Source: Xanthobacteraceae bacterium (lineage in GTDB: Bacteria; Pseudomonadota; Alphaproteobacteria; Rhizobiales; Xanthobacteraceae). From it: a DNA stretch of 64,000 nt. The stretch covers positions 12,608-76,607 of the forward strand of contig DASSGH010000051.1 in NCBI GenBank assembly GCA_035693615.1. Reading direction: 5' to 3'. The notes beneath the pieces were generated by a model. The model was not told where the DNA came from and ran no database searches. It saw nothing but the letters and a program-made list of their open reading frames with translations. Positions 1 through 64,000 of this stretch are shown in pieces (the first letter of the stretch is position 1; each line of letters starts with the position of its first letter). The position numbers and the translations under genes were made by a program.

Positions 1-789
1 GTCGGTCGAGAAGATCGCGATGTTACGCTTGCCGAGATAGTCGACGAGCTCCTGCGGCTGACGCAGCGCCGGGAAGCGGAAATAGGGCGCGGTCGGCGCG
101 CCGACGGCCCAACGCACCGCGCTGATGCCCTTCTCGATCTCGTCTTTGGGGTCGTAGTCTACGGCCTGGACCTTGCCGTTGATCAGGCACTTCCCCTTGG
201 TCTTCGACAGATCCTGGTGACACCAAGTGTGCGAGCCGACGGCATGGCCTGCGGCGGCGACCTGCTTGAGGATGCCGGGCTCGTAGGTGGCGTGTGTGCC
301 GATCGGGAAGAAAATCGCCTTGGTGCAGTGCGCCTGGAGCGCGGCGAGCACCGCCGGCGTGTTCTTCGGCCACGGGCCATCGTCGAAGGTGAGCACGACT
401 TCGCCTTCGCGCAGGAAGTCGTGGCTCTTGAAATGCTCGAAGCCGAAGCCAGGGCCGCCGGTCGTATCGATCTCAACCACGCGCGAGACGCCGAGCGCGT
501 TTGGGTTGCTGCAGGAGGAGGCCATGGCGGCAGGGAGCGGCGGCGATGCCGACGCGGCTGGCGCTGGCGAAGCTTGGGCAAACGCAGCCGGCGACTCGGC
601 GGCCGCAGCGGGGGTCGTGGCCACACTCTCCATACTGGTCACGACCGGGCCCGGGGCTCGTTCCTCGGTGGGGGCCGCGGCCTGGGCTGGCGCGGACGCC
701 GGAAGGGGGCCCTTTTTCCAGAAAATCGCCCCAAACACCGCCACGCACAGCACGATTGCCAGCGTGGACGCTATCGCTGCCAGACGCAT
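1..789 (-). CDS. polysaccharide deacetylase family protein (NodB-homology domain); C-terminal end runs off the window
   Basis: The frame is open from the ATG at 787-789 to base 1. It is not in the ORF track because it has no stop in the window. My translation starts MRLAAIASTLAIVLCVAVFG (N-terminal hydrophobic anchor), continues through an Ala/Pro-rich linker, then shows TFDDGP, GSHTWCH and FRFPAL motifs typical of CE4 deacetylases. Confidence 0.8.
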   Translation of the reverse strand, partial: MRLAAIASTLAIVLCVAVFGAIFWKKGPLPASAPAQAAAPTEERAPGPVVTSMESVATTPAAAAESPAAFAQASPAPAASASPPLPAAMASSCSNPNALGVSRVVEIDTTGGPGFGFEHFKSHDFLREGEVVLTFDDGPWPKNTPAVLAALQAHCTKAIFFPIGTHATYEPGILKQVAAAGHAVGSHTWCHQDLSKTKGKCLINGKVQAVDYDPKDEIEKGISAVRWAVGAPTAPYFRFPALRQPQELVDYLGKRNIAIFSTD

Positions 790-1078
790 GTCCGACCTCC
801 AAATTGGGGCGCCGAAGCCCACCCTATGTCATGGACCGAAGTTTCAGCCCCCCACCCTTAATCCAAGCTTAAGTGGCCAATTCGAGGCGAAGTCAACAAA
901 ACTGCGCGACCATTCGGGGCGAAGCGGGCCCCCAATTGCCTCGCAGAGACCGATGATTGGGGGCGGGGCAGGGCAGGCGGGTGCCCCGAGTGCTTAGCCC
1001 ATAAGCATCGGCAGTGGTTCAAGGATTTCGGCTCACGCCGCCAGCGCGGCTCGGCCGGGATGACAATACCATCCCGTG

Positions 1079-2068
1079 TCACGTGCCGTGGCGCTCGCGC
1101 CAACTCGGCGGGCAGCCGGGCAGCGATTTGGCCTCGAATACGCCCCGTGCGACGGCCCGCGCCAGCGTGTTCGCCGCCACCGCCCCAAGCTCGGTGAGCT
1201 CGTTGACCGCGTCGGCGAGCCGCCGGCGGCCGGTCGCGGCCGCGAACACCGTGTCGCCGTCGAGCGTGGTGTGGGCGGGGTAGATCGCGCGGGCAAGCCC
1301 GTCCTGCGCGATGACGGCGAGCTCCTTCGCCTGCGCCTTGCTCAAATCCGCGTCGGTCGCGACGATGGCGATCGAGGTATTCTCGCCCGGGCGGCCTTTC
1401 GCCACCGGCGTGAGCGCGGCGGGCGGTATCGTGCGGGGAAAACCGAGCCCGCCGAACTCGCCATCGACCTCGAAGGGCGCCGCCCAGAAGTGCGGGCCGG
1501 CGCCAACATTGGCGCTTCCGCAGGCATTGACCGCGACCAACGCGCCGACCGTGTGCCCGTCGCGCGTCACGGCGGAGGCGGAGCCCACTCCGCCCTTGAG
1601 GTTGATCGTGGTGGCGCCGAAGCCGGCGCCCGCGGTGCCGAGCGGGAAACTCTTGCCGGCACGCGCGGCGGCGCTGTAGCCGAGGTCGCGGTAGGGCGCA
1701 AAGCGGCCCCAGTTCTTGTCGCCGCCGTTGAGGAGGTCAAACAGCGAGGCGCCGGAAACCAGCGGCACGCGGACGTCGCCGATGGCAAAGCCGCGCCCGC
1801 GCTCGCGCAGGAAAGCCTGAGCGCCGGCGCCCGCGTCCAAGCCGAACGCCGAGCCGCCGGAAAGCACCACGGCGTCGATGCGCTCGGCAGTGCGGTGTGG
1901 CTCGAGCAGGTCGGTCTCCCGCGTGGCGGGTGCGCCGCCGCGCACGTCGACGGCGACGACGGCGGGCTCCTCAAAGATGATGACGCTCACCCCCGAGGCG
2001 AGGCGGGGATCATCGGCGTGTCCGACCAGGACGCCCGCTACGTCGGTGATGAGATTGCGCCGTGCCAT
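1079..2068 (-). CDS. P1/S58 family peptidase (DmpA-like L-aminopeptidase/D-esterase)
   Basis: 329-aa ORF. MARRNLITDVAGVLVGH...AVVLSGGSAFGLDA...GAGFGATT is typical of the DmpA/ornithine acetyltransferase-fold peptidases. Confidence 0.8.
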   Translation of the reverse strand: MARRNLITDVAGVLVGHADDPRLASGVSVIIFEEPAVVAVDVRGGAPATRETDLLEPHRTAERIDAVVLSGGSAFGLDAGAGAQAFLRERGRGFAIGDVRVPLVSGASLFDLLNGGDKNWGRFAPYRDLGYSAAARAGKSFPLGTAGAGFGATTINLKGGVGSASAVTRDGHTVGALVAVNACGSANVGAGPHFWAAPFEVDGEFGGLGFPRTIPPAALTPVAKGRPGENTSIAIVATDADLSKAQAKELAVIAQDGLARAIYPAHTTLDGDTVFAAATGRRRLADAVNELTELGAVAANTLARAVARGVFEAKSLPGCPPSWRERHGT

Positions 2069-2196
2069 GTGCCTCGCCTCGCCGGCGCGACGTTAGCCAC
2101 TGCCGGCGTTGAGAGCCAGATCACCGCTCGATCACATCGGGGCGAGAGGGGAATTGACGGCTTGCGCGAGGATGCAAATGCACCGCATGAAGGCGC

Positions 2197-2931
2197 ATGG
2201 GCGCCGACGTCACCATCCTGGCCGCGCTGTTGGCCGGCCTCGTGAGCTTTCTGTCTCCGTGCGTGCTGCCGCTGGTGCCGCCCTATCTTGTCTTTCTCGC
2301 CGGCACCTCGCTCGAGCGGTTGGCGGAAGCGGAGCCGCCGCCGCAGGTCCGGCGCGACACGGTGATCGCCGCCGTGCTGTTCGTGCTGGGCTTTTCCACC
2401 ATCTTCGTGGCGCTCGGCGCCAGCGCAAGCGTGGTCGGCGCGCTGATGCGCTATTATTCGAACGAGCTGGCCGTCGTCGCCGGCATTGCCATCATCGTCA
2501 TGGGCCTGCACTTTTTGGGAGTGACTCCGATCGCGCTCCTCCACCGGCAGGCGCGCATTCACGTGGCCAAGCCCGTCGGGCTTTGGGGCGCCTATGTGAT
2601 GGGGCTTGCCTTCGCGCTCGGCTGGACGCCGTGTATCGGCCCGATCCTCGCGGCCATTCTCGCGGTCGCAGCATCGAAGGCGACCGTGGCCAAGGGGGCG
2701 GGGCTGCTTGCCATCTACTCGCTCGGGCTCGGCGTGCCGTTCATCATCGCGGCGTTCGCGGTCGAGCCGTTTGCGGCGTTTCTCGCGCGCTTTCGCGCTC
2801 ACCTCGCCCACGTCGAGCGGGTGATGGGCGGATTGCTCGTGCTTACCGGGATCGCCTTTCTCGCCGGCGTTTTCACCCAGCTCAACAGCTGGTTAATCGA
2901 GACTTTCCCGGCGCTGCAAAGCATCGGCTGA
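2197..2931 (+). CDS. ccdA: cytochrome c biogenesis thiol:disulfide transporter CcdA (DsbD-family membrane protein)
   Basis: 244-aa polytopic membrane ORF with the SPCVLPLVPPYL and GWTPCIGPIL cysteine motifs. Confidence 0.85.
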   Translation: MGADVTILAALLAGLVSFLSPCVLPLVPPYLVFLAGTSLERLAEAEPPPQVRRDTVIAAVLFVLGFSTIFVALGASASVVGALMRYYSNELAVVAGIAIIVMGLHFLGVTPIALLHRQARIHVAKPVGLWGAYVMGLAFALGWTPCIGPILAAILAVAASKATVAKGAGLLAIYSLGLGVPFIIAAFAVEPFAAFLARFRAHLAHVERVMGGLLVLTGIAFLAGVFTQLNSWLIETFPALQSIG

Positions 2932-2962
2932 GTGTGCGTAGCGGCAGTTGCCATCGATCGTC

Positions 2963-3045
2963 ATGCGCGGGCTTGACCCGCGCATCCATCTCTTTCGCAA
3001 GAAGCTTTACGATAATGGATGGATTGCCGGGTCAAGCCCGGCAAT
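2963..3045. repeat. pair of REP-like 23-bp palindromes in inverted orientation
   Basis: ATGCGCGGG-CTTGA-CCCGCGCAT (2963-2985) and ATTGCCGGG-TCAAG-CCCGGCAAT (3023-3045). The loops are reverse complements of each other. They lie in the ccdA / SBP intergenic space. Confidence 0.6.
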
Positions 3046-3085
3046 GACTACGGATATAGATCGGTGCCGGTGATCGCTGGCGTAA

Positions 3086-3116
3086 GAAAAAGCCCGCCTC
3101 GGGATGAGGTGGGCTT
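3086..3116 (-). terminator. intrinsic terminator downstream of the liv-operon SBP gene
   Basis: Minus-strand reading is AGCCCACCTC-atcc-GAGGCGGGCT (9 of 10 pairs) followed by TTTTTC, about 25 nt after the stop at 3141. Confidence 0.7.
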
Positions 3117-3140
3117 CACGCATCAAGCTCGATGCAGCAG

Positions 3141-4259
3141 TCACTCGATCTCGGTGTAGGTGATCTTGCCGCTGGGGTCCTTCTTCCAGACGTAGACGGT
3201 GTAATCGATGCGGGTCACGTCACCCTTCTTGTCGTAGGACAATTGCCCGATCACGGTGTTGAACTTCTGGCCGGACTTGATTTGGGCCGCAACCTTCTTG
3301 GGATCGAGCGATTTCGCCGCCTCGGCGGCCTGTTTGATCACCTGCACTGCGGCGTAGCTGTAGAGCGTGTAGGCCTGCGGCTCGAAATTCTTGGCGCGGA
3401 ATTTGGCGACGATGTCCTTCGCTTCCTGCCGCTTTCGCGCATCTGGGCCGAACGTCATCAGCGTGCCCTCGGCGCCTGGGCCGGCGATCGCCGCGAACTC
3501 CTCGTCGGCGATGCCGTCGGCTCCCATGAACGGCGCCTTGACGCCCTGGGCGCGCAGCTGCCGCAGGATCAAGCCGCCGGTGTCGTGCAGCCCGCCCCAA
3601 TAGATGAGGTCGGCGTTCGACGCCTTGACCTTGGATACGAGCGCCGAGAAATCCTTGTCGTCCTTGTTGACGCCTTCAAACATCACTTCCTTGACGCCCT
3701 TGGCGTTGAGGTTCTTGCGCGTCTCCTCGGCGAGGCCCTGCCCGTAGGTCGTCTTGTCGTGCACGATGGCGACCTTCTTGCCCTTGAAATTCTTGGCAAT
3801 GTAATCGCCCGCGACCGCGCCCTGCTGGTCGTCGCGGCCGCAGGTGCGGAAGATGTTCCACATGTTGCGCTCGGTCACCTTGGGATTGGTGGCCGCGGGC
3901 GTGATCACGAGCATGCCGTTCTCCTGGTAGACCTCGGAGGCCGGGATGGTGACGCCCGAATTGAAGTGCCCAACGACGAATTTGACGCCGTCGCCGACGA
4001 ACTTGTTGGCGACCGAGACGCCTTCCTTCGGATCGGCGCGGTCGTCGCCGACGAAAACCTGGATCTTCTGTCCGAGAATGCCGCCGGCGGCGTTGATGTC
4101 CTCGACCGCCTGCTCGACGCCGTTCTTGAGCTGCGCGCCGAACGCGGCGCTGCCGCCGGTGATCGGTCCGGCGACGCCCAACTTGATTTGCGCCGAAGCG
4201 TGATCCGCAAAAGCAAGGCCAAGACCGAGGGCGAGGCTGAGCGTGAGCCATTGTCTCAT
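3141..4259 (-). CDS. branched-chain amino acid ABC transporter substrate-binding protein (LivJ/LivK family)
   Basis: The track ORF is 3141-4421. I prefer the internal ATG at 4257-4259, preceded by GAGGTGG, which gives the signal peptide MRQWLTLSLALGLGLAFADHASA. IKLGVAGPITGGSAAFG... is typical of Leu/Ile/Val-binding proteins. Confidence 0.85.
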   Translation of the reverse strand: MRQWLTLSLALGLGLAFADHASAQIKLGVAGPITGGSAAFGAQLKNGVEQAVEDINAAGGILGQKIQVFVGDDRADPKEGVSVANKFVGDGVKFVVGHFNSGVTIPASEVYQENGMLVITPAATNPKVTERNMWNIFRTCGRDDQQGAVAGDYIAKNFKGKKVAIVHDKTTYGQGLAEETRKNLNAKGVKEVMFEGVNKDDKDFSALVSKVKASNADLIYWGGLHDTGGLILRQLRAQGVKAPFMGADGIADEEFAAIAGPGAEGTLMTFGPDARKRQEAKDIVAKFRAKNFEPQAYTLYSYAAVQVIKQAAEAAKSLDPKKVAAQIKSGQKFNTVIGQLSYDKKGDVTRIDYTVYVWKKDPSGKITYTEIE

Positions 4260-4347
4260 AGTGTCCACCTCTGGATGAAAACGCAGGTTGAGCGCGTTTC
4301 GTTTCTCGCGCCCCGTGACGCGATTCAACCCGCAAATCGCGGAAATG

Positions 4348-4742
4348 TCACTCGGATTTTGGCGTATCCGCGGCCGGCGTATCGTCGCGGCGCCGCCAGC
4401 GAAATGGCCCCGCGCGTTCATGGATCCATTTGTAGCGGGTGACCATCTGGGTGGCGCGCGTGAGGTGAAAGCCGAGCGAGCCGAAGGCGAGGCAGACCGC
4501 GTAATCGACGAGATAGTAATGCAGCGACAAGAACTTGCCTTCGAACAATGCGTAGTGGAGGAAACGCACCGCAGCGCTTAGCGGCAACATGTAGAGTGCG
4601 AGATGCCACCACGGTCGCCAGGTCGAGGCGATCGCACGGCCGGCGAGCCAAGCGGCGGCGCCGCCCATGACGATGCTCACCAGAAAAAACACGGCAAGCG
4701 AGTGCTCGTCGGACAGCAGTTCGGGGATCGAGATGTGCATGC

Positions 4743-4746
<4 letters not shown>
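4348..4746 (-). CDS. small integral membrane protein associated with liv operons in Rhizobiales (I believe DUF6867-like, unverified)
   Basis: 132-aa ORF with 3 predicted hydrophobic helices. Its start overlaps the livF stop (4743-4746), implying translational coupling. Confidence 0.6.
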
Positions 4747-5468
<722 letters not shown>

Positions 5469-5538
5469 CAGTAGTCTCGTGCGGTCTTGTAGCGGCGCAC
5501 GGGGTGCCGCAGGCGGAAGGAGCGGCGTGCCGTGCGCG

Positions 5539-6519
5539 TCATTGCGAGCCTGCGATGCCGGCCTGTTCCACGACTTTGCCCCAGCGCGCGATCTCCGTCT
5601 GGACGAAGATGCGCAGATTGGCGACCGAGGGTGTGTCGATCGGCAGCGCGCCCATTTTGGCGAGGTGTTCGCGGATATCCGCTTGCAGCATCACGTCCTT
5701 GATGCCGGCGTGCAGCCGCTCGATGATCTCCTTCGGCGTGGCCGCCGGCGCCACCACCATCTGCCAGGACGCCGCGTCGAATCCGCTCACCCCCTGTTCG
5801 GCAATGGGCGAAAGCTGGGGCAGTGCGGCGAGCCGTTCCTTGGTGGAGACGCCGAGCGCCCGCACCTTGCCCTCGTTGACCAAGCCAAGCGCCGGCGGGA
5901 CGTCGGAGAACATGAGCTGGACGTGTCCGGCGGCAATGTCGGTCAGCGCGGGCACGGAGCCTCGGTAAGGCACATGCGTCAGCTCGATCCCAGCCGAGCC
6001 CTTGAACATCTCTGCAAAAAGATGATGCGGCGTGCCCAACCCGGCCGACGCGAAGGCGAGCCGGCCGGGGCTCGCCTTGGCCAGCGCGATGAGTTCGGTG
6101 ACCGACTGCGTCGGCAGCGAGGGCGTCACCACCAGCACGAAGGGCGTGGCGGCGACGAGCGCGAGCGGAACGAAATCGGCGGCCGGATCGTAAGGGAGCT
6201 TCTTGTGCAGGGCGACGTTGATGGCGATGACCGACGAGGGCGCCATGAGGATGGTGTAGCCGTCGGGCGCGGCGCGGGCGACGGAAACCGCGCCCACCAT
6301 TCCGCCGCCGCCGGGGCGGTTCTCGATCACGAATGGCTTGCCGAGCCGCTGCTCCAGGCGCTGGCCCAAGAGCCGCGCCAAGAACTCGGTGCTGCCGCCG
6401 GCGGTAAACGGCACGACGAATGTGACCGCGTGCGTCGGATAGGACTCCGCCGTCGCCCGCGCGCCGGCGCAGCCGAGCGCCGTAAGCGCCAGCAGGGCAC
6501 ATCCGAGCAGCGCCTTCAT
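5539..6519 (-). CDS. Bug/TctC family tripartite tricarboxylate transporter substrate-binding protein
   Basis: 326 aa with a signal peptide and the FVIENRPGGGG and YASAGLGTPHH-like motifs of the Bug family. It sits between livG and livF. Confidence 0.8.
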   Translation of the reverse strand: MKALLGCALLALTALGCAGARATAESYPTHAVTFVVPFTAGGSTEFLARLLGQRLEQRLGKPFVIENRPGGGGMVGAVSVARAAPDGYTILMAPSSVIAINVALHKKLPYDPAADFVPLALVAATPFVLVVTPSLPTQSVTELIALAKASPGRLAFASAGLGTPHHLFAEMFKGSAGIELTHVPYRGSVPALTDIAAGHVQLMFSDVPPALGLVNEGKVRALGVSTKERLAALPQLSPIAEQGVSGFDAASWQMVVAPAATPKEIIERLHAGIKDVMLQADIREHLAKMGALPIDTPSVANLRIFVQTEIARWGKVVEQAGIAGSQ

Positions 6520-6544
6520 GACGATCTCGCTTGCGCGATCCTTC

Positions 6545-7501
6545 TCATTGCACTTCGCCGTCCGCCATCTCCTCCTCCTCGACGCCGAGATAAGCGGCGA
6601 TGACTTTCGAGTCGTTGCGAATGTCGTCCGGCGCGCCGTCGGCGATCTTTTGCCCGTGATCGAGCACGACGATGTGGTCGGAGATCTCCATCACCACCGT
6701 CATGTCATGCTCGATCAGGAGAATCGACGTCGCATGCTCGTCGCGGATGGCATGGAGATAACGGCCGAGCTCGGCGCTTTCGCTCGGATTGAGGCCGGCG
6801 GCCGGCTCGTCGAGGCACAGCAGCACCGGGTCGGTGCACATGGCGCGGGCGATCTCGAGCCGCCGCTGGGCGCCATAGGGCAATTCGCCGGCCGGATCGT
6901 CGGCGCGCTCGCTCAGCGCCGTCCGCTCGAGCCAGTAGCGCGCCTTGTCGATCGCCGAGCGCTCCGCCCGCGCATAGGAGGGAAGTCCCAGCGCGCCCAG
7001 CACGGTGTAGCCGGAGGCCCACATCAGCGTATTGTGCTGGGCGACCAGAAGATTTTCCAACACGGTCATGCCCTGGAACAGCCGGATGTTCTGGAACGTG
7101 CGGGCGACGCGGGCTTTCTGCGTCACCAGGTAGTCGGGCATACGCTCGAGCAGGAACAGTACGCCGTCGCCGCGGCTGACGCTGCGCGTGCCCCGTTCGG
7201 TCAAGGCGCCGAGCTCCTCCCACACGCCGGGATCTCCGAACTGCAGGGCGATGCGTCCCTCGCTCGGTTTGTAGAATCCGGTGATGCAGTTGAACACCGT
7301 CGTCTTGCCGGCGCCGTTGGGGCCGATCAGCGCGGTAATGTCGCCGCGCCGCGCGGTGAAACAGAGATCGTTGATGGCGACGAGTCCGCCGAAGCGCATG
7401 CTGACGTGCTCGACCGCGAGCACCGGCGCCGAGGTCGAGAGCGGAGCGGTCGCGTTCGCGGCAGCGCCGGTCGCCGCCGCCGCATGACTTGCCGCGCTCA
7501 T
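6545..7501 (-). CDS. livG: branched-chain amino acid ABC transporter ATP-binding protein LivG
   Basis: 318 aa with Walker [10 protein letters not shown], signature [12 protein letters not shown] and Walker [11 protein letters not shown]. The start ATG overlaps the livM stop (ATGA). Confidence 0.9.
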
Positions 7502-8910
7502 CGGTGGCGCTCCCGCACCAGCGAAGGCTGCGTCGTCTGCGCTTTCTCCTCGTGCAGGCGCGAAGAGCGGGCAACGTTGAGCAGCGTCGAGGGTTCGCGC
7601 GTGGCGATCAGGCCGCGCGGCCTCCAGATCATGATCAGCACCATGCCGAAGCCGAACAGCAGCATGCGATACTGGGCGGGATCGAAATCGCTGCCGAATA
7701 CGGCTTTGAGGAAATCAAGCTCGCGCATGATCTCGGTGCCGCCGATCATGATGACAGCGGCGATCGCCACCCCGAGCAGGCTGCCCATGCCGCCGAGCAC
7801 GACGATGGCGACGATCACCGCCGATTCCATGAAGGTGAAGCTTTCCGGCGAAATGAATCCCTGCCGCGCCGCGAAGAACGATCCGGCAAAGCCGGCGAAC
7901 ATCGCGCCCATGGCAAATGCGGTGAGCTTGGTGTTGGTGGTGTTAATGCCGAGCGAACGGCAGGCGATCTCGTCCTCGCGCAATGCCTCCCACGCCCGCC
8001 CGATCGGCAGCCGGCGCAGCCGCACCGTCAGCGCGGCGGTAACGAGCGCGAGCGCGAGGATGAGGTAGTAAAGGAAGACCGTGCGGTAGACCGGACTGAA
8101 CTCGAGCCCGAAACGGGCGGCAAAGCCTTCGTCCGAGGCGTTGAACGGAATGCCGAAGAAGGTCGGCCGCGGGATGCTGCTGATCCCGGCATAGCCGTTG
8201 GTCACGGGAACCCAGTTGATCAGGATGAGCCGGATGATCTCGCCGAAGGCGAGCGTCACGATCGCGAGGTAGTCGCCGCGCAACCGCAGCACGGGAAAGC
8301 CCAGCAGAATGCCCCAGAACGCGGCCAGGCAGCCGGCGACCGGAAGCAGGATCCAGAACGACAGGCCGAAGCTGTTCGCCAGCAAAGCGTAGGAATAGGC
8401 GCCTACGGCATAGAAGGCGACGTAGCCGAGATCGAGCAGGCCGGCGAGCCCGACCACAATGTTGAGCCCCCAGCCGAGCATCACGTAAATGAGGATCTGG
8501 ACGCCGAAATTGTCGACCCATTTAACCGCGCCCTGGGTTCCCGCGAGCGACAGCGCCAGTGCCGGATAGACGACGGCAAAACCCAGCGCAAACGGAACGA
8601 CCCAGCGCGCGCCTCGCGCGCGCGGCGCGGTGCGCACGGCATGCTCCCGTCGCTGCCGCTGCGCGCGACGGTCGAGCCAGGGCGCGATCAGGATCGCGTG
8701 CAGGAAACGCCCGGCGGCAATGATCGCCACCAGCGCCGCCAGCAACGGCCAGCGCGTCTCGAGCACGATCTCGTTGCGGATGTTCTGGACCGTGTTGAAG
8801 CCGATCAGCGGCAGCAACAGCCCGAAGGTGATCAGGCCGGTGATGGCGGCTTGGCGCAGCGCGCCGATAATATCGACGCGCGAGGCGGGGGCTGACGCCT
8901 CGAGCGCCAT
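7498..8910 (-). CDS. livM: branched-chain amino acid ABC transporter permease LivM
   Basis: The track ORF is 7498-8928. The ATG at 8908-8910 (MALEASAP...) lies one base after the livH stop. The protein is polytopic with an [14 protein letters not shown] core. Confidence 0.85.
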
Positions 8911-8911
8911 C

Positions 8912-9832
8912 TCACACCTTCTCCACATCCGGTCGCCCGAGGAGGCCCTGCGGCAGGAAGATCATGGTGATGGCGAGAATGGAGAAGGCGGCGACATCCT
9001 TGTAGTCGATGGAGAAATATGCCGACCACATGGTCTCGATGAGCCCGATCAGCAACCCGCCGACGACCGCGCCCGGTAGCGAGCCGATCCCTCCCAGCAC
9101 CGCCGCGGTGAAGGCCTTCACGCCGGGCACGAAACCGTCGGCGAAGCTCACCACGCCGTAATACATGAGGTACATCGTGCCGGCGACGGCGGCGAGCGCG
9201 GCGGCGATGACGAAGGTGATCGAGATCGTGCGGTCGACGTCGATGCCGAGCAGCGCCGCCATCTTCTGATCCTGCTCGCAGGCGCGTTGCGCGCGCCCGA
9301 GCGCGGTCTTGCTCACCAGGAACCAGAACACGAACAGCAGCGCCGCCGTCACCACCCAGATCACGATCTGCTTATAGGACACCGCGACTTCGTAACCGCT
9401 GCTGGCCGGGGTCAGCACGATCACCTCGTTGAAGAACGGCGGGATGGATTTGACGCGCGGACCCTGCGCCACCTGGACGAAGTTCGACAGAAAGATCGAC
9501 ATCCCGATCGCCGAGATCAGCGGCGCCAGCCGGAAGGAGCCGCGCAGCGGCCGATAGGCGACTCGCTCGATCGCCCAGTTGAGGAGCGAGGTGAAGAACA
9601 TCGCCACGACGAGAACGATGAACAACGCGATCACGAACGAGCCGATGCCGAGCCAGGTCGTAAGCAGCAGAAACGCGATGAGCGCGATGAAGGCGGAAAC
9701 CATGAACACGTCGCCATGGGCGAAGTTCACCATGCCGATGATGCCGAATACCATCGTGTAGCCGATGGCGATGAGCCCGTAGATCGAGCCGAGGGTAATG
9801 CCGTTGATCAGCTGCTGGACGAAGACTTCCAT
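8912..9832 (-). CDS. livH: branched-chain amino acid ABC transporter permease LivH
   Basis: 306 aa. [30 protein letters not shown] is the canonical LivH N-terminus. Confidence 0.9.
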
Positions 9833-10095
9833 GCCGCGCGCCTCCTCTGGAGGCGTCCCTCACAATCCGGCAACCGGTGAAGCCTTATCAGGGGGCTGAA
9901 CGGCCAGCAACGGCAGCGAGGCGCCGCCGAAGTGCCTGTGGGAAGCCGCAGTCGCGCGGCGGCAGGGAACCGAGGTTCCGCGCGGGCCGGCCGCCGTTTG
10001 CCGGCCTTGGTCACGGCCCTGACCGCAGCAGGCGGCGCATTGACACTGGCCTCCGCGAGTGCCTTCCTGCCGGGCCTGCGAAGGAATCTGCCCCG

Positions 10096-11670
10096 ATGAA
10101 GTCCGAGGACGTCATTGCCGCCAAAGGCCGACCGTTCACGGGCGCGGAATATATTGCCAGCCTGCGTGACGGGCGTGACGTCTACATCTATGGCGAGCGC
10201 GTCGATGACGTGACCACGCATCCCGCGTTCCGCAACGCTGCACGCTCGATCGCGCGGCTCTACGACGCCTTGCACGACCCCAAGACCAAGGACGTTCTCA
10301 CGTGGCCGACCGACACCGGATCGGGCGGCTACACCCACAAATTCTTCCGCGCCGCGCGCTCGCGCGAGGAACTCACTGCGCAGCGGGATGCCATCGCCCA
10401 ATGGGCGCGCATGTCCTACGGCTGGATGGGACGCTCGCCCGATTACAAGGCCTCGCTGATGAACACGCTCGGGGCGAATCATCGCTTTTACGGACGGTTC
10501 TCCGGCAACGCCAAGGCGTGGTATCGCCGCGCCCAGGAACACGTGCTGTTCATGAACCACGCCATCGTCAATCCGCCGGTCGATCGCGCCAAGGCGTCGG
10601 ATCAGGTCAAGGACGTGTTTATCGCCATTCAGAAGGAGACGGATGCCGGCATCTATATCTCCGGCGCCAAGGTGGTGGCGACGTCCTCCGCGCTGACCCA
10701 CTACAACTTCCTGGGCCAAAATGCGGCGGTGCCTACGCACGACACCGATCTCGCCGTGATGTTTATCGCGCCCATGAACACGCCCGGAGTAAAGCTGTTT
10801 TGCCGCACCTCCTACGAAATGATGGCGAGCGTCATGGGCACGCCGTTCGACTACCCGCTGTCCTCGAGGTTCGACGAGAACGACGCCATCTTTGTGTTCG
10901 ACAACGCGTTCGTGCCCTGGGAAGACGTGCTACTCCACCGGGATATCGAGAAGCTCAAGAGCTTTTTCCCGCAGTCGGGCTTCCTCGCCGGCTATCAGTT
11001 TCAGGGCTGCACGCGGCTTGCGGTCAAGCTTGACTTCTTGGTGGGGGTCATCGCCAAGGCGCTGCGCACGACGGGGGCCGACGGCTTCCGCGGCAATCAG
11101 GCGATGCTCGGCGAGATAATCGCCTGGCGCAATCTGTTCTGGGCGCTGACCGACGCGATGGCCGCCAGTCCGACGCCCTGGGTCGATGGCGCCGTGTTGC
11201 CCAACCTTCATTCCGGCTCGAGCTACCGCGTCTTCGCCGGCGACGCCTACGGCCGCGTCAAGGAGATCGTGGAAAAGATCATCGCCTCCGCGCTCATCTA
11301 CCTTCCGTCGTCGGCGAGAGATTTCAAGAATCCGGAGATCGACAAATATCTCGCGAAATACGTCCGCGGCTCGCACGGCATCGACTACAAGGAGCGCATC
11401 AAGGTGATGAAGCTCCTCTGGGACGCGATCGGTACCGAGTTCGGCGGCCGCCACGAACTCTACGAGATGAACTACGCCGGCAACCATGAGGACATCCGCA
11501 TCCAGGCGATGTGGAATGCGCGCACGAGCGGCACGCTCGACGGCATGATCGCGCTCGCCGAGCAGTGCCTGGCGGACTACGACGAGAACGGCTGGCGCGA
11601 CGCCGCCTGGCTCGACCCGGATGACGTCTCTTATCCGGCCGTGGCCGGGGTCAAGCGCGCCGCGGAGTAG
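10096..11670 (+). CDS. hpaB: 4-hydroxyphenylacetate 3-monooxygenase oxygenase component family protein (HpaB family)
   Basis: The track ORF starts at 9877 with an Arg/Gly-rich extension. The ATG at 10096 gives a 524-aa product, MKSEDVIAAKGRPFTGAEYIASLRDGRDVYIYGERV..., with length and sequence typical of HpaB-type two-component flavin monooxygenases. Confidence 0.8.
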   Translation: MKSEDVIAAKGRPFTGAEYIASLRDGRDVYIYGERVDDVTTHPAFRNAARSIARLYDALHDPKTKDVLTWPTDTGSGGYTHKFFRAARSREELTAQRDAIAQWARMSYGWMGRSPDYKASLMNTLGANHRFYGRFSGNAKAWYRRAQEHVLFMNHAIVNPPVDRAKASDQVKDVFIAIQKETDAGIYISGAKVVATSSALTHYNFLGQNAAVPTHDTDLAVMFIAPMNTPGVKLFCRTSYEMMASVMGTPFDYPLSSRFDENDAIFVFDNAFVPWEDVLLHRDIEKLKSFFPQSGFLAGYQFQGCTRLAVKLDFLVGVIAKALRTTGADGFRGNQAMLGEIIAWRNLFWALTDAMAASPTPWVDGAVLPNLHSGSSYRVFAGDAYGRVKEIVEKIIASALIYLPSSARDFKNPEIDKYLAKYVRGSHGIDYKERIKVMKLLWDAIGTEFGGRHELYEMNYAGNHEDIRIQAMWNARTSGTLDGMIALAEQCLADYDENGWRDAAWLDPDDVSYPAVAGVKRAAE

Positions 11671-11676
11671 GCGGCA

Positions 11677-12231
11677 ATGAGCTGGATCGACCAACGCCCC
11701 GATGACGCGATGGACGGCGCATTCACCGCGGTCGGGCCCGAGCCTGTGCGCACGGTCGAGCCGGGCGTGTTCCGCGAGGCGATGAGCCGGCTCGGCGCCG
11801 CCGTCCACGTCATCACCACCGCCGGCCCCGGCGGCAAGGCCGGCACCACGGCGACCGCGGTCTGCTCGGTCTCGGACGCGCCTCCGACGCTCCTCGTCTG
11901 TCTCAACCGCCGCAGCCAGACCAATCCGCTCGTGGTGGAGAACGGGGTGTTTTGCGTCAACACGTTGGGCCACGATGGCGCCGACATCGCCGACATTTTC
12001 GCCGGCCGCACAGGCGTTGCCGGCGGCGATCGGTTTGCGAGCGGAGAGTGGCTGACGCTCTCGACCGGCAGCCCGGTGCTCGCCTCGGCGGTGATGGCGT
12101 TCGACTGCCGCATCATCGAGGTGCGCTCGGTCGGCAGCCATAACGTGTTCTTCGGGGCGGTCGAAACCGTCCGCGCCGGGCCCGGCGGTCCGGCGCTCGT
12201 GTACCACGATCGCGCCTACAAGCAGGTATGA
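11677..12231 (+). CDS. hpaC: flavin reductase (HpaC-like reductase component)
   Basis: 184 aa, 6 nt downstream of hpaB. FREAMSRLGAAVHVITT...C.NTL is the flavin reductase domain pattern. Confidence 0.8.
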   Translation: MSWIDQRPDDAMDGAFTAVGPEPVRTVEPGVFREAMSRLGAAVHVITTAGPGGKAGTTATAVCSVSDAPPTLLVCLNRRSQTNPLVVENGVFCVNTLGHDGADIADIFAGRTGVAGGDRFASGEWLTLSTGSPVLASAVMAFDCRIIEVRSVGSHNVFFGAVETVRAGPGGPALVYHDRAYKQV

Positions 12232-12342
12232 GGCGCCCGCGCCGCCGCGGCGCCACCTCGGCTTGTCCGATTGATGTGCATGGCGGCGGCCCGAGCCTTC
12301 GGTGCACGTTTTCTCGGCGTGCGAGCTGTTTTATGATTTTGC

Positions 12343-13233
12343 ATGGCCACGGCTGCGCTTCCGCTCTTTCATCTCTATGGCGATCCGCCTGACGATCAGG
12401 CCTTCGATTTCATTCATATTGAGACCATTGCCTCGCGCTCCTCGGTCCACGACTGGACGATCCGCGCACACCGCCACCGCAACCTGTTCCAGATTCTGTT
12501 GATCGAACGCGGCGGCGGCGAGATGACCTTCGAAGCCGCCACGATTGGCTTCGATGCGCCGTGCGCAATTCTCGTCCCCGCCACCGTCGCGCATGGCTTC
12601 CGTTTCCGCCCGGCTGTCACCGACGGCTGGGTCATGACTTTCACCGAGGATGTCGCGGAGGCGATGGGCGATCGCCGGGGTGAAGCGCTCGCGCGCCTCA
12701 AGGGGCTCGCGGCCGAGCCGGTGGTGCCGCTCGGCGAGCCCGAGCGCGCCCGCCTTTGCAAGCTCGCCGTCGAACTGCACGAGGAGCGCTTTCTCGCGCG
12801 CGCGGGCTTTCGTATCGCCATGCGCGGACTGCTCGCCCTGATCGCCGTCGAGGTCGCGCGCTTGGCGGCGAGCCGCGCCCGCGCTGGCGCCGACGCGATC
12901 GCGCTGGAGCCGACCGGTGCGACCGTGGACGCGCTACGCAAGCTCGTCGAGGAGCACTTCCACAAAGAGCGGCAGCTCGCCTTCTATGCCGACAAGCTCG
13001 CCATGACGGTCGATCGCCTCAACGATCACGTCAAGCGCGCGACCGGCGTCACCGCCGGCCATTTGATCCGTCAACGCGTGCTCACCGAGGCCAAACGCCA
13101 GCTCGTGTTCACCAGCCAGCCGATTCACGAGATCGCCTACGATCTCGCCTTCTCCGACCCGTCCCACTTCGCCCGCTTCTTCCGTAAGCAAACGGGAACG
13201 ACGCCGCACGAGTTTCGCGCCGCGCGGGGGTAG
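12343..13233 (+). CDS. AraC family transcriptional regulator
   Basis: 296 aa with an N-terminal cupin-like sensing part and a C-terminal double HTH (AYDLAFSDPSHFARFFRKQTGTTPHEFR). Confidence 0.85.
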   Translation: MATAALPLFHLYGDPPDDQAFDFIHIETIASRSSVHDWTIRAHRHRNLFQILLIERGGGEMTFEAATIGFDAPCAILVPATVAHGFRFRPAVTDGWVMTFTEDVAEAMGDRRGEALARLKGLAAEPVVPLGEPERARLCKLAVELHEERFLARAGFRIAMRGLLALIAVEVARLAASRARAGADAIALEPTGATVDALRKLVEEHFHKERQLAFYADKLAMTVDRLNDHVKRATGVTAGHLIRQRVLTEAKRQLVFTSQPIHEIAYDLAFSDPSHFARFFRKQTGTTPHEFRAARG

Positions 13234-13240
13234 ACCGAAA

Positions 13241-14035
13241 TCAGGAAGGCCCCGATCTGTCGAGCAAGAATCCCAGCACCGCCTTGGTATAGGCGTCCGC
13301 CTGCTCGACATTGGAAATGTGCGCCGCCTCGAGAACCGTATATCGCGCGCCGGGAATATGGTTCTTGATGTATTCGTTCGCCTCGGGCGGCGTGGCCGGA
13401 TCGTACTTGCCGGCAATGACCAGCGTCGGCGCGTTGATCTTCGGCAACAGGTTGCGGTGATCCATGTCCCGCACCGCCTCGCCGCAGGCGAGATAGCCGT
13501 CGAGCGGCGTTGCGGCGAACATCTCGCGCAGCCAGGCGACCTTCTCCGGCGCGCGTTCGCGAAATTGCTTGGTGAACCAGCGCTCCATGTTCGCCGCGGC
13601 GAATGCGGCAACGCCCTTTTCGCGCACGAGCTTGAGACGATCGTTCCACGCCGTCTTGTCGGCAAAATAGCTGGACGTATTCGTGAGCACGAGCCGTTCG
13701 ACACGCTCGGGAGCGTTCGCCCCGAGCCATTGCCCGACCATGCCGCCCATGGACAGCCCGCACCAGTTGATCCGTTTGATGCCGAGCGCGTCGAGCACGG
13801 CGAGAACGTCGCGGCCGAGGCGCTCCATGGTGTAGGGGCCTTTGGGCACGCCGGAGCGGCCGTGACCGCGCCGGTCATAGCGCACGAGACGAAAGTGCTG
13901 CGTGAACGGCGCAACCTGGCGATCCCACATGTTGAGCGTGGTGCCGAGCGAATTCGACAGCATGAGCACGGGCGCGCGTTCCGGGCCCTCGACTTCGACG
14001 TAGATCGGACAGCCGTCGGCATTGACGTTGGGCAT
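13241..14035 (-). CDS. pcaD: alpha/beta hydrolase, 3-oxoadipate enol-lactonase-like
   Basis: The ATG at 14033-14035 is preceded by GAGGGAG. The product begins MPNVNADGCPIYVEVEGPERAPVLMLSNSLGT, has the nucleophile elbow GLSMGG, and its 264-aa length fits PcaD. Confidence 0.7.
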   Translation of the reverse strand: MPNVNADGCPIYVEVEGPERAPVLMLSNSLGTTLNMWDRQVAPFTQHFRLVRYDRRGHGRSGVPKGPYTMERLGRDVLAVLDALGIKRINWCGLSMGGMVGQWLGANAPERVERLVLTNTSSYFADKTAWNDRLKLVREKGVAAFAAANMERWFTKQFRERAPEKVAWLREMFAATPLDGYLACGEAVRDMDHRNLLPKINAPTLVIAGKYDPATPPEANEYIKNHIPGARYTVLEAAHISNVEQADAYTKAVLGFLLDRSGPS

Positions 14036-14196
14036 GGTGGCTCCCTCGGCGATGTTGCGCGCGACACTTTCTAGCTGCCGGCAAACGGCGCGCCAATCCC
14101 GCACGGCGCGCGACCCATGACGAAAGCACTTTGCCCGTAACCCGGCGACGCTTTATACCCGGATGATCGGATCGCCGCGAACGACGGAGAAGGCCG

Positions 14197-14649
14197 ATGG
14201 CGATGACCATGAATGGGCAAGTCCAATTGCCTGCCAGCCGCGAGGTGGTATGGGCCAAGCTCAACGACCCGGAAGTGCTCAAGAGCTGCATTCCGGGCAG
14301 CGAGCAGCTCGACCGAATTGCCGAGAACGAGTTTCAAGCCGTCGCCACCGTCAAAGTCGGGCCGGTCAAGGCGCGCTGGAAGGGCAAGGTTCGTCTTTCT
14401 GATCTCGATCCGCCGAACAGCTATCGCATCTCCGGCGAAGGGGAAGGCGGCGCCGTCGGCTTCGCCAAAGGCGGCGCCAAAGTGTCGCTCAGCGACAAAG
14501 ACGGCGGCACGCTGCTCACCTATGACGTTGAGGCGCAGATCGGCGGCAAGCTCGCCCAACTCGGCCAGCGTCTGATCAACAGCGCGGCGAAAAAGACCGC
14601 CGACGACTTCTTCGCCAAGTTCGCGGCGGCGGTGACGCAGCCGAGCTGA
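14197..14649 (+). CDS. coxG: SRPBCC-fold CoxG family protein (carbon monoxide dehydrogenase subunit G-like)
   Basis: 150 aa. VWAKLNDPEVLKSCIPG...KVGPVKARW.G matches the CoxG pattern. It sits directly upstream of coxSLM. Confidence 0.8.
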   Translation: MAMTMNGQVQLPASREVVWAKLNDPEVLKSCIPGSEQLDRIAENEFQAVATVKVGPVKARWKGKVRLSDLDPPNSYRISGEGEGGAVGFAKGGAKVSLSDKDGGTLLTYDVEAQIGGKLAQLGQRLINSAAKKTADDFFAKFAAAVTQPS

Positions 14650-14821
14650 CGCTCCCGCTGCCGCCCGATCGGCTGTGTCCGACGCCCTTGACCGGCGGTG
14701 CGCCGCAGGTTCAGAGTCGACTTGTTCGAATGTAGGTCCCCGGGCAAAATCGCCGCGATTTTGACCCGATCCGCCGCCGGTTTCCCCGGCCGGTGCGAAA
14801 AATGATTTCGAGGAGGAAGGC

Positions 14822-15313
14822 ATGACCGCCGTCGCATTGACGGTGAACGGTAAACCCGTCACCGGTGACGTCGATCCGCGCACGCTTCTGGTGCAATTCC
14901 TGCGCGAGAACCTGCGGCTGACCGGCACCCATGTGGGCTGCGACACCTCGCAGTGCGGCGCCTGCGTGGTGCACGTCGACGGCAAGGCGGTCAAAGCCTG
15001 CACCGTCTTCGTCTGGCAGATCGAGGGAGCGAACGTCACGACCATCGAGGGCCTTGCCGACCCGAACGGACCGCTCCACCCGATGCAAGAGGCCTTCCGC
15101 GAACATCACGGGTTGCAATGCGGCTACTGCACCCCGGGCATGATTATGACCGCGGTCGACATGGTCAATCGCAAGGGCCACGAGCTCGACGATCCCACCA
15201 TTCGCCACGAGCTCGAGGGTAATCTCTGCCGCTGCACCGGCTACCATAACATCGTGAAGGCCATCGCGGCCGGCGCCAAGGCGATGAAAGGACACGTGCA
15301 GCAGCAAGCTTGA
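14822..15313 (+). CDS. coxS: (2Fe-2S)-binding small subunit of a xanthine dehydrogenase/CO dehydrogenase family enzyme
   Basis: 163 aa with the [11 protein letters not shown] and [11 protein letters not shown]...CRCTGY iron-sulfur motifs. Confidence 0.9.
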
Positions 15314-15343
15314 GCGGAGCGCGGGCCTCAGGAGGAGATCGCC

Positions 15344-17710
15344 ATGAACGCGACGGGAATCGGCGCGGCGGTCCGCCGCAAAGAGGATCAACGCTTCGTG
15401 ACGGGCAAGGGCCATTACACCGATGACGTCAATCGTCCGGGCCAATGCCACGCCTACTTCCTGCGCTCGCCCCACGCCCATGCCAGGATCAAGAACGTCG
15501 AAACCAAGGCGGCTGCGGCGATGCCGGGCGTGCTTGCCGTGCTTACCGGCGCCGAGCTTGCGGCCGACAAGATCGGCAACCTCATTTGCGGCTGGATGAT
15601 CACGTCCAAGGACGGCTCGCAAATGAAGATGGCGGCGCATCCGGCGATCGCCCACGGCAAGGCGAATTATGTCGGCGACCCGGTTGCCGTGGTCGTCGCC
15701 GAGACGCTGGCCCAGGCGAAAGACGCTGCCGAGAAGGTCAACGTCGACTACGAGCTATTGACGGCGCTCGCCGATCCAGCCAAGGCGCAGAGCGAGGGCG
15801 CGCCGCAAATCCACGAAATCGCCGCGCGCAACACCATCTACCAATGGCACCTCGGCGAGGCCAAGGCGGTCGAGGCCGCGTTCAAGTCGGCCAAGCACGT
15901 GACCAGGCTTGATTTCATCAACAATCGTCTGGTGCCGAATGCGATCGAGCCGCGCGCCGCCATCGGCGAATACGATTCCGGCTCCGAGAGCCTGACGCTG
16001 TGGAACACGACGCAGAACCCGCATGTGGCGCGCCTGGTGATGTCCGCCTTCGTCGGTCTCGCGCCCGAGCACAAGCTGCGGGTGATCGCGCCCGACGTCG
16101 GCGGTGGCTTCGGCTCGAAGATTTTCATCTATCCGGAGGAGGTCGTGTGCCTGTGGGCGGCGCGCAAAGTTGGCCGGCCGGTGAAATGGGTGGCGGAGCG
16201 CTCCGAAGCCTTCCTCACCGACGCACACGGGCGCGACCATGTCACGCACGCGGAGATGGCATTCGATGCCGAGGGCAAGGCCACGGCGTTGCGCGTGAAA
16301 ACGATCGCCAATCTCGGCGCCTATATGTCGACGTTCTCCTCATCGGTGCCGACCTATCTTTACGGCACGCTGCTGTCGGGCCAATACGAAATTCCGGCGA
16401 TCTATTGCGAGGTGGACGCGGTCTACACCAACACCGTGCCGGTCGACGCTTATCGCGGCGCCGGGCGGCCGGAGGCAACCTTCGTGGTCGAGCGCCTGAT
16501 GGAGGTCGGCGCGCGCGAGATGGGCATCGATCCGGCCGACCTGCGCAAGAAGAACTTCATCAAGAACTTCCCGCATCAGACGCCGGTGATCATGACTTAT
16601 GACGCGGGCGACTATCACGCCTCGCTAAAGAAAGCGCTGGAGGTCGCCGACTATGGCGGGTTCGGCAAGCGCAAGCGTGAATCCGCCCGCCATGACAAGC
16701 TGCGCGGCATCGGCTTTTCGACCTATATCGAGGCTTGCGGCATCGCGCCCAGCCAAGCCGTCGGCTCGCTCGGCTGCGGCGTGGGGCTGTGGGAATCGGC
16801 CGAGGTGCGCGTCAATCCCACCGGCTCCGTCGAAGTCCTTACCGGCTGTCACCAGCACGGGCAGGGCCATGAGACGACCTTCGCGCAGGTCGTCTCCGAA
16901 CGGCTCGGCATTCCCCTCGAGAACGTCAGCGTCGTGCATGGGGATACCGACAAGGTGCAATTCGGCATGGGGACCTATGGCTCCCGCTCGGGCGCGGTCG
17001 GTATCTCCGCCATCGTCAAGGCGCTCGACAAGATCGAGGCGAAGGCGAAGAAAGTTGCCGCGCATATGCTCGAGGCGGCCGAGGGCGACATCGTGTTTGC
17101 GGACGGCAAGTTCACCGTCGCCGGCACCGACAAGTCGGCGGCTTGGGGCGAGGTCGCGCTCAATGCCTATATCGCCCACAAATTTGCTGGGCAGGAGCTG
17201 GAGCCGGGCTTGAAGGAAGGTGCCTTTTACGATCCCACCAACTTCACGTTTCCGGCCGGCTGTCACATCTGCGAGGTCGAGGTCGATCCGCAGACCGGCG
17301 AAAGCGAGATCGTGGCTTGGACCGCGGTCGACGATTTCGGCACGGTGATCAATCCGATGATCGTCGAGGGACAGGTCCACGGCGGCATCGCGCAGGGCGT
17401 TGGCCAGGCGCTGCTCGAGGGCGCGGTCTATGACAAGGACGGCCAGCTCGTCACCGGCTCGCTGATGGATTACTGCATGCCGCGGGCGCATGATCTGCCC
17501 GCGCTCAAGGTTGAGATGACCCGCACGCTGTCGCCATCGAACCCGCTGGGAATCAAAGGCTGCGGCGAGGCCGGCGCCATCGCCGCGCCGGTTGCCGTCA
17601 TCAACGCCATCACCAATGCCATCGGCAGCGAAGATTTGGCCATGCCGGCAACCGCGCAGGCGGTGTGGCAGGCACTGCAAAAGACCCAGGACAGACGCAA
17701 AGCGGCATAG
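15344..17710 (+). CDS. coxL: molybdopterin-binding large subunit, form II CoxL-like
   Basis: 788 aa. The active-site loop reads AYRGAGR (16448-16468), which is the form II signature rather than the form I AYxCSFR. Confidence 0.9.
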   Translation: MNATGIGAAVRRKEDQRFVTGKGHYTDDVNRPGQCHAYFLRSPHAHARIKNVETKAAAAMPGVLAVLTGAELAADKIGNLICGWMITSKDGSQMKMAAHPAIAHGKANYVGDPVAVVVAETLAQAKDAAEKVNVDYELLTALADPAKAQSEGAPQIHEIAARNTIYQWHLGEAKAVEAAFKSAKHVTRLDFINNRLVPNAIEPRAAIGEYDSGSESLTLWNTTQNPHVARLVMSAFVGLAPEHKLRVIAPDVGGGFGSKIFIYPEEVVCLWAARKVGRPVKWVAERSEAFLTDAHGRDHVTHAEMAFDAEGKATALRVKTIANLGAYMSTFSSSVPTYLYGTLLSGQYEIPAIYCEVDAVYTNTVPVDAYRGAGRPEATFVVERLMEVGAREMGIDPADLRKKNFIKNFPHQTPVIMTYDAGDYHASLKKALEVADYGGFGKRKRESARHDKLRGIGFSTYIEACGIAPSQAVGSLGCGVGLWESAEVRVNPTGSVEVLTGCHQHGQGHETTFAQVVSERLGIPLENVSVVHGDTDKVQFGMGTYGSRSGAVGISAIVKALDKIEAKAKKVAAHMLEAAEGDIVFADGKFTVAGTDKSAAWGEVALNAYIAHKFAGQELEPGLKEGAFYDPTNFTFPAGCHICEVEVDPQTGESEIVAWTAVDDFGTVINPMIVEGQVHGGIAQGVGQALLEGAVYDKDGQLVTGSLMDYCMPRAHDLPALKVEMTRTLSPSNPLGIKGCGEAGAIAAPVAVINAITNAIGSEDLAMPATAQAVWQALQKTQDRRKAA

Positions 17711-17721
17711 GAGCGGTCACA

Positions 17722-18519
17722 ATGTATGCATTCACCCAACACCGGCCGGCAACCGTGCGGCAGGCGGCGAGCTTGCTGGCCAAGCAAGAGGAAGCCAAGC
17801 TGCTCGCCGGCGGCCACACGCTCATTCCAACCATGAAGTTGCGGCTCGCCGGGCCGAAGCATCTCGTCGACCTGTCGAAGGTCGAAGGGTTGAGCGGCAT
17901 CGAAATGAAAGGCCGTTCGCTCACCATCGGTGCGATGACCACCCACGTCGAGGTCCAGACCTCGCCGGTCGTGCGCGAAAACATTCCGGCGCTGGCCGAG
18001 CTTGCCGGCAAGATCGGCGACCCGGCGGTGCGTCATCGCGGCACCATCGGCGGCTCGCTCGCCAACAACGATCCCAATGCCGATTATCCCGCGGCTGCGC
18101 TCGGTCTGGGCGCCACCATCATCACCAACAAGCGGCGCATTCCCGCCGACGAATTCTTCAAGGGCCTGTTTGAGACGGCGCTCGAAGCGGACGAAATCGT
18201 CACCAAGGTGCAGTTCCCGAAAGTCAACAAGGCGGCCTATGTGAAGTTTCCCAACCCGGCCTCGCGCTATGCGCTGGTCGGCGTATTCGTCTCGAAGCGC
18301 AGTTCGGAGATCCGCGTCGCGGTCACTGGCGCGGGCGCGAACGGCGTGTTCCGCTTGACCGCCTTCGAGGAGGCGCTCAAGAAGCGCTTCGGGGCGAAGT
18401 CGCTCGAGGGATTGACGGTGCCGGCCGACGGCATGGCCAGCGATATCCACGGCAGCGCCGAATATCGCGCGCACCTCATCGCTGTGTTGGCGCGCCGGGC
18501 AGTCGCGGCGGCGGGCTGA
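17722..18519 (+). CDS. coxM: FAD-binding medium subunit (CoxM-like)
   Basis: The ATG at 17722 follows the coxL stop by 11 nt. The product begins MYAFTQHRPATVRQAA...LLAGGHTLIPTMK, the FAD-binding PCMH-type pattern. Confidence 0.85.
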   Translation: MYAFTQHRPATVRQAASLLAKQEEAKLLAGGHTLIPTMKLRLAGPKHLVDLSKVEGLSGIEMKGRSLTIGAMTTHVEVQTSPVVRENIPALAELAGKIGDPAVRHRGTIGGSLANNDPNADYPAAALGLGATIITNKRRIPADEFFKGLFETALEADEIVTKVQFPKVNKAAYVKFPNPASRYALVGVFVSKRSSEIRVAVTGAGANGVFRLTAFEEALKKRFGAKSLEGLTVPADGMASDIHGSAEYRAHLIAVLARRAVAAAG

Positions 18520-18615
18520 TCGATCCCGAGGCGGCAAAACCACCTGGTTCGAAGCGCTGATTGCTGAACCCCGAACGCGCCCCTCATCTGCGTTCTTGGC
18601 AGGACAAGCGCGGCG

Positions 18616-19566
18616 GTGAGAGGCTATAAGCTCGGCGTGATGATAGCGCCGCCGCGTTCACTACCCGACTCAATCGACGCCACGCTCGATCTGCTTGCGG
18701 CGGCCAATTATCTGGCCGACCGCTCGCTCGCGACCGTGCTGTTCCTCGCGCTGAAGATGGGCCGGCCCTTGTTTCTCGAAGGCGAAGCGGGCGTGGGCAA
18801 GACCGAGATCGCCAAGGTCTTGTCCTCGACGCTGGGCCGCCGCCTCATCCGCCTGCAATGCTACGAGGGTCTCGACGTCTCGGCGGCGGTCTACGAGTGG
18901 AACTACGCCGCGCAAATGATCGCAATCCGCGTCGCCGAGGCCGAGGGCGCCCACGACCGCGAGCGGCTCGAGCACGACGTCTTCTCCGAGCGTTTTCTGA
19001 TCAAGCGGCCGCTGCTACAGGCGCTCGAGCCGGATCCGGCCGGCGCGCCGGTACTGCTGATCGACGAGCTTGATCGCGCCGACGAAGCGTTCGAAGCCTT
19101 CCTTTTGGAGGTGCTCGCCGATTTCCAGGTCACGATTCCGGAGCTCGGCACCGTGAAGGCGGGGGAGCCGCCGATCGTGGTGATCACGTCGAATCGCACG
19201 CGGGAAATTCACGACGCGCTCAAACGCCGCTGTCTCTACCACTGGGTCGGCTACCCGGCGGCCGAGCGCGAATTGAACATCGTGCGGGCCAAGGTCCCGG
19301 GAATCGGCAACACCTTGTCAGAGCAGGTCGTGCATTTCGTTCAGGCGTTGCGCAGGGAGGACCTGTTCAAGGCGCCCGGAGTTGCCGAGACGCTCGACTG
19401 GGCGGCCGCGCTCGCCGAGCTCGACGTGGCGGCGCTCGATCCACTTACCGTTTCGGACACGCTCGGCGTATTGCTCAAATACCAGGACGACATCGCGCGC
19501 ATCCAAGGCGGCAAGGTGAAGGAGCTCATCGACGAGGGGCGCGCGCAGCTGCGTGCGGCGGAGTGA
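18616..19566 (+). CDS. coxD: MoxR-family AAA+ ATPase (CoxD-like maturation factor)
   Basis: Walker A GEAGVGKT and Walker B LLIDELDRA. The start is uncertain (GTG 18616 or ATG 18640). Confidence 0.85.
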   Translation: MRGYKLGVMIAPPRSLPDSIDATLDLLAAANYLADRSLATVLFLALKMGRPLFLEGEAGVGKTEIAKVLSSTLGRRLIRLQCYEGLDVSAAVYEWNYAAQMIAIRVAEAEGAHDRERLEHDVFSERFLIKRPLLQALEPDPAGAPVLLIDELDRADEAFEAFLLEVLADFQVTIPELGTVKAGEPPIVVITSNRTREIHDALKRRCLYHWVGYPAAERELNIVRAKVPGIGNTLSEQVVHFVQALRREDLFKAPGVAETLDWAAALAELDVAALDPLTVSDTLGVLLKYQDDIARIQGGKVKELIDEGRAQLRAAE

Positions 19567-19593
19567 CGAGGGCAGCGCGCAGGCAGGAATGCT

Positions 19594-20877
19594 ATGAATC
19601 CATGCGGGTCATTTGCCCATCGGCCGGTGCTCGCGCCCGAGGATGTCCGCGGCGCCGCCGCTGCGGGAACCGAAGCGCCGCGCGCAGCTGGTCGGCTCGC
19701 CGAAAACATCGTCCACTTCGCGCGCGCGCTTCGCGCGGCCGGCATTCCGGTCGGACCGGGCGCGGTGATGGACGCGCTCGCCGCGGTCGCGGCGGCGGGT
19801 GTGGGCACGCGCGCAGACTTCTATTGGACGCTGCATGCGGTGTTGGTGAAACGCCACGAGCACTCGCTCATCTTCGACCAGGCGTTTCGCATCTTTTTCC
19901 GCCGCCGCGGTCTGCTCGACAGGCTGCTCGCGGCGATGCTGCCGCAGGCGCCCTCGGCCGAAGACGAGAAGGCGCCGCCGGGCGCGCAGCGCATCCAGGA
20001 GGCGCTGCTCTCGGGTGTGGCAGAAGCCGAGCGCAAGCCGCCGCAGCTCGAAGTCGACGCGCGCCTCACCGTGTCAGACCGCGAGGTGCTGCAGAAGAAG
20101 GATTTCGCGCAGATGACCGCGGCCGAGATCGCCGCCGCCAAAGACGCGATCAAGCGCCTGGTACTTTCGCTTGATGCGGTGAAAACGCGGCGTCTCGCAC
20201 CGCATCGCCACGGCCACCTGGTCGACATCCGCCGCACGTTGCGGGCGAGCCTCAAGGCCGGCGGCGCGGTGATCGACCTCAAATATCTCGGGCCGCGCTC
20301 GAAGTTGCCGCCGATCGTGGCGCTGCTCGATATCTCCGGCTCGATGAGCCAGTACACGCGCCTGTTCCTGCATTTCCTGCACGCGGTGACCGATGCCCGC
20401 AAGCGCGTCCACACGTTCTTGTTCGGCACCCGGTTGACCAACGTCACGCGCGCGCTCAAGGCCAAGGACCCCGATGAGGCGCTTGCCGCGGTCGGGGCGA
20501 ACGTCGCGGACTGGTCGGGCGGCACGCGCATCGCGACCTCGCTGCACGCGTTCAACAAGCTATGGGCGCGCCGCGTGCTCACCCAGGGCGCCATCGTGCT
20601 GCTGATTACGGACGGTCTCGAGCGCGACCCGGACGACCGGCTCGGCTTCGAAATCGACCGGCTGCACCGCTCCTGCCGCAGGCTGATCTGGCTCAATCCT
20701 CTGCTGCGGTTCTCCGGCTTCGAAGCCAAGGCCAAGGGCATTCGCACCATGGTGCCGCACGTCGACGAACTGCGGCCGATCCATAATTTGGAGTCGATGC
20801 AGGACTTGGTGCGCGCACTCTCCGCGAGCGGCGGGCGCGGCGGCGATCCAAAGACGTGGCTGGACAAGGTGGCATGA
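19594..20877 (+). CDS. coxE: VWA domain-containing CoxE-like protein
   Basis: 427 aa with a C-terminal VWA MIDAS motif (LLDISGSM), placed after coxD as in cox clusters. Confidence 0.8.
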   Translation: MNPCGSFAHRPVLAPEDVRGAAAAGTEAPRAAGRLAENIVHFARALRAAGIPVGPGAVMDALAAVAAAGVGTRADFYWTLHAVLVKRHEHSLIFDQAFRIFFRRRGLLDRLLAAMLPQAPSAEDEKAPPGAQRIQEALLSGVAEAERKPPQLEVDARLTVSDREVLQKKDFAQMTAAEIAAAKDAIKRLVLSLDAVKTRRLAPHRHGHLVDIRRTLRASLKAGGAVIDLKYLGPRSKLPPIVALLDISGSMSQYTRLFLHFLHAVTDARKRVHTFLFGTRLTNVTRALKAKDPDEALAAVGANVADWSGGTRIATSLHAFNKLWARRVLTQGAIVLLITDGLERDPDDRLGFEIDRLHRSCRRLIWLNPLLRFSGFEAKAKGIRTMVPHVDELRPIHNLESMQDLVRALSASGGRGGDPKTWLDKVA

Positions 20878-20989
20878 CGGTTATTGCCCGGCGGGCGCGG
20901 ACGATCCATCTATAGCTAGCGAAACCGGAAGGGCGCGATGATTGCTCTTCCTTCGCGCTTTACTGCCCCCGGTGAGCATGGAGGTGCAC

Positions 20990-21313
20990 ATGTTGGCGCG
21001 CGATGAGGACATCCTGCGGGCGGCCGAGGACTGGCGGGCGAAGGGCCGCGGGGTCGCGCTCGCGACCGTGGTCGAGACCTGGGGGTCGGCGCCGCGGCCT
21101 GTGGGCTCGAACCTGGTGATCGACGATGAAGGCAATTTCCTCGGCAGCGTCTCCGGCGGCTGCGTCGAGGGCGCGGTGGTCACCGAGGCGCTCGACGTGA
21201 TCGAGAGCGGCAAGCCGAAGACGATCGAATTCGGCGTTGCCGACGAGACCGCGTGGAAGGTGGGGCTCTCCTGCGGTGGCACCATTCGTGTCTATGTGGA
21301 GAAGGTGGAGTAG
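20990..21313 (+). CDS. XdhC/CoxI family protein, N-terminal-domain-only polypeptide
   Basis: MLARDEDILRAAEDWRAKGRGVALATVVETWGSAPRPVGS...GSVSGGCVEGAV is the XdhC_CoxI domain. The start is either 20942 or 20990. Confidence 0.75.
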   Translation: MLARDEDILRAAEDWRAKGRGVALATVVETWGSAPRPVGSNLVIDDEGNFLGSVSGGCVEGAVVTEALDVIESGKPKTIEFGVADETAWKVGLSCGGTIRVYVEKVE

Positions 21314-21403
21314 GAGCATGCACGTGCCGCATGCTCGACGTACCTCACCCTCGACCCTGCCCCGCAAGGCGGGAGGGGACCGACTGAGAGTGGGGGAAGG
21401 GGC

Positions 21404-22096
21404 ATGAAGCTCGAGATCCTCAGAGCGCTCAATGCCGAGCGTGCGGCGCGTCGCGCCGCCGTCGTCGTCACCGACGTGACGAGCGGCCAGCAGCGTCTGG
21501 TCAAGGCGGCCGAGGTCGCGCGCGATCCGCTCAAAGACGTCATCGAGAAGCAGATCCGGCGCGGCAACAGCGCCATGGTGGAGACGCCCGCAGGCAAGGT
21601 TTTTCTCACCGTGCACGTTCCGCCGTCCCAGCTCGTCATCACCGGCGCCGTGCACATCAGCCAGGCGCTCGCACCGATGGCGCGTCTCGTCGGCTATGAC
21701 GTGACGATCGTCGATCCGCGCACCGCCTTCGCCTCGATCGAGCGCTTCCCGGACGTGAAGGTGATCGCGGAATGGCCCGATGTCGCGTTGCCGCCGCTCG
21801 GCGTCGACCGCTACACCGCCTTCGTGGCGCTCACGCACGATCCGAAGATCGATGACCCGGCGCTCACCCATGCGCTCGCGCGCGACTGCTTTTACATCGG
21901 CGCGCTGGGCTCGAAGAAGACGCACGCCCGCCGCATCGAACGGCTCAAGGCGCAGGGCTTGTCGGATGATGCGCTTGCGCGCATCCACGCGCCGATCGGC
22001 CTTGCCATCGGCGCGGTCTCCCCGGCCGAGATCGCCGTCGCCATCATGGGCGAGATCACGGCGCAGCTGCGGCAGTCTCCGGAGACGCGCGCATGA
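21404..22096 (+). CDS. XdhC family protein, Rossmann-like C-terminal domain polypeptide
   Basis: 230 aa. LVITGAVHISQALAPMARLVGYDVTIVDPR...ALTHDPKIDDPAL...ALGSKKTH is the XdhC_C pattern. Confidence 0.8.
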   Translation: MKLEILRALNAERAARRAAVVVTDVTSGQQRLVKAAEVARDPLKDVIEKQIRRGNSAMVETPAGKVFLTVHVPPSQLVITGAVHISQALAPMARLVGYDVTIVDPRTAFASIERFPDVKVIAEWPDVALPPLGVDRYTAFVALTHDPKIDDPALTHALARDCFYIGALGSKKTHARRIERLKAQGLSDDALARIHAPIGLAIGAVSPAEIAVAIMGEITAQLRQSPETRA

Positions 22097-23724
22097 AGTT
22101 CGGCGCGGTGCCGGTGGGTGAGGCGGAGGGCGGCGTTGCGGTGCATTCGATCCGCCAAGCCGGGCTCGTGTTGAAGAAAGGCACCTTGATCGGCAAGGCC
22201 GAGATCGCCGCGTTGAAGGCCGCCGGCATCGCCGAGATCGTGGTGGCGCGGATCGAGCCCGGCGACGTCTCCGAGGACGCCGCGGCGGCCGAGATCGCGG
22301 CGGCGGTCGCCGGGGAGGGGGTACACGTCGAGCGCGCCTTCACCGGCCGCGCCAATCTCTTCGCCCAAACCGCAGGCGTGCTCGTCGTGGAGAAGGACGC
22401 GGTCGATCGCCTCAATCAGGTCGAGGAGTCCATCACCTTTGCGACGCTGCCGGCCTACAAGCCGGTCGTTGCGGGGGAGATGATCGCCACGGTCAAGATC
22501 ATTCCGTTCGCGGTCGCGGCCAAAGCGCGCGATGCCGCGCTCGCGGTCGCCCGCGCCGCGCGCCCGATGGTGCGGATCGCCCCTTACCGCGTTCGCAAGA
22601 TCGGCGTCGTCTCCACGCTGCTGCCGGGCCTTGCCGGCAAGGTCATCGAAAAAACCTTGAAGGTGACGGAGGAACGCCTGGCGCCGGCGGGCGCCAACAT
22701 CGTTGCCGAACGCCGCGTGCCGCACGAGCAGCGCGCGCTGGCGCGCGCCATCGAGGAGGTGCTCGGGGAGGGCGCCGAACTCGTGATCGTGTTCGGCGCC
22801 TCCGCCATCGCCGACCGGCGCGACGTGATCCCCGCCGCGGTCGAGGCGATCGGCGGGCGCATCGAGCATTTCGGCATGCCGGTCGATCCCGGCATTCTCT
22901 GGCTGATTGGCGCCGCGCGCGGCCGTCCGCTGCTCGGCGCGCCGGGCTGCGCGCGCTCGCCCAAGGAAAACGGATTCGACTGGGTACTCATGCGCTTACT
23001 TGCCGGTCTTGAAGTGCCGCGTGCGGCCATCACCGGCATGGGGGTGGGCGGCCTCCTGATGGAGATCGTCACGCGGCCGCAGCCGCGCGCCGAGCCCCCG
23101 CTCGCCGCCGGCCGGCGCATTGGCGCCGTGGTGCTCGCCGCCGGGCGGTCGACGCGCATGGGCGGGCCGAACAAGCTGCTCGCTGAAATCGCAGGCCGGC
23201 CGCTGGTCCGCATCGTTGTGGAGGAGGCGCTGGCCTCGCGCGCCCGGCCGGTCATCGTGGTGGTGGGGCATCAGCGCGCCGAGGTCGAGAAGGCGCTCGC
23301 CGGCCTGCCGGTCGAGCTTGTCTACAATGCGGATTTCGCGCAGGGGCTGGGCACCTCCGTGAAAGCCGGCATCGCCGCCGTTCCGGCCGAGGCCGATGGC
23401 GCAATCGTCTGCCTCGGCGACATGCCGCAGGTCGATGCCGGCCTGATCGATCGCCTCATTGCGGCCTTCGATCCCGACCGCGGCGGCCTCATCGTCATGC
23501 CGACCGTCGAGGGCCGGCGCGGCAATCCGGTGTTGTGGTCGCGGCGGTTCTTTCCCGACCTGATGGCAATCGAGGGCGACGTGGGCGCACGCCACTTCAT
23601 CGGCCGCTACGGCGAGGCGGTGGTCGAAGTGTCGCTGGAGGGCAGTGCCGCGCTGGTGGATGTCGACACGCCTGAGGCGCTCGTTGGCGTCAAGGCGGCG
23701 ATCGAGGGTGCCTTCTCGAAATGA
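22093..23724 (+). CDS. mocA: fusion protein: molybdopterin-binding (MoeA/CinA-like) domain plus MobA/MocA-like nucleotidyltransferase (probable molybdenum cofactor cytidylyltransferase)
   Basis: 543 aa. The C-terminal part has the GAVVLAAGRSTRMG..NKLL and CLGDMP motifs of MobA-like NTP transferases. The start overlaps the xdhC stop. Confidence 0.75.
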   Translation: MKFGAVPVGEAEGGVAVHSIRQAGLVLKKGTLIGKAEIAALKAAGIAEIVVARIEPGDVSEDAAAAEIAAAVAGEGVHVERAFTGRANLFAQTAGVLVVEKDAVDRLNQVEESITFATLPAYKPVVAGEMIATVKIIPFAVAAKARDAALAVARAARPMVRIAPYRVRKIGVVSTLLPGLAGKVIEKTLKVTEERLAPAGANIVAERRVPHEQRALARAIEEVLGEGAELVIVFGASAIADRRDVIPAAVEAIGGRIEHFGMPVDPGILWLIGAARGRPLLGAPGCARSPKENGFDWVLMRLLAGLEVPRAAITGMGVGGLLMEIVTRPQPRAEPPLAAGRRIGAVVLAAGRSTRMGGPNKLLAEIAGRPLVRIVVEEALASRARPVIVVVGHQRAEVEKALAGLPVELVYNADFAQGLGTSVKAGIAAVPAEADGAIVCLGDMPQVDAGLIDRLIAAFDPDRGGLIVMPTVEGRRGNPVLWSRRFFPDLMAIEGDVGARHFIGRYGEAVVEVSLEGSAALVDVDTPEALVGVKAAIEGAFSK

Positions 23725-23753
23725 ATGGGCCCGCTGCGAGCAGGGCTACGCCG

Positions 23754-23972
23754 TCAGCCGCCGGGACGGCACCACAATATGGTGCACACCGGCACCGGGC
23801 TGTTGCGTTCGCAGCGCCGCAGCGCGAACAGCTTGGCGTCGATGATGTCGTAGCTGCGGCCGTATCCGCCTGAGCCCAGCCCGGTCGCAAAACAAACCCA
23901 TGCCGAGGCCTCCGAGGAGGCCAGCGTCAACAACGAACCGGCAACGACTAACGCAGCGAGAGTCCGTCCCAT
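23754..23972 (-). CDS. small secreted cysteine-rich protein (DUF4189-like, tentative)
   Basis: 72 aa. The signal peptide is MGRTLAALVVAGSLLTLASSEASA, and the mature 48-aa part carries 4 Cys. Confidence 0.45.
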   Translation of the reverse strand: MGRTLAALVVAGSLLTLASSEASAWVCFATGLGSGGYGRSYDIIDAKLFALRRCERNSPVPVCTILWCRPGG

Positions 23973-24114
23973 CTCGTTCTCCTCAGCTCGGGGATAGGGG
24001 CTCTTTCTGCTGGGTTCGTTTGGCCAAAATGAGGGGGTCGTCGGCTGCGCGGCATTTTCCTTAACGGGGTTGCGGAACCCGAAGCCTTGCGCGCGGCCGC
24101 TTCGCCCTGTATTA

Positions 24115-24132
24115 TGACTGACCAGTCAGTCA
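24115..24132. promoter_or_regulatory. perfect 8-2-8 palindrome, probable TetR operator
   Basis: TGACTGAC-ca-GTCAGTCA. A TATTAT -10-like hexamer (24110-24115) abuts and slightly overlaps its upstream edge, and the tetR ATG lies 18 nt downstream of it. Confidence 0.6.
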
Positions 24133-24149
24133 GTTTTGAGCCGGTCGAA

Positions 24150-24812
24150 ATGGCGGCGCGCACAACGCAAAGGAGAAAGCGTCCCGCGCGCCAAGCCGCG
24201 GCGCGGCAGGATGGTCGCGCCGCGCGGCGCGAGCAGCGGCGGGCGGCCATCCTCGCCGCCGCGCTGGAGGAGTTCGTGGGGCGCGGCTTTGCCGCAGCAC
24301 GGCTCGATGACGTCGCCCGCCGCGCGCGCATCGCCAAGGGCACGATCTATCTCTACTTCCGCGACAAGGAGAGCCTGTTCCAGGAGCTCGTGCGCACGAT
24401 GCTCAGCCCCCTGGTCGGCACGATCGAAGCGGCGCCGCTGCGCGATGTGCCGATCCGTTCCGTAGCCGAGATGATCGTCGACGTGTTCATCAAGGAAATC
24501 TACGGCACGCGGCGCAAGGACGTCATTCGACTCATCATCTCCGAGGGGCCGCGCTTTCCCAAGCTCGCGGAGGTCTACTACCGCGAGGTGATCGCGCGGG
24601 TGCTGCCGGTCATCCGCGGCCGGCTCGCGCTGGCGGTGGAGCGTGGTGAGCTTTCGCGCGACGCGCTCGCCCGCTTTCCGCAATTGCTGGTCGCCCCGGC
24701 GCTGGTCGCCGTCATTTGGAACGGCTTGTTCGGGCGCTTCGCGCCGCTCGAGATCCGGGAACTCATGCGCGCTCACCTCGATCTGCTGTTCGGGGACGGG
24801 AGCGCGTCATGA
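24150..24812 (+). CDS. TetR/AcrR family transcriptional regulator
   Basis: I prefer the start at 24150 because the palindrome lies upstream of it. The HTH is FAAARLDDVARRARIAKGTIYLYF. Confidence 0.85.
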   Translation: MAARTTQRRKRPARQAAARQDGRAARREQRRAAILAAALEEFVGRGFAAARLDDVARRARIAKGTIYLYFRDKESLFQELVRTMLSPLVGTIEAAPLRDVPIRSVAEMIVDVFIKEIYGTRRKDVIRLIISEGPRFPKLAEVYYREVIARVLPVIRGRLALAVERGELSRDALARFPQLLVAPALVAVIWNGLFGRFAPLEIRELMRAHLDLLFGDGSAS

Positions 24813-25561
24813 ACGGTTTGCGCCTGGCGCTCGCAATGCTGCTCGCGCTCACCGGCTGCGACAAAGGCAAGGAGCCGGTTTTCCAGGGCTGGGTCGAGGC
24901 CGAGCTGATCTTCGTCGGCCCGGATGAGACCGGGCGCATTGAGACGCTCTCGGTGCGGGAGGGAGATCACGTCGAACGCGGCGCGCTGCTGTTCACGGTT
25001 GACCCCGATCTGCAGCTTGCCGACGTCGCCATGCAGGAGGCGGCGGTCAAGAACGCACAGATCGCTTACGACCGCGCCCAGCAGCTCGCCAAGACGATGG
25101 CCGGCACGCAAAAGTCTCTGGACGACGCCGAGGCTGTGCTGCGCACCGCGCAGGCGAGGCTCAATTCGGCGCAGACCAGGCTCACGCGCCGCAAGGTGTT
25201 CAGCCCGGTCAGCGGCTCGGTCCAGCAGATCTACTACCGCGGTGGCGAGCTGGTGCCGGCGGGCAAGCCGATCCTCGCGCTGTTGCCTCCCGGCAATCTC
25301 AAGGTGCGCTTCTTCGTCAACGAAGCGATGCTGCCCAAGCTCAAATTCGGTGACCCCGTCGACATCACTTGCGACGGCTGCGACGCCGGCATTCGCGCCA
25401 GGATCAGCTTCATTTCGCGCGCCTCCGAATTCACGCCGCCGGTGATCTACAGCATGGACGAACGCTCGAAGCTCGTGTTCTTGATCGAGGCCCGACCGGA
25501 ACGGCCCGAGCGGCTGCGCGTCGGCCAGCCGGTGAGCGTCGCGCTGGGTCAGGGCGAATGA
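24809..25561 (+). CDS. HlyD-family periplasmic adaptor (lipoprotein)
   Basis: The ATG at 24809 overlaps the tetR stop (ATGA). The product begins MNGLRLALAMLLALTGC (lipobox) and has coiled-coil and barrel-sandwich sequence. Confidence 0.8.
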   Translation: MNGLRLALAMLLALTGCDKGKEPVFQGWVEAELIFVGPDETGRIETLSVREGDHVERGALLFTVDPDLQLADVAMQEAAVKNAQIAYDRAQQLAKTMAGTQKSLDDAEAVLRTAQARLNSAQTRLTRRKVFSPVSGSVQQIYYRGGELVPAGKPILALLPPGNLKVRFFVNEAMLPKLKFGDPVDITCDGCDAGIRARISFISRASEFTPPVIYSMDERSKLVFLIEARPERPERLRVGQPVSVALGQGE

Positions 25562-26499
25562 CGACGGCCGGGGATATCGCCATCGAGGTCGAGGGGCTGA
25601 CGAAATCCTTCGACGGGCGCAAGGCCGTGCGCAACCTGTCGCTGCGCGTCAAGCGCGGGCAGATCTACGGCTTCCTCGGGCCGAACGGGTCGGGCAAGAC
25701 CACGACCATCCGCATGCTGTGCGGTCTGCTCACCCCCGACGAAGGCCGCGGCACGTGCCTTGGCTACGACATCCGCACGCAAGCGGACGAGATCAAGCAC
25801 CACGTCGGCTACATGACGCAGCGCTTCAGTCTCTACCAGGATCTCTCGGTGCGCGAGAACCTGGAATTCGTCGCGCGCCTCTATGGCCTTGCCCATCCGG
25901 CGGCGGCCGCCCGCGCCATGATCGACCGGCTCGGGCTCGTGGACCGTCAGGCGCAGCTTGCCGGCGAACTCTCGGGCGGATGGAAGCAGCGGCTTGCGCT
26001 CGGCGCCTGCACGCTGCCCAATCCGCAGCTTCTGCTGCTCGACGAGCCTACCGCGGGCGTCGACCCGAAGGCGCGGCGCGAGTTCTGGAACGAGATCCAT
26101 GCGCTCGCGGCGCACGGCCTGACCGTGCTGGTCTCCACCCATTACATGGACGAGGCCGAGCGCTGCCACGAGATCGCCTATATCGCCTACGGCGTTCTGC
26201 TCGCGCACGGCACAGTCGGCGAGGTGATCGCGGCCTCGCGGCTCGTCACCTACACTGTCAGCGCCCGCGACGGGGAGGGGCTGAGCGCGCTCGCCGAGGA
26301 ATTGAGCCGGCGTGCGGGGGTCGACATGGTCGCACCGTTCGGGACCAGCCTGCACGTGTGCGCCCGCGATGCGACGGCACTCGAGGCTGCCATTGCGCCG
26401 TACCGCGCGCAGCCGCAGCTCGCTTGGACCCGCTCGGAGCCGTCGCTGGAGGACGTGTTCATCGACCTCATGGGGCGCGCCCAGGATCGCTTGCAATGA
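25558..26499 (+). CDS. ABC transporter ATP-binding protein (ABC-2 type exporter)
   Basis: The ATG at 25558 overlaps the hlyD stop. It has Walker A GPNGSGKTT, signature LSGGWKQRL and Walker B LLLLDEPT. Confidence 0.9.
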   Translation: MTTAGDIAIEVEGLTKSFDGRKAVRNLSLRVKRGQIYGFLGPNGSGKTTTIRMLCGLLTPDEGRGTCLGYDIRTQADEIKHHVGYMTQRFSLYQDLSVRENLEFVARLYGLAHPAAAARAMIDRLGLVDRQAQLAGELSGGWKQRLALGACTLPNPQLLLLDEPTAGVDPKARREFWNEIHALAAHGLTVLVSTHYMDEAERCHEIAYIAYGVLLAHGTVGEVIAASRLVTYTVSARDGEGLSALAEELSRRAGVDMVAPFGTSLHVCARDATALEAAIAPYRAQPQLAWTRSEPSLEDVFIDLMGRAQDRLQ

Positions 26500-27650
26500 C
26501 GACGTTGCCAGTAACGCCCGCACCGCGTGCGTCCGGCGGCTTCTGGCGCCGGACGCTGGCGATGCTGATCAAGGAATTCATCCAGCTCAAGCGGGACCGC
26601 GTCTCGTTCGCGATGATTGTGATGATTCCGCTCGTCCAGCTTCTGCTGTTCGGTTACGCCATCAACACCAACCCGCGCCATCTGCCGACCGCGGTGCTAT
26701 TGCAGGAGCAGAGCGATCTTGGCCGGTCCATCCTCAAGGCGATTCAAAACACCGCATATTTCGACGTCACCCATATTGTCCACGATGAAACCGAGTTCGA
26801 TCGTCTGCTCGCCTCGGGTGCGGTGCTGTTCGCGATCGAGATTCCCGCCAACTTCGAGCGCGCGGTGCGACGTGGCGACCGGCCGGCGCTGCTGGTCGCC
26901 GCCGACGCGACCGACCCCGTGGCCGCCGGCTCGGCCATGGCCGCGCTCGGCACATTGGTGCAGACCGCGCTCGTGCACGACCGTGCCGTTCCCGACGGCG
27001 CGGGAGCGCCGTTCGAGATCCGCACTCATGCCCGCTACAACCCGGCGGCCAACACCTCGTTGAACATCGTGCCGGGCCTGGTCGGCACCATTCTGACCAT
27101 GACCATGTTGATCTTCACCGCGCTGTCGGTGACGCGCGAGATCGAACGCGGAACCATGGAAAGCCTTTTGGCCATGCCGATCACGCCGGTCGAGATCATG
27201 CTCGGCAAGATCGTTCCCTACATCATGGTCGGCTTCGTGCAGGCCTCCCTCATCATCGGAATTGGCATTGGCTTGTTCGGCGTGCCGCTCCTGGGAAGCC
27301 TGCTGCTGTTGGCGCTGCTCAGCACACTGTTCATCACGACCAATCTTTCGGTCGGCTATACCTTTTCGACCATCGCGCAGAACCAGCTGCAGGCGATGCA
27401 GATGTCGATGATGTTCTTCCTGCCCAACATCCTGCTCTCCGGCTTCATGTTCCCATTCGCCGGCATGCCGGCCTGGGCGCAATGGATCGGCGAACTGCTG
27501 CCGCTCACGCACTACCTTCGCATTGTGCGCGGGATCATGCTCAAGGGCGCGGCGCTTGCGGATCTGCGTTACGATACGCTTGCCCTGGCTGGGCTCATGC
27601 TGGTCGCGATGGTGATCGCGATCAGCCGTTTCCGGCGTACGCTGGACTAA
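26496..27650 (+). CDS. ABC-2 type transporter permease
   Basis: The ATG at 26496 overlaps the ATPase stop. The product begins MTTLPVTPAPRASGGFWRRTLAMLIKEFIQLKRDR and has 6 predicted TM helices. The upstream 259 codons of the track ORF are out-of-frame overlap with the ATPase gene. Confidence 0.85.
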   Translation: MTTLPVTPAPRASGGFWRRTLAMLIKEFIQLKRDRVSFAMIVMIPLVQLLLFGYAINTNPRHLPTAVLLQEQSDLGRSILKAIQNTAYFDVTHIVHDETEFDRLLASGAVLFAIEIPANFERAVRRGDRPALLVAADATDPVAAGSAMAALGTLVQTALVHDRAVPDGAGAPFEIRTHARYNPAANTSLNIVPGLVGTILTMTMLIFTALSVTREIERGTMESLLAMPITPVEIMLGKIVPYIMVGFVQASLIIGIGIGLFGVPLLGSLLLLALLSTLFITTNLSVGYTFSTIAQNQLQAMQMSMMFFLPNILLSGFMFPFAGMPAWAQWIGELLPLTHYLRIVRGIMLKGAALADLRYDTLALAGLMLVAMVIAISRFRRTLD

Positions 27651-27680
27651 TTGGCCGGCGGGACAGGCGGCGGGGTGCCA

Positions 27681-28418
27681 TCAAACGAGCAGTGCGGCCT
27701 TCATCCGCGCTCCTTCAACTGCACGAGTGCCACGCCCAACGCCGCCACCGCAAAGCCCGCGATTTGAATGAGGTGGATCGCCTCGCCGAAGCCGGCATAG
27801 GCCATCAGCGCCGACACTGCTTAGCACCCAATCCCCCGCGCGCGGCATCTCGTCCGCAAGCTTCACGAAAGTGGAGTCGTCGCGGCCGTCGACCTTGAGC
27901 AAGGCGAGGTCGCTGATCGGATCGCTGCCGACCACCTTGGCAGTGTAGGTCCTTTGATCGTCGGTCTGGACCTCTGCCGTTTTGCTTCCCTCAATCACGT
28001 GGTTATTGGTGACGGCGTAGCCGTCCGCGGAAATGAAGAAGCCGGATCCTTGCGTCATCACCGTCTTGGGTCGATGCCGACCGCTCGGTGCTTGCGGCGT
28101 CAGCGGCGCTCCGAAATGACGGAAGAGGTTGGAGCCGACCTGCTCGTGGGAGGGCTCCGAGCGCTTGGTCTGCACGCCGAACACGGCAGGCTTCACTTGA
28201 TCGACGATGTCGGCAAAGCCCGCCGGACCACGGCTGCTGGGCCCGAATAGCAGCGCGGCTGAGCGCAGCGGAACCGACTGCGCCGGAAGACGCCAATTGG
28301 GCGATATGAGGTGGACGCCGAAGATTCCTGCCGCCGCCGCCAAGACGACGACGCAAACGAGCGCGCAGATGCGCGCTACTGATGCGCGCGATTTCGCCGG
28401 GGTGGTCTCGTGGTCCAT
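27681..28418 (-). pseudogene. truncated HtrA/DegP-family serine protease (N-terminal third only), joined to the C-terminal remnant of a DMT/EamA-type transporter
   Basis: The N-terminal TM plus catalytic His (TNNHVI) and Asp (DLALLKV) are present. Homology ends after GDWVL, and there is no GNSGGP serine or PDZ domain. A different frame (27701-27819) reads AVSALMAYAGFGEAIHLIQIAGFAVAALGVALVQLKERG-stop, a typical EamA last helix. Confidence 0.65.
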
Positions 28419-28679
28419 GCATCCTCGCTGTTTCCACGGCCGTGCCGGGGTGTTGGTGGTCGAAAACGCGACGGCCCACGGCGCCAACTGTCGTCCTCAG
28501 CGGGGTCGTCCTTGCGCCGACGGGAGAACGCGGGGGCGGCAACGCGGTTCCGGGCGATGCCGCTCGGGGCATGATGCCCAGTTGCTCGTGTGACAACCGC
28601 CCGGGTAGTGGGTTAGTTTGATTGTGGCGGGCCTTGACCAGCCCTCGCGATTTGAGGGGTTCGGGCGCATATTGCGAGC

Positions 28680-28862
28680 ATGGGCATTATTCCTAAATTG
28701 CTATGGGCCTACGGGGTTGTTGCCTGCCTAACGCTCATTTTCCAGATTTGGGTTCGATGGGACGTATGCGGCAACACATGCACCATTAGCTTTGCGAAGG
28801 CTGTCGTTTGGGCGGTTATTTGGCCCGCGTCGTGGGTCGTCTATCTTGCCGGAATGTTCTGA
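28680..28862 (+). CDS. hypothetical small membrane protein
   Basis: 60-aa Trp-rich ORF with two hydrophobic segments, inside a lower-GC patch. There is no clear RBS. Confidence 0.3.
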   Translation: MGIIPKLLWAYGVVACLTLIFQIWVRWDVCGNTCTISFAKAVVWAVIWPASWVVYLAGMF

Positions 28863-28998
28863 AATATGTCAGCCCGCCGCAAACGTCCCCGCGATCCCAA
28901 TCAGCTTGCCAAGCTGGTCGTGCGATGTCGGGGATGGACGTGATGAAGGACCTAGTCGAGATGCTGGAAGCGTTCGAGGCGAGCCAAGGACGCGCGGC

Positions 28999-29226
28999 CT
29001 AGGCTTGCTGCTCTCGAATTTCTTTTAGTGCTCGCTCGCACAAAAGATCGGGATTGAGTTCACCGGCTTTGGCAAGTTCGATGATTCGCTTCGCGACGAT
29101 TTGATTGGCGAGATCGCCCCCATCTGCAAGCCCGAGGGCCACGCGAACCATTTCGAACGCAACGCCCATGACGCGCGTGGCCTCGGGGTCGAGCCTGGCG
29201 TTGTCCAAATATGGCGTGATGGGCAT
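28999..29226 (-). CDS. conserved hypothetical protein
   Basis: I prefer the start at MPITPYLD (29224-29226). The 75-aa helical protein MGVAFEMVRVALGLAD...IIELAKAGELNPDLLCERAL resembles small hypothetical proteins common in Bradyrhizobiaceae (from memory, unverified). Confidence 0.5.
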   Translation of the reverse strand: MPITPYLDNARLDPEATRVMGVAFEMVRVALGLADGGDLANQIVAKRIIELAKAGELNPDLLCERALKEIREQQA

Positions 29227-29395
29227 GAGACTGCCCCCAACTCGGCAATGGAACAATCATTACACTGATTGCTTGTGGTTTGTCAGTCGGGTTCCCGACA
29301 ATCCACTGCCATACTCGATCTGACCCCGCGCCCGACACACAGCAGGAACCCCCCGATCCCGGGGCGCGTTGGCCGGCAGTTGAGGCGAGGCCGCC

Positions 29396-30585
29396 ATGGG
29401 CGAAGCTGCGCCGCGTTACTTCACCATCAATTTCGGGCCGCAGCATCCGGCGGCGCACGGCGTGCTGCGGCTCGTATTGGAGCTCGACGGCGAAGTGGTG
29501 GAGCGCGTCGATCCGCATATCGGCCTGCTGCACCGAGGCACCGAGAAGCTGATCGAGCACAAGACCTACCTACAGGCGATCCCGTATTTCGACCGGCTCG
29601 ATTATGTCGCGCCGATGAACTAGGAGCACGCATTCTGCCTCGCAGCCGAAAAGCTCCTCGGCCTCGCCGTGCCCAAGCGGGCACAGCTCATTCGCGTGCT
29701 CTTTTGCGAGATCGGGCGGCTGCTCTCGCATCTGCTCAACGTGACGACGCAGGCCATGGACGTCGGCGCGCTGACGCCGCCGCTCTGGGGGTTTGAAGAA
29801 CGCGAGAAGCTCATGGTGTTCTATGAGCGCGCCTCGGGAGCTCGCATGCACGCGAATTACTTCCGCGTCGCGGCGTGCACCAGGATCTGCCGCCGAAGCT
29901 GCTCGACGATATCGCCGCGTTTTGCGATCCTTTCCTCAAGGTTTGCGACGATATCGAAGGGCTGCTGACGGAAAATCGCATTTTCAAGCAGCGCAACGTC
30001 GACATCGGCGCGATCACGCGCGAAGATGCGTGGGGGTGGGGATTTTCCGGCGTCATGGTGCGCGGCTCGGGTGCCGCCTGGGATCTGCGCAAGGCGCAAC
30101 CCTACGAGTGCTATTCCGAGCTCGATTTCGACACTCCCGTCGGCAAGAACGGCGACAATTACGACCGTTATCTCGTGCGGATGGAGGAAATGCGCCAGGC
30201 GGTGCGCATCATGAAGCAGTGCCTGCAGAAACTGCAGTCGCGGGAAGGCGCGGGACCGGTCGCGGTCAAGGACTACAAGAACGTTCCGCCGCCGCGCGCC
30301 GAGATGAAGCGCTCGATGGAGGCGACCATCCACCATTTCAAGCTCTACACCGAGGGCCATCACGTGCCCGCCGGGGAGGTCTACGCCGCGGTCGAGGCGC
30401 CGAAGGGGGAGTTCGGCGTCTATCTGATCGCCGACGGCACCAATCGCCCCTACAAGTGCAAGATCCGGGCCCCGTCCTTCGCCCACCTGCAGGCTATGGA
30501 TTTCTTGACCCGCGGGCACATGCTGGCGGACGTCTCGGCGATCATCGGCTCGCTCGATATCGTGTTCGGCGAGATCGATCGCTGA
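29396..30585 (+). pseudogene. nuoD: orphan NADH-quinone oxidoreductase subunit D (nuoD) pseudogene
   Basis: Full-length NuoD homology is split over three track ORFs (29396-29623, 29669-29968, 29875-30585). An in-frame TAG at 29621-29623 sits where NuoD proteins have Gln (APMN-Q-EHAF). One G is missing near 29870 (FRV-GGVHQDLP). No nuoC or nuoE flanks it. Confidence 0.8.
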
Positions 30586-30626
30586 GTTGGCGCCGCTGCT
30601 GTATACGCGCGATCGGAGACAGCGTC

Positions 30627-30965
30627 ATGATCGACACGCTTGCGGAGAAGACGTGCACCCCCTGTCGCGGTGACGTTCCGCCGCTCAGTGCCGATGAGGC
30701 GCTCGGCTTACAGAGGCAGACGCCGGGTTGGGAGCTGCGCGATGACGCCCACCGCATCGAGCGCACCTTTCGGTTCCGCAATTTTCGCGAAGCGCTCGCC
30801 TTCGTGCAGCGGGTCGGCGAGCTTGCCGAGGCGGAAGGACATCACCCCGACGTCAGCTTCGGTTGGGGCTACGCGACCGTGTCGCTGAGCACGAAGAAGA
30901 TCAAGGGATTGCACGAGAACGACTTCATCATGGCGAGCAAGATCGACCGCATGCTGACCTCATGA
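30627..30965 (+). CDS. phhB: 4a-hydroxytetrahydrobiopterin dehydratase (pterin-4-alpha-carbinolamine dehydratase)
   Basis: 112 aa starting at ATG 30627. W.L.....I.R.F.F.NF..A..F...V...AE...HHPD....W..V.....T is the PCD signature. Confidence 0.85.
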   Translation: MIDTLAEKTCTPCRGDVPPLSADEALGLQRQTPGWELRDDAHRIERTFRFRNFREALAFVQRVGELAEAEGHHPDVSFGWGYATVSLSTKKIKGLHENDFIMASKIDRMLTS

Positions 30966-31885
30966 GCATGCGCGTCATCACGGTGTTCGGTGGAACCGGC
31001 TTTCTCGGCCGCCGCATCGTCGAACATCTGTGCGAGCACGGCTTCTTGGCTCGAATCGCATCAAGGCATGTGAACCGCAGTCGCGAGCTGTTTGGTCCGG
31101 ACGGCCCGCAATTTCAATCGATTGAGGCCGACATTCACGATCGAGCATCTATTGCCAATGCCTTTGTCGGCGCATACGGCGCAGTCAATGCGGTCAGTCT
31201 CTACGTCGAGCGGGGAGGGGAGACGTTTCATTCCGTGCATGTGGAGGCGGCGCGCCGTCTGGCCGCTCAGGCGCAGCAGGATGGTCTGGAACGGCTCGTC
31301 CACGCCTCCGGCATTGGCGCCGATGCGTCGTCTTCGTCGCTTTACATCCGCAAGCGCGGTGAGGGCGAACTGGCGGTTCGCGCCGCCTTTCCCGACGCGG
31401 TTATCGTTCGCCCGGCGGTGATGTTCGGGCCGAATGACGCGTTTCTAACGAGTCTTCTCGCGCTATTTCGCACGCTCCCCGTTTTTCCGATGTTCGGCCG
31501 CGGCCTCACCCGGTTGCAACCTGTCTATGTGGGCGACGTGGCCGAAGCAATTGCCAGGGCACTCGAACAGACCGAAAGGGACAGCCGTACATTCGAGTGT
31601 GGCGGGCCTCGCATTTACTCCTATGAGGAGTTGCTTAGGGCGGTGGCGCGCGAAGCCGGACTCGAACCGAGATTGATCCCGATGCCGTTTGCCGCCTGGC
31701 ATACACTGGCGCGCCTAGCGGAGATGCTTCCTAATGCGCCCGTGACCCGCAACCAGATCGAGCTGATGCAGGTCGATAACGTCGCCTCCCGGGACGTGCC
31801 AGGCTTTGCAGAGCTCGGAATTTCGCCTCGCCCGATAGAGGACATGCTCCGCGAGATGCTCGCTTGTCCGTCCGGCGGGCGCTAG
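30962..31885 (+). CDS. NAD(P)H-binding SDR-fold protein, complex I NDUFA9 subunit family
   Basis: The ATG at 30962 overlaps the phhB stop. The product begins MSMRVITVFGGTGFLGRRIV (Rossmann motif), and ...RPAVMFGPNDAFL... is typical of the NDUFA9/39-kDa family. Confidence 0.75.
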   Translation: MSMRVITVFGGTGFLGRRIVEHLCEHGFLARIASRHVNRSRELFGPDGPQFQSIEADIHDRASIANAFVGAYGAVNAVSLYVERGGETFHSVHVEAARRLAAQAQQDGLERLVHASGIGADASSSSLYIRKRGEGELAVRAAFPDAVIVRPAVMFGPNDAFLTSLLALFRTLPVFPMFGRGLTRLQPVYVGDVAEAIARALEQTERDSRTFECGGPRIYSYEELLRAVAREAGLEPRLIPMPFAAWHTLARLAEMLPNAPVTRNQIELMQVDNVASRDVPGFAELGISPRPIEDMLREMLACPSGGR

Positions 31886-32065
31886 CCCAGCCGGCATCTG
31901 GCGGCAGCCAATAGTTGGCGTTGGCGGGTACCTGCGCAACCCAGCGAAAATCTGCTCCGCGATTTCGGCATGGATAGCCGGCTGCAAATCGGGCTATAGC
32001 AAATGAGGCTATATCCGCATGGCCGCCGGCGCGCGCGGTCCTTTTTGTCTGTGCGACACTCAACC

Positions 32066-33280
32066 ATGGCGACTGCAGAACCGAACCATATCAAGCGCTC
32101 GATCGGCTTCATTAATTGGGCGCACGCGATCGACCACTACGTGATGCTGATCTTCCCGACCGTGGTGATCGGGCTGGAGATCGTTTACGGCCGCAGCTAT
32201 GCCGAGCTGATCGCGCTCGGCACGCCTGCCTTCATCGCGTTCGGCGTGTTCTCGCTGCCGGCCGGCTGGCTCGCCGACCGCTGGAGCCGGCGCAACATGA
32301 TGGCGGTGTTCTATGCCGGCTGCGGGCTGTCGCTGCTGGCAGCGGGGCTCGCACCCAATCTCATCGTGCTCGCGGCCGCGATGACGGCGCTCGGAGTATT
32401 CGCGGCGATCTATCATCCAGTCGGCACCGCCATGCTGGTCGAGCAAGCGACCTTGCGCGGCCGTTCGCTCGCCTTCAACGGCGTGTGCGGCAATCTTGGC
32501 GCGGCGCTCGCCGCCGGCGTCACCGCCGCGCTGATCGCAGGCCTGGGTTGGCGCGCGGCCTTCCTGGTGCCGGGCGCCATCTGCGTGGTGAGTGCCGTCG
32601 TCTATTTGCGCCTCGTTCCCGACGAAGCGCGAAAAGCAGCGAGCCGCGGCACCGTGGCGGACGTGCCGCTCGGCGCGGCGCTGGCGGCGACCATCTTCGG
32701 TCTGTTCGTCGTGATCGCGCTGTGCGCCGGGCTCGTCTTCAACATCGTGGCGGTTGCGCTGCCGAAGCTCGTCGATGAGCGGCTCGGCGCCGAGGTGCCG
32801 CTTCTCCTCGTCGGCGGAATCGCGACCCTGATCTTCATGTGTGGTGCGTTGGCTCAGATCGCGGTCGGCCGGCTGGTGGAGAAATTCCCGCTGCACATCC
32901 TGTTCGCGGCGGTCGCGAGCCTGCAGTTTCTCGGCGTGCTGTGGGCGGCGCAATCAACCGGCAAGGTGCTGATCGTCGCGCTTGCGGTGGCCATGGCCGC
33001 GATCTACGCGCAAGTCACCGTCAACGACCTGGTGATCGCCCGCTACACCGCCGACGCCTGGCGTGGGCGCATCTACGCGGTGCGCTATTTCCTGACGTTC
33101 CTCGCCTCGGGTGCGGCGGTAACGGCGCTTGCGTTCCTCTACGGCCGCGGGGGCTTTGGCTTGGTGCTGGGAACGACCGCCACCATCGCGCTCGGCTTCG
33201 TATTCGCCACCGCCGCGATCGCCGTGCTGGTCAACGGGGTTGAAAAGTCACGCGCGCGGGCGATAGCGCCCGCGGAGTGA
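32066..33280 (+). CDS. MFS transporter
   Basis: I prefer the start at MATAEPNH (32066). It has about 12 hydrophobic helices and an LADRWSRR loop motif. Confidence 0.8.
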   Translation: MATAEPNHIKRSIGFINWAHAIDHYVMLIFPTVVIGLEIVYGRSYAELIALGTPAFIAFGVFSLPAGWLADRWSRRNMMAVFYAGCGLSLLAAGLAPNLIVLAAAMTALGVFAAIYHPVGTAMLVEQATLRGRSLAFNGVCGNLGAALAAGVTAALIAGLGWRAAFLVPGAICVVSAVVYLRLVPDEARKAASRGTVADVPLGAALAATIFGLFVVIALCAGLVFNIVAVALPKLVDERLGAEVPLLLVGGIATLIFMCGALAQIAVGRLVEKFPLHILFAAVASLQFLGVLWAAQSTGKVLIVALAVAMAAIYAQVTVNDLVIARYTADAWRGRIYAVRYFLTFLASGAAVTALAFLYGRGGFGLVLGTTATIALGFVFATAAIAVLVNGVEKSRARAIAPAE

Positions 33281-33442
33281 TGTGCAGGCTCCCCCGCAAT
33301 GAACTGAGCGCTTGCTGTGCCTTAAAGGCAAAGCGGCTATGGCGATCCTGGATTCGCCACGTCATGGATCGTCGGCTATGACGTCTGTCGTCGGCGGGCG
33401 ACCACCTGAAACGATTCTCAGCTGAGAACGGGGGAGGTCGAG

Positions 33443-36076
33443 ATGCGCAGGAGGAGGCTCGGCGATGGAGCTGGCGCTGTAACCGACGTCGGCGACGGGG
33501 GCGATCTCGAGGGTGTGCCCTTTTTGCCCCCCGCGTCCGCGACACGATTGACAGACGCTGCCGCCGTGACGAGCGCTCCCGCCGTGTCAGGCGCCGCTCC
33601 CGTGCCAGGCATTGGCTCATTGGCAGTCGTTGCGTCCGCCCCGCCGGCGGCCGCTGCGGCAAGCGCCTATTCCGTCGCGTCGCCGGCGCCAAACGCGGCG
33701 ACGGGCGAAGTTGGCCCCACTGGCGCCACACCGGACCAAGTTCGCCAGACGCTGAACGCGACAAATCTCAGCGTCACCGGCGCAGGCTTCACGGTCGGCG
33801 TCCTATCCGACAGCTTCGACTATCTGGGCGGGGCGGCGGCGGACGAAGCCAACGGGGCGCTGCCGCCCGCCTCGCAAGTGAGCGTGCTGAAGGACCTCCC
33901 GAACCCCAACAACCCCCCCGGCTCGGACGAGGGGCGCGCGATGATGCAGATCGTGCACGACGTCGCCCCTGGCGCCAATCTCGACTTCTACACCGCCTTT
34001 GTCAGCCAGCAGGATTTCGCCGCCGGAATCCTCGCCCTCGCCAACAACGCAGGGTGTCGCGTCATCTGCGACGACGTCGGCTATTTCGCTGAACCATTCT
34101 ACCAGACGGGTATCGTGGGCAATGCGATCCAGACGGTCGAGCAAGAAGGCGTCATCTACCTCACGTCGGCGGGCAACAGTGGCTCGGTCGGCTATCAAGC
34201 CGCGTGGAACCCGATCCAGATGGCGACTGTCGGCTCAACGGTCCTTCGCAACACCCAGGATTTTGGCAACGGCAGTCCAACACAAACCGTCACGGTCGCG
34301 CCCGACCAGGACGGCTCGAACGCAAGGTTCGTCGTTCAATGGAACCAGCCCTTCGGGGCAGCGACATCGAACCTCGAAGTCGTGGTGTTCTTAAACAACG
34401 TTGTCGTCGCGACCGTCACGGGAAATGGGCGCGATCCCGTTATCATATTCACGCTCCCACCGGGGGAAACCTATACGATTGCCATTCAAAACTTGTCCGG
34501 TCCCAATCCGGGCCTCATCAGAGAGGCTGCCGTCAGCAACGCTAGTCTGGTCACGATGCAGGGTGCAAACGCGGGCACCACGCAAGGTCACGTAAACTCG
34601 CCCTACGCCCTCGCGGTGGGAGCGGTGAATGCGGCGAACACTCCGGGTCTGGGCGGCACGCTCCGGAGCGAAAATTTCTCGGCGAGCGGGGCCGGGACGC
34701 AACTCTGGTTCAATAACGATGGCTCGGCCATTCCCGGTGGACCCCTCGTTTTTAATCCGGTTGCGGTCTCCGGCATCGACAACATCAACACCACCGTCCC
34801 AAAGTTTGACCCATTTTTCGGCACGTCGGCTGCGGCGCCAAGCGTGGCCGGCGTGGTCGCCGACATGCTGCAGGCGAACCCCAATCTGACGTTCGCGCGG
34901 GTCAAGCAGACCTTGCAGCAGACGGCGTTACCCTTCGGCGATCCGCTCGTCGCCGGTGCGGGTTTGGTCGACGCCGCGGCCGCCGTACAGCTCGCGCTGC
35001 AAACGGCAACATTCGCCACCACCGCGAACTTGGTGCTGCGAACGAAGGTTCTTGATCCGGCCAGCCCCAACCAAAGCCTCTATCGAATCTACAGTATCGG
35101 AAGCGACGCGCTCCTGGCGGCGAACCAGCTGGGCAAAGTTGGAAGCGATTATGGATTTGTCACGCTCGGCAGCTTTTTCGACGGCGACACAGCCGACATG
35201 TTGCTGCGCAGCTCCACCAGCGGCGCATTCCAGGTCTATAACATCGCCCCCAACAGCAACAATCTCATAGGTTCGGCCTCGCTGGGTGCGGTCGGATTGA
35301 ACTGGCAGTTCTCTGGCACCGGGAATTTCAGCAGCCTCGGCGAGACCGACATGCTCCTGCGCGACGCCAATAGCGGCGGCTTGCAGGTCTACAACATCAG
35401 CAACAATCAAATCATCGGCTCCGCCTTCATGGGCGCGGTGGGATTGAATTGGCAGTTCTCGGGCATCGGCAATTTCAGCGGCCGCGGCACGAGCGATATG
35501 CTGCTGCGCGACGCCAATACCGGGGGACTGCAGGCCTACAACATCAACAGCAATCAGATCACCGGCTCTGCCTTTATGGGCGCGGTCGGGGTGGATTGGC
35601 AGTTCTCCGGCGTCGGCAACTTCAGCAGCGCCCCCGGCGAAAGCGATCTCTTGTTGCGCAACGTCAACACCGGCGGGCTCTTGCTCTATGACATTGCCAA
35701 CAATCAGATCACCGGCTCGTTCTTCCTGGGCAACGTCGGGCTCGACTGGCAGTTCGCGGGCGTCGCTTCCATCAGCGCCGCCGGCGCCTCCGATCTCGTG
35801 CTGCGTAACAATCTCGGCGCGTTTCAGGCCTACACCATCGCGGGCAATAATCTCGTGGGATCAGCCAGCTTAGGCGCGCCCGGCCCGGATTGGCAGCTTG
35901 GCGGCTTCGCGTCCAGCACTCCGACCGGCTCCATGGGCAGCTTGGACGGCTCAACCTCTCAGCTCGTGCAGGCGATGGCTGGTTTTGATGGCGGTGGCGG
36001 CGCTGGCAATCTGAACACTGTTCCTCTCGGCGCCGACACATCACAACAGACGTTTCTGACAACGCCGCACGCGTGA
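33443..36076 (+). CDS. S8 (subtilisin-like) serine peptidase fused to C-terminal FG-GAP/VCBS-like repeats
   Basis: 877 aa, with GGGGGAGG 4 nt before the ATG. Candidate triad contexts are GVLSDSFD (Asp), IVHDVAPGA (His) and GTSAAAPSVAGV (Ser). Five to six roughly 47-aa repeats of form G.(N/D)WQF.G.GNF...G..D(M/L)LLR....G.L..Y.I..N. Confidence 0.
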   Translation: MRRRRLGDGAGAVTDVGDGGDLEGVPFLPPASATRLTDAAAVTSAPAVSGAAPVPGIGSLAVVASAPPAAAAASAYSVASPAPNAATGEVGPTGATPDQVRQTLNATNLSVTGAGFTVGVLSDSFDYLGGAAADEANGALPPASQVSVLKDLPNPNNPPGSDEGRAMMQIVHDVAPGANLDFYTAFVSQQDFAAGILALANNAGCRVICDDVGYFAEPFYQTGIVGNAIQTVEQEGVIYLTSAGNSGSVGYQAAWNPIQMATVGSTVLRNTQDFGNGSPTQTVTVAPDQDGSNARFVVQWNQPFGAATSNLEVVVFLNNVVVATVTGNGRDPVIIFTLPPGETYTIAIQNLSGPNPGLIREAAVSNASLVTMQGANAGTTQGHVNSPYALAVGAVNAANTPGLGGTLRSENFSASGAGTQLWFNNDGSAIPGGPLVFNPVAVSGIDNINTTVPKFDPFFGTSAAAPSVAGVVADMLQANPNLTFARVKQTLQQTALPFGDPLVAGAGLVDAAAAVQLALQTATFATTANLVLRTKVLDPASPNQSLYRIYSIGSDALLAANQLGKVGSDYGFVTLGSFFDGDTADMLLRSSTSGAFQVYNIAPNSNNLIGSASLGAVGLNWQFSGTGNFSSLGETDMLLRDANSGGLQVYNISNNQIIGSAFMGAVGLNWQFSGIGNFSGRGTSDMLLRDANTGGLQAYNINSNQITGSAFMGAVGVDWQFSGVGNFSSAPGESDLLLRNVNTGGLLLYDIANNQITGSFFLGNVGLDWQFAGVASISAAGASDLVLRNNLGAFQAYTIAGNNLVGSASLGAPGPDWQLGGFASSTPTGSMGSLDGSTSQLVQAMAGFDGGGGAGNLNTVPLGADTSQQTFLTTPHA
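35141..35917 (+). repeat. in-frame tandem coding repeats (about 141-147 bp unit, 5 full copies plus a partial one) inside the S8 peptidase gene
   Basis: Repeated peptide blocks are GLNWQFSGTGNFSSLGETDMLLRDANSGGLQVYNISNNQIIGSAFMGAV, GLNWQFSGIGNFSGRGTSDMLLRDANTGGLQAYNINSNQITGSAFMGAV, and so on. Confidence 0.8.
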
Positions 36077-36082
36077 GACGGC

Positions 36083-36112
36083 GAGGGGCCGCCAATTGGC
36101 GGCCCCTCTTTT
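36083..36112. terminator. bidirectional intrinsic terminator between the convergent S8 peptidase and groEL genes
   Basis: GAGGGGCCGCC-aatt-GGCGGCCCCTC is a perfect 11-bp stem followed by TTTT. Confidence 0.8.
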
Positions 36113-36142
36113 CGCATACGACAGCGATTTCAAAAGCTATCG

Positions 36143-37807
<1,665 letters not shown>

Positions 37808-37831
37808 TTAAAGGCGAGCCGATGAATCGCG

Positions 37832-38146
37832 TCAGGCCGCCTTCTTCCTGGCGACGCCCTCTTCGATGACGCCCATGACGTCGCTCTCCTTCATGATTAG
37901 GAGCTCTTCGCCGTCGATCTTGACCTCGGTGCCGGACCATTTGCCGAACAGCACCCGGTCGCCGACCTTGATGTCGATGGGGATCAGTTTGCCGGCCTCG
38001 TCGCGGCCGCCGGGGCCCACGGCGATGACCTCGCCCTGGGAGGGCTTCTCTTTGGCCGTGTCGGGAATGATGATGCCGCCGGCGGTCTTCTCTTCGGCAT
38101 CGATGCGCTTGACGACAATGCGGTCGTGAAGCGGACGAAACTTCAT
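37832..38146 (-). CDS. groS: co-chaperonin GroES
   Basis: 104 aa, [35 protein letters not shown]. Confidence 0.97.
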
Positions 38147-38276
38147 GGTGTCCTCCTAAGTTTCTGGCAGGATTTGAGATTAGCCAAGTGCAGGACGGCA
38201 AAGGTGACTTTGCCGCTTAGTTCAGTGCGCGACATAGGGGCCCAATTCGAGCCCGCAAGAGGCGTCCGGAAAAAAT

Positions 38277-38303
38277 TTAGCACTCTTGGGAACGGAGTGC
38301 CAA
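38277..38303. promoter_or_regulatory. CIRCE-like HrcA operator upstream of groES
   Basis: TTAGCACTC-ttgggaacg-GAGTGCCAA compared with the consensus TTAGCACTC-N9-GAGTGCTAA (one mismatch), 131 nt upstream of the groES start. Confidence 0.75.
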
Positions 38304-38502
38304 GTCAAATTTGGCAATCTCAGGGGCGAAGTGCCAAGCCTCCGGCTGGGGCTGTGGGACGGGTCGTAATGCCCCCAGCCAATTTGTCAGCAGTCCTGAC
38401 GCTATGCTGCTAACGCCTTGATTTTAGGAACTTTCTCCATCTTTTGATCTTGTTTGTATGGGAGGTAACGAACAGACTCGATGTCCGAATCGGAGGGCAT
38501 CC

Positions 38503-38802
38503 ATGGCATCTCAGCGACTTGCAAACCGAGAGTTCCCATCCAGAGATTTCCGCCGCCAGCTCGATGGCTATGGCCTCACCACGGCGCAAATCCTCTATCG
38601 CCTCCCCGATCATCCGTCCCTCCTGCAGACCTACGTCTGGCAGGACTACGATTTGTGTCCGCGCTTTCCGGTGCTCAACCGCTTTCTGGCGTTTTGGCTG
38701 GATAAGCTCGAGGGACCGCTCTACTCCGTCACGGTGGCCCACTCGCGGCTGATCAAGCCCGCGGAGCTTCGCGCAATCGGCGGCGAGTTCCGTTTGCACT
38801 GA
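38503..38802 (+). CDS. usg: Usg family protein
   Basis: The ATG at 38503 is preceded by GGAGGG. The product MASQRLANREFPSRDFRRQLDGYGLTTAQILYRLPDHPSLLQTYVWQDYD is the Usg protein pattern. Confidence 0.75.
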   Translation: MASQRLANREFPSRDFRRQLDGYGLTTAQILYRLPDHPSLLQTYVWQDYDLCPRFPVLNRFLAFWLDKLEGPLYSVTVAHSRLIKPAELRAIGGEFRLH

Positions 38803-38837
38803 CGGCGGAGCGGCCCCGGCCGGATCACCAGGCGTGC

Positions 38838-40091
38838 TCACGTCAGCACGCCGACGATCGCCCCCATGACGCAGGTCGCGATCGTCCCCGAGACGATCGA
38901 CTTGAGGCCGAGCGAGAGCACGTCGTCGCGCCGCTCCGGCGCCATGGTGGAAAGTCCGGCGATCATGATGCCGAGCGAGCCGAAATTGGCGAAGCCACAC
39001 ATCGCGTAGAGCAGGATCAGCCGCGAGCGCGGCTCGAGCGCCTCGGGCGGAAGCTTCGCCAGTTCAACGTAGGCGATGAGCTCGTTGAGGATGGTCTTGA
39101 TCCCCATCAAGCCGCCCGCGGTCGCCGCCTCGCTCCACGGAATGCCGAGCAGCCAGCACACCGGCGCCATGACATAGCCGAGCAGGCGTTGCAGCGTGAT
39201 CGGCGCACCCGCGACCTCGGGCAGGACGCCGGCGATGATCGCATTGGCGAGGTGCACCAGCGCGACCAGCACGATCAACATGGCGCAGATGTTGAGCAGC
39301 AGTTCGAGGCCGGTGGCAGTGCCTCTGACAATCGCGTCCATGGTGCTCGACGCGACCTTCGCCTCGTCGAATGTTTCGCCGCCGGTGTGCTGCGCGCTCG
39401 TCTCCGGCACCATGATGAGGCTGACGAGGATGGCGGCGGGCGCGCCCATCACTGAGGCGATGACGAAATGCGCTGCCGCATTCGGAACAACCGACCCAAG
39501 CAGAGTCGCGTAGAGCACCAGAACAGTGCCGGCGATGCCGGCCATGCCGCCGGTCATGACGATGAACAACTCGCTGCGCGTAAGTCGTGCCAGATACGGA
39601 CGGATGAATAGCGGCGCTTCGACCATGCCGAGAAAGATGTTCGCCGCGGTTGAGAGTCCGACCGCGCCGCCGACCTTGAGCGTGCGCTCGAGCACCCAGG
39701 AGAAACCGCGCACAACCGGCGGCAGGATGCCCCAATAAAACAAGAGCGTGGTCAAGACGCTCATCACCAGCACGATCGGCAATGCCTGCACCGCCAGCAC
39801 GAATTCCGCGCCGGACACTTTGAGCTCGAAGGGAAGTTGCCCGCCGCCGAGATAGCCGAACACGAACGAGGTGCCGGCCTTGCTTGCCGCCGAAATCGCA
39901 TCGACCGCGTTATTGATTGCGCCGAACGCGCGCGCGACGCCGGGCACCTTGAGCAGGACGACCGCGGTGACAAAGGTCACTATGAGGGCGACCGCCGCCT
40001 GCCTCCAGGCCACGGCGCGGCGATCTTCGCTGATGATCCAGGCAATGCCGAGCAGGGCGAAGACGCCGAATGCGGATTGGAGACTTTGCAT
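38838..40091 (-). CDS. nupC: NupC/NupG family nucleoside CNT transporter
   Basis: I prefer the start at MQSLQSAFGVFALLGIAWIISEDRR (40089-40091). The 417-aa polytopic protein has a sequence typical of concentrative nucleoside transporters. Confidence 0.85.
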   Translation of the reverse strand: MQSLQSAFGVFALLGIAWIISEDRRAVAWRQAAVALIVTFVTAVVLLKVPGVARAFGAINNAVDAISAASKAGTSFVFGYLGGGQLPFELKVSGAEFVLAVQALPIVLVMSVLTTLLFYWGILPPVVRGFSWVLERTLKVGGAVGLSTAANIFLGMVEAPLFIRPYLARLTRSELFIVMTGGMAGIAGTVLVLYATLLGSVVPNAAAHFVIASVMGAPAAILVSLIMVPETSAQHTGGETFDEAKVASSTMDAIVRGTATGLELLLNICAMLIVLVALVHLANAIIAGVLPEVAGAPITLQRLLGYVMAPVCWLLGIPWSEAATAGGLMGIKTILNELIAYVELAKLPPEALEPRSRLILLYAMCGFANFGSLGIMIAGLSTMAPERRDDVLSLGLKSIVSGTIATCVMGAIVGVLT

Positions 40092-40226
40092 TGCCCCTTG
40101 GTCGAGCGCGGGTTCGCGGCAGCAAGCCGGTCCGGCGTTGGCCGCGGGGTGCGTGCACGCCCCGCCGCCAGTTGCATCAGCGGGCAAAATGCGCCACGCC
40201 TGGGCGCGGGTCAACGGAGGCCGCCA

Positions 40227-40601
40227 ATGACGCGCATCCGCTTCGAGTTCGGCGCGCTCACGCTCGAGGCCGAACTCTTCGACACGCCGACGGCACAAGC
40301 CATCGCTACGGCGCTGCCGATCTCGTCCTCAGCGCTGACCTGGGGCGAAGAGGTCTACTTCGAGATCCCGGTCAAGGCCGCTCGCGAGAAGGATGCGCGC
40401 GCCGTGGTCACCCCCGGCGAGATCGCCTATTGGCCCGATGGTCACGCCATTGCGCTGGGCTTCGGCCGCACCCCGATCAGCCGCGGCGACGAGACGCGTC
40501 TCGCCAGCCCATGCAACATCTTCGGCAAGGTGGTCGGCGACGTGAAGATGCTGGCGAAGGTGAGGGCAGGGGCGAAGGTCACCGTCAAGCAAATCGATTA
40601 G
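40227..40601 (+). CDS. cyclophilin-like fold protein (DUF3830-like)
   Basis: The ATG at 40227 has a GGAGG RBS. The product is MTRIRFEFGALTLEAELFDTPTAQAI...GEIAYWPDGHAIALGFG. Confidence 0.65.
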   Translation: MTRIRFEFGALTLEAELFDTPTAQAIATALPISSSALTWGEEVYFEIPVKAAREKDARAVVTPGEIAYWPDGHAIALGFGRTPISRGDETRLASPCNIFGKVVGDVKMLAKVRAGAKVTVKQID

Positions 40602-40637
40602 CGCGTTGAGGGAGCCGAAGCCTGCTGCGAGTTCAAA

Positions 40638-41402
40638 TCATCCCCGCCCGACGAACGGCATCAGGTTGGCCATCACCGTCAAGAACAGCACGTTGGTGTC
40701 GAGGGGGAGATTGACGATATAGACGACGGCCCGGCCGACGTCGTCGGCGTTCATGCGCGCCTCGATCGCCATGCGCCCGTCCGCTTGCATCACGCCTTGG
40801 CCTTGCACCATGCGCTCCGTCAGCGGAGTTGCGGCATTGCCGATGTCGATCTGGCTGCAGGTGATGTTGTAGTCGCGGCAGTCGAGCGACGTCGATTTGG
40901 TCAGTCCCGTCACTGCGTGCTTGGTTGCGGTGTAGGCGACCGAGCGCGGGCGTGGGGTATGCGCGGAGATCGACCCGTTGTTGATGATGCGGCCGCCGCG
41001 CGGGTCCTGCGCCTTCATGATCCTGATCGCTTCCTGCGTGCACAAGAACATGCCGGTGAGATTGATATCGACGACTTGCTTCCAGGTCTCGTATGGCAGG
41101 TCCTCGAGTGGCACCGCCGGAGCGCCGATCCCGGCATTGTTGAAGAGGACGTCGAGACGCCCGAACGTATCCTTGGCCTTGGCGAATAGCGCCTTGATCG
41201 ATGCCGGATCGCTCACGTCCGTCGCCACGACGAGCGCTTTGGCGCCGGTCGATTTGCCCTCGTTCGCGGTTTCCTCCAGTTTGTCCTTGCGCCGGCCCGC
41301 CAACACGGCGGCGTAGCCTTCCTTCATCAGCGCCAGCGCCACCGCCTTGCCGATGCCGGTCCCCGCGCCGGTGACCAGTGCGACCTTTTGCAACTCAGCC
41401 AT
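40638..41402 (-). CDS. SDR family oxidoreductase
   Basis: 254 aa with the TGAGTGIG cofactor motif, NNAG and a YTATK catalytic motif. Confidence 0.85.
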
Positions 41403-41462
41403 CGTTCGACCCTCCGCAAATCAGGCCATTATCGTCATGGCCTATGCGTGGAGGCAATGCGG

Positions 41463-41630
41463 CTAGTGCCCGGTTTTCGAAGTTCGTGATACAGCGCGGC
41501 ACCTTCGGGCACGAACTTCGAAAACCAAAGGGCACTAGCGACTCTACGATTCTAGTGCCGCTTTTCGATTTGAAATTCCTAACGCGGACTCGCGGCACAT
41601 GATGCAGGAATTTCAAATCGGCGGCACTAG
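41463..41630 (+). repeat. CTAG-bounded double-hairpin intergenic element, copy A (168 bp)
   Basis: Module 1 (41463-41538) has 26 paired positions. A 13-nt spacer follows. Module 2 (41552-41630) has 25 paired positions. It is 94% identical to 47449-47616 by hand alignment. Confidence 0.9.
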
Positions 41631-41635
41631 CCCGT

Positions 41636-42382
41636 TCAGCGGATGTTCTTGTAGGGCGGGCGCGGGATGCCGGCGTGCGCCGCGCGCAGCGCCGCCGACC
41701 AGCGCTCCCGCAGGTCGTGGAAATACGGCTCCCCTGGCTCGATCCGGAAGTTGAGTTCTGCGTCGCAGACGTCACGTCGCGCGATCAGCACGTCGATCGG
41801 CAGGCCCACGCTGAGATTTGAGCGCATGGTCGAATCGACGGAGACCAGGCCCACCTTGAGGGCATCGTAGAGATCGATGTCGTAGGTGATCGCGCGATCG
41901 AGCACCGGCTTGCCGTATTTGTGCTCGCCGATCTGCAGGTAGGGCGTATCCTGCGTGCATTCGATGAAATTGCCGGCGGCGTAGAGCATGAACAAGCGCG
42001 GCCGCTCGCCCTTGATCTGCCCGCCCAGCAGGAACGAGACGTCGAAATTCACTTCCGAAGCCTGGAGTGCCTCGCCCTCGATCTTGTGCAGTTGGCGGAT
42101 GATGTGGCCGACGCGCTGCGCCGCCTGAAACATGGTCGGTGCGTTCATCAGCGTCTCGGTTTCGCCGGTCTCGAGGTTTTCCCAGCCCTCGCGCAAAATG
42201 CTGACCACAGATTGACTGATGGAGAGGTTGCCGGCCGAGGCGATCGCCATGATGCGCTGGCCTGGCCGAATGAGGACATGCAGCTTGCGGAAGGTGGAAA
42301 TGTTATCGACGCCGGCGTTGGTGCGGGTGTCGGCGAACATCACGAGGCCGTCTCGCACCAGGATGCCACAGCAATAGGTCAT
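41636..42382 (-). CDS. proteasome-type peptidase, Anbu (ancestral beta subunit) family
   Basis: 248 aa. MTYCCGILVRDGLVMFADTRTNAG has Thr directly after Met, so there is no propeptide. It is in an operon with the alpha-E and circularly permuted ATP-grasp genes. Confidence 0.8.
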   Translation of the reverse strand: MTYCCGILVRDGLVMFADTRTNAGVDNISTFRKLHVLIRPGQRIMAIASAGNLSISQSVVSILREGWENLETGETETLMNAPTMFQAAQRVGHIIRQLHKIEGEALQASEVNFDVSFLLGGQIKGERPRLFMLYAAGNFIECTQDTPYLQIGEHKYGKPVLDRAITYDIDLYDALKVGLVSVDSTMRSNLSVGLPIDVLIARRDVCDAELNFRIEPGEPYFHDLRERWSAALRAAHAGIPRPPYKNIR

Positions 42383-42611
42383 GACGGTGCAGCGCTCCTG
42401 TCAGGCGGTCCGCGCCCTATATACCGATGCCGGCGGCCAGGCGGCAATCTTTCCTCAATTCTGGGTCTGCTGCGCCGCCTGCTCGGCATGCGCGAACAAA
42501 CGAGGACCGCTGAGGCCGAAGCATACTCGGCGAAACGGGCGAGGCCCACCGCAGTCGCGCGACGCCACGCCTCGCAGCAACTTTGTGCCGTCGCGGCAGC
42601 GTCCCGCCCTC

Positions 42612-43553
42612 TTACATCAGATACTGTTCGCTGATTGCGACGCCGAGGCGATTGTTGTCATCGATGAATTGACTGATGAATTCGTGCATTCCTTGCTGGA
42701 AAATCTCCTCCATGCGGCTGTTCTCGAGCCGCGCCCGCACGGTGCGGGCGTGGCGTTGGGCCGATCCCTGGCGGCCATAGGCGCGCGCGATATGGTCCAA
42801 ATTGACCACGAGGTTCTCGTAGCAGCTCGCCAGCGAGCGCGGCATTTCATCGCGCAAGATCAAGAGGTCGGCGATCAGCCAAGGCTTCACGCTCTCGCGA
42901 TAAACCCAATGATAGGCCGTCAGCGCCGATACCGAGCGCAGAATCGCCGACCATTGGAAATAATCGAGCGGCCCACCGACGCGCTCATGCGCCGGCAGCA
43001 GCATGTGATACTTCACGTCGAGGATGCGCGCCGTATTGTCGGCGCGCTCGATGAAGACGCCGAGACGGGAGAACCAGTAGGCGTCGTTGCGTAGCATAGT
43101 GCGGTAGGCGGAGCCGTCGAAGCGGAGCGAGGATTCCTGCACCCAGCGCAGGAAGCGCATGAATTCCTCGCGCGACGTCGAGCCGTTGCCGAAGCGTTTG
43201 AGCTCGAGCCACGTGCCGTTAATGGCGTCCCACATTTCCACGGTGAGTGCGGTGCGCACGGCACGTGCGTTGGTCCGCGCCAGCTCGAAGCAGTTGCGGA
43301 TGGAGGACGGGTTGGCGGTGGAAAAGCAGAGAAAATCCGTGACCGCCTCCTCGTTCGCCTCCGGATAGGCGGCGGCGAAAGCGTGCGCACAGCCGGCGGT
43401 CGCGACCGCCGATTCCCATTCGTTGGACGAACCGACATAGGCGAGCGGGAGCGTGGTGAGGCGCTGCGTGACCTCTAGGATGCGCGCGAGATACTCCGCG
43501 CGTTCCACGTAACGCGCCAGCCAATAGAGATTGTCGGCGGTGCGCGAGAGCAT
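42612..43553 (-). CDS. alpha-E domain-containing protein
   Basis: 313 aa. MLSRTADNLYWLARYVERAEYLARIL is the characteristic alpha-E N-terminus. Confidence 0.85.
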   Translation of the reverse strand: MLSRTADNLYWLARYVERAEYLARILEVTQRLTTLPLAYVGSSNEWESAVATAGCAHAFAAAYPEANEEAVTDFLCFSTANPSSIRNCFELARTNARAVRTALTVEMWDAINGTWLELKRFGNGSTSREEFMRFLRWVQESSLRFDGSAYRTMLRNDAYWFSRLGVFIERADNTARILDVKYHMLLPAHERVGGPLDYFQWSAILRSVSALTAYHWVYRESVKPWLIADLLILRDEMPRSLASCYENLVVNLDHIARAYGRQGSAQRHARTVRARLENSRMEEIFQQGMHEFISQFIDDNNRLGVAISEQYLM

Positions 43554-43637
43554 CTTTCTATCCGCAACGGCGTGTCGTGCGCTGCCGCAGCGACACGTCG
43601 TCTCGGCTCCATATCCGCAGCGATCGTGCGCTCCGCC

Positions 43638-45056
43638 TCATCGATCCAAGACCCAGGTGTCCTTGGTCCCGCCGCCCTGGCTGGAGTTGACCACGAGCGA
43701 GCCTCGCTTCAGCGCCACGCGGGTGAGGCCGCCTGGGACGATGCGGATGCGATCGCGCCCGGTCAGCACGAACGGGCGCAGATCGACATGGCGGGGCGCC
43801 ACTCCCTCTTCAACGCAGGTGGGGCAGGTCGAGAGCGCGAGCGTCGGCTGGGCGATGAAATTTTTCGGATTATATTTGAGCTTGGCGCGGAACGTTGCGA
43901 GCGTCCCCTTGTCGGCCATCGGTCCGATCAACATGCCGTAACCGCCCGAACCGTGCACCTCCTTGACCACGAGCTCATGGAGATTGTCGAGCACATAGGT
44001 GAGGTGTTCGGCTTCGCGGCAGCGCCAGGTGGGCACGTTGCGCAGGATCGGCTCCTCGCCCAAATAGAACTTCACGATCGCCGGCATGTAGCTGTAGACC
44101 GCCTTGTCGTCGGCGATGCCGGTCCCGACCGCGTTCGCCAGCGTGACGTTCCCGGCCTGGTAGACCGACATCAGCCCCGGCACTCCGAGCACGGAATCCG
44201 CGCGGAAGGCCAGCGGATCGAGAAAGTCGTCATCGATGCGTCGATAGATCACGTCGACGCGTTTGGGCCCTTGCGTCGTGCGCATGAACACGAGGTCGTC
44301 CTTCACGAACAGGTCGCGGCCCTCGACCAGTTCGACGCCGAGCTTGTCGGCAAGGAACGAGTGCTCGTAATAGGCGGAATTGTAGACGCCCGGCGTGAGC
44401 AGCACGACCGTCGGGTCGGCACTGGCGCTCGCAGGCGCGACCGACTTCAAGGTTGCCAGCAACTCGTCCGGATAGTTCTCAACCGGAGCCACCCGATGGC
44501 GGGCGAAGAGTTCCGGGAACAGGCGCAGCATGATTTCCCGGTTCTCCAGCATGTAGGAGACGCCGGAGGGCGTGCGCGCGTTGTCCTCGAGCACGTAGAA
44601 GCTCTCGGCGTCGACGCGAACGACGTCGATGCCGCCGATATGAACATAGATGTCGTGCGGTACCTTTTGGCCGTTCATCTCCGGGCGGAACACCGGATTT
44701 TGGAACACCAGTTCTTCCGGCACGACGCCCGCCTTGAGAATCTCGCGTCTGGTGTAGACGTCGCGGAGGAAGAGATTGATGGCTTTGACGCGCTGTTCGA
44801 GCCCGGCGCGCAGAATGTCCCACTCGGCGGCGGCAAGGATGCGCGGCAGCACGTCGAAGGGAATGAGCCGCTCCTGCGCGTCCGCTTCGCCGTAGACTGC
44901 AAAGGTGATGCCGATGCGGCGGAAGAGCACCTCCGCCTCGCGCCGCCGGTAGTCCAGCACATCCGAGGGTATGACGGAGAGCCAGCGAAACAGCTCGTTG
45001 TAGGCAGGCCGCAAGGTCCCGTCGGCGCCTTTCATCTCGTCGAACGCGGCCAACAT
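43638..45056 (-). CDS. circularly permuted type 2 ATP-grasp protein
   Basis: I prefer the start at MLAAFDEMKGADGTLRPAYNEL (45054-45056). The 472-aa product has a sequence typical of the CP_ATPgrasp_2 family that partners alpha-E. Confidence 0.85.
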   Translation of the reverse strand: MLAAFDEMKGADGTLRPAYNELFRWLSVIPSDVLDYRRREAEVLFRRIGITFAVYGEADAQERLIPFDVLPRILAAAEWDILRAGLEQRVKAINLFLRDVYTRREILKAGVVPEELVFQNPVFRPEMNGQKVPHDIYVHIGGIDVVRVDAESFYVLEDNARTPSGVSYMLENREIMLRLFPELFARHRVAPVENYPDELLATLKSVAPASASADPTVVLLTPGVYNSAYYEHSFLADKLGVELVEGRDLFVKDDLVFMRTTQGPKRVDVIYRRIDDDFLDPLAFRADSVLGVPGLMSVYQAGNVTLANAVGTGIADDKAVYSYMPAIVKFYLGEEPILRNVPTWRCREAEHLTYVLDNLHELVVKEVHGSGGYGMLIGPMADKGTLATFRAKLKYNPKNFIAQPTLALSTCPTCVEEGVAPRHVDLRPFVLTGRDRIRIVPGGLTRVALKRGSLVVNSSQGGGTKDTWVLDR

Positions 45057-45379
45057 GGCTGTTCCCCGCTCCTGCGCTCTCGTCGCCGGCGCCTGCACAA
45101 TCCTAGCTGCAAGCCACGCGCCAACCAAAGGGGTATCGGCTGGGCGCAGACAATCCCCGTCTGCCCAGCTTTTGGGCGGCGGCTGATGAAGGAATGACGC
45201 CGCGCGTCACGTGGCGTTTTGCTTGGCCGCTACGGCGCGAACACCCGCTTGAGACGTTCGATCAGCGGGCGCGTGCTCGCGTAAATCCGGCCAGGCAAGC
45301 GCATGGGCCTACGACGTGCGAAGCACAGAGGAGGCCGCATGACCGTGACGCGGCTGATCGCGCGCGCAGCTTGATCCGC

Positions 45380-46012
45380 TTACGCCGGGATTGGAACGTC
45401 GCCGACATCCTTGGGCACTTTGTAGCCCTTCTGCACGGCCGGACGCTTGGCGATGGTCGTGTACCAGCGCTTCACGTTGGGGTACGCGCTGAGGTCGATG
45501 GTCTGCCATTCGTACCGCGACACCCACGGCCAGATGGCGATGTCGGCGATGGAATAACCGTCGGCGACGAACTCGTGTCCGGCGAGTCTGCGGTCGAGCA
45601 CGCCGTAGAGTCGCTGCGCCTCCTTGAGGAAGCGCTCCTCGGCGTAGGGCGCCTTGCCTTTGTTGTATTTCACGAAATGGTGGACTTGGCCGAACATCGG
45701 TCCGGGTCCTCCCATCTGCCACATCAGCCATTCGAGCACGCGGTAGCGCGGCTCGCCCGATTTCGGCAGCAGCTTTCCGGTTTTGTCGGCGAGATAGATC
45801 ATGATCGCGGCCGATTCCATCAGGCTAATGCCGGTGTCGTGGTCGATGATGGCGGGGATGCGGTTGTTCGGGCTTATCTTCAAGAACTCAGGCTTGAACT
45901 GCTCGTCCTTGCTGATGTCGACGGGGTGTGCGGTATAGGGCAGAGCCAACTCCTCGAGCAGGATTGAGGCTTTGCGGCCATTGGGCGTCGTCCAGGTATA
46001 GAGATCGATCAC
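45380..46012 (-). CDS. glutathione S-transferase (YfcG/Nu-class-like)
   Basis: 210 aa, MIDLYTWTTPNGRKASILLEELALPY...ISPNNRIPAIID...ESAAIMIYLA. Confidence 0.8.
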   Translation of the reverse strand: MIDLYTWTTPNGRKASILLEELALPYTAHPVDISKDEQFKPEFLKISPNNRIPAIIDHDTGISLMESAAIMIYLADKTGKLLPKSGEPRYRVLEWLMWQMGGPGPMFGQVHHFVKYNKGKAPYAEERFLKEAQRLYGVLDRRLAGHEFVADGYSIADIAIWPWVSRYEWQTIDLSAYPNVKRWYTTIAKRPAVQKGYKVPKDVGDVPIPA

Positions 46013-46068
46013 GGTTTTCCTTCCTGTGGTCGCGGTTCGACGTGAATGCGGTTTGAAAATTTCGCACG

Positions 46069-46234
46069 CTAGTGTCCCGATTCCGAAGTTCGCATCATGG
46101 TGCTGCAGCCTCGTCTGCGAACTTCGGAATCGAAGGACACTCGCAACTTATTGATCTAGTGTGGCTTTGGTTCAGAAGTCCGCATTTCGGTTTCGCTGCA
46201 AAGAATGATGGGGACTTCTGAACCGCCACACTAG
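46069..46234 (+). repeat. CTAG-bounded double-hairpin intergenic element, divergent copy C (166 bp)
   Basis: It has the same two-module architecture and orientation as copies A and B but a different stem sequence, with paired (compensatory) changes. Module 1 is 46069-46143 and module 2 is 46156-46234. Confidence 0.85.
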
Positions 46235-46327
46235 CGGGCTGAGCCGAGCGTGGTAGCCGGAAATCGCAACCGCGTCGATGCGAAAATTGCCGCGCGAAGT
46301 GCCACGGCGGCGGCAGGAGTGGCGCAG

Positions 46328-47428
<1,101 letters not shown>

Positions 47429-47448
47429 CGCAGGCCTCCGATATCGGG

Positions 47449-47616
47449 CTAGTGCCCGGTTTTCGAAGTTCGTGATACAGCGCGGCACACTCGGGCACGA
47501 ACTTCGAAAACCAAAGGGCACTAGCAGCTCTATGATTCTAGTGCCGCTTTTCGATTTGAAATTCCTGAGGCGGACTCGCGGCACACCGTGCAGGAATTTC
47601 AAATCGGCGGCACTAG
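47449..47616 (+). repeat. CTAG-bounded double-hairpin intergenic element, copy B (168 bp)
   Basis: Twin of copy A. Ten mismatches in 168 nt, all in the two loops or the spacer. Confidence 0.9.
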
Positions 47617-47691
47617 CGTACAAGAACACGCGACACGAAATGGTTCCGCACGGCGGCACGATGTGTTCCGGCGCTTTCGACCGCCGTCCGT

Positions 47692-49569
47692 CTAAGCGTC
47701 ATGCGCGAGCGACACGACGAGCACGTCGGGATCGGGCGTCGACGCGAACAGCCGTTCGACGTCGCCCTTGCGCCGTTCGAGCGCAAGGCGCTGGTTGATG
47801 TAGCCTTTGTCGGTGATCTCATTGGCGTCGATCGAGGGGGCATCGGAGAAGAGCAGCACGCGTGCGATCTTTTGCGATGAGCCGGAATGCTCGGCATTCC
47901 AGCGGGCGATGGCGCGTCGGACGTGCTCGCGCAGGCCGGGATGACGGGCAAGCTCGGGGAGCGGCGCGTCGCAGCCGATGAGCTTGCGGCAGCCGGCGGC
48001 ATTGAGCCAGGCCAACATGCCGATCGACTCGCGGTTCTCGCCGGCAATGATGGCGTCTTGCAGCGCAGGGGAGGCGGCGGCGAGCGCGCCGACGCGCAGC
48101 ACGCCGACAGCGACCCAGGTGCCGGTGGCGAGCTTGAAATCTTCCGCCAGGCGCCCGTCGAAGATGATGCCTCGGCGCGGATCGGCGGGGTCGGCAAAGC
48201 GCACGGCATCGCCGGGCATATAGAAGCCTTCCTCGTCGAAGGCCGCACGCGTGAGGTCGGGCCGCTTCCAGTAGCCGGGCGTCACGTTCGGGCCGCGCAC
48301 GCGCACCTCGAGCTTGTCGGCGACGGGAACGAGCTTGAGTTCGACGCCGGGGACGGGCACCCCGACCGGGCCCGCCCGCTCGATCAAGAAATGCGCGGCG
48401 GTCGAGCACGGAGACGTCTCAGTCGTGCCCCAGGACGAGGTCATCGGCACCCGTTCGCCGATAGCGCGCAGCGACGCCGCCTCGAGCCGCTCCCACAGGT
48501 CCTGCGGCAGGGCAGCGCCGGCATAGAAGATCAGGCGCAACTTGGCGAAAAACGCGCGCGCCAACGCCTCGTCGCGCTCGAGAAACGGCAGCAGTGCCGC
48601 ATAGCCCGCCGGCACGTTGAAAAAGATCGTGGGCGAGACCTCGGCGAGGTTGCGCGCGGTTTCCTCGATCAGCCCCGGCACCGGCTTGCCGCCGTCGATG
48701 AACAGCGTGCCGGCATGGCGCAGCACCATATTGAAATTGTGGTTGCCGCCGAAGGTGTGGTTCCACGGCAGCCAATCGAGCAGCACGAAAGGCTGCTCGT
48801 CCAGAAACGGCCAAACCTGCGCGAGCTGCTCCTGGTTTGCCGTGAGCATGCCGTGAGTATTGATCACGCCCTTGGGCAGGCCGGTCGAACCGGAGGTGAA
48901 CAGGAATTTGGCAATCGTATCGGCGGCGATCGCCGCGGCGGCATTCTCCAGTGCCGGGCCGGCGCGACCCTGCAGCATCTGATCGAAGCCGGTGACGTCC
49001 TCGATATTAGCGCCATTGCGGGTTGCCACGAGCTCGACCTTGGCGAGATCGAGAGCGGCGAGGGCTTTGGCGAACGGAGCGGTATCGGCGACATAGATGA
49101 GGCCGGGCGCCAGCAAGGCGTCGATATGCTTGAGCTTGGCGTGATCTTGGCTCTGCAAGGAGTAAGCGACCGAGATCGGCGCCACCGGAATGCCGGCGGT
49201 GTAACCGGCGAGCGTGAGCAGCGCGTGGTCGATGGCGTTGGCGGAGAGGATCATCACCGGCCGCTCGGCCGAGAGCCCGCGTTCGATCAGCCCAGCTGCC
49301 AGTCGATCGACCAATGGACGCGCGGCCGCATAGGTCAATTTGCGCCAGTTGGTCCCCTCGCGTTCGGCCAGGAAGATGCCTGCGGGGTTGCGTTCGACTG
49401 CGGCGCGGAAAAGCCGTGCCAGGCTCGGATCGTGCGGCGCCAGAGCGTCACGCGAGCGGCAGCGCAACGCACCATCGGCGCCGCGCTCGCAGGCGATGTG
49501 CGGGGCCGCATAGGCGATCGGGCGTACCGGGGCCGGTGCTGGCATATAGTCTCCGCGCGTCAACTGCAT
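47692..49569 (-). CDS. AMP-binding acyl-CoA synthetase, feruloyl-CoA synthase-like
   Basis: 625 aa with the AMP-binding motif FTSGSTGLPKGV and a length and N-terminal region like Fcs-type ligases. The start may be 49545. Confidence 0.7.
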   Translation of the reverse strand: MQLTRGDYMPAPAPVRPIAYAAPHIACERGADGALRCRSRDALAPHDPSLARLFRAAVERNPAGIFLAEREGTNWRKLTYAAARPLVDRLAAGLIERGLSAERPVMILSANAIDHALLTLAGYTAGIPVAPISVAYSLQSQDHAKLKHIDALLAPGLIYVADTAPFAKALAALDLAKVELVATRNGANIEDVTGFDQMLQGRAGPALENAAAAIAADTIAKFLFTSGSTGLPKGVINTHGMLTANQEQLAQVWPFLDEQPFVLLDWLPWNHTFGGNHNFNMVLRHAGTLFIDGGKPVPGLIEETARNLAEVSPTIFFNVPAGYAALLPFLERDEALARAFFAKLRLIFYAGAALPQDLWERLEAASLRAIGERVPMTSSWGTTETSPCSTAAHFLIERAGPVGVPVPGVELKLVPVADKLEVRVRGPNVTPGYWKRPDLTRAAFDEEGFYMPGDAVRFADPADPRRGIIFDGRLAEDFKLATGTWVAVGVLRVGALAAASPALQDAIIAGENRESIGMLAWLNAAGCRKLIGCDAPLPELARHPGLREHVRRAIARWNAEHSGSSQKIARVLLFSDAPSIDANEITDKGYINQRLALERRKGDVERLFASTPDPDVLVVSLAHDA

Positions 49570-49687
49570 CGGAAAGCCGCCCTCGCGCTGATCGGGGAGC
49601 TTCCCCCCGGTGAATGACTTGAAGGATCATAACCCACAATGGCAGGGTAGGGATGGTCCTGCATCCGCGCGGCAGCCTTCGGTCACC

Positions 49688-50464
49688 ATGCCAACAGCCG
49701 ACTCATCCCCGCCGAAAGAAGTCGTCACCGCCGCGTTGCTGGTGATCGGGGAAGAAATCCTCTCCGGCCGCACCAAGGACAAGAACATCGGCTATATCGC
49801 CGAATACCTGACTGCGCTGGGCATCGATCTCAGGGAAGTCCGCCTCGTCGGCGACGAGGAGGGGTCGATCGTGGAGGCGCTCAATGCGCTGCGCCAGCGC
49901 TATACCTACGTCTTCACCACCGGTGGCATCGGGCCGACCCACGACGACATCACCGCCGATTGCGTCGCCAAGGCGTTCGGGGTGCCGATCGACGTCGATC
50001 CGCGGGCGCTCGCCATCCTGCAGGAGCGGATGCGCACGACGGGGGTGGAAATGAACGAAGCGCGCTTGCGCATGACGCGGATTCCCAAGGGTGCGGACCT
50101 CGTGGAAAACAAGGTCTCCGCCGCCCCCGGGTTCTGGATCGGCAATGTCATCGTCATGGCCGGCGTGCCGACCATCATGCAGGCGATGCTCGACGAGGTT
50201 GCCCCCAAGCTCAAAACCGGGATTCGCATCTTGTCGCAGACGCTGCGGGCGGATGCGCGCGAGGGCGACATCGGCACCCAGCTCGGCGAAATCGCCAAGG
50301 CCAACCCCGAGGTCGCGATCGGCAGCTATCCGTTCTTCGATCCGCAGCACGGGCCCAATACCAACGTCGTCTTGCGCGCGCGCGACGCAAAAAAGCTCGC
50401 GGTTGCCACGCGCGCGGTCGAAGACATGCTGCAGCGGGTGAGAGGCGCGCAATCGGGCCGGTGA
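49688..50464 (+). CDS. molybdopterin-binding protein (CinA N-terminal domain-like)
   Basis: I prefer the start at MPTADSSPP (49688). The pattern is ALLVIGEEILSGRTKDKNIGYIAEYL...TTGGIGPTHDDIT. Confidence 0.75.
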   Translation: MPTADSSPPKEVVTAALLVIGEEILSGRTKDKNIGYIAEYLTALGIDLREVRLVGDEEGSIVEALNALRQRYTYVFTTGGIGPTHDDITADCVAKAFGVPIDVDPRALAILQERMRTTGVEMNEARLRMTRIPKGADLVENKVSAAPGFWIGNVIVMAGVPTIMQAMLDEVAPKLKTGIRILSQTLRADAREGDIGTQLGEIAKANPEVAIGSYPFFDPQHGPNTNVVLRARDAKKLAVATRAVEDMLQRVRGAQSGR

Positions 50465-50558
50465 CCGCGTTACCAATCTCACCGTGCTGGCGCGGTCGCG
50501 ATATCCGGTCCCCATTATCGGTGCTAAAATCACAAGGGGCGTGGGGGAGGAGAGCGTC

Positions 50559-51146
50559 ATGCCGATTGATCCCACCCGCCGCCGATTGCTCGCCGCGAGC
50601 GCGCTCGCCGCGGCCGGGCTTGTGCTCGATGATGCTCTCGCAGAGCCGCTCGCACCAACGCCGCAATGCCACGACGGCGATGCGCCGACCGTCCGGCAGA
50701 CCGAAGGCCCGTATTTCAAGCCAAGTTCGCCGCAACGCGCCGATCTCGTCGAGCCCAGCAGCAACGCGCGGCTGGTCGAGCTGACGGGGCGGATCCTCAC
50801 CCGCTCCTGCCGGCCGCTGCCGCAGGCGCTCGTCGATCTCTGGCACGCCGACGAGCGCGGCGAGTACGACAATGGCGGCTTCCGCTATCGCGGACACCTG
50901 TTCACGGACGCGGACGGTCAATTCCGCTTCCGCACGATATTGCCGGCGCTCTATACCGGCCGTACTCGCCACTACCACGTCAAAGTGCAGGCGCCGCAGC
51001 AGCGCGTGCTCACCACCCAGCTCTATTTTCCGGACGAGCCGATGAACCGGCGCGACGGCTTGTTCCGCCGCGAGCTGGTGATGCGAATGGCCGAGGCGGG
51101 GGATGCACTCGCCGCGCGGTTCGATTTCGTCCTCGACATGCGCTAG
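50559..51146 (+). CDS. intradiol ring-cleavage dioxygenase family protein with Tat-type signal
   Basis: I prefer the start at [21 protein letters not shown] (50559). It shows TEGPYF, LWHAD..G.Y and RTRHYH motifs. Confidence 0.75.
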
Positions 51147-51180
51147 AAGGCGCCAGCCTTTTCATTCCCCGGGGGAGAGG

Positions 51181-51720
51181 ATGGCGCAACCGCGTCAACA
51201 GCCGCAGCCGCAACCCGACTCGCAACCGCAACCGCAGAAGGCGTTTCCGGTCTCATGGGACCAATTTCATCGCGACGCCCGCGCGCTGGCCTGGCGGCTG
51301 TCCGGCGCCGGGCCATTTCAGGCGATCGTGTGTGTGACCCGCGGCGGTCTCGTGCCCGCCGCCATCGTCGCGCGCGAGCTTGGCATCCGCCTGATCGAGA
51401 CGGTATGCGTGGCGAGCTACAATCACATCACCCAGGGCGAGCTCAACGTGCTCAAGGACGTAGCGCGCAGCATCGTCGGCATCGGCGGCGGACGCGGCAA
51501 GGGCGTGCTGATCGTCGATGATCTCGTCGATACCGGCAAGACCGCCAAGGTCGTGCGCGAGCTGCTGCCGGAGGCGCATTTCGCGACGGTCTATGCGAAG
51601 CCCATGGGCCGGCCGATGGTCGACACCTTCATCACCGAAGTCTCGCAGGACACTTGGATTTATTTCCCTTGGGACACCGGGCTTGCATTCCAGCCGCCCA
51701 TCCGCGAGGGCGAAATCTAG
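51181..51720 (+). CDS. gpt: xanthine-guanine phosphoribosyltransferase with Gln/Pro-rich N-terminal extension
   Basis: It shows [16 protein letters not shown], the [17 protein letters not shown] motif and WIYFPWD. The only in-frame start is the ATG at 51181, giving [20 protein letters not shown]. Confidence 0.85.
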
Positions 51721-51789
51721 CGGCGCGCCGCAGCGCGTTGGGCTATCATCGCGGCAACACTTGGATATCCGATCAAGGAGGAACCGCCC

Positions 51790-52239
51790 ATGGATGCCGT
51801 CACCCCGAAGTCGCAGAAGTCCGCCGAGGAGCACTCCCACGTCGTACGCCCGGCCGACATGCAATGGCAGCAGACCCGCTTTCCCGGCTGCGAGGTGAAG
51901 ACGCTGTTGTTCGACCGCGCGAGCGGGCTCGTTACCGCGCTGATGCGCTGTGCGCCGGGCGCCGTGCTGCCCGACCATGAGCATGTGAAGATCGAGCAGA
52001 CCTACATGCTCGAGGGCAAGCTCGTCGACAAGGAAGGCCCCGTCGCCGGGCTCGAGGTCAAGGCTGGCGAGTTCGTCTGGCGCGAGTGCGGCAGCCGCCA
52101 TGTGGCCTGGGCGCCCGAAGGCGGGCTGATGCTGGCGATGTTCCAGATCCCGAATAAGTTCTATGAGCGCGACGGCCGCGTCACCGACGTCAGCGGGCAG
52201 GATTGGGAAGACGTCTGGGGGCGTGCGCTGAAGGGCTAG
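51790..52239 (+). CDS. cupin domain-containing protein (ChrR-like cupin)
   Basis: 149 aa with the cupin pattern PGAVLPDHEHVKIEQTYMLEG...H. Confidence 0.65.
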   Translation: MDAVTPKSQKSAEEHSHVVRPADMQWQQTRFPGCEVKTLLFDRASGLVTALMRCAPGAVLPDHEHVKIEQTYMLEGKLVDKEGPVAGLEVKAGEFVWRECGSRHVAWAPEGGLMLAMFQIPNKFYERDGRVTDVSGQDWEDVWGRALKG

Positions 52240-52360
52240 GCGGCGCTGCGCTTCGCTCCGGCGCGCCGATCATGGGCGCGTCCGAAATCGGGCCCCTGAG
52301 AAGCACGAGTCGGGTAACATCCCATCCGCGTGCGTAAGCGTTGCGACAGCGCTTGCGCCC

Positions 52361-52448
52361 GGCCGCGTGGTGGAACGGTAGACACAGCAGACTTAAAATC
52401 TGCTTCTGGGAAACCGGAGTGCCGGTTCGAGTCCGGCCGCGGCCACCA
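52361..52448 (+). tRNA. tRNA-Leu (anticodon UAA), CCA encoded
   Basis: The acceptor stem GGCCGCG pairs with CGCGGCC. The D arm is GTGGAACGGTAGACAC, the anticodon loop is CT-TAA-AA, there is a long variable arm, and the T arm is GCCGG-TTCGAGT-CCGGC. The discriminator A is at 52445, followed by CCA. Confidence 0.9.
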
Positions 52449-52537
52449 AAATGATGAGCAATGCGCGGTTAGCCTGCAAATGCCTGATCTTGCATTCGCG
52501 ATGAAATGCCGCAGACGGCCCTCCCGAAACCCGATCC

Positions 52538-53113
52538 TCACGCCGCAGGCTTCTCGATGATCAAATTTCCCTCGTCATCCACAGTCAGCCCAGTCTTCCT
52601 CGCCTCCTCCAGCACTGAGGGATGCCAGTCAACCTTCCCTGCGTCGGGACCACCGATGATAGCCATCAAGAGCGCGTCAGGTGCGTCGGTGAGACTTCTG
52701 AAACCTCGGTAGATACCGATAGGAACGTTGATCACGTCTCCTTCATCGAGATCGACCGTGCGCTCCTCCTCGCCATCCAGCCAGAAAACTTGCCATCGAC
52801 CCTTCACCGGGATGAAAACCTCCTCAGTCGCGTGCCGGTGCAGCGCCGCTCCCTTGCCAGTCTTGGCACGCACATAGGTGACCGAAAAGCCCACTGCGCC
52901 TTCCTTTACGTTGGGCTTGAGCGCGGCATTCTCGGTGACTCCCATACCAACCATGTTGATGATGTCGCGCTCGTAGCGCGGAATGCGCTGGTCAAGGAAA
53001 GCCACATCAAGCGCCTCCACGTTTCCCACACGCGCGACGCACTCGCGCTCCATCTTTTCCTTTGAGATGCGAGGAACAGGCTTTCCCGCGATGCGTGGAT
53101 CAACAACGGACAT
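52538..53113 (-). CDS. cupin domain-containing protein
   Basis: 191 aa with the cupin core GAALHRHATEEVFIPVKGRWQV...GDVINVP. Confidence 0.6.
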   Translation of the reverse strand: MSVVDPRIAGKPVPRISKEKMERECVARVGNVEALDVAFLDQRIPRYERDIINMVGMGVTENAALKPNVKEGAVGFSVTYVRAKTGKGAALHRHATEEVFIPVKGRWQVFWLDGEEERTVDLDEGDVINVPIGIYRGFRSLTDAPDALLMAIIGGPDAGKVDWHPSVLEEARKTGLTVDDEGNLIIEKPAA

Positions 53114-53196
53114 GGTCTTCTCCCTGATAAGTTGCGGCTTGGCTCAGAGCTCCGATCCCAGCATGAATTGAAGCTGCATCTCTTGCGGCGGCCCTA

Positions 53197-54690
53197 TCAG
53201 ATGTTCTGCAGGCGCAGCACCTTGGCGGTCTCGGCGCGCACGCGCCGGCAGAGCGCCGCGTCGTCGATGATAGACTCGCCGTAGGACGGGATCATCTGCT
53301 TGAGCTTGGCGGTCCACGCCTTGAGCTCGCCGGCAAAGCAGCGCTCGAGAACCTCAATCGCGATCCAGACGGCCGTGGATGCTCCGGGCGATGCGCCCAG
53401 CAGCGCGACCAGCGAGTGGTCGGACGCCGGCACGAGTTCCGTTCCGAATTCGAGGACACCGGTGCGCCGGGCGTCCGGCTTGATGATCTGCACGCGCTGT
53501 CCCGCCACCTCGAGCCGCCAATCCTGCGCACGTGCGCGCGGGTAATAGCCCTGCAAGGTGGAGAGCCGTTGCTTCGAGGTCAGCAGTACCTGACCGATCA
53601 GATATTTGGTCAAATCGAAGTTGTCGCGGGCCACCGCGAGCAACGGCCCGATATTGCTCGGCCGGATGGAGAGGAAAAGATCGAGCAGCGAGCCGTGCTT
53701 CAAGAATTTCGTGGAGAAGCCCGCGTATGGTCCGAACAGGAGCGAATGCTGTCCGCCGATTATGCGCGTATCGAGATGAGGAACGGACATCGGCGGGGAG
53801 CCGACCGCGGCCTTGCCGTAGACTTTGGCATGATGGCGCTTGTTCAGCTCGGGATCGTCGCAGCGCAGCCAGATGCCGCTCACGGGAAACCCGCCATAGC
53901 CCTTTTCCTCCGGGATGCCGGTTTTTTGCAACAGCGGCAGTGCGCCGCCGCCGGCGCCGAGAAAGACGAACTTTGCGGTGGTCGATCGTCGCTCGCCGCT
54001 GTTTGTGTCCTTGGCCTCGAGCCGCCAGCGCCCACCGGGCTCGCGAGCGATATTGTCGACGTGGTGGGAGCAGTGGACGGCAAAGCCCGGCAGTCGCTTG
54101 AGATAGCCGATGAGATGGCGGGTGAGGGACCCGTAATCGACGTCGGCACCGGTGATCATGCGGGTCACGGCCACGGTCTCATTCGGCGCGCGGCCTTCCA
54201 TCACGAGCGGAACCCATTCCGCGATTTTCTGCTTGTCCTCCGTGTATTCCATCCCTTCGTAGGTGTGGTGCGCGGTCAGCGCTGCGTGTCGCTTTTTGAG
54301 AAAAGCCACGTCTTCGGCGCCGCTAACGAGACTCATATGCGGACAGGGATGGATGAACGAGCGCGGATCGGCGATTGCACCCTTCGTCACGAGATAGGAC
54401 CACAGCTGCCGGGAGAGGTCGAACTCGACGTTGACCTCGAGCGCCTTCGAAATATCGATGCTGCCGTCGCTTCGTTCCGGCGTGTAGTTGAGCTCGCATA
54501 ACGCCGCGTGTCCGGTGCCGGCATTATTCCAGGCGTCGGAGCTCTCCTCGGCCGCGCCGTCCAATGTCTCGAACATCTCCACGGTGAGGGTGGGCTCGAG
54601 CTCTTTGAGGAACACGGCCAAGGTGGCGCTCATGATGCCGGCGCCGACCATCACGACATCCGGCTGCGATAGGGGACGATTTTCGGCCAT
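53197..54690 (-). CDS. mqo: malate:quinone oxidoreductase
   Basis: 497 aa with the FAD motif [15 protein letters not shown] and Mqo-typical sequence throughout. Confidence 0.9.
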
Positions 54691-54736
54691 GAATTCCTCC
54701 GATCAGGCCCGCCAGGCGGCCTGCCTTAAGGGGCGC

Positions 54737-56005
54737 TTACGCCAGCGCAACCATGCCGCTCCAGAATTGTTGACCCTTGCCAGTATCGACATCGTACTTG
54801 CGCACAAAAGCGAGCGTGCCGTCGGCATTGATGCGATAGACGGTGATGCCGGCGGTGAGCGCCTTGACCGCGTTGCCGTCGCGCACCAACAGCGGCTTGA
54901 TGCTCGCCGCCAGCAACAGCCGCCCGGTCGGATCGATGCCGAAGGTCCGCAGTTGGATGCCGTGACCCTCGATCGTCTGGATCAGGTTCGGCTCGCCGGT
55001 CTTCTCATCGATGGCGAAGACCGCAATGTTATTCTCGCCGTCATTGAAGACTCTTCGGCTTTGCAAGTCCACCTCGTCCTGATTGCGGTTGGTGACATAG
55101 ACGAAGCGGCCGTTCGGATGGACGTGGATTGCTCCCGCGCCTTGACCCGGTTTGACATTGACGGGATCGGCCAAGGTGTCTTTCACGAATAGCGCCTCGC
55201 GCCCGAGTACGCCGTCGGATTGAAGCATGTAGGCATAGAGCTTGTTCTGCCGCTCGACCGAGACATAGACCCACGGCTTGCTCGGGTGGAAATCAAGATG
55301 CCGCGGTCCGAAGCCCAGGCCGCTTCCGGGGGCGATCGAAGCAAGATTCGCCAGCGCCCCGTGCTTGAATGCGAAGAGCTTGAGCGCGCCCGGGTCTTCG
55401 GGCTTTCCATCGGCGGCGTTATTGCCGCGCGTGACCAGGATCGCGGCCATGTTGTCCGGCGTCGTGCGGATCTGATGGGCGTAGATGCCGGTATCGAGCT
55501 TGTCGGCCTGCTGCATGGCCTCGCCGATGGAGCCGTCGGCGTTGAGCCGGTGCACGCTGACGCTGCTCGGAGCGTTGTAGGCGGTCAGCAGGTACCCGCC
55601 GGCGGCGTCGACGCTCACATGGATCGGACGCGAGGCCGGCGATCGCGGCTCTCCGTGCGGCTGCAGCGACCCCGATGCCGGATCGATGCGGAAGGCGTTA
55701 GCGATGTGCGTCGTGCCGGCGACGCCCGGCCCGCCGTCGCTGGACACGACGTAGAGGTAACGCTTCGAGGGGTGGGGCCAAGCATATTGCACGTTGGCGG
55801 GCAGGACGACGGTGCTGCGTTTTTCAAGCGCAGCCTCGGCGACGTCCACGCCGAATAGGGTCAGCTGCGGGCCGGTGCTGGCGTAGAAAACCGTGTTTGC
55901 CGTCACCTGGCCACTCCAGGCGAATTTGCAGCCCTCCAGGCAATCCGCCTCCGCGAGCTTGAGCGATGGGCCGCATGAGGCTCGTTTCCGTCGCGGAATT
56001 TCCAT
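54737..56005 (-). CDS. lactonase family beta-propeller protein (6-phosphogluconolactonase / cycloisomerase-2 type)
   Basis: 422-aa track ORF. A GTG at 55904-55906 (VTANTVFYASTGPQL, GGAG upstream) would give a more typical 390 aa. Confidence 0.6.
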   Translation of the reverse strand: MEIPRRKRASCGPSLKLAEADCLEGCKFAWSGQVTANTVFYASTGPQLTLFGVDVAEAALEKRSTVVLPANVQYAWPHPSKRYLYVVSSDGGPGVAGTTHIANAFRIDPASGSLQPHGEPRSPASRPIHVSVDAAGGYLLTAYNAPSSVSVHRLNADGSIGEAMQQADKLDTGIYAHQIRTTPDNMAAILVTRGNNAADGKPEDPGALKLFAFKHGALANLASIAPGSGLGFGPRHLDFHPSKPWVYVSVERQNKLYAYMLQSDGVLGREALFVKDTLADPVNVKPGQGAGAIHVHPNGRFVYVTNRNQDEVDLQSRRVFNDGENNIAVFAIDEKTGEPNLIQTIEGHGIQLRTFGIDPTGRLLLAASIKPLLVRDGNAVKALTAGITVYRINADGTLAFVRKYDVDTGKGQQFWSGMVALA

Positions 56006-56034
56006 AAGCTGGCGGCCGCATCATCGAGGGTCAC

Positions 56035-56835
56035 ATGCGTCTCAAGGATAAAATCGCCATCGTCGTCGGCGCAGGCCAATCCCCAGGCGAGGGCATGGGC
56101 AACGGCCGCGCCACCGTGCTGCGCTTCGCTCAAGAAGGGGCCAAGGTGCTCGCCGTCGATAATCATCTCGGCTCCGCCGAAGAGACGGTGGCGATGGCGC
56201 GGCAGTCGGGCGGGGAATGCGTCGCGTTCGAGGCGGATGTTACCAAAGAGGCGACGCTCGCCGCCATGGCCGAGGCCGCACGGCGGCAATGGGGCCGCAT
56301 CGATGTGCTGCACTACAACGTCGGCGTGAGTATTGCCGGAGGTGATGCGCCGCTCGCCGAGATCACCGAGGCGGCATTCGACCGCATTATGACGATCAAC
56401 CTGCGCGGTGCGATCATGGCGTGCAAGCATGTCTTGCCGGTAATGCGCGCGCAGCGCTCGGGGGTCGTCATCACGATTTCATCCGTCGCTGCGTGGGAGC
56501 AGTATCCGAACGTCGCTTACAAGGCAACCAAGGCCGGCATGATCGCCTTCACCCAGCAGCTTGCGATTCAGAACGCGGAATTCGGAGTGCGCGCCAACGT
56601 CATTCTGCCGGGATTGATGGACACGCCGATGGCGGTCGACACGCGTGCCCGCGTAAGCGGAAAGAGCCGGGCCGAGGTCGCCGCCTCCCGCGACAAGCGG
56701 GTGCCGCTTCGCCACAAGATGGGTACCGCTTGGGACGTGGCCAACGCAGCGCTCTTCCTCGCGTCCGACGAGGCCAATTTCATCACCGGCGTCGCGCTCC
56801 CGGTCGATGGCGGCGCGCTCGTCCACATCAACTAA
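56035..56835 (+). CDS. SDR family oxidoreductase
   Basis: 266 aa with VVGAGQSPGEGMG, NVG and a YKATK catalytic motif. Confidence 0.8.
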   Translation: MRLKDKIAIVVGAGQSPGEGMGNGRATVLRFAQEGAKVLAVDNHLGSAEETVAMARQSGGECVAFEADVTKEATLAAMAEAARRQWGRIDVLHYNVGVSIAGGDAPLAEITEAAFDRIMTINLRGAIMACKHVLPVMRAQRSGVVITISSVAAWEQYPNVAYKATKAGMIAFTQQLAIQNAEFGVRANVILPGLMDTPMAVDTRARVSGKSRAEVAASRDKRVPLRHKMGTAWDVANAALFLASDEANFITGVALPVDGGALVHIN

Positions 56836-56854
56836 GCGCGCGGCGAGGGGAGGA

Positions 56855-57160
56855 TCACCTGGTCTTTTCGATCTTCGTCACCGTGATCTGTCCGTTGATG
56901 CGATCGGCGTCGAATTTGACCTTGTCGCCGACTTTCACCTTCTTGAGCAGGGCCGGATCCTGGACGCGGAAGACCATCGTCATCCCTTCATCCATATTGA
57001 GCTTTTTGATCGGCCCGTGCTTTAGGGTGATCTTGCCCGCGGGTTCGTCGATCTTCGTCACCTGACCGCTGACCATGGCGGTTTGGGCCAGGCTGACGTT
57101 TGCGACCATCCCGCCCGAGAGAAAGAGCAGGCTCGCCGCTACGAGGCTGATCTTTCGCAT
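56855..57160 (-). CDS. periplasmic copper-binding protein, CusF-like
   Basis: 101 aa with a signal peptide and the ITLKHGPIKKLNMDEGMTMVFRV Met-rich CusF/CopK-type motif. Confidence 0.75.
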   Translation of the reverse strand: MRKISLVAASLLFLSGGMVANVSLAQTAMVSGQVTKIDEPAGKITLKHGPIKKLNMDEGMTMVFRVQDPALLKKVKVGDKVKFDADRINGQITVTKIEKTR

Positions 57161-57181
57161 CCACCGTCTCCGTTTGCTAGT

Positions 57182-57688
57182 TCACCTCACGATGACCTGC
57201 CCGAACATGCCCTTGTCGTAGTGCCCGGGAATGAGACAGGCGAACTCGAATGTGCCGCGCTTGGTGAATTTCCAAACGAGATCGCCGCTCTCATGCGGCA
57301 TGACGCGCTTCCCGTTCGGATCGGCATGCTCCATGTCGGGATGTCTTTTCATGACTTCGGCGTGCTTGCGGTTTTCGCCAACCGTCGCAAGGATGAATTC
57401 GTGATCTTCCTCGCCGTCGTTGTGCAGGACGAAACGGACTTGCTCCCCCCGGCGCACGTCGATGCGCGCGGGCTCAAAGCCCATCTTTCCTCCTCCTTCG
57501 AACATCTTGATCTTGACGATGCGCGCCGGCTTCTTCGGGTCGCCCGGCCGGCCGGCTGAAAACGTTCCGTGCTCCTCGTGGGCGGACGCCACGGTGATCA
57601 CCGCGATGTCTGTTACCGAGAGTGCGGCGCCCGCAGTCAGCAATATCCCTCCTGCGATAAAGACCCTGGCGTGTTTCAGCATGCTCAC
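57182..57688 (-). CDS. cupredoxin-fold (plastocyanin/azurin-like) copper-binding protein
   Basis: 168 aa with a signal anchor, a His-rich segment, and a type-1 Cu ligand pattern (H...C..PGH....M, seen as FACLIPGHYDKGMFG). Confidence 0.75.
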   Translation of the reverse strand: MSMLKHARVFIAGGILLTAGAALSVTDIAVITVASAHEEHGTFSAGRPGDPKKPARIVKIKMFEGGGKMGFEPARIDVRRGEQVRFVLHNDGEEDHEFILATVGENRKHAEVMKRHPDMEHADPNGKRVMPHESGDLVWKFTKRGTFEFACLIPGHYDKGMFGQVIVR

Positions 57689-57697
57689 TCCGATATT

Positions 57698-59074
57698 TCA
57701 GTGTCCCCTGTGGTTATTTCCAGGCCGGACCGCCTTGGGGCCTGCCTGAGGCTGGCTGGCGGCACCGCCTCGCTGGGGCGTCGGCACGGATGAGTTTGCG
57801 ACCTCGTGCGCTACGGTGCCCTGCGGGTGCTTGTAGTTGCCCGGATCCTTGTAGTCGTTGGGCGCAAGCCCTTCGCGGATCTTCATCAGCGTGAACATGC
57901 CGCCCATCTCGATCGGTCCGAACTGGCCGAAGCCGGTCATCATCGGCAGCGTGTTGTCGGGCGTCGGCATCTCCATCGCACCCATGTCGGCCATCCCCGC
58001 GCCACCCATCGGCATGTAGTCCGGCACAAGCTTGCGGACCTGCCGCGCAAGATCGCGCTTCTCCACGCCGATGAAGTTTCTGATGTTATGTCCCATTGCG
58101 TTCATCGCGTGGTGCGTCTTGTGACAGTGCAACGCCCAGTCGCCGGGATTGTCCGCAACCATGTCGAAGGCGCGGATGACCCCGACCGGGACATCGATCG
58201 TCGTCTCCGGCCATTGCGCGCTCTCGGGCACCCAACCGCCGTCCGTGCAGCTCACCGCAAAACGGTGCCCGTGTATGTGGATTGGATGGTTGGTCATGGT
58301 GAGATTGCCCATCCGCACGCGCACGCGGTCGCCGAGGCGCAGCGGCATGGGATCGATGCCGGGAAACACGCGGCTGTTCCAGGTCCACATGTTGAAATCG
58401 GTCATCTCGGCGACCTTCGGCAGAGAGGTGCCGGGGTCGATCAGATAGGCGCTCATGATGAAAACAAAGTCGCGATCGACGCGGCGAAACTTTGGGTCGC
58501 GCGGATGCACCACGAACATCCCCATCATGCCCATCGCCATTTGCACCATTTCGTCCGAATGCGGGTGATACATGAACGTCCCGCTGTGCTTCATCTCGAA
58601 CTCGTAGACGAATGTCTGCCCCGGCTTGATGTGCGGTTGCGTCACTCCGCCGACCCCGTCCATTCCGTTCGGCAGCAACATGCCGTGCCAGTGTACGGTC
58701 GTGTGCTCCGGCAGCTTATTGGTGACGAAGATGCGCACCTTGTCGCCTTCAACCGCTTCGATCGTCGGCCCCGGCGCCTGCCCGTTGTAGCCCCACAAGT
58801 TGACCTTCATGCCCGGCGCGAATTCGCGAACCACCGGCTCGGCGACCAGGTGGAACTCCTTCCAGTCGCCGTTCATGCGCCAAGGCAAGGTCCAGCCGTT
58901 GAGCGTGACGACCGGCTGATAGTCAGCTTCGTTCGTCGGAAAGAGCGGCGGCTGCATGGTGGTTGTCTTGGTGCTCGGCGCCTCGGGAATGCTCGCGGCC
59001 TGCACACGGCCGCTGATCGCAGTTGCGCTGGTCAGCACCGCAGCCGTGCCGAGAAAACCTCTACGCGAAATCAT
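57698..59074 (-). CDS. multicopper oxidase (CopA/PcoA-type copper resistance oxidase) with Tat signal
   Basis: 458 aa. It shows MISRRGFLGTAAV (twin-Arg), HWHG, and an HCH...H....M copper centre motif (WALHCHKTHHAMNAM). Confidence 0.85.
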   Translation of the reverse strand: MISRRGFLGTAAVLTSATAISGRVQAASIPEAPSTKTTTMQPPLFPTNEADYQPVVTLNGWTLPWRMNGDWKEFHLVAEPVVREFAPGMKVNLWGYNGQAPGPTIEAVEGDKVRIFVTNKLPEHTTVHWHGMLLPNGMDGVGGVTQPHIKPGQTFVYEFEMKHSGTFMYHPHSDEMVQMAMGMMGMFVVHPRDPKFRRVDRDFVFIMSAYLIDPGTSLPKVAEMTDFNMWTWNSRVFPGIDPMPLRLGDRVRVRMGNLTMTNHPIHIHGHRFAVSCTDGGWVPESAQWPETTIDVPVGVIRAFDMVADNPGDWALHCHKTHHAMNAMGHNIRNFIGVEKRDLARQVRKLVPDYMPMGGAGMADMGAMEMPTPDNTLPMMTGFGQFGPIEMGGMFTLMKIREGLAPNDYKDPGNYKHPQGTVAHEVANSSVPTPQRGGAASQPQAGPKAVRPGNNHRGH

Positions 59075-59086
59075 GACCTTCTCCTT

Positions 59087-60574
59087 TTAGCGTGTGCCGA
59101 CCTCGCTGGCCGATGCGGCCGCGGGGTTTGCGCGTTCTTGTCGATTGGCCGACTTCCCGCCGCCGGAGATCGCCGCCTTGAGGTCGACCGTGGCCAGCCA
59201 GAAGTCCCGCTTTGCCTCGATCGCGGTGATGGTCGCCGCGATGCGCTGGCGCGCCTCTGCGAGCAGCGAAAACACGTCGATTAGCATCGCGTTGTAGCGA
59301 AGCAGTGTTTCGTCGGAGATGATCTTGCGCAGCGGCAAGACCTCGCGCTGGTAATGGCCGGCGATCTCGTAGGTCGAGCGGTAAACGCGGTAAGTATCGC
59401 GCGCCTCCGAGCGCGCGTTGACCGACATTTCCAGCAGCCGATTGACGGACTGCATGTAGGTCGCTTCGGCTTGGCGGACGCGAACCTCGCCGAAATCAAA
59501 TATCGGTATTTGCAATCGGACATCGAACCCGCGCATGAGAAAGCGTTCGTCGGGTCGCTTTTCCAGCTTATCGGCGTAGCCGCCATCGAGGATGTTGATG
59601 AACCGCGTCGCTTGGGTGAGGCCGTAGGATTTCGCAAGCAGGTCGAGCTCGATGCGAGCGATCTGCAGATCGACGCGCCGGGCGATGGCGTCAGCCTCGA
59701 TGCCCGTCCATGTCTGAGCACGACGCGGCACCGCGGGCAGCGCATTGGGAAGCAGGAAATCGACATTTGAGCCCCAGAGTCCCATTGCCCGGATGAGTGC
59801 CTCGCGCTCGCTTGCCTCGCGCTGGCGCGCGGTTACGACCTGCGCGGTCAAATCGGCATAGAAGACCTGCTCGCGCGCCTGATCGAGCCTGTTCATTGCC
59901 CCGGTTTCGCCGAGGCGAGCGGCCAGGCGGGTCGCGGTTTCGGCCGCCGACTGCGATTGCGCCAGGAAGGGGACAAGTTCGTGCGCGGCAACGGCGCGAT
60001 AGTAGGCGCGCCGCGCTTCGTGGGCGACGCGGAGCGTCTCTTCGGCGGCACGCAGCTGTGCTTGATGGAAGCGTTCTGCGGCAACCTCGGACCGCGCCGG
60101 CAGCGTCGCAAGCGCGATGATATTGGTGACGAGTTGCATCTCGCTTTCGAGCGCCGGCCCCGCCTGGATGCGTCGCCACGAAAAGGTCGGATTGGGCGGA
60201 AGGCTTTGTCCGACCCGTTCGGCATCGGCAATGACGAGTTCGTCGTAGGCTGCCTGCAGCCCGCGGTTGTTGAGCAGCGAGATCTGCACCGCCGCGTCGG
60301 CCGTTAGGGTGCGGCTGAGAAGGCGGCGAACGGTGGCGGCGGCTGCTTCGGCTTCTTCGGGCGAGCGGATCGCAGCCGCGTCCTTGTTGAGCTCCTGCTG
60401 TGCGATGGTCGCGACCACGTCCATGCCCGCGTCCGGTGCAAACCAGGTGCAGCCGGAAAGGAGCATTGCCGAGGCCAAGCCTGCCACAATGGCGACCGTG
60501 CCGAACCCGGGCCGGAACGCCCGCGTAACCGCCGGCCCGCCGGCGGCAGCGAACTTCCGAATATGTACGGACAT
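59087..60574 (-). CDS. TolC/NodT family outer membrane efflux lipoprotein
   Basis: I prefer the start at MSVHIRKF (60572-60574, GAGGTG RBS). It has the lipobox LLSGC and two TolC-type repeat halves. Confidence 0.75.
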   Translation of the reverse strand: MSVHIRKFAAAGGPAVTRAFRPGFGTVAIVAGLASAMLLSGCTWFAPDAGMDVVATIAQQELNKDAAAIRSPEEAEAAAATVRRLLSRTLTADAAVQISLLNNRGLQAAYDELVIADAERVGQSLPPNPTFSWRRIQAGPALESEMQLVTNIIALATLPARSEVAAERFHQAQLRAAEETLRVAHEARRAYYRAVAAHELVPFLAQSQSAAETATRLAARLGETGAMNRLDQAREQVFYADLTAQVVTARQREASEREALIRAMGLWGSNVDFLLPNALPAVPRRAQTWTGIEADAIARRVDLQIARIELDLLAKSYGLTQATRFINILDGGYADKLEKRPDERFLMRGFDVRLQIPIFDFGEVRVRQAEATYMQSVNRLLEMSVNARSEARDTYRVYRSTYEIAGHYQREVLPLRKIISDETLLRYNAMLIDVFSLLAEARQRIAATITAIEAKRDFWLATVDLKAAISGGGKSANRQERANPAAASASEVGTR

Positions 60575-60647
60575 GAACACCTCGACTGTCGATTGCCGTC
60601 GGGCGCGCAAGACCTTCGGCCGCGCGCGCCAATTCCAGCTTCGACAG

Positions 60648-61079
60648 TCAGACGATGGGAGGCCGGTTGATGCGCTCCGGACCGCGCCCGCTCAGGGCCT
60701 CAGTGAGAACCGGCAAGACAACGGAACCGAGGCCCTCCAATCCGAAGCTGGGGACCAGCTCGCCGGGGATTGCGACGACGGAGAAGAGGCCGCAACAGAT
60801 CGCGATTGCCGCCTTGTCATCCTTGCCCGAAGGCTGCGGCGGCACGCCATCATTGTGGTGCTCATGGGCGGTGCCATCGGCATGGACGTGAAGCTTGCCG
60901 TCATGGTCGCGCTTGGCGCCGTGATCATGAACGCCGACGTGACCTTCGGTCAGGCAATGTGCAATGACCGGGTTGTCGGAAAGCGCAAAGGCGACTGCCG
61001 GCGCAAGGATGCAAAGCGCATAAAGCGCGGCCACAACGATCGCCGCTTTGACGCGAAGAGTCTTGGTCAAGGCCGACAT
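60648..61079 (-). CDS. hypothetical His-rich membrane protein, first gene of the copper operon
   Basis: I prefer the start at MSALTKTL (61077-61079, GAGG RBS). It has an N-terminal TM, HVGVHDHGAKRDHDGKLHVHADGTAHEHHNDG (10 His in 32 aa by my count), and a second hydrophobic segment with CC. Confidence 0.55.
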   Translation of the reverse strand: MSALTKTLRVKAAIVVAALYALCILAPAVAFALSDNPVIAHCLTEGHVGVHDHGAKRDHDGKLHVHADGTAHEHHNDGVPPQPSGKDDKAAIAICCGLFSVVAIPGELVPSFGLEGLGSVVLPVLTEALSGRGPERINRPPIV

Positions 61080-61284
61080 CGCGCCTCGTGGGCGCTCACT
61101 GCGCCGAAGACATCCGATGCTTCGAGAATAGAGCATTACTTAGGGTTTGCAACGCACCCGTCGTGCGCCTCGCAGTGGATTCGGAACGAGTTTGCGGCGG
61201 AAGCGTGGCGCGGATGATGCGATCCGCATTGCAGTCCGTCGGCAGCTTTCACTGCGCGGTCAGCGTAGCCGAGATCGGCTCTTA

Positions 61285-61704
61285 TCACCGCTCTCGGCTC
61301 GTTTTCGGCACGACGGCCAGGAATTCCAGCGGCTCGTGCGCGAGATTCTCCCCGGCATGTCGTTGAACAGGGACCCAATCAATGGCCCCGGCTCGCCGGC
61401 GAATATCATCGGCGCTGCCGTCAGGATGAGTGTCGCGCAAGTATACGTCCGTCAACCAGACCACCAGCCTTGCGCTCGTGATGTCATGCATTGGTGTCTT
61501 CTCGCCGGGCGCCATGCGGATGCGAACGACGACGATGGATTCATTCTCGAATTCCACCACGGCATTGGCAGGACCGGATTGATGAATTGCGGCGCCGTGG
61601 GACGATGTCGAGGGCGCGCCGGAGTGTTGCGCCGCGCCGGGAGAGCCGAAAGCCAGGAATAGGTAACCGGCAGAGACCCAAAGGCTTGTGAGCGTACCTT
61701 TCAT
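61285..61704 (-). CDS. secreted hypothetical protein, cupin-like
   Basis: I prefer the start at MKGTLTSLWVSAGYLFLAFGSPGAAQ (signal peptide). The beta-rich core contains EKTPMHD...H. Confidence 0.5.
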   Translation of the reverse strand: MKGTLTSLWVSAGYLFLAFGSPGAAQHSGAPSTSSHGAAIHQSGPANAVVEFENESIVVVRIRMAPGEKTPMHDITSARLVVWLTDVYLRDTHPDGSADDIRRRAGAIDWVPVQRHAGENLAHEPLEFLAVVPKTSRER

Positions 61705-61761
61705 GTGCGTCCTGTTGCTCGGCGACCCTCGTTTGACGTTCGGGTCGGTCGACCGTACGAG

Positions 61762-61777
61762 TTGAAGCAAACTTCAA
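61762..61777. promoter_or_regulatory. 6-4-6 palindrome in the divergent merR / cupin-like intergenic region
   Basis: TTGAAG-caaa-CTTCAA, immediately upstream of the AAGGAG RBS of the MerR gene. Confidence 0.35.
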
Positions 61778-61793
61778 GTCAAGGAGATTTTCG

Positions 61794-62258
61794 ATGGTCG
61801 ACATGAGCATCGGAGAGGTAGCCCGCAAGATGGGGCTGCGATCCTCGGCTATTCGTTACTACGAAAAGCTCGGCCTGATCCCGAAAGCAGCGCGGCTGAG
61901 CGGGCGGCGGCGGTACGACGAGCGCGTGCTGGAGCGCCTGGCAATGGTCCGATTCGCAAAACACGTGGGCTTCAGCATCGCTGAGATTAAGATCCTGTTA
62001 CGCGGAGTTGACGATCGCCCGCCGCCCGAGCGGTGGCGTAAGCTCGCCGCCGCGAAAGTCGCTGAAGCCGAGGCAATCATGGCGCAGGCGCGAACGATCC
62101 GAAAATTGCTGTCCGAAACGCTGGACTTTCAGTGTCCGAAACTGGTGGAACGCGGGCGTGCCTTGCCGGCCGCAATCGCACGCCGAACTTTGCGCCTGAA
62201 GCATCCCGCCAGATCGGCTCGCCGCTGTCCTATCATTCGGGGCCGGAGAAGACCTTGA
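61794..62258 (+). CDS. MerR family transcriptional regulator
   Basis: 154 aa with the N-terminal [30 protein letters not shown] and a coiled-coil dimerisation helix. The C-terminal tail is Arg-rich and lacks the CueR C-x7-C pattern. Confidence 0.8.
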
Positions 62259-64000
62259 CGCACGAGCATTGTCATCACGCGGGCCACACAGCGGGGCCGA
62301 CAAAGGCGCCACCGTCCCCGGCCGCAGTGCCGGCAGGCACGATCTATACCTGCCCGATGCATCTGCAGATCCGGCAGGTCGGCCCCGGCGTCTGCCCGAT
62401 CTGCGGTATGGCGCTGGAGCCGGAATTGCCCGCCGCTGGAGTAGCGCCGAACCCTGAAATCGCGGACATGACGCGGCGGTTCTGGGTCGCCCTGGTGCTC
62501 GCCGTTCCCGTCCTCGCGCTCGAAATGGGCGGCCATCTCACCAACCTCCACGCGCTGCTCGGCCAGAACTGGTCGAACTGGCTGCAGTTCGTCTTAGCCA
62601 CGCCGGTGGTGCTGTGGGCGGGGTGGCCGTTCTTCGTGCGCGGCTGGCAATCCCTCCTCACGCGCAATCTTAACATGTTCACGCTGATCGCCATGGGCAT
62701 CGGCGTGGCTTGGCTCTACAGCGTGATTGCCATCCTGCTGCCAGGGATATTTCCGCCGGCATTTCGCAGTCCCGATGGCGCGGTCGCGGTCTATTTCGAG
62801 GCCGCGGCCGTGATCACGGTCCTCGTGCTGCTCGGTCAAGTGCTCGAGTTGCGGGCGCGCGAGCAAACGTCGGGGGCGATCCGGGCCTTGCTTGATCTCG
62901 CCCCCAAGACGGCACGGCGCGTGAACGGGGACGAAAGCGAGGAGGAGGTGCCGCTCGACATGATCGCCGTGGGTGATCGGCTGCGGGTTCGTCCCGGCGA
63001 GAAGATCCCGGTCGACGGCGAATTGATCGAAGGACGCTCGGCGGTCGACGAATCGATGGTGACCGGGGAATCCATGCCCCTGACCAAGGAGGTGGGCGCG
63101 AAGGTCATCGCGGGCACGCTAAACACCACCGGCGGCTTCATCATGCGGGCCGAGAAGGTCGGCCGCGACACGATGCTTTCGCGCATCGTGCAAATGGTGG
63201 CGGCGGCCCAGCGCTCGCGGGCGCCGATCCAGCGACTGGCGGACCGGGTCTCGGGTTGGTTCGTGCCGACGGTGATCGCGGTCGCTCTCGTCGCATTCGC
63301 CGCGTGGGGCGTGTATGGGCCGGAGCCGCGCTTCGCGTTCGGATTGGTGGCGGCTGTCACGGTCTTGATCATCGCCTGTCCCTGCGCGCTCGGCTTGGCG
63401 ACGCCGATGTCGATCATGGTCGGGGTGGGACGTGGCGCGGAAGTCGGCGTTTTGATCAAGAACGCCGAAGCCCTGGAGCGAATGGAGAAGATCGACACGC
63501 TTGTCATCGACAAAACCGGAACCCTGACCGAAGGAAAGCCGAAGGTGGTAGCCGTCATTCCCGCGGAGGGGTTCGAGGAAGGCCAGGTCTTGCGATTGGC
63601 CGCGAGTTTAGAGAAAGCCAGCGAGCATCCGCTCGCGCTCGCGCTCGTCGCCGCCGCGCAGGAACGCGGCTTGAATATGTCGGCCGTCACGGAATTCAAC
63701 TCGCCCACCGGCAAGGGCGTCGTGGGTGTTGTCGATGGGCGGCGGCTCGCGCTGGGACATGCGAACTTCCTGCGCGAACTTCACATTGAGCCAAATGCAT
63801 TGGAGCAAGACGCCGAACGGCTTCGGCACGACGGCGCAACGGCGATTTTCCTGGGCGTCGACGGCAGGCTTGCGGCAGTGATTGCCGTCGCCGATCCGGT
63901 GAAATCCACCACCCCCGCAGCGCTCGACGCGCTCGCCAAAGAAGGCGTGCGGGTGGTGATGCTCACGGGCGATAACCGTACCACGGCGCAGGCGGTCGCA
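62255..64000 (+). CDS. copA: heavy-metal (copper-type) translocating P1B-type ATPase, 3' end runs off the window
   Basis: The frame is open to base 64000. Motifs are [33 protein letters not shown] ([12 protein letters not shown]), DKTGTLT and MLTGDN. I propose a TTG start at 62255 (GGAGAA 5 nt upstream) overlapping the merR stop. There is no ATG upstream of the conserved N-terminal domain. Confidence 0.85.

Follow-up and report, generated by a model that had tools for sequence, protein, structure and literature searches.

A CTAG-bounded double hairpin repeated in alphaproteobacterial genomes is probably a MITE derived from an IS630-family insertion sequence

Background

What kind of element is a 168-bp stretch of DNA that folds into two long hairpins, begins and ends with CTAG, and recurs almost unchanged 6 kb away? 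The question is raised by positions 41463-41630 of the window (i.e., the whole 64-kb stretch of DNA that was analysed), for which an original prediction, made from the letters alone, had named several possible analogies. An identity and a mechanism for such a repeat matter to annotation; it confuses sRNA prediction, terminator prediction and gene calling. We considered the alignment and folding of the copies, their gene setting, the empty and filled insertion sites in relatives, the distribution of the family, and the resemblance of its arms to the ends of known transposons, together with the main alternative readings, namely a structured RNA, a REP/BIME-type repeat and a DNA site recruited by the host.

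Methods

The copies at 41463-41630 (copy A) and 47449-47616 (copy B) were aligned with MAFFT, and the unit was folded on both strands alongside 200 shuffled sequences. Further members of the family were sought with a pattern of ends that was agnostic to the stems (CTAGTGYS, 55-70 nt, SRCACTAG, 8-18 nt, CTAGTGYS). Modules were delimited by a detector that accepted only near-perfect ends and well-paired hairpins, a selection that inflates the pairing percentages derived from it. For the comparison of insertion sites, 80 metagenome loci encoding relatives of the protease between copies B and C (the latter at 46069-46234) were used. Bru-RS sequences were taken from the supplement of PMC2267715, while CIR elements were likened by their published description only.

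Results and discussion

Two near-identical copies in the window

Copy A (plus strand; module 1 41463-41538, linker 41539-41551, module 2 41552-41630) and copy B (plus strand; module 1 47449-47524, linker 47525-47537, module 2 47538-47616) are 168-bp doublets with 94% identity. They pair without gaps and differ at 10 positions, 2 of them in loop 1, 3 in the 13-nt linker, 5 in loop 2 and none in the four arms, just as an earlier alignment by hand had counted. The probability that 10 of 10 differences fall by chance within the 66 unpaired positions of 168 is 5.6e-5. The likeness ends 2 bases outside the left outer CTAG and 1 base past the right one (repeat D2, 41461-41631 and 47447-47617, 94% identity) and the DNA beyond is unrelated, so the claim that the unit ends at the outer CTAGs is accurate to within 1-2 bases.

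The description of the unit as two long hairpin modules with a 13-nt spacer was borne out by folding: on the plus strand (-95.7 kcal/mol, z = -9.7) two hairpins of ~26 bp are formed, the same two appear on the minus strand (-99.2 kcal/mol, z = -11.0), and 0 of 200 shuffles folded as well as the real unit on either strand. The double hairpin is non-coding and lacks a U-tract terminator, in agreement with the original prediction, and no element-borne promoter was found in the unit. Spurious ORFs cross all three copies in the window.

A third copy and the gene setting

Only one twin had been reported. Copy B does lie 6 kb away, but a loose search with the end motif recovered a third, diverged copy that had been missed, copy C (46069-46234, plus strand), a 166-bp doublet with module 1 at 46069-46143, the linker at 46144-46155 and module 2 at 46156-46234. 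It follows the two-hairpin plan of A and B with arms that differ at many positions, both arms of each hairpin being altered jointly, and it belongs to a different subfamily with TCC/TGG-type ends; the outer-facing inner end of its module 1 is mutated to CACTCG. Copies in unrelated MAGs share 88-92% identity with it. A profile HMM run over the 64-kb window returned exactly three copies, all on the plus strand (125-145 bits, versus 56-65 bits on the minus strand), and no solo or decayed modules; two other long gaps in the gene string, 42383-42611 and 45057-45379, hold no copy.

All three copies lie in gaps separating minus-strand genes, the order being AMP-binding enzyme, copy B, HtrA-like protease, copy C, GST, ATP-grasp, Alpha-E, proteasome-type protein, copy A and SDR. 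Copy A is 5 nt past the stop codon of the proteasome-type gene (41636-42382, minus strand) and 60 nt ahead of the start of the SDR gene (40638-41402, minus strand). Copy B is flanked by the AMP-binding enzyme gene (47692-49569, minus strand), whose stop is 75 nt away, and by the HtrA-like protease gene (46328-47428, minus strand), whose ATG is 20 nt away, while copy C separates the GST gene (45380-46012, minus strand) from the stop, at 46328, of the same protease gene. With copy A 5 nt past a stop codon and copy B 20 nt upstream of a start codon, the expression of neighbouring genes could be altered, and hairpins that are transcribed through may change the stability or read-through of the adjoining mRNAs. 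CTAG is scarce in the window (26 sites versus ~208 expected from base composition), and 11 of these 26 sites belong to the three elements.

A family spread across Alphaproteobacteria

The end pattern recovered true members with quite different stems from a viral-contig set, and at least 120 loci when one genome per species was searched. All named organisms among the matches listed are alphaproteobacteria, i.e., Bradyrhizobium, Afipia, Xanthobacteraceae, Hyphomicrobium, Mesorhizobium, Devosia, Caulobacter, Hyphomonadaceae, Parvularculaceae, Magnetospirillum relatives, Rhodopila, Rhizomicrobium and Micropepsaceae. The repeat is probably abundant in soil and aquatic Alphaproteobacteria (Bradyrhizobium, Afipia, Hyphomicrobium, Caulobacter and Magnetospirillum relatives, as well as many MAGs), and the family is large and apparently unnamed. 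Literature searches on the end sequence, on RIME1 and on IS630 MITEs of Rhizobiales or Bradyrhizobium found no description of it. Among 72,556 plasmids, blastn matched neither copy A nor a doublet from Mesorhizobium; only the Bradyrhizobium-type consensus had matches.

In the at least 120 listed loci, the hairpin detector delimited 252 modules. The commonest arrangement is the doublet, with a unit size of 161-179 bp across the family, a bulge of 2-4 nt on the 3' arm of the first module and the 5' arm of the second, and a linker for which lengths of 12, 13 and 14 nt were counted 16, 58 and 15 times. Abutting doublets have one CTAG in common, and arrays of 3-6 modules occur. Module 2 is an inverted paralogue of module 1, the module-1 HMM scoring it better on the minus strand, and for this reason the GCNGCA motifs present in both loops were dropped as a sign of a directional RNA. 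The linkage of the two modules implied by the original prediction is frequent but incomplete: among the elements outside the pattern selection there were 13 doublets, always in the order module 1 to module 2, and 10 solo modules. The flanks beyond the CTAGs contain neither conserved positions nor a longer duplication, and 0 of the 56 scored doublets lie inside a gene.

The arms resemble the ends of IS630-family elements

When the family-consensus doublet was compared with plasmids by blastn, 24 of its first 25 bases matched a Roseomonas mucosa plasmid (locus L136), and the match coincides with the terminus of a gene annotated there as an IS630-family transposase. A tblastn search with the Roseomonas transposase retrieved 736 plasmid records, and the five plasmid loci that were fetched are complete or partial IS copies with termini like the MITE ends. 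The ends read CTAGTGTCCTGATCGCGAAATTCCT ... AGAAATTTCGCGATCAGGACACTAG in L140 (Rhodovastum, 1158 bp) and CTAGTGTCCTGAGTCACAAGTTCGC ... GCGAACTTCTGGTTCAAGACACTAG in L138 (Bradyrhizobium guangxiense, 1212 bp). HMMs built from the MITE outer arms alone had their best matches at the termini of 6 of 6 plasmid IS630 loci, facing inward. The right IS end of L137 agrees with the module-2 arm at 23 of 25 bases and is of the TGG type, while the left IS end is of the TCC type, as in module 1; with module 1 resembling the left end and module 2 the right end, the outer ends of the doublet match the two IS ends in the right order. In copy A, too, module 1 is of the left-IS-end type and module 2 of the right-IS-end type. 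The L140 transposase scores 285 bits against the NCBIfam IS630 model (cut-off 100). Judging from these matches, the hairpin arms are terminal inverted repeats of the IS630 family. An IS5-type origin, in which the 4-bp CTAG would itself be the duplication, had been entertained, and was dropped when the IS630 ends came to light.

IS630-family elements insert at and duplicate TA, and IS630 itself prefers TA within CTAG (PMC2170065 and the Tenzen papers cited in it); such a preference would account for the CTAG at every module boundary. Neither the 64-kb window nor the MITE-bearing loci, which amount to ~0.9 Mb, contain an IS630 transposase gene, and the copies are therefore non-autonomous. An IS partner with exactly the A/B-type ends (CTAGTGCCC...) was not found in our searches. 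The statement that the unit is not an IS thus stands only in the narrow sense, as the unit appears to be an IS-derived non-autonomous transposon.

We therefore consider each 166-168-bp unit to be a MITE derived from an IS630-family (Tc1/mariner-type) insertion sequence, with a probability of roughly 85%. The unit is the footprint of a mobile element and not a new functional RNA or DNA device. Among the analogies put forward originally, the Correia-type MITE had named the correct class. While this class (the IS630-derived MITE) is known, the two-arm sequence family is an apparently unnamed member of it, widespread in Alphaproteobacteria. The double hairpin is in this respect a tidy yet fairly ordinary genomic parasite, and no new biological principle is involved.

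Under this model, the outer arm of module 1 would be a copy of the left inverted repeat of the IS, starting with GTG(T/C)CC directly after the TA, and that of module 2 would reproduce the right one, with (T/C)(G/C)G..CAC as its end directly before the TA. Each outer arm would be followed by a short loop and by an inverted second copy of the arm that carries 2-4 extra bases (the "bulge"), and because each IS end is doubled in this way, two hairpins are seen, with a conserved linker of 12-14 bp between them. In copy A, the mobile part would be GTG...CAC at 41466-41627, with the flanking TA at 41464-41465 and 41628-41629 inside the CTAGs. Going by what is typical of the IS630 family, a transposase encoded elsewhere in the genome would bind the arms and excise the unit, which would reinsert at a TA, preferably within CTAG, and the TA would be duplicated to leave CTAG at both ends.

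Empty and filled insertion sites

Among the protease-encoding loci compared, copy B is missing from every relative that has DNA at the site, from 93% protease identity down. Its empty site reads TTCGATAGACCG (in wider view ...TTCGATAGACCGATGCC...) and its filled site TACGCTAG[element]CTAGCCCG, with CTAGCCCGATATC as the wider right flank. Copy C is present in the close relatives L142 and L144 and missing from L143 and L145; here the empty site is GGTTAGCGCG (in wider view ...GCCGGTTAGCGCGCG...) and the filled site CGCTAG[element]CTAGCGTG (in wider view GCCCGCTAG[element]CTAGCGTGCG). Both empty sites have a single (N)TAG, whereas the filled ones have CTAG on either side. The site pairs would fit a duplication of TA, as would the CTAG common to abutting doublets and the lack of any longer duplication, with the qualification that CTAG is palindromic and cannot separate a TA duplication from one of TAG or CTAG. 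The TA is preceded by C in the filled sites but by A or T in the empty ones, which suggests either that the host lineage would first have gained a CTAG or that the junction model is incomplete. We favour the former, i.e., that a CTAG gained by the host lineage alone was required for insertion, but the mismatch is a weak point of the model.

In other relatives, members of the family have inserted independently at different positions of this gene spacer, and copies at unrelated loci of single genomes are 96-98% identical. From the presence/absence pattern, the empty sites and the near-identical dispersed copies we infer that the elements are mobile. As presence and absence vary between strains with >90% protein identity, the insertions are also usable as strain markers.

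Covariation of the stems and the question of an RNA

The conserved pairing of the stems is what would be expected of a structured RNA, i.e., either an sRNA gene in many copies or an intercistronic element acting in cis on the stability, processing or termination of mRNA, the hairpins being kept by selection on RNA pairing. In 65 diverse doublets, 34 of 49 base pairs change on both sides, and the covariation score (0.389) exceeds that of all 500 shuffles (mean 0.130) and all slid controls; the pairing figure of 97.8% is inflated, since the sampling demanded good hairpins. The great stability of the hairpins on both strands, the semi-conserved loop motifs and the position of the three window copies, in the same orientation between co-directional genes, also speak for an RNA. 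However, the stems of the family contain about as many G:T (30) as A:C mismatches (27), so neither strand tolerates wobble pairs, and the shared orientation of the window copies does not extend to the family, where 56 doublets had no strand bias with respect to their flanking genes (co-directional 13 vs 18, convergent 9, divergent 16). Rfam at gathering thresholds had a tRNA as its sole match in the window, and at E up to 10 returned only chance matches to eukaryotic or archaeal snoRNA, miRNA and lncRNA models.

The behaviour of the copies in place further argues against a role in RNA. Close relatives have no copy at the corresponding sites. Where near-identical metagenome contigs do have the orthologous copies, these differ from the window by stem changes that are not compensated: in L004, 4 nt are deleted from the module-2 arm of copy A and copy C has a G20A change, and in L001-L003 copy A ends in CACTGG instead of CACTAG. 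Copy C of the window itself has, in addition to CACTCG, a G that breaks one pair. Stems that decay in this way are not protected where they sit, and the selection on the stems of these loci implied by the original prediction is not supported. Its headline that every difference lies outside the stems is correct for the A/B pair only, as copy C and the orthologous copies have stem changes. Rather than by selection at the loci, the clean A/B pattern is better accounted for by descent from source copies whose arms are constrained, since the transposase must recognise the ends. As the arms are IS630 ends, the covariation is explained without RNA, by a constraint on the DNA. Given also the lack of a U-tract terminator and of an element-borne promoter, a structured RNA is very improbable, and an RNA function of the double hairpin is not supported. 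Another type of site with conserved structure, varying sequence and bulges, the integron attC-like or Xer-type site, was likewise considered, and was dropped on account of the IS630 ends and the lack of any cassette logic.

Inner arms, linker and GANTC sites

A plain MITE needs no inner arms, conserved linker or loop motifs, and the semi-conservation of loop and linker motifs across orders implies that extra constraints act on the IS630-derived unit. These shared motifs also make it unlikely that doublets were repeatedly born de novo from the IS of each lineage. Collinearity with the IS ends is confined to the outer arms; in the inner arms, 2-4 extra bases separate the terminal GTGTCC from the remainder. 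This altered spacing probably makes the inner arms poor substrates, so that the doublet would usually move as a whole; the solo modules show that whole-doublet movement is not absolute.

The linker of copy A (41539-41551) is CGACTCTACGATT, a weak IHF match with GANTC (CcrM) sites at 41540 and 41548. In the family, the linker consensus is CAAnnnTATGATT, and its reverse complement AATCATAnnnTTG resembles the IHF consensus WATCARNNNNTTR; 45% of 95 doublets fit this consensus at ≥8 of 9 fixed positions, compared with 2% of shuffled linkers. On the strength of this resemblance, the linker probably acts as an IHF-like bend site that brings the ends of the 168-bp element together. GANTC occurs 2.2 times per doublet versus 0.65 in shuffles (~3.4-fold), and doublets are ~9-fold denser in it than the window as a whole (1.5 per kb). 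Its conserved positions are both module-1 arms, the junction between the linker and module 2, and loop 2, and two of the IS left ends carry GANTC at the matching place. Dam sites in IS10 and IS50 couple transposition to replication, and by analogy the GANTC sites may do the same here, in that those in the arms, linker and loop could tie transposase binding to the methylation state set by CcrM.

The same features could instead be read as those of a DNA site recruited by the host, a CIR-like repeat whose GANTC (CcrM) and IHF sites would serve to regulate the cell cycle, the nucleoid or genes and for which mobility would be only the origin. The enrichment of GANTC at conserved columns, the IHF-like linker and the conservation of loop and linker motifs across orders agree with such a role, and the architecture fits CIR as described in PMC2229807 and PMC10969869. 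Nevertheless, the insertion sites are not conserved between close relatives and copies decay in situ, the A/B subfamily has no GANTC sites in its arms, and the best-conserved GANTC belongs to the IS-derived arm consensus and to the IS ends, where it may serve transposition. We thus regard recruitment by the host as improbable.

Comparison with known repeats

By sequence, the unit matches no described repeat or sRNA family in Rfam or among the Bru-RS elements, in line with the original prediction, which had left it unassigned, although the kind of element is known. REP, BIME and REPIN repeats are defined by imperfect palindromes of 20-40 bp with a GTAG or CGTC tag and by the lack of a target duplication (PMC3733652). 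A REP/BIME cluster or REPIN, i.e., alternating short extragenic palindromes that owe their dispersal to a RAYT (IS200/IS605-like tyrosine) transposase and that host proteins make use of, would be in line with a mosaic unit whose palindromic modules have the "bulge" in opposite orientation and are joined by a short linker, and with arrays of 3-6 modules; moreover, REPs with a GTAG or CGTC tag are present in Bradyrhizobium and its relatives (PMC3733652). The arms of the present family, however, are 25-26 bp long and not palindromic themselves, the hairpins span 75-79 nt, and the ends are CTAGTG/CACTAG with neither tag. The units have a TA/CTAG site signature, which REPs are without, and their arms match the ends of DDE-type IS630 elements and not RAYT-flanking REPs. 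The defining tags of these repeats are thus lacking and the target signature disagrees, and this reading has next to no chance of being correct. Neither of the original analogies with REP/BIME and with sRNAs is supported, given the target-site signature, the presence/absence pattern, the lack of an orientation bias and of a G:U excess, and the decay of the stems.

The closest counterparts of an IS630-derived MITE lie elsewhere. RUP of Streptococcus pneumoniae, which was proposed to be such a MITE, is likewise a small, non-coding intergenic repeat with IS630-like terminal inverted repeats, insertion at TA and presumed mobilisation in trans (PMC2229807). It measures 107 bp and forms one stem from its paired ends, whereas here each IS end forms its own hairpin, giving four arm copies and a conserved linker; the present family is also alphaproteobacterial and its target is CTAG, as for IS630 itself. 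In Neisseria, the Correia elements (NEMIS) measure 100-160 bp and are MITEs with terminal inverted repeats of ~24-26 bp and TA duplication, with a central IHF-binding site, known from the 155-bp element, and with long RNA hairpins when transcribed (PMC2229807). They differ in having a single end-to-end stem, in being AT-rich and betaproteobacterial, and in the lack of an established parent IS, and IHF binding was observed in vitro for Correia elements, while the family described here has only a resemblance to the consensus.

RIME1 (Rhizobium-specific intergenic mosaic element) is described as an intergenic mosaic of two large palindromes and short linking modules in Sinorhizobium and Rhizobium. 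A blastn search of two family doublets against Sinorhizobium/Rhizobium plasmids gave no match.

The nearest likeness in architecture is to CIR of Caulobacter and Bru-RS1 and Bru-RS2 of Brucella, which are strictly intergenic repeats of Alphaproteobacteria with two inverted-repeat arms and a linker, TA ends and GANTC (PMC2229807). For CIR (CcrM-associated intergenic repeats), the mechanism of mobility was stated to be unknown (PMC2229807, PMC10969869), and no transposase partner was known. Bru-RS folds into two hairpins with ~14 nt of linker between them and a 4-nt bulge on either side of it. In contrast, CIR and Bru-RS are ~103-110 bp long (~105 nt for the Bru-RS sequences used) compared with 165-170 bp here, Bru-RS ends are TAGAGC...GCTCTA instead of CTAGTG...CACTAG, and GANTC is in the terminal loop of CIR/Bru-RS and in the arms, linker junction and loop 2 of the present family. 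The doublet and module HMMs of the family (nhmmer) had no match in eight Bru-RS sequences at E up to 10; CTAGTG is absent from both Bru-RS sequence files, and the chromosome I file holds a single CACTAG. Bru-RS and the family described here therefore have the same design and are different sequence families.

A broader proposal, which we put forward tentatively and hold to be rather doubtful, is that the two-arm design could be one ancient alphaproteobacterial transposon architecture (an IS end folded back, inner arms of altered spacing and an IHF-like linker), common to this family, CIR, Bru-RS and perhaps RIME. Such elements would be mobilised by IS630-type transposases, gated by CcrM hemimethylation of the arm GANTC, and would feed on and multiply the rare CTAG, turning one site into four per doublet. 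If the architecture is common to CIR and Bru-RS, those long-unexplained repeats may also be mobilised by IS630-family transposases.

MITE landing sites and module arrays

The spacer between the genes of the HtrA-like protease (46328–47428, minus strand) and the GST (45380–46012, minus strand), together with the gap upstream of the protease gene, are repeated landing sites of the MITE, a 166–168-bp IS630-derived doublet in which two hairpin modules are joined by a linker. In metagenome loci encoding relatives of the protease, the protease–GST spacer carries independent insertions of the same family at other positions, which in loci L153–L157 and L168 lie at approximately +29 past the protease stop. 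Two further relatives also have independent insertions from this family, one consisting of three modules (L191) and the other situated in the protease upstream region (L217).

The tetranucleotide CTAG is approximately 8-fold under-represented in the window (1–64000), with 26 sites against the ~208 expected from base composition, and 11 of these 26 are accounted for by the three MITE copies (A, 41463–41630; B, 47449–47616; C, 46069–46234). Where a doublet inserts, a single target CTAG becomes four, and this multiplication may be the reason why MITE insertions occur in tandem and in clusters. Arrays of modules were present in some of the loci with family members: L085 (4100–4434 and 7571–7740) has two back-to-back doublets with one CTAG in common as well as more copies within the same 8 kb, while L013 (3919–4172) has three consecutive modules in the order type 1, type 1, type 2. 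The modules can therefore recombine or insert side by side. Family members were also found in short contigs classed as viral in IMG/VR (L007, L008, L010, L013, and L014), and these copies may represent misclassified bacterial DNA or be prophage-borne.

Gene calls and promoter-like match

Four plasmid matches to the MITE family consensus (H1–H4; Roseibium, Labrenzia) are full-length doublets with 69% identity to it, and lie under a CDS annotated as "SDR family oxidoreductase", which is probably a gene call over-extended through the MITE. Copies B and C in the window are likewise crossed by spurious ORFs. The SDR gene (40638–41402, minus strand) is preceded by a sigma-70-like promoter match (TTGCCT, 18 nt, GATAAT) at 41457–41428 on the minus strand, immediately beyond the left boundary of copy A; it is the sole such match in 8 kb, a frequency not above chance expectation.

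IS630-type ends on a Roseomonas mucosa plasmid

On Roseomonas mucosa plasmid p2 (locus L136, 2501–5007), two IS630-type ends that match the MITE arms are separated by 2.5 kb, and the 5′ region of the transposase is duplicated internally in inverted orientation, near 3569 and 4877. This IS is either rearranged or composed of two truncated copies.

Other features of the window

An intergenic-looking inverted repeat at 2953–3055 (38-nt arms, 76% complementary, core CGGGCTTGACCCG...CGGGTCAAGCCCG), possibly a REP-like element, has no relationship to the MITE. Tandem repeats at 35251–35775 (3–4 units of 147–150 nt, 71–83% identical) fall within an 877-aa ORF (33443–36076, plus strand) that presumably encodes a repeat-domain protein. 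The sole Rfam match in the window (60 bits) is an 85-nt tRNA gene with a long variable arm, at 52361–52445.

Follow-up and report, generated by a model that had tools for sequence, protein, structure and literature searches.

Three copies of a double-hairpin element, designated A, B and C, lie in the window (the whole 64-kb stretch of DNA analysed), and a profile search found only these three. All of them sit between minus-strand housekeeping genes. Copies A and B were found through the common core CGAAGTTCG and the CTAGTG ends, and copy C, the subject of this report, was delineated by reading of the sequence, a repeat finder, alignment, nhmmer and folding. Weak profile matches elsewhere in the window were rejected, since there were no palindromes at those places. 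The copies, their neighbouring genes and the parts of copy C are as follows.

41463-41630, plus strand: copy A, 168 nt long, located 5 nt past the stop codon of a minus-strand gene (41636-42382).
45380-46012, minus strand: glutathione S-transferase gene, downstream of copy C and outside the element.
46069-46234, plus strand: copy C, a complete two-module element of 166 nt.
46069-46143, plus strand: module 1 hairpin of copy C, with the 5' arm at 46069-46094, the loop at 46095-46115 and the 3' arm at 46116-46132.
46133-46143, 3' side of module 1: AA bulge at 46133-46134 and outer 3' arm at 46135-46143, which ends in CTCG (a degraded CTAG) at 46140-46143.
46079-46083, plus strand: GATTC (GANTC, a CcrM-type site) in the 5' arm of module 1, with its partner GAATC at 46127-46131.
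46144-46155, plus strand: linker CAACTTATTGAT of copy C, 12 nt, between the modules.
46156-46234, plus strand: module 2 hairpin of copy C, with CTAGTGTGGC at 46156-46165, the TTT bulge at 46166-46168 and the inner arm at 46169-46185.
46186-46234, 3' side of module 2: loop at 46186-46207, inner arm at 46208-46224 and GCCACACTAG at 46225-46234.
46328-47428, minus strand: gene for a trypsin-like/PDZ protease of 366 aa, outside the element, used as the anchor for orthologous loci.
47449-47616, plus strand: copy B, 168 nt long, on the upstream side of the minus-strand protease gene at 20 nt from its ATG (47428); its site is empty in the orthologous loci L122-126.

Each module of copy C contains an outer and an inner stem separated by a bulge. 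In module 1, CTAGTGTCC/CGATTCCGAAGTTCGCA pairs with TGCGAACTTCGGAATCG/AA/GGACACTCG, which gives an outer stem of 9 bp and an inner stem of 17 bp with the AA bulge between them on the 3' arm. In module 2, CTAGTGTGGC/TTT/GGTTCAGAAGTCC pairs with GGACTTCTGAACC/GCCACACTAG, which gives an outer stem of 10 bp and a perfect inner stem of 13 bp (17 bp with one G·G mismatch), and here the TTT bulge is on the 5' arm. The repeat finder recovered the arms of copy C (17 nt at 100%, 10 nt at 100% and 17 nt at 94%), as well as outermost arms of the whole copy of 35 nt with 80% complementarity. The predicted fold energies of the two strands were -94.5 and -91.3 kcal/mol, and the two strands showed z-scores of -9.0 and -9.5 relative to dinucleotide shuffles, none of which was as good. 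Additionally, module 2 was found to be an inverted relative of module 1, as the module-2 profile scored 44.6 bits on the reverse complement of module 1 and 23.7 bits on module 1 read directly.

The first-pass annotation had described copy C as having the same layout as copies A and B, and both the sequence and a three-way alignment upheld this layout of two hairpins. It had also given all three copies the same size of 166 nt, which was incorrect, as A and B are each 168 nt long. In the alignment with A and B, the 26-nt 5' arm of module 1 differs at six positions, as reported, and the 3' arm carries the matching change for every one of them; the change of the terminal CTAG of module 1 to CTCG was likewise confirmed. 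For module 2, the perfect stem of 10 + 13 bp was recovered as claimed, but its sequence, which had been called otherwise unrelated, aligns with that of copy A and belongs to the same family. Copy C is related to A and B, not merely a similar palindrome; it aligns with both, and it matches the family profile with E = 1.6e-39 (nhmmer). The 10 positions at which copies A and B differ from each other all lie outside the main stems (Fisher p = 2.4e-5).

Copy C is probably a diverged representative of an extensive alphaproteobacterial family of mobile palindromic DNA repeats that are small and non-coding. The pattern used to sample the family in reference genomes prescribed CTAGTG and the core on either arm and nothing else, so that the stem positions under test remained free. 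At least 120 genome loci matched the exact pattern, and these came from many alphaproteobacterial families; among the matches listed were Bradyrhizobium, Afipia, Xanthobacteraceae, Hyphomicrobium, Devosia, Mesorhizobium, Caulobacter (loci L071, L009 and L080), Hyphomonadaceae, Parvularculaceae, Micropepsaceae, Rhizomicrobium and Magnetospira. With a profile built from the clear copies, we found 157 non-overlapping copies in 0.93 Mb of sampled loci, comprising 131 full two-module elements, 9 solo copies of module 1, 3 solo copies of module 2 and 14 partial copies. Each copy carries four CTAGs, which bound the two modules on either side. Several features that the search pattern did not prescribe were conserved, namely module 2 in its entirety, the positions of the bulges, the linker (family consensus CAAnnnTATGATT) and the loop-centre motif. 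The loop centres carry a small palindromic motif, TGCnGCA, or GATATC in the Mesorhizobium-type subfamily, and both they and the linker are conserved despite being unpaired. All four arms carry TAGTG, followed about 9 nt further in by GAAGTYC. The 44 types of module 1 and 84 types of module 2 occurred in 107 combinations, which indicates that the elements are true mosaics. Subfamilies resembling A and C lie side by side in other genomes too, for example in locus L107.

The four-helix structure was scored on 130 full copies, with shuffled 3' partners (500 shuffles) and partners slid by 1-3 columns as controls. Standard pairs were formed by 94.9% of the stem cells, compared with 81.4% after shuffling (0 of 500 shuffles reached the observed value) and 27-42% with the slid partners. 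Both-sided changes were present at 39 of 52 pairs, against a shuffle mean of 27.0, and in 948 cells, against a shuffle mean of 297. Up to four Watson-Crick pair types were found per position; at columns 132/180, for example, AU occurred 49 times, UA 43 times, CG 22 times and GC 11 times. RNAalifold independently recovered the same inner stems, with 32 of 36 pairs compensated. Positions fixed by the search pattern are uninformative in this respect, and the covariation signal comes from the free positions and module 2. Covariation across many aligned copies, on which the first-pass annotation had staked its claim, was found far above the level of the shuffles. Together with the transposon-like presence and absence of copies, it bears out the earlier view of a structure-constrained family as opposed to a chance palindrome.

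The protease gene between copies C and B served as an anchor with which 80 orthologous loci were collected from soil metagenomes, with protein identities of 69-95%. The window and its two closest relatives (L121 and L123) carry the element at the copy C site, whereas L122 and L124-127 lack it, and the edges are exact: the filled site reads cccgCTAG[TG...CA]CTAGcgtg, and the empty site reads ccggTTAGcgcg. At the copy B site, L122-126 are empty and read cgaTAGacc, compared with cgCTAG[...]CTAGccc where the element is present. An automated flank-joining search yielded four informative independent sites. At the cleanest of these, five loci carried the empty allele gttCTAGcgcatg and the filled allele reads gttCTAG[element]CTAGcgcatg; at the other three, the empty alleles were one base off CTAG (CTAA, CTAT and CTAC), which may be due to the 10-16% flank divergence between the genomes. 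A comparison of orthologues at a further site, site X (L142 and L153), was set aside because the left flank was poorly aligned. As evident from these alleles, the element inserted at a CTAG-like tetranucleotide, and CTAG was present on each side afterwards, with either TA or the whole tetramer duplicated. Adjacent elements were found to share a single CTAG in L107, L018, L085 and a three-copy array in L079, which is what insertion of new copies into the ends of resident ones would produce. The family displays several features of a MITE, namely a length of 166-168 nt (MITEs being under about 300 bp), no coding capacity, multiple copies, terminal inverted repeats and filled/empty polymorphism with target duplication. 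As these repeats occur in large numbers and differ in presence between close relatives, they matter for assembly and strain typing. In another lineage, an old truncated copy of about 105 nt lies elsewhere in the same spacer, 3 nt after a stop codon.

At 43 ends, belonging to 40 of 131 elements, the TAG stop of the neighbouring gene is the TAG of the terminal CTAG of the element. Eight such stop-overlapped genes were checked and proved to be full-length by Pfam (enoyl-CoA hydratase, FabF, DnaJ, M56 and M17 peptidases, HAD hydrolase, aquaporin and histidine kinase). In Caulobacter ginsengisoli, the stop of the histidine-kinase gene is the CTAG of the element; the orthologous metagenome locus has TGA and an empty spacer of 51 nt. 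The sampled loci contained 305 free CTAGs in 930 kb, compared with about 3085 expected, which is a depletion of about 10-fold, and the window contained 26 compared with 208 expected, of which 11 lie inside the three elements. Stop codons made up 51 of the 212 free CTAGs outside genes (24%), a proportion near that of the elements that lie on a stop (about 30%), and there was no preference for gene 3' ends beyond the availability of CTAG. We attribute the placement on stops to CTAG specificity combined with the loss of gene-disrupting insertions. As CTAG is 8-10 times depleted in these GC-rich genomes and many of the surviving sites are TAG stops after C, about a third of the copies come to lie on a stop codon, and the gene is left undamaged because the stop is regenerated by the duplicated target or by the element's own end.

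The three filled copy C sites allowed the element to be compared in place with its own 3' spacer, as follows.

Window and L121: 11 differences in 93 positions of the 3' spacer, 3 in 104 of the element, Fisher p = 0.023.
Window and L123: 12 differences in 93 positions of the 3' spacer, 5 in 165 of the element, Fisher p = 0.0034.
L121 and L123: 13 differences in 97 positions of the 3' spacer, 0 in 105 of the element, Fisher p = 4.6e-5.

Orthologous copies therefore diverge by 0-3% and the flanking spacer by 12-13%, so that the element evolves at least four times more slowly. Compared with its orthologue in L123, copy C shows decay in the CTCG end and the G·G mismatch. The slow divergence results from either selection or gene conversion with sister copies, and such slow evolution in place is unlike that of a purely selfish decaying insertion.

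The element is a palindromic, MITE-like mosaic repeat of Alphaproteobacteria, a kind that is already known. The CIR (CcrM-associated intergenic) repeats of Caulobacter, Brucella and other Alphaproteobacteria, which go back to Chen and Shapiro in 2003, are described as strictly intergenic, multi-copy sequences of about 110 bp, with two inverted-repeat arms, a linker, TA termini and GANTC at the terminal loop (PMC2229807, PMC3184786, PMC10969869). By this published description, the element resembles CIR in its two independently folding arms with a linker, TA termini and intergenic location. GANTC likewise occurs at fixed places, but 18 of 130 copies have none. CIR is likewise conserved between alphaproteobacterial species, with the mechanism of its mobility undescribed, and the family studied here also occurs in Caulobacter. 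The element differs from CIR, again by published description, in its length of 166 bp compared with about 110 bp and in having GANTC in the module 1 stem and the linker, where CIR has it in the terminal loop. Bru-RS1 and Bru-RS2 of Brucella, credited to Halling and Bricker (1994), are described as intergenic single palindromic units of 103-105 bp (PMC3163539, PMC2266754, PMC2267715), with 222 copies, or about one per 15 kb, given for Bru-RS (PMC2267715). Both they and the element are palindromic intergenic alphaproteobacterial repeats of similar density, and their YTAR site matches the CTAG ends; as far as the published description goes, the difference is one of single units of 103-105 bp versus a two-module element of 166 bp. 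RIME1 of Sinorhizobium meliloti, which reportedly goes back to Osteras et al. in 1995, is said to contain two large palindromes. RIME1 and Br-REP1/2 (PMC5082802) resemble the element as intergenic mosaic or palindromic repeats of Hyphomicrobiales. The Br-REP1/2 repeats of Bradyrhizobium were ruled out, as their published consensus sequences differ from the element (PMC5082802), and the Br-REP1 consensus CCGGAATCTCGAGATTCCGG was absent from the window even when 3 mismatches were allowed. A full-text search of the literature for stretches of the element sequence returned unrelated papers only.

The closest described families, by description and not by sequence, are CIR, Bru-RS and RIME, and on published descriptions only, the family studied here is likely identical with CIR or Bru-RS. 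Four points go beyond the published accounts that we compared, namely the targeting of CTAG, the reuse of stop codons, a constraint at the DNA level and the slow evolution in place. CIR, Bru-RS and RIME repeats have been known for 20-30 years, and we know of no mechanism described for their spread. For one family, the present results offer a testable picture in which the element is CTAG-specific, is harmless on TAG stops, builds arrays by targeting its own ends, has hairpins under constraint as DNA and evolves more slowly than its surroundings.

With regard to this spread, the enzyme most likely to mobilise the element, acting in trans, would be a DDE transposase of the IS630/Tc1 or IS5/IS427 type that targets CTAG/TA. 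IS630 favours the TA of a CTAG and duplicates this dinucleotide, CTAG is also the insertion site of IS870 of Agrobacterium vitis, and IS630-family transposases, for example that of ISY100, bind inverted repeats via two helix-turn-helix motifs (PMC2170065, PMC13630536). IS711 of Brucella is described as inserting at YTAR with duplication of TA, the Bru-RS repeats being hot spots (PMC3163539, PMC2266754, PMC2267715). By analogy, a transposase with two helix-turn-helix motifs could read TAGTG ... GAAGTYC as a two-part site. New copies also appear to enter the CTAG ends of resident copies, thereby producing tandem arrays. The element resembles MITEs of the IS630/Tc1 type, which are small, non-coding and TA-flanked, with a preference for CTAG (IS630, IS870) and polymorphic insertion, and it shares with them terminal inverted repeats in which two blocks are conserved (TAGTG and GAAGTYC in the present family). 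RUP of S. pneumoniae is a MITE of this type. The element also differs from these MITEs. In 1.5 Mb of loci, we saw no transposase, no parent insertion sequence and no autonomous element whose ends match, and no isolated arm outside the repeats. Truncated copies in L017 and L113 contained no interrupting insertion sequence, their neighbours being SDR, amidohydrolase, Rieske and desaturase genes, and the genes beside copies or between paired copies were housekeeping genes (those between being MFS, rpsR, rpsF, hisE, fabA, RF-1 and similar).

Further differences are that each half of the element is a near-perfect palindrome, and complementarity within the modules exceeds the likeness of the outer ends. 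The outer terminal repeats are about 71% alike (family mean 0.71), whereas complementarity within modules is 0.85 and 0.82 with bulges counted as mismatches. A plain model of two transposase-binding ends does not predict such a pattern. Together with the covariation at free positions, the pattern points to fold-back pairing or arm-to-arm correction; it does not fit protein recognition alone, so that a single-strand, RAYT-like mechanism stays the main rival. In the preferred reading of a MITE moved by a DDE transposase, pairing may persist because a module has to form a hairpin or cruciform by folding back on itself when it propagates; alternatively, quasi-palindrome template switching may repeatedly correct one arm against the other. 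The A/B and C subfamilies, for instance, would thereby come to look like compensatory variants of each other.

According to the main rival, the modules are inverted-repeat doublets that fold as single-stranded DNA and are moved or maintained, in the manner of REPINs, by a vertically inherited tyrosine transposase of the HUH/RAYT type, which cuts at the tetranucleotide of the hairpin foot, CTAG here as GTAG in E. coli REP. We regard this as unlikely, although several observations speak for it. Like REP/BIME and REPIN-RAYT systems, the family is a chromosomal mosaic of inverted palindromic units with a conserved tetranucleotide at each hairpin foot, arms with compensatory changes in strict Watson-Crick form and several subfamilies in one genome, and its asymmetric bulge is conserved. 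The family spans the class, and orthologous copies are conserved in situ. A search of 72,556 plasmids, which covers relatives of about 85% identity or more, gave no match to copy C or to a Mesorhizobium-type copy, and 2.9 million viral contigs gave only 7 matches. Moreover, an element placed 3' of a CTAG and ending in its own CTAG would mimic the junctions of a target duplication. Against this rival, no RAYT-like gene was seen beside any copy in the sampled loci, the units are 75-79 nt long compared with 20-40 nt in REP systems, and the 26-nt arms are not REP-like hairpins themselves. CTAG is within the stem, in contrast to the outside position in IS608 or REP, and insertion at TA/CTAG, apparently with duplication of the target, is a hallmark of DDE transposases.

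A further rival takes the element to be a DNA site with a function for the host, recognised by CcrM/GcrA at GANTC or by a nucleoid or topoisomerase-type factor, with mobility as just the means of spread. Chen and Shapiro reportedly put forward the hypothesis for CIR that CcrM/GcrA act at GANTC sites, and the BIMEs of E. coli provide a precedent for a nucleoid or topoisomerase-type factor. The 130 copies contained 2.0 GANTC per element, compared with 0.64 in shuffles, and the sites were at three fixed places, namely both module 1 arms and the linker, where GATTC overlaps CTAG; the hot alignment columns 14 and 68, which correspond to the GATTC and GAATC of copy C, carried GANTC in 76 and 79 of the 130 copies, respectively. 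The slow divergence of orthologous copies, the conservation of the unpaired loop centres and linker and the conservation of the family across the class are also in keeping with a host site. However, at least one GANTC was present in 112 copies and none in 18, and the sites in module 1, the linker and module 2 were statistically independent (19.9 copies with none expected, 18 seen), which argues that nothing preserves at least one site per element. Variation is as high at the specific bases of GANTC as at the free middle position, the element sites are polymorphic among close relatives, and gene conversion between copies could account for the slow divergence. The association with GANTC thus looks like a property of the family consensus and not a maintained feature, and a host-function site is improbable, more so than the REPIN-like rival. 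The picture obtained for the family bears on studies that deal with CcrM sites or with the expression of operons in Bradyrhizobium-like and Caulobacter-like genomes.

These two rivals can be drawn together in a broader reading, in which the family is more than junk left by transposons and forms a class-wide, chromosome-resident system of hairpin repeats kept by selection, either as a REPIN-like partnership with a dedicated enzyme inherited vertically or as an exapted host site. The slow evolution of orthologues, the conserved loop centres and linker and the lack of close plasmid relatives fit this reading, which we consider doubtful. If it were true, the appetite of the system for CTAG would help to explain both the roughly 10-fold depletion of CTAG and the clustering of the repeats on TAG stops.

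Of the options in the first-pass annotation (a selected RNA or DNA structure, or sibling MITEs), the evidence favours a palindrome constrained at the DNA level on a mobile element over a strand-specific RNA. An RNA under selection should tolerate G·U pairs but not their mirror image, A·C; in the family, both mismatches were about equally rare. In module 1, we counted 22 G·T and 29 A·C mismatches; in module 2, the counts were 82 and 44, with 28 of the G·T cells coming from one loop-proximal column. The spacers around the elements were tandem in 47 cases, divergent in 18 and convergent in 13, which is near random; between co-directional genes, the element had the same orientation in 20 cases and the opposite one in 27, and the module abutting a stop codon was module 1 in 20 cases and module 2 in 23. 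When the window was searched with Rfam 15 at the gathering score, a tRNA alone passed and nothing was found for the element, the best sub-threshold matches being chance microRNA hairpins, and a scan for promoters and terminators found no such site inside the elements. The symmetric mismatches, the lack of orientation bias and the absence of Rfam, promoter and terminator matches thus argue for a constraint at the DNA level over a strand-specific RNA. The complementarity of the stems looks to be kept at the DNA level, with strict Watson-Crick pairing and equivalent strands. A structured RNA selected for its secondary structure, such as an sRNA, an RNase III site or a 3'-UTR stabiliser, is very improbable on these grounds, even though the predicted hairpins are very stable, many copies directly follow stop codons and hence would be co-transcribed, and the comparable repeats ERIC and Correia influence mRNA decay (PMC2229807). 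For annotation, it follows that the elements are neither sRNAs nor terminators and that stop codons can fall inside them. Copies that are transcribed would form long RNA hairpins as a by-product.

We found that the ends of the element, a CTAG-bounded non-coding double hairpin, could become part of the neighbouring genes. In 40 copies, the TAG stop codon of a neighbouring gene came from the terminal CTAG of the element (eight of these genes were checked and confirmed by Pfam). Examples from loci sampled in other genomes and metagenomes are listed below; there were 36 others.

L053:4714-4880, copy supplying a stop codon
L079:7571-7740, copy supplying a stop codon
L049:4373-4536, copy supplying a stop codon
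L071:6323-6487, copy supplying a stop codon

In particular, the genes at loci L053 and L102 were convergent, and each took its stop codon from one of the two ends of the element.

In the window, copy B (47449-47616) was located upstream of the trypsin-like/PDZ protease gene and was separated from its ATG by a gap of only 20 nt (47429-47448), with the GGAGG ribosome-binding site of the gene immediately downstream of the element. Since the orthologues have no copy B, the protease must now be transcribed across copy B or from a start within it. The spacer past the protease stop codon had also received an insertion in another lineage, where a cut-down copy of approximately 105 nt (L132:6800-6904) lay 3 nt past the stop codon. 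The linker and module 2 remain in it, together with the end of module 1. The remnant was present at the same position in L133-L140, L147, L155 and L187, and it is a separate, older insertion into the same spacer. Its size is similar to that reported for Bru-RS. Additionally, three full copies were arrayed head to tail at L079:4100-4599, the third one being inverted, and neighbouring copies had one CTAG in common at every junction.

The window (1-64000; 64.7% G+C) contained 26 CTAG sites against approximately 208 expected, a depletion of approximately 8-fold, and copies A, B and C together held 11 of the 26. Individual copies of the element do decay. Relative to its L123 orthologue, copy C in the window had lost one terminal CTAG, which is now CTCG (46140-46143), and its module 2 stem had acquired a G·G mismatch (46176/46213). 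An Rfam match to mir-932, an insect microRNA family, at 46068-46141 on the minus strand scored 26.9 bits against a gathering score of 54 and was rejected as a sub-threshold chance match arising from the long hairpin. The window also contained an RNA gene with no relation to the repeats:

52361-52448, tRNA-Leu gene (anticodon taa)

Close relatives of two subfamilies were not found in a collection of 72,556 plasmids, and 2.9 million viral contigs yielded only 7 pattern matches (L206-L212); the repeat family appears to be essentially chromosomal. A typical copy was present in L015 (CALFMR010000399.1), from a metagenome-assembled genome labelled Acidobacteria; it closely resembled the copies in the Caulobacterales loci L014 and L030, and the contig is probably mis-binned.

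In the alignment of full two-module copies (A2, columns about 38-45 and 153-160), a small central palindrome was kept in the unpaired loops, a hint that the tip of the hairpin may be recognised in a sequence-specific manner. Most copies carried TGCnGCA as this palindrome; a Mesorhizobium-type subfamily (L037, L084, L102, L052 and L072) had GATATC.
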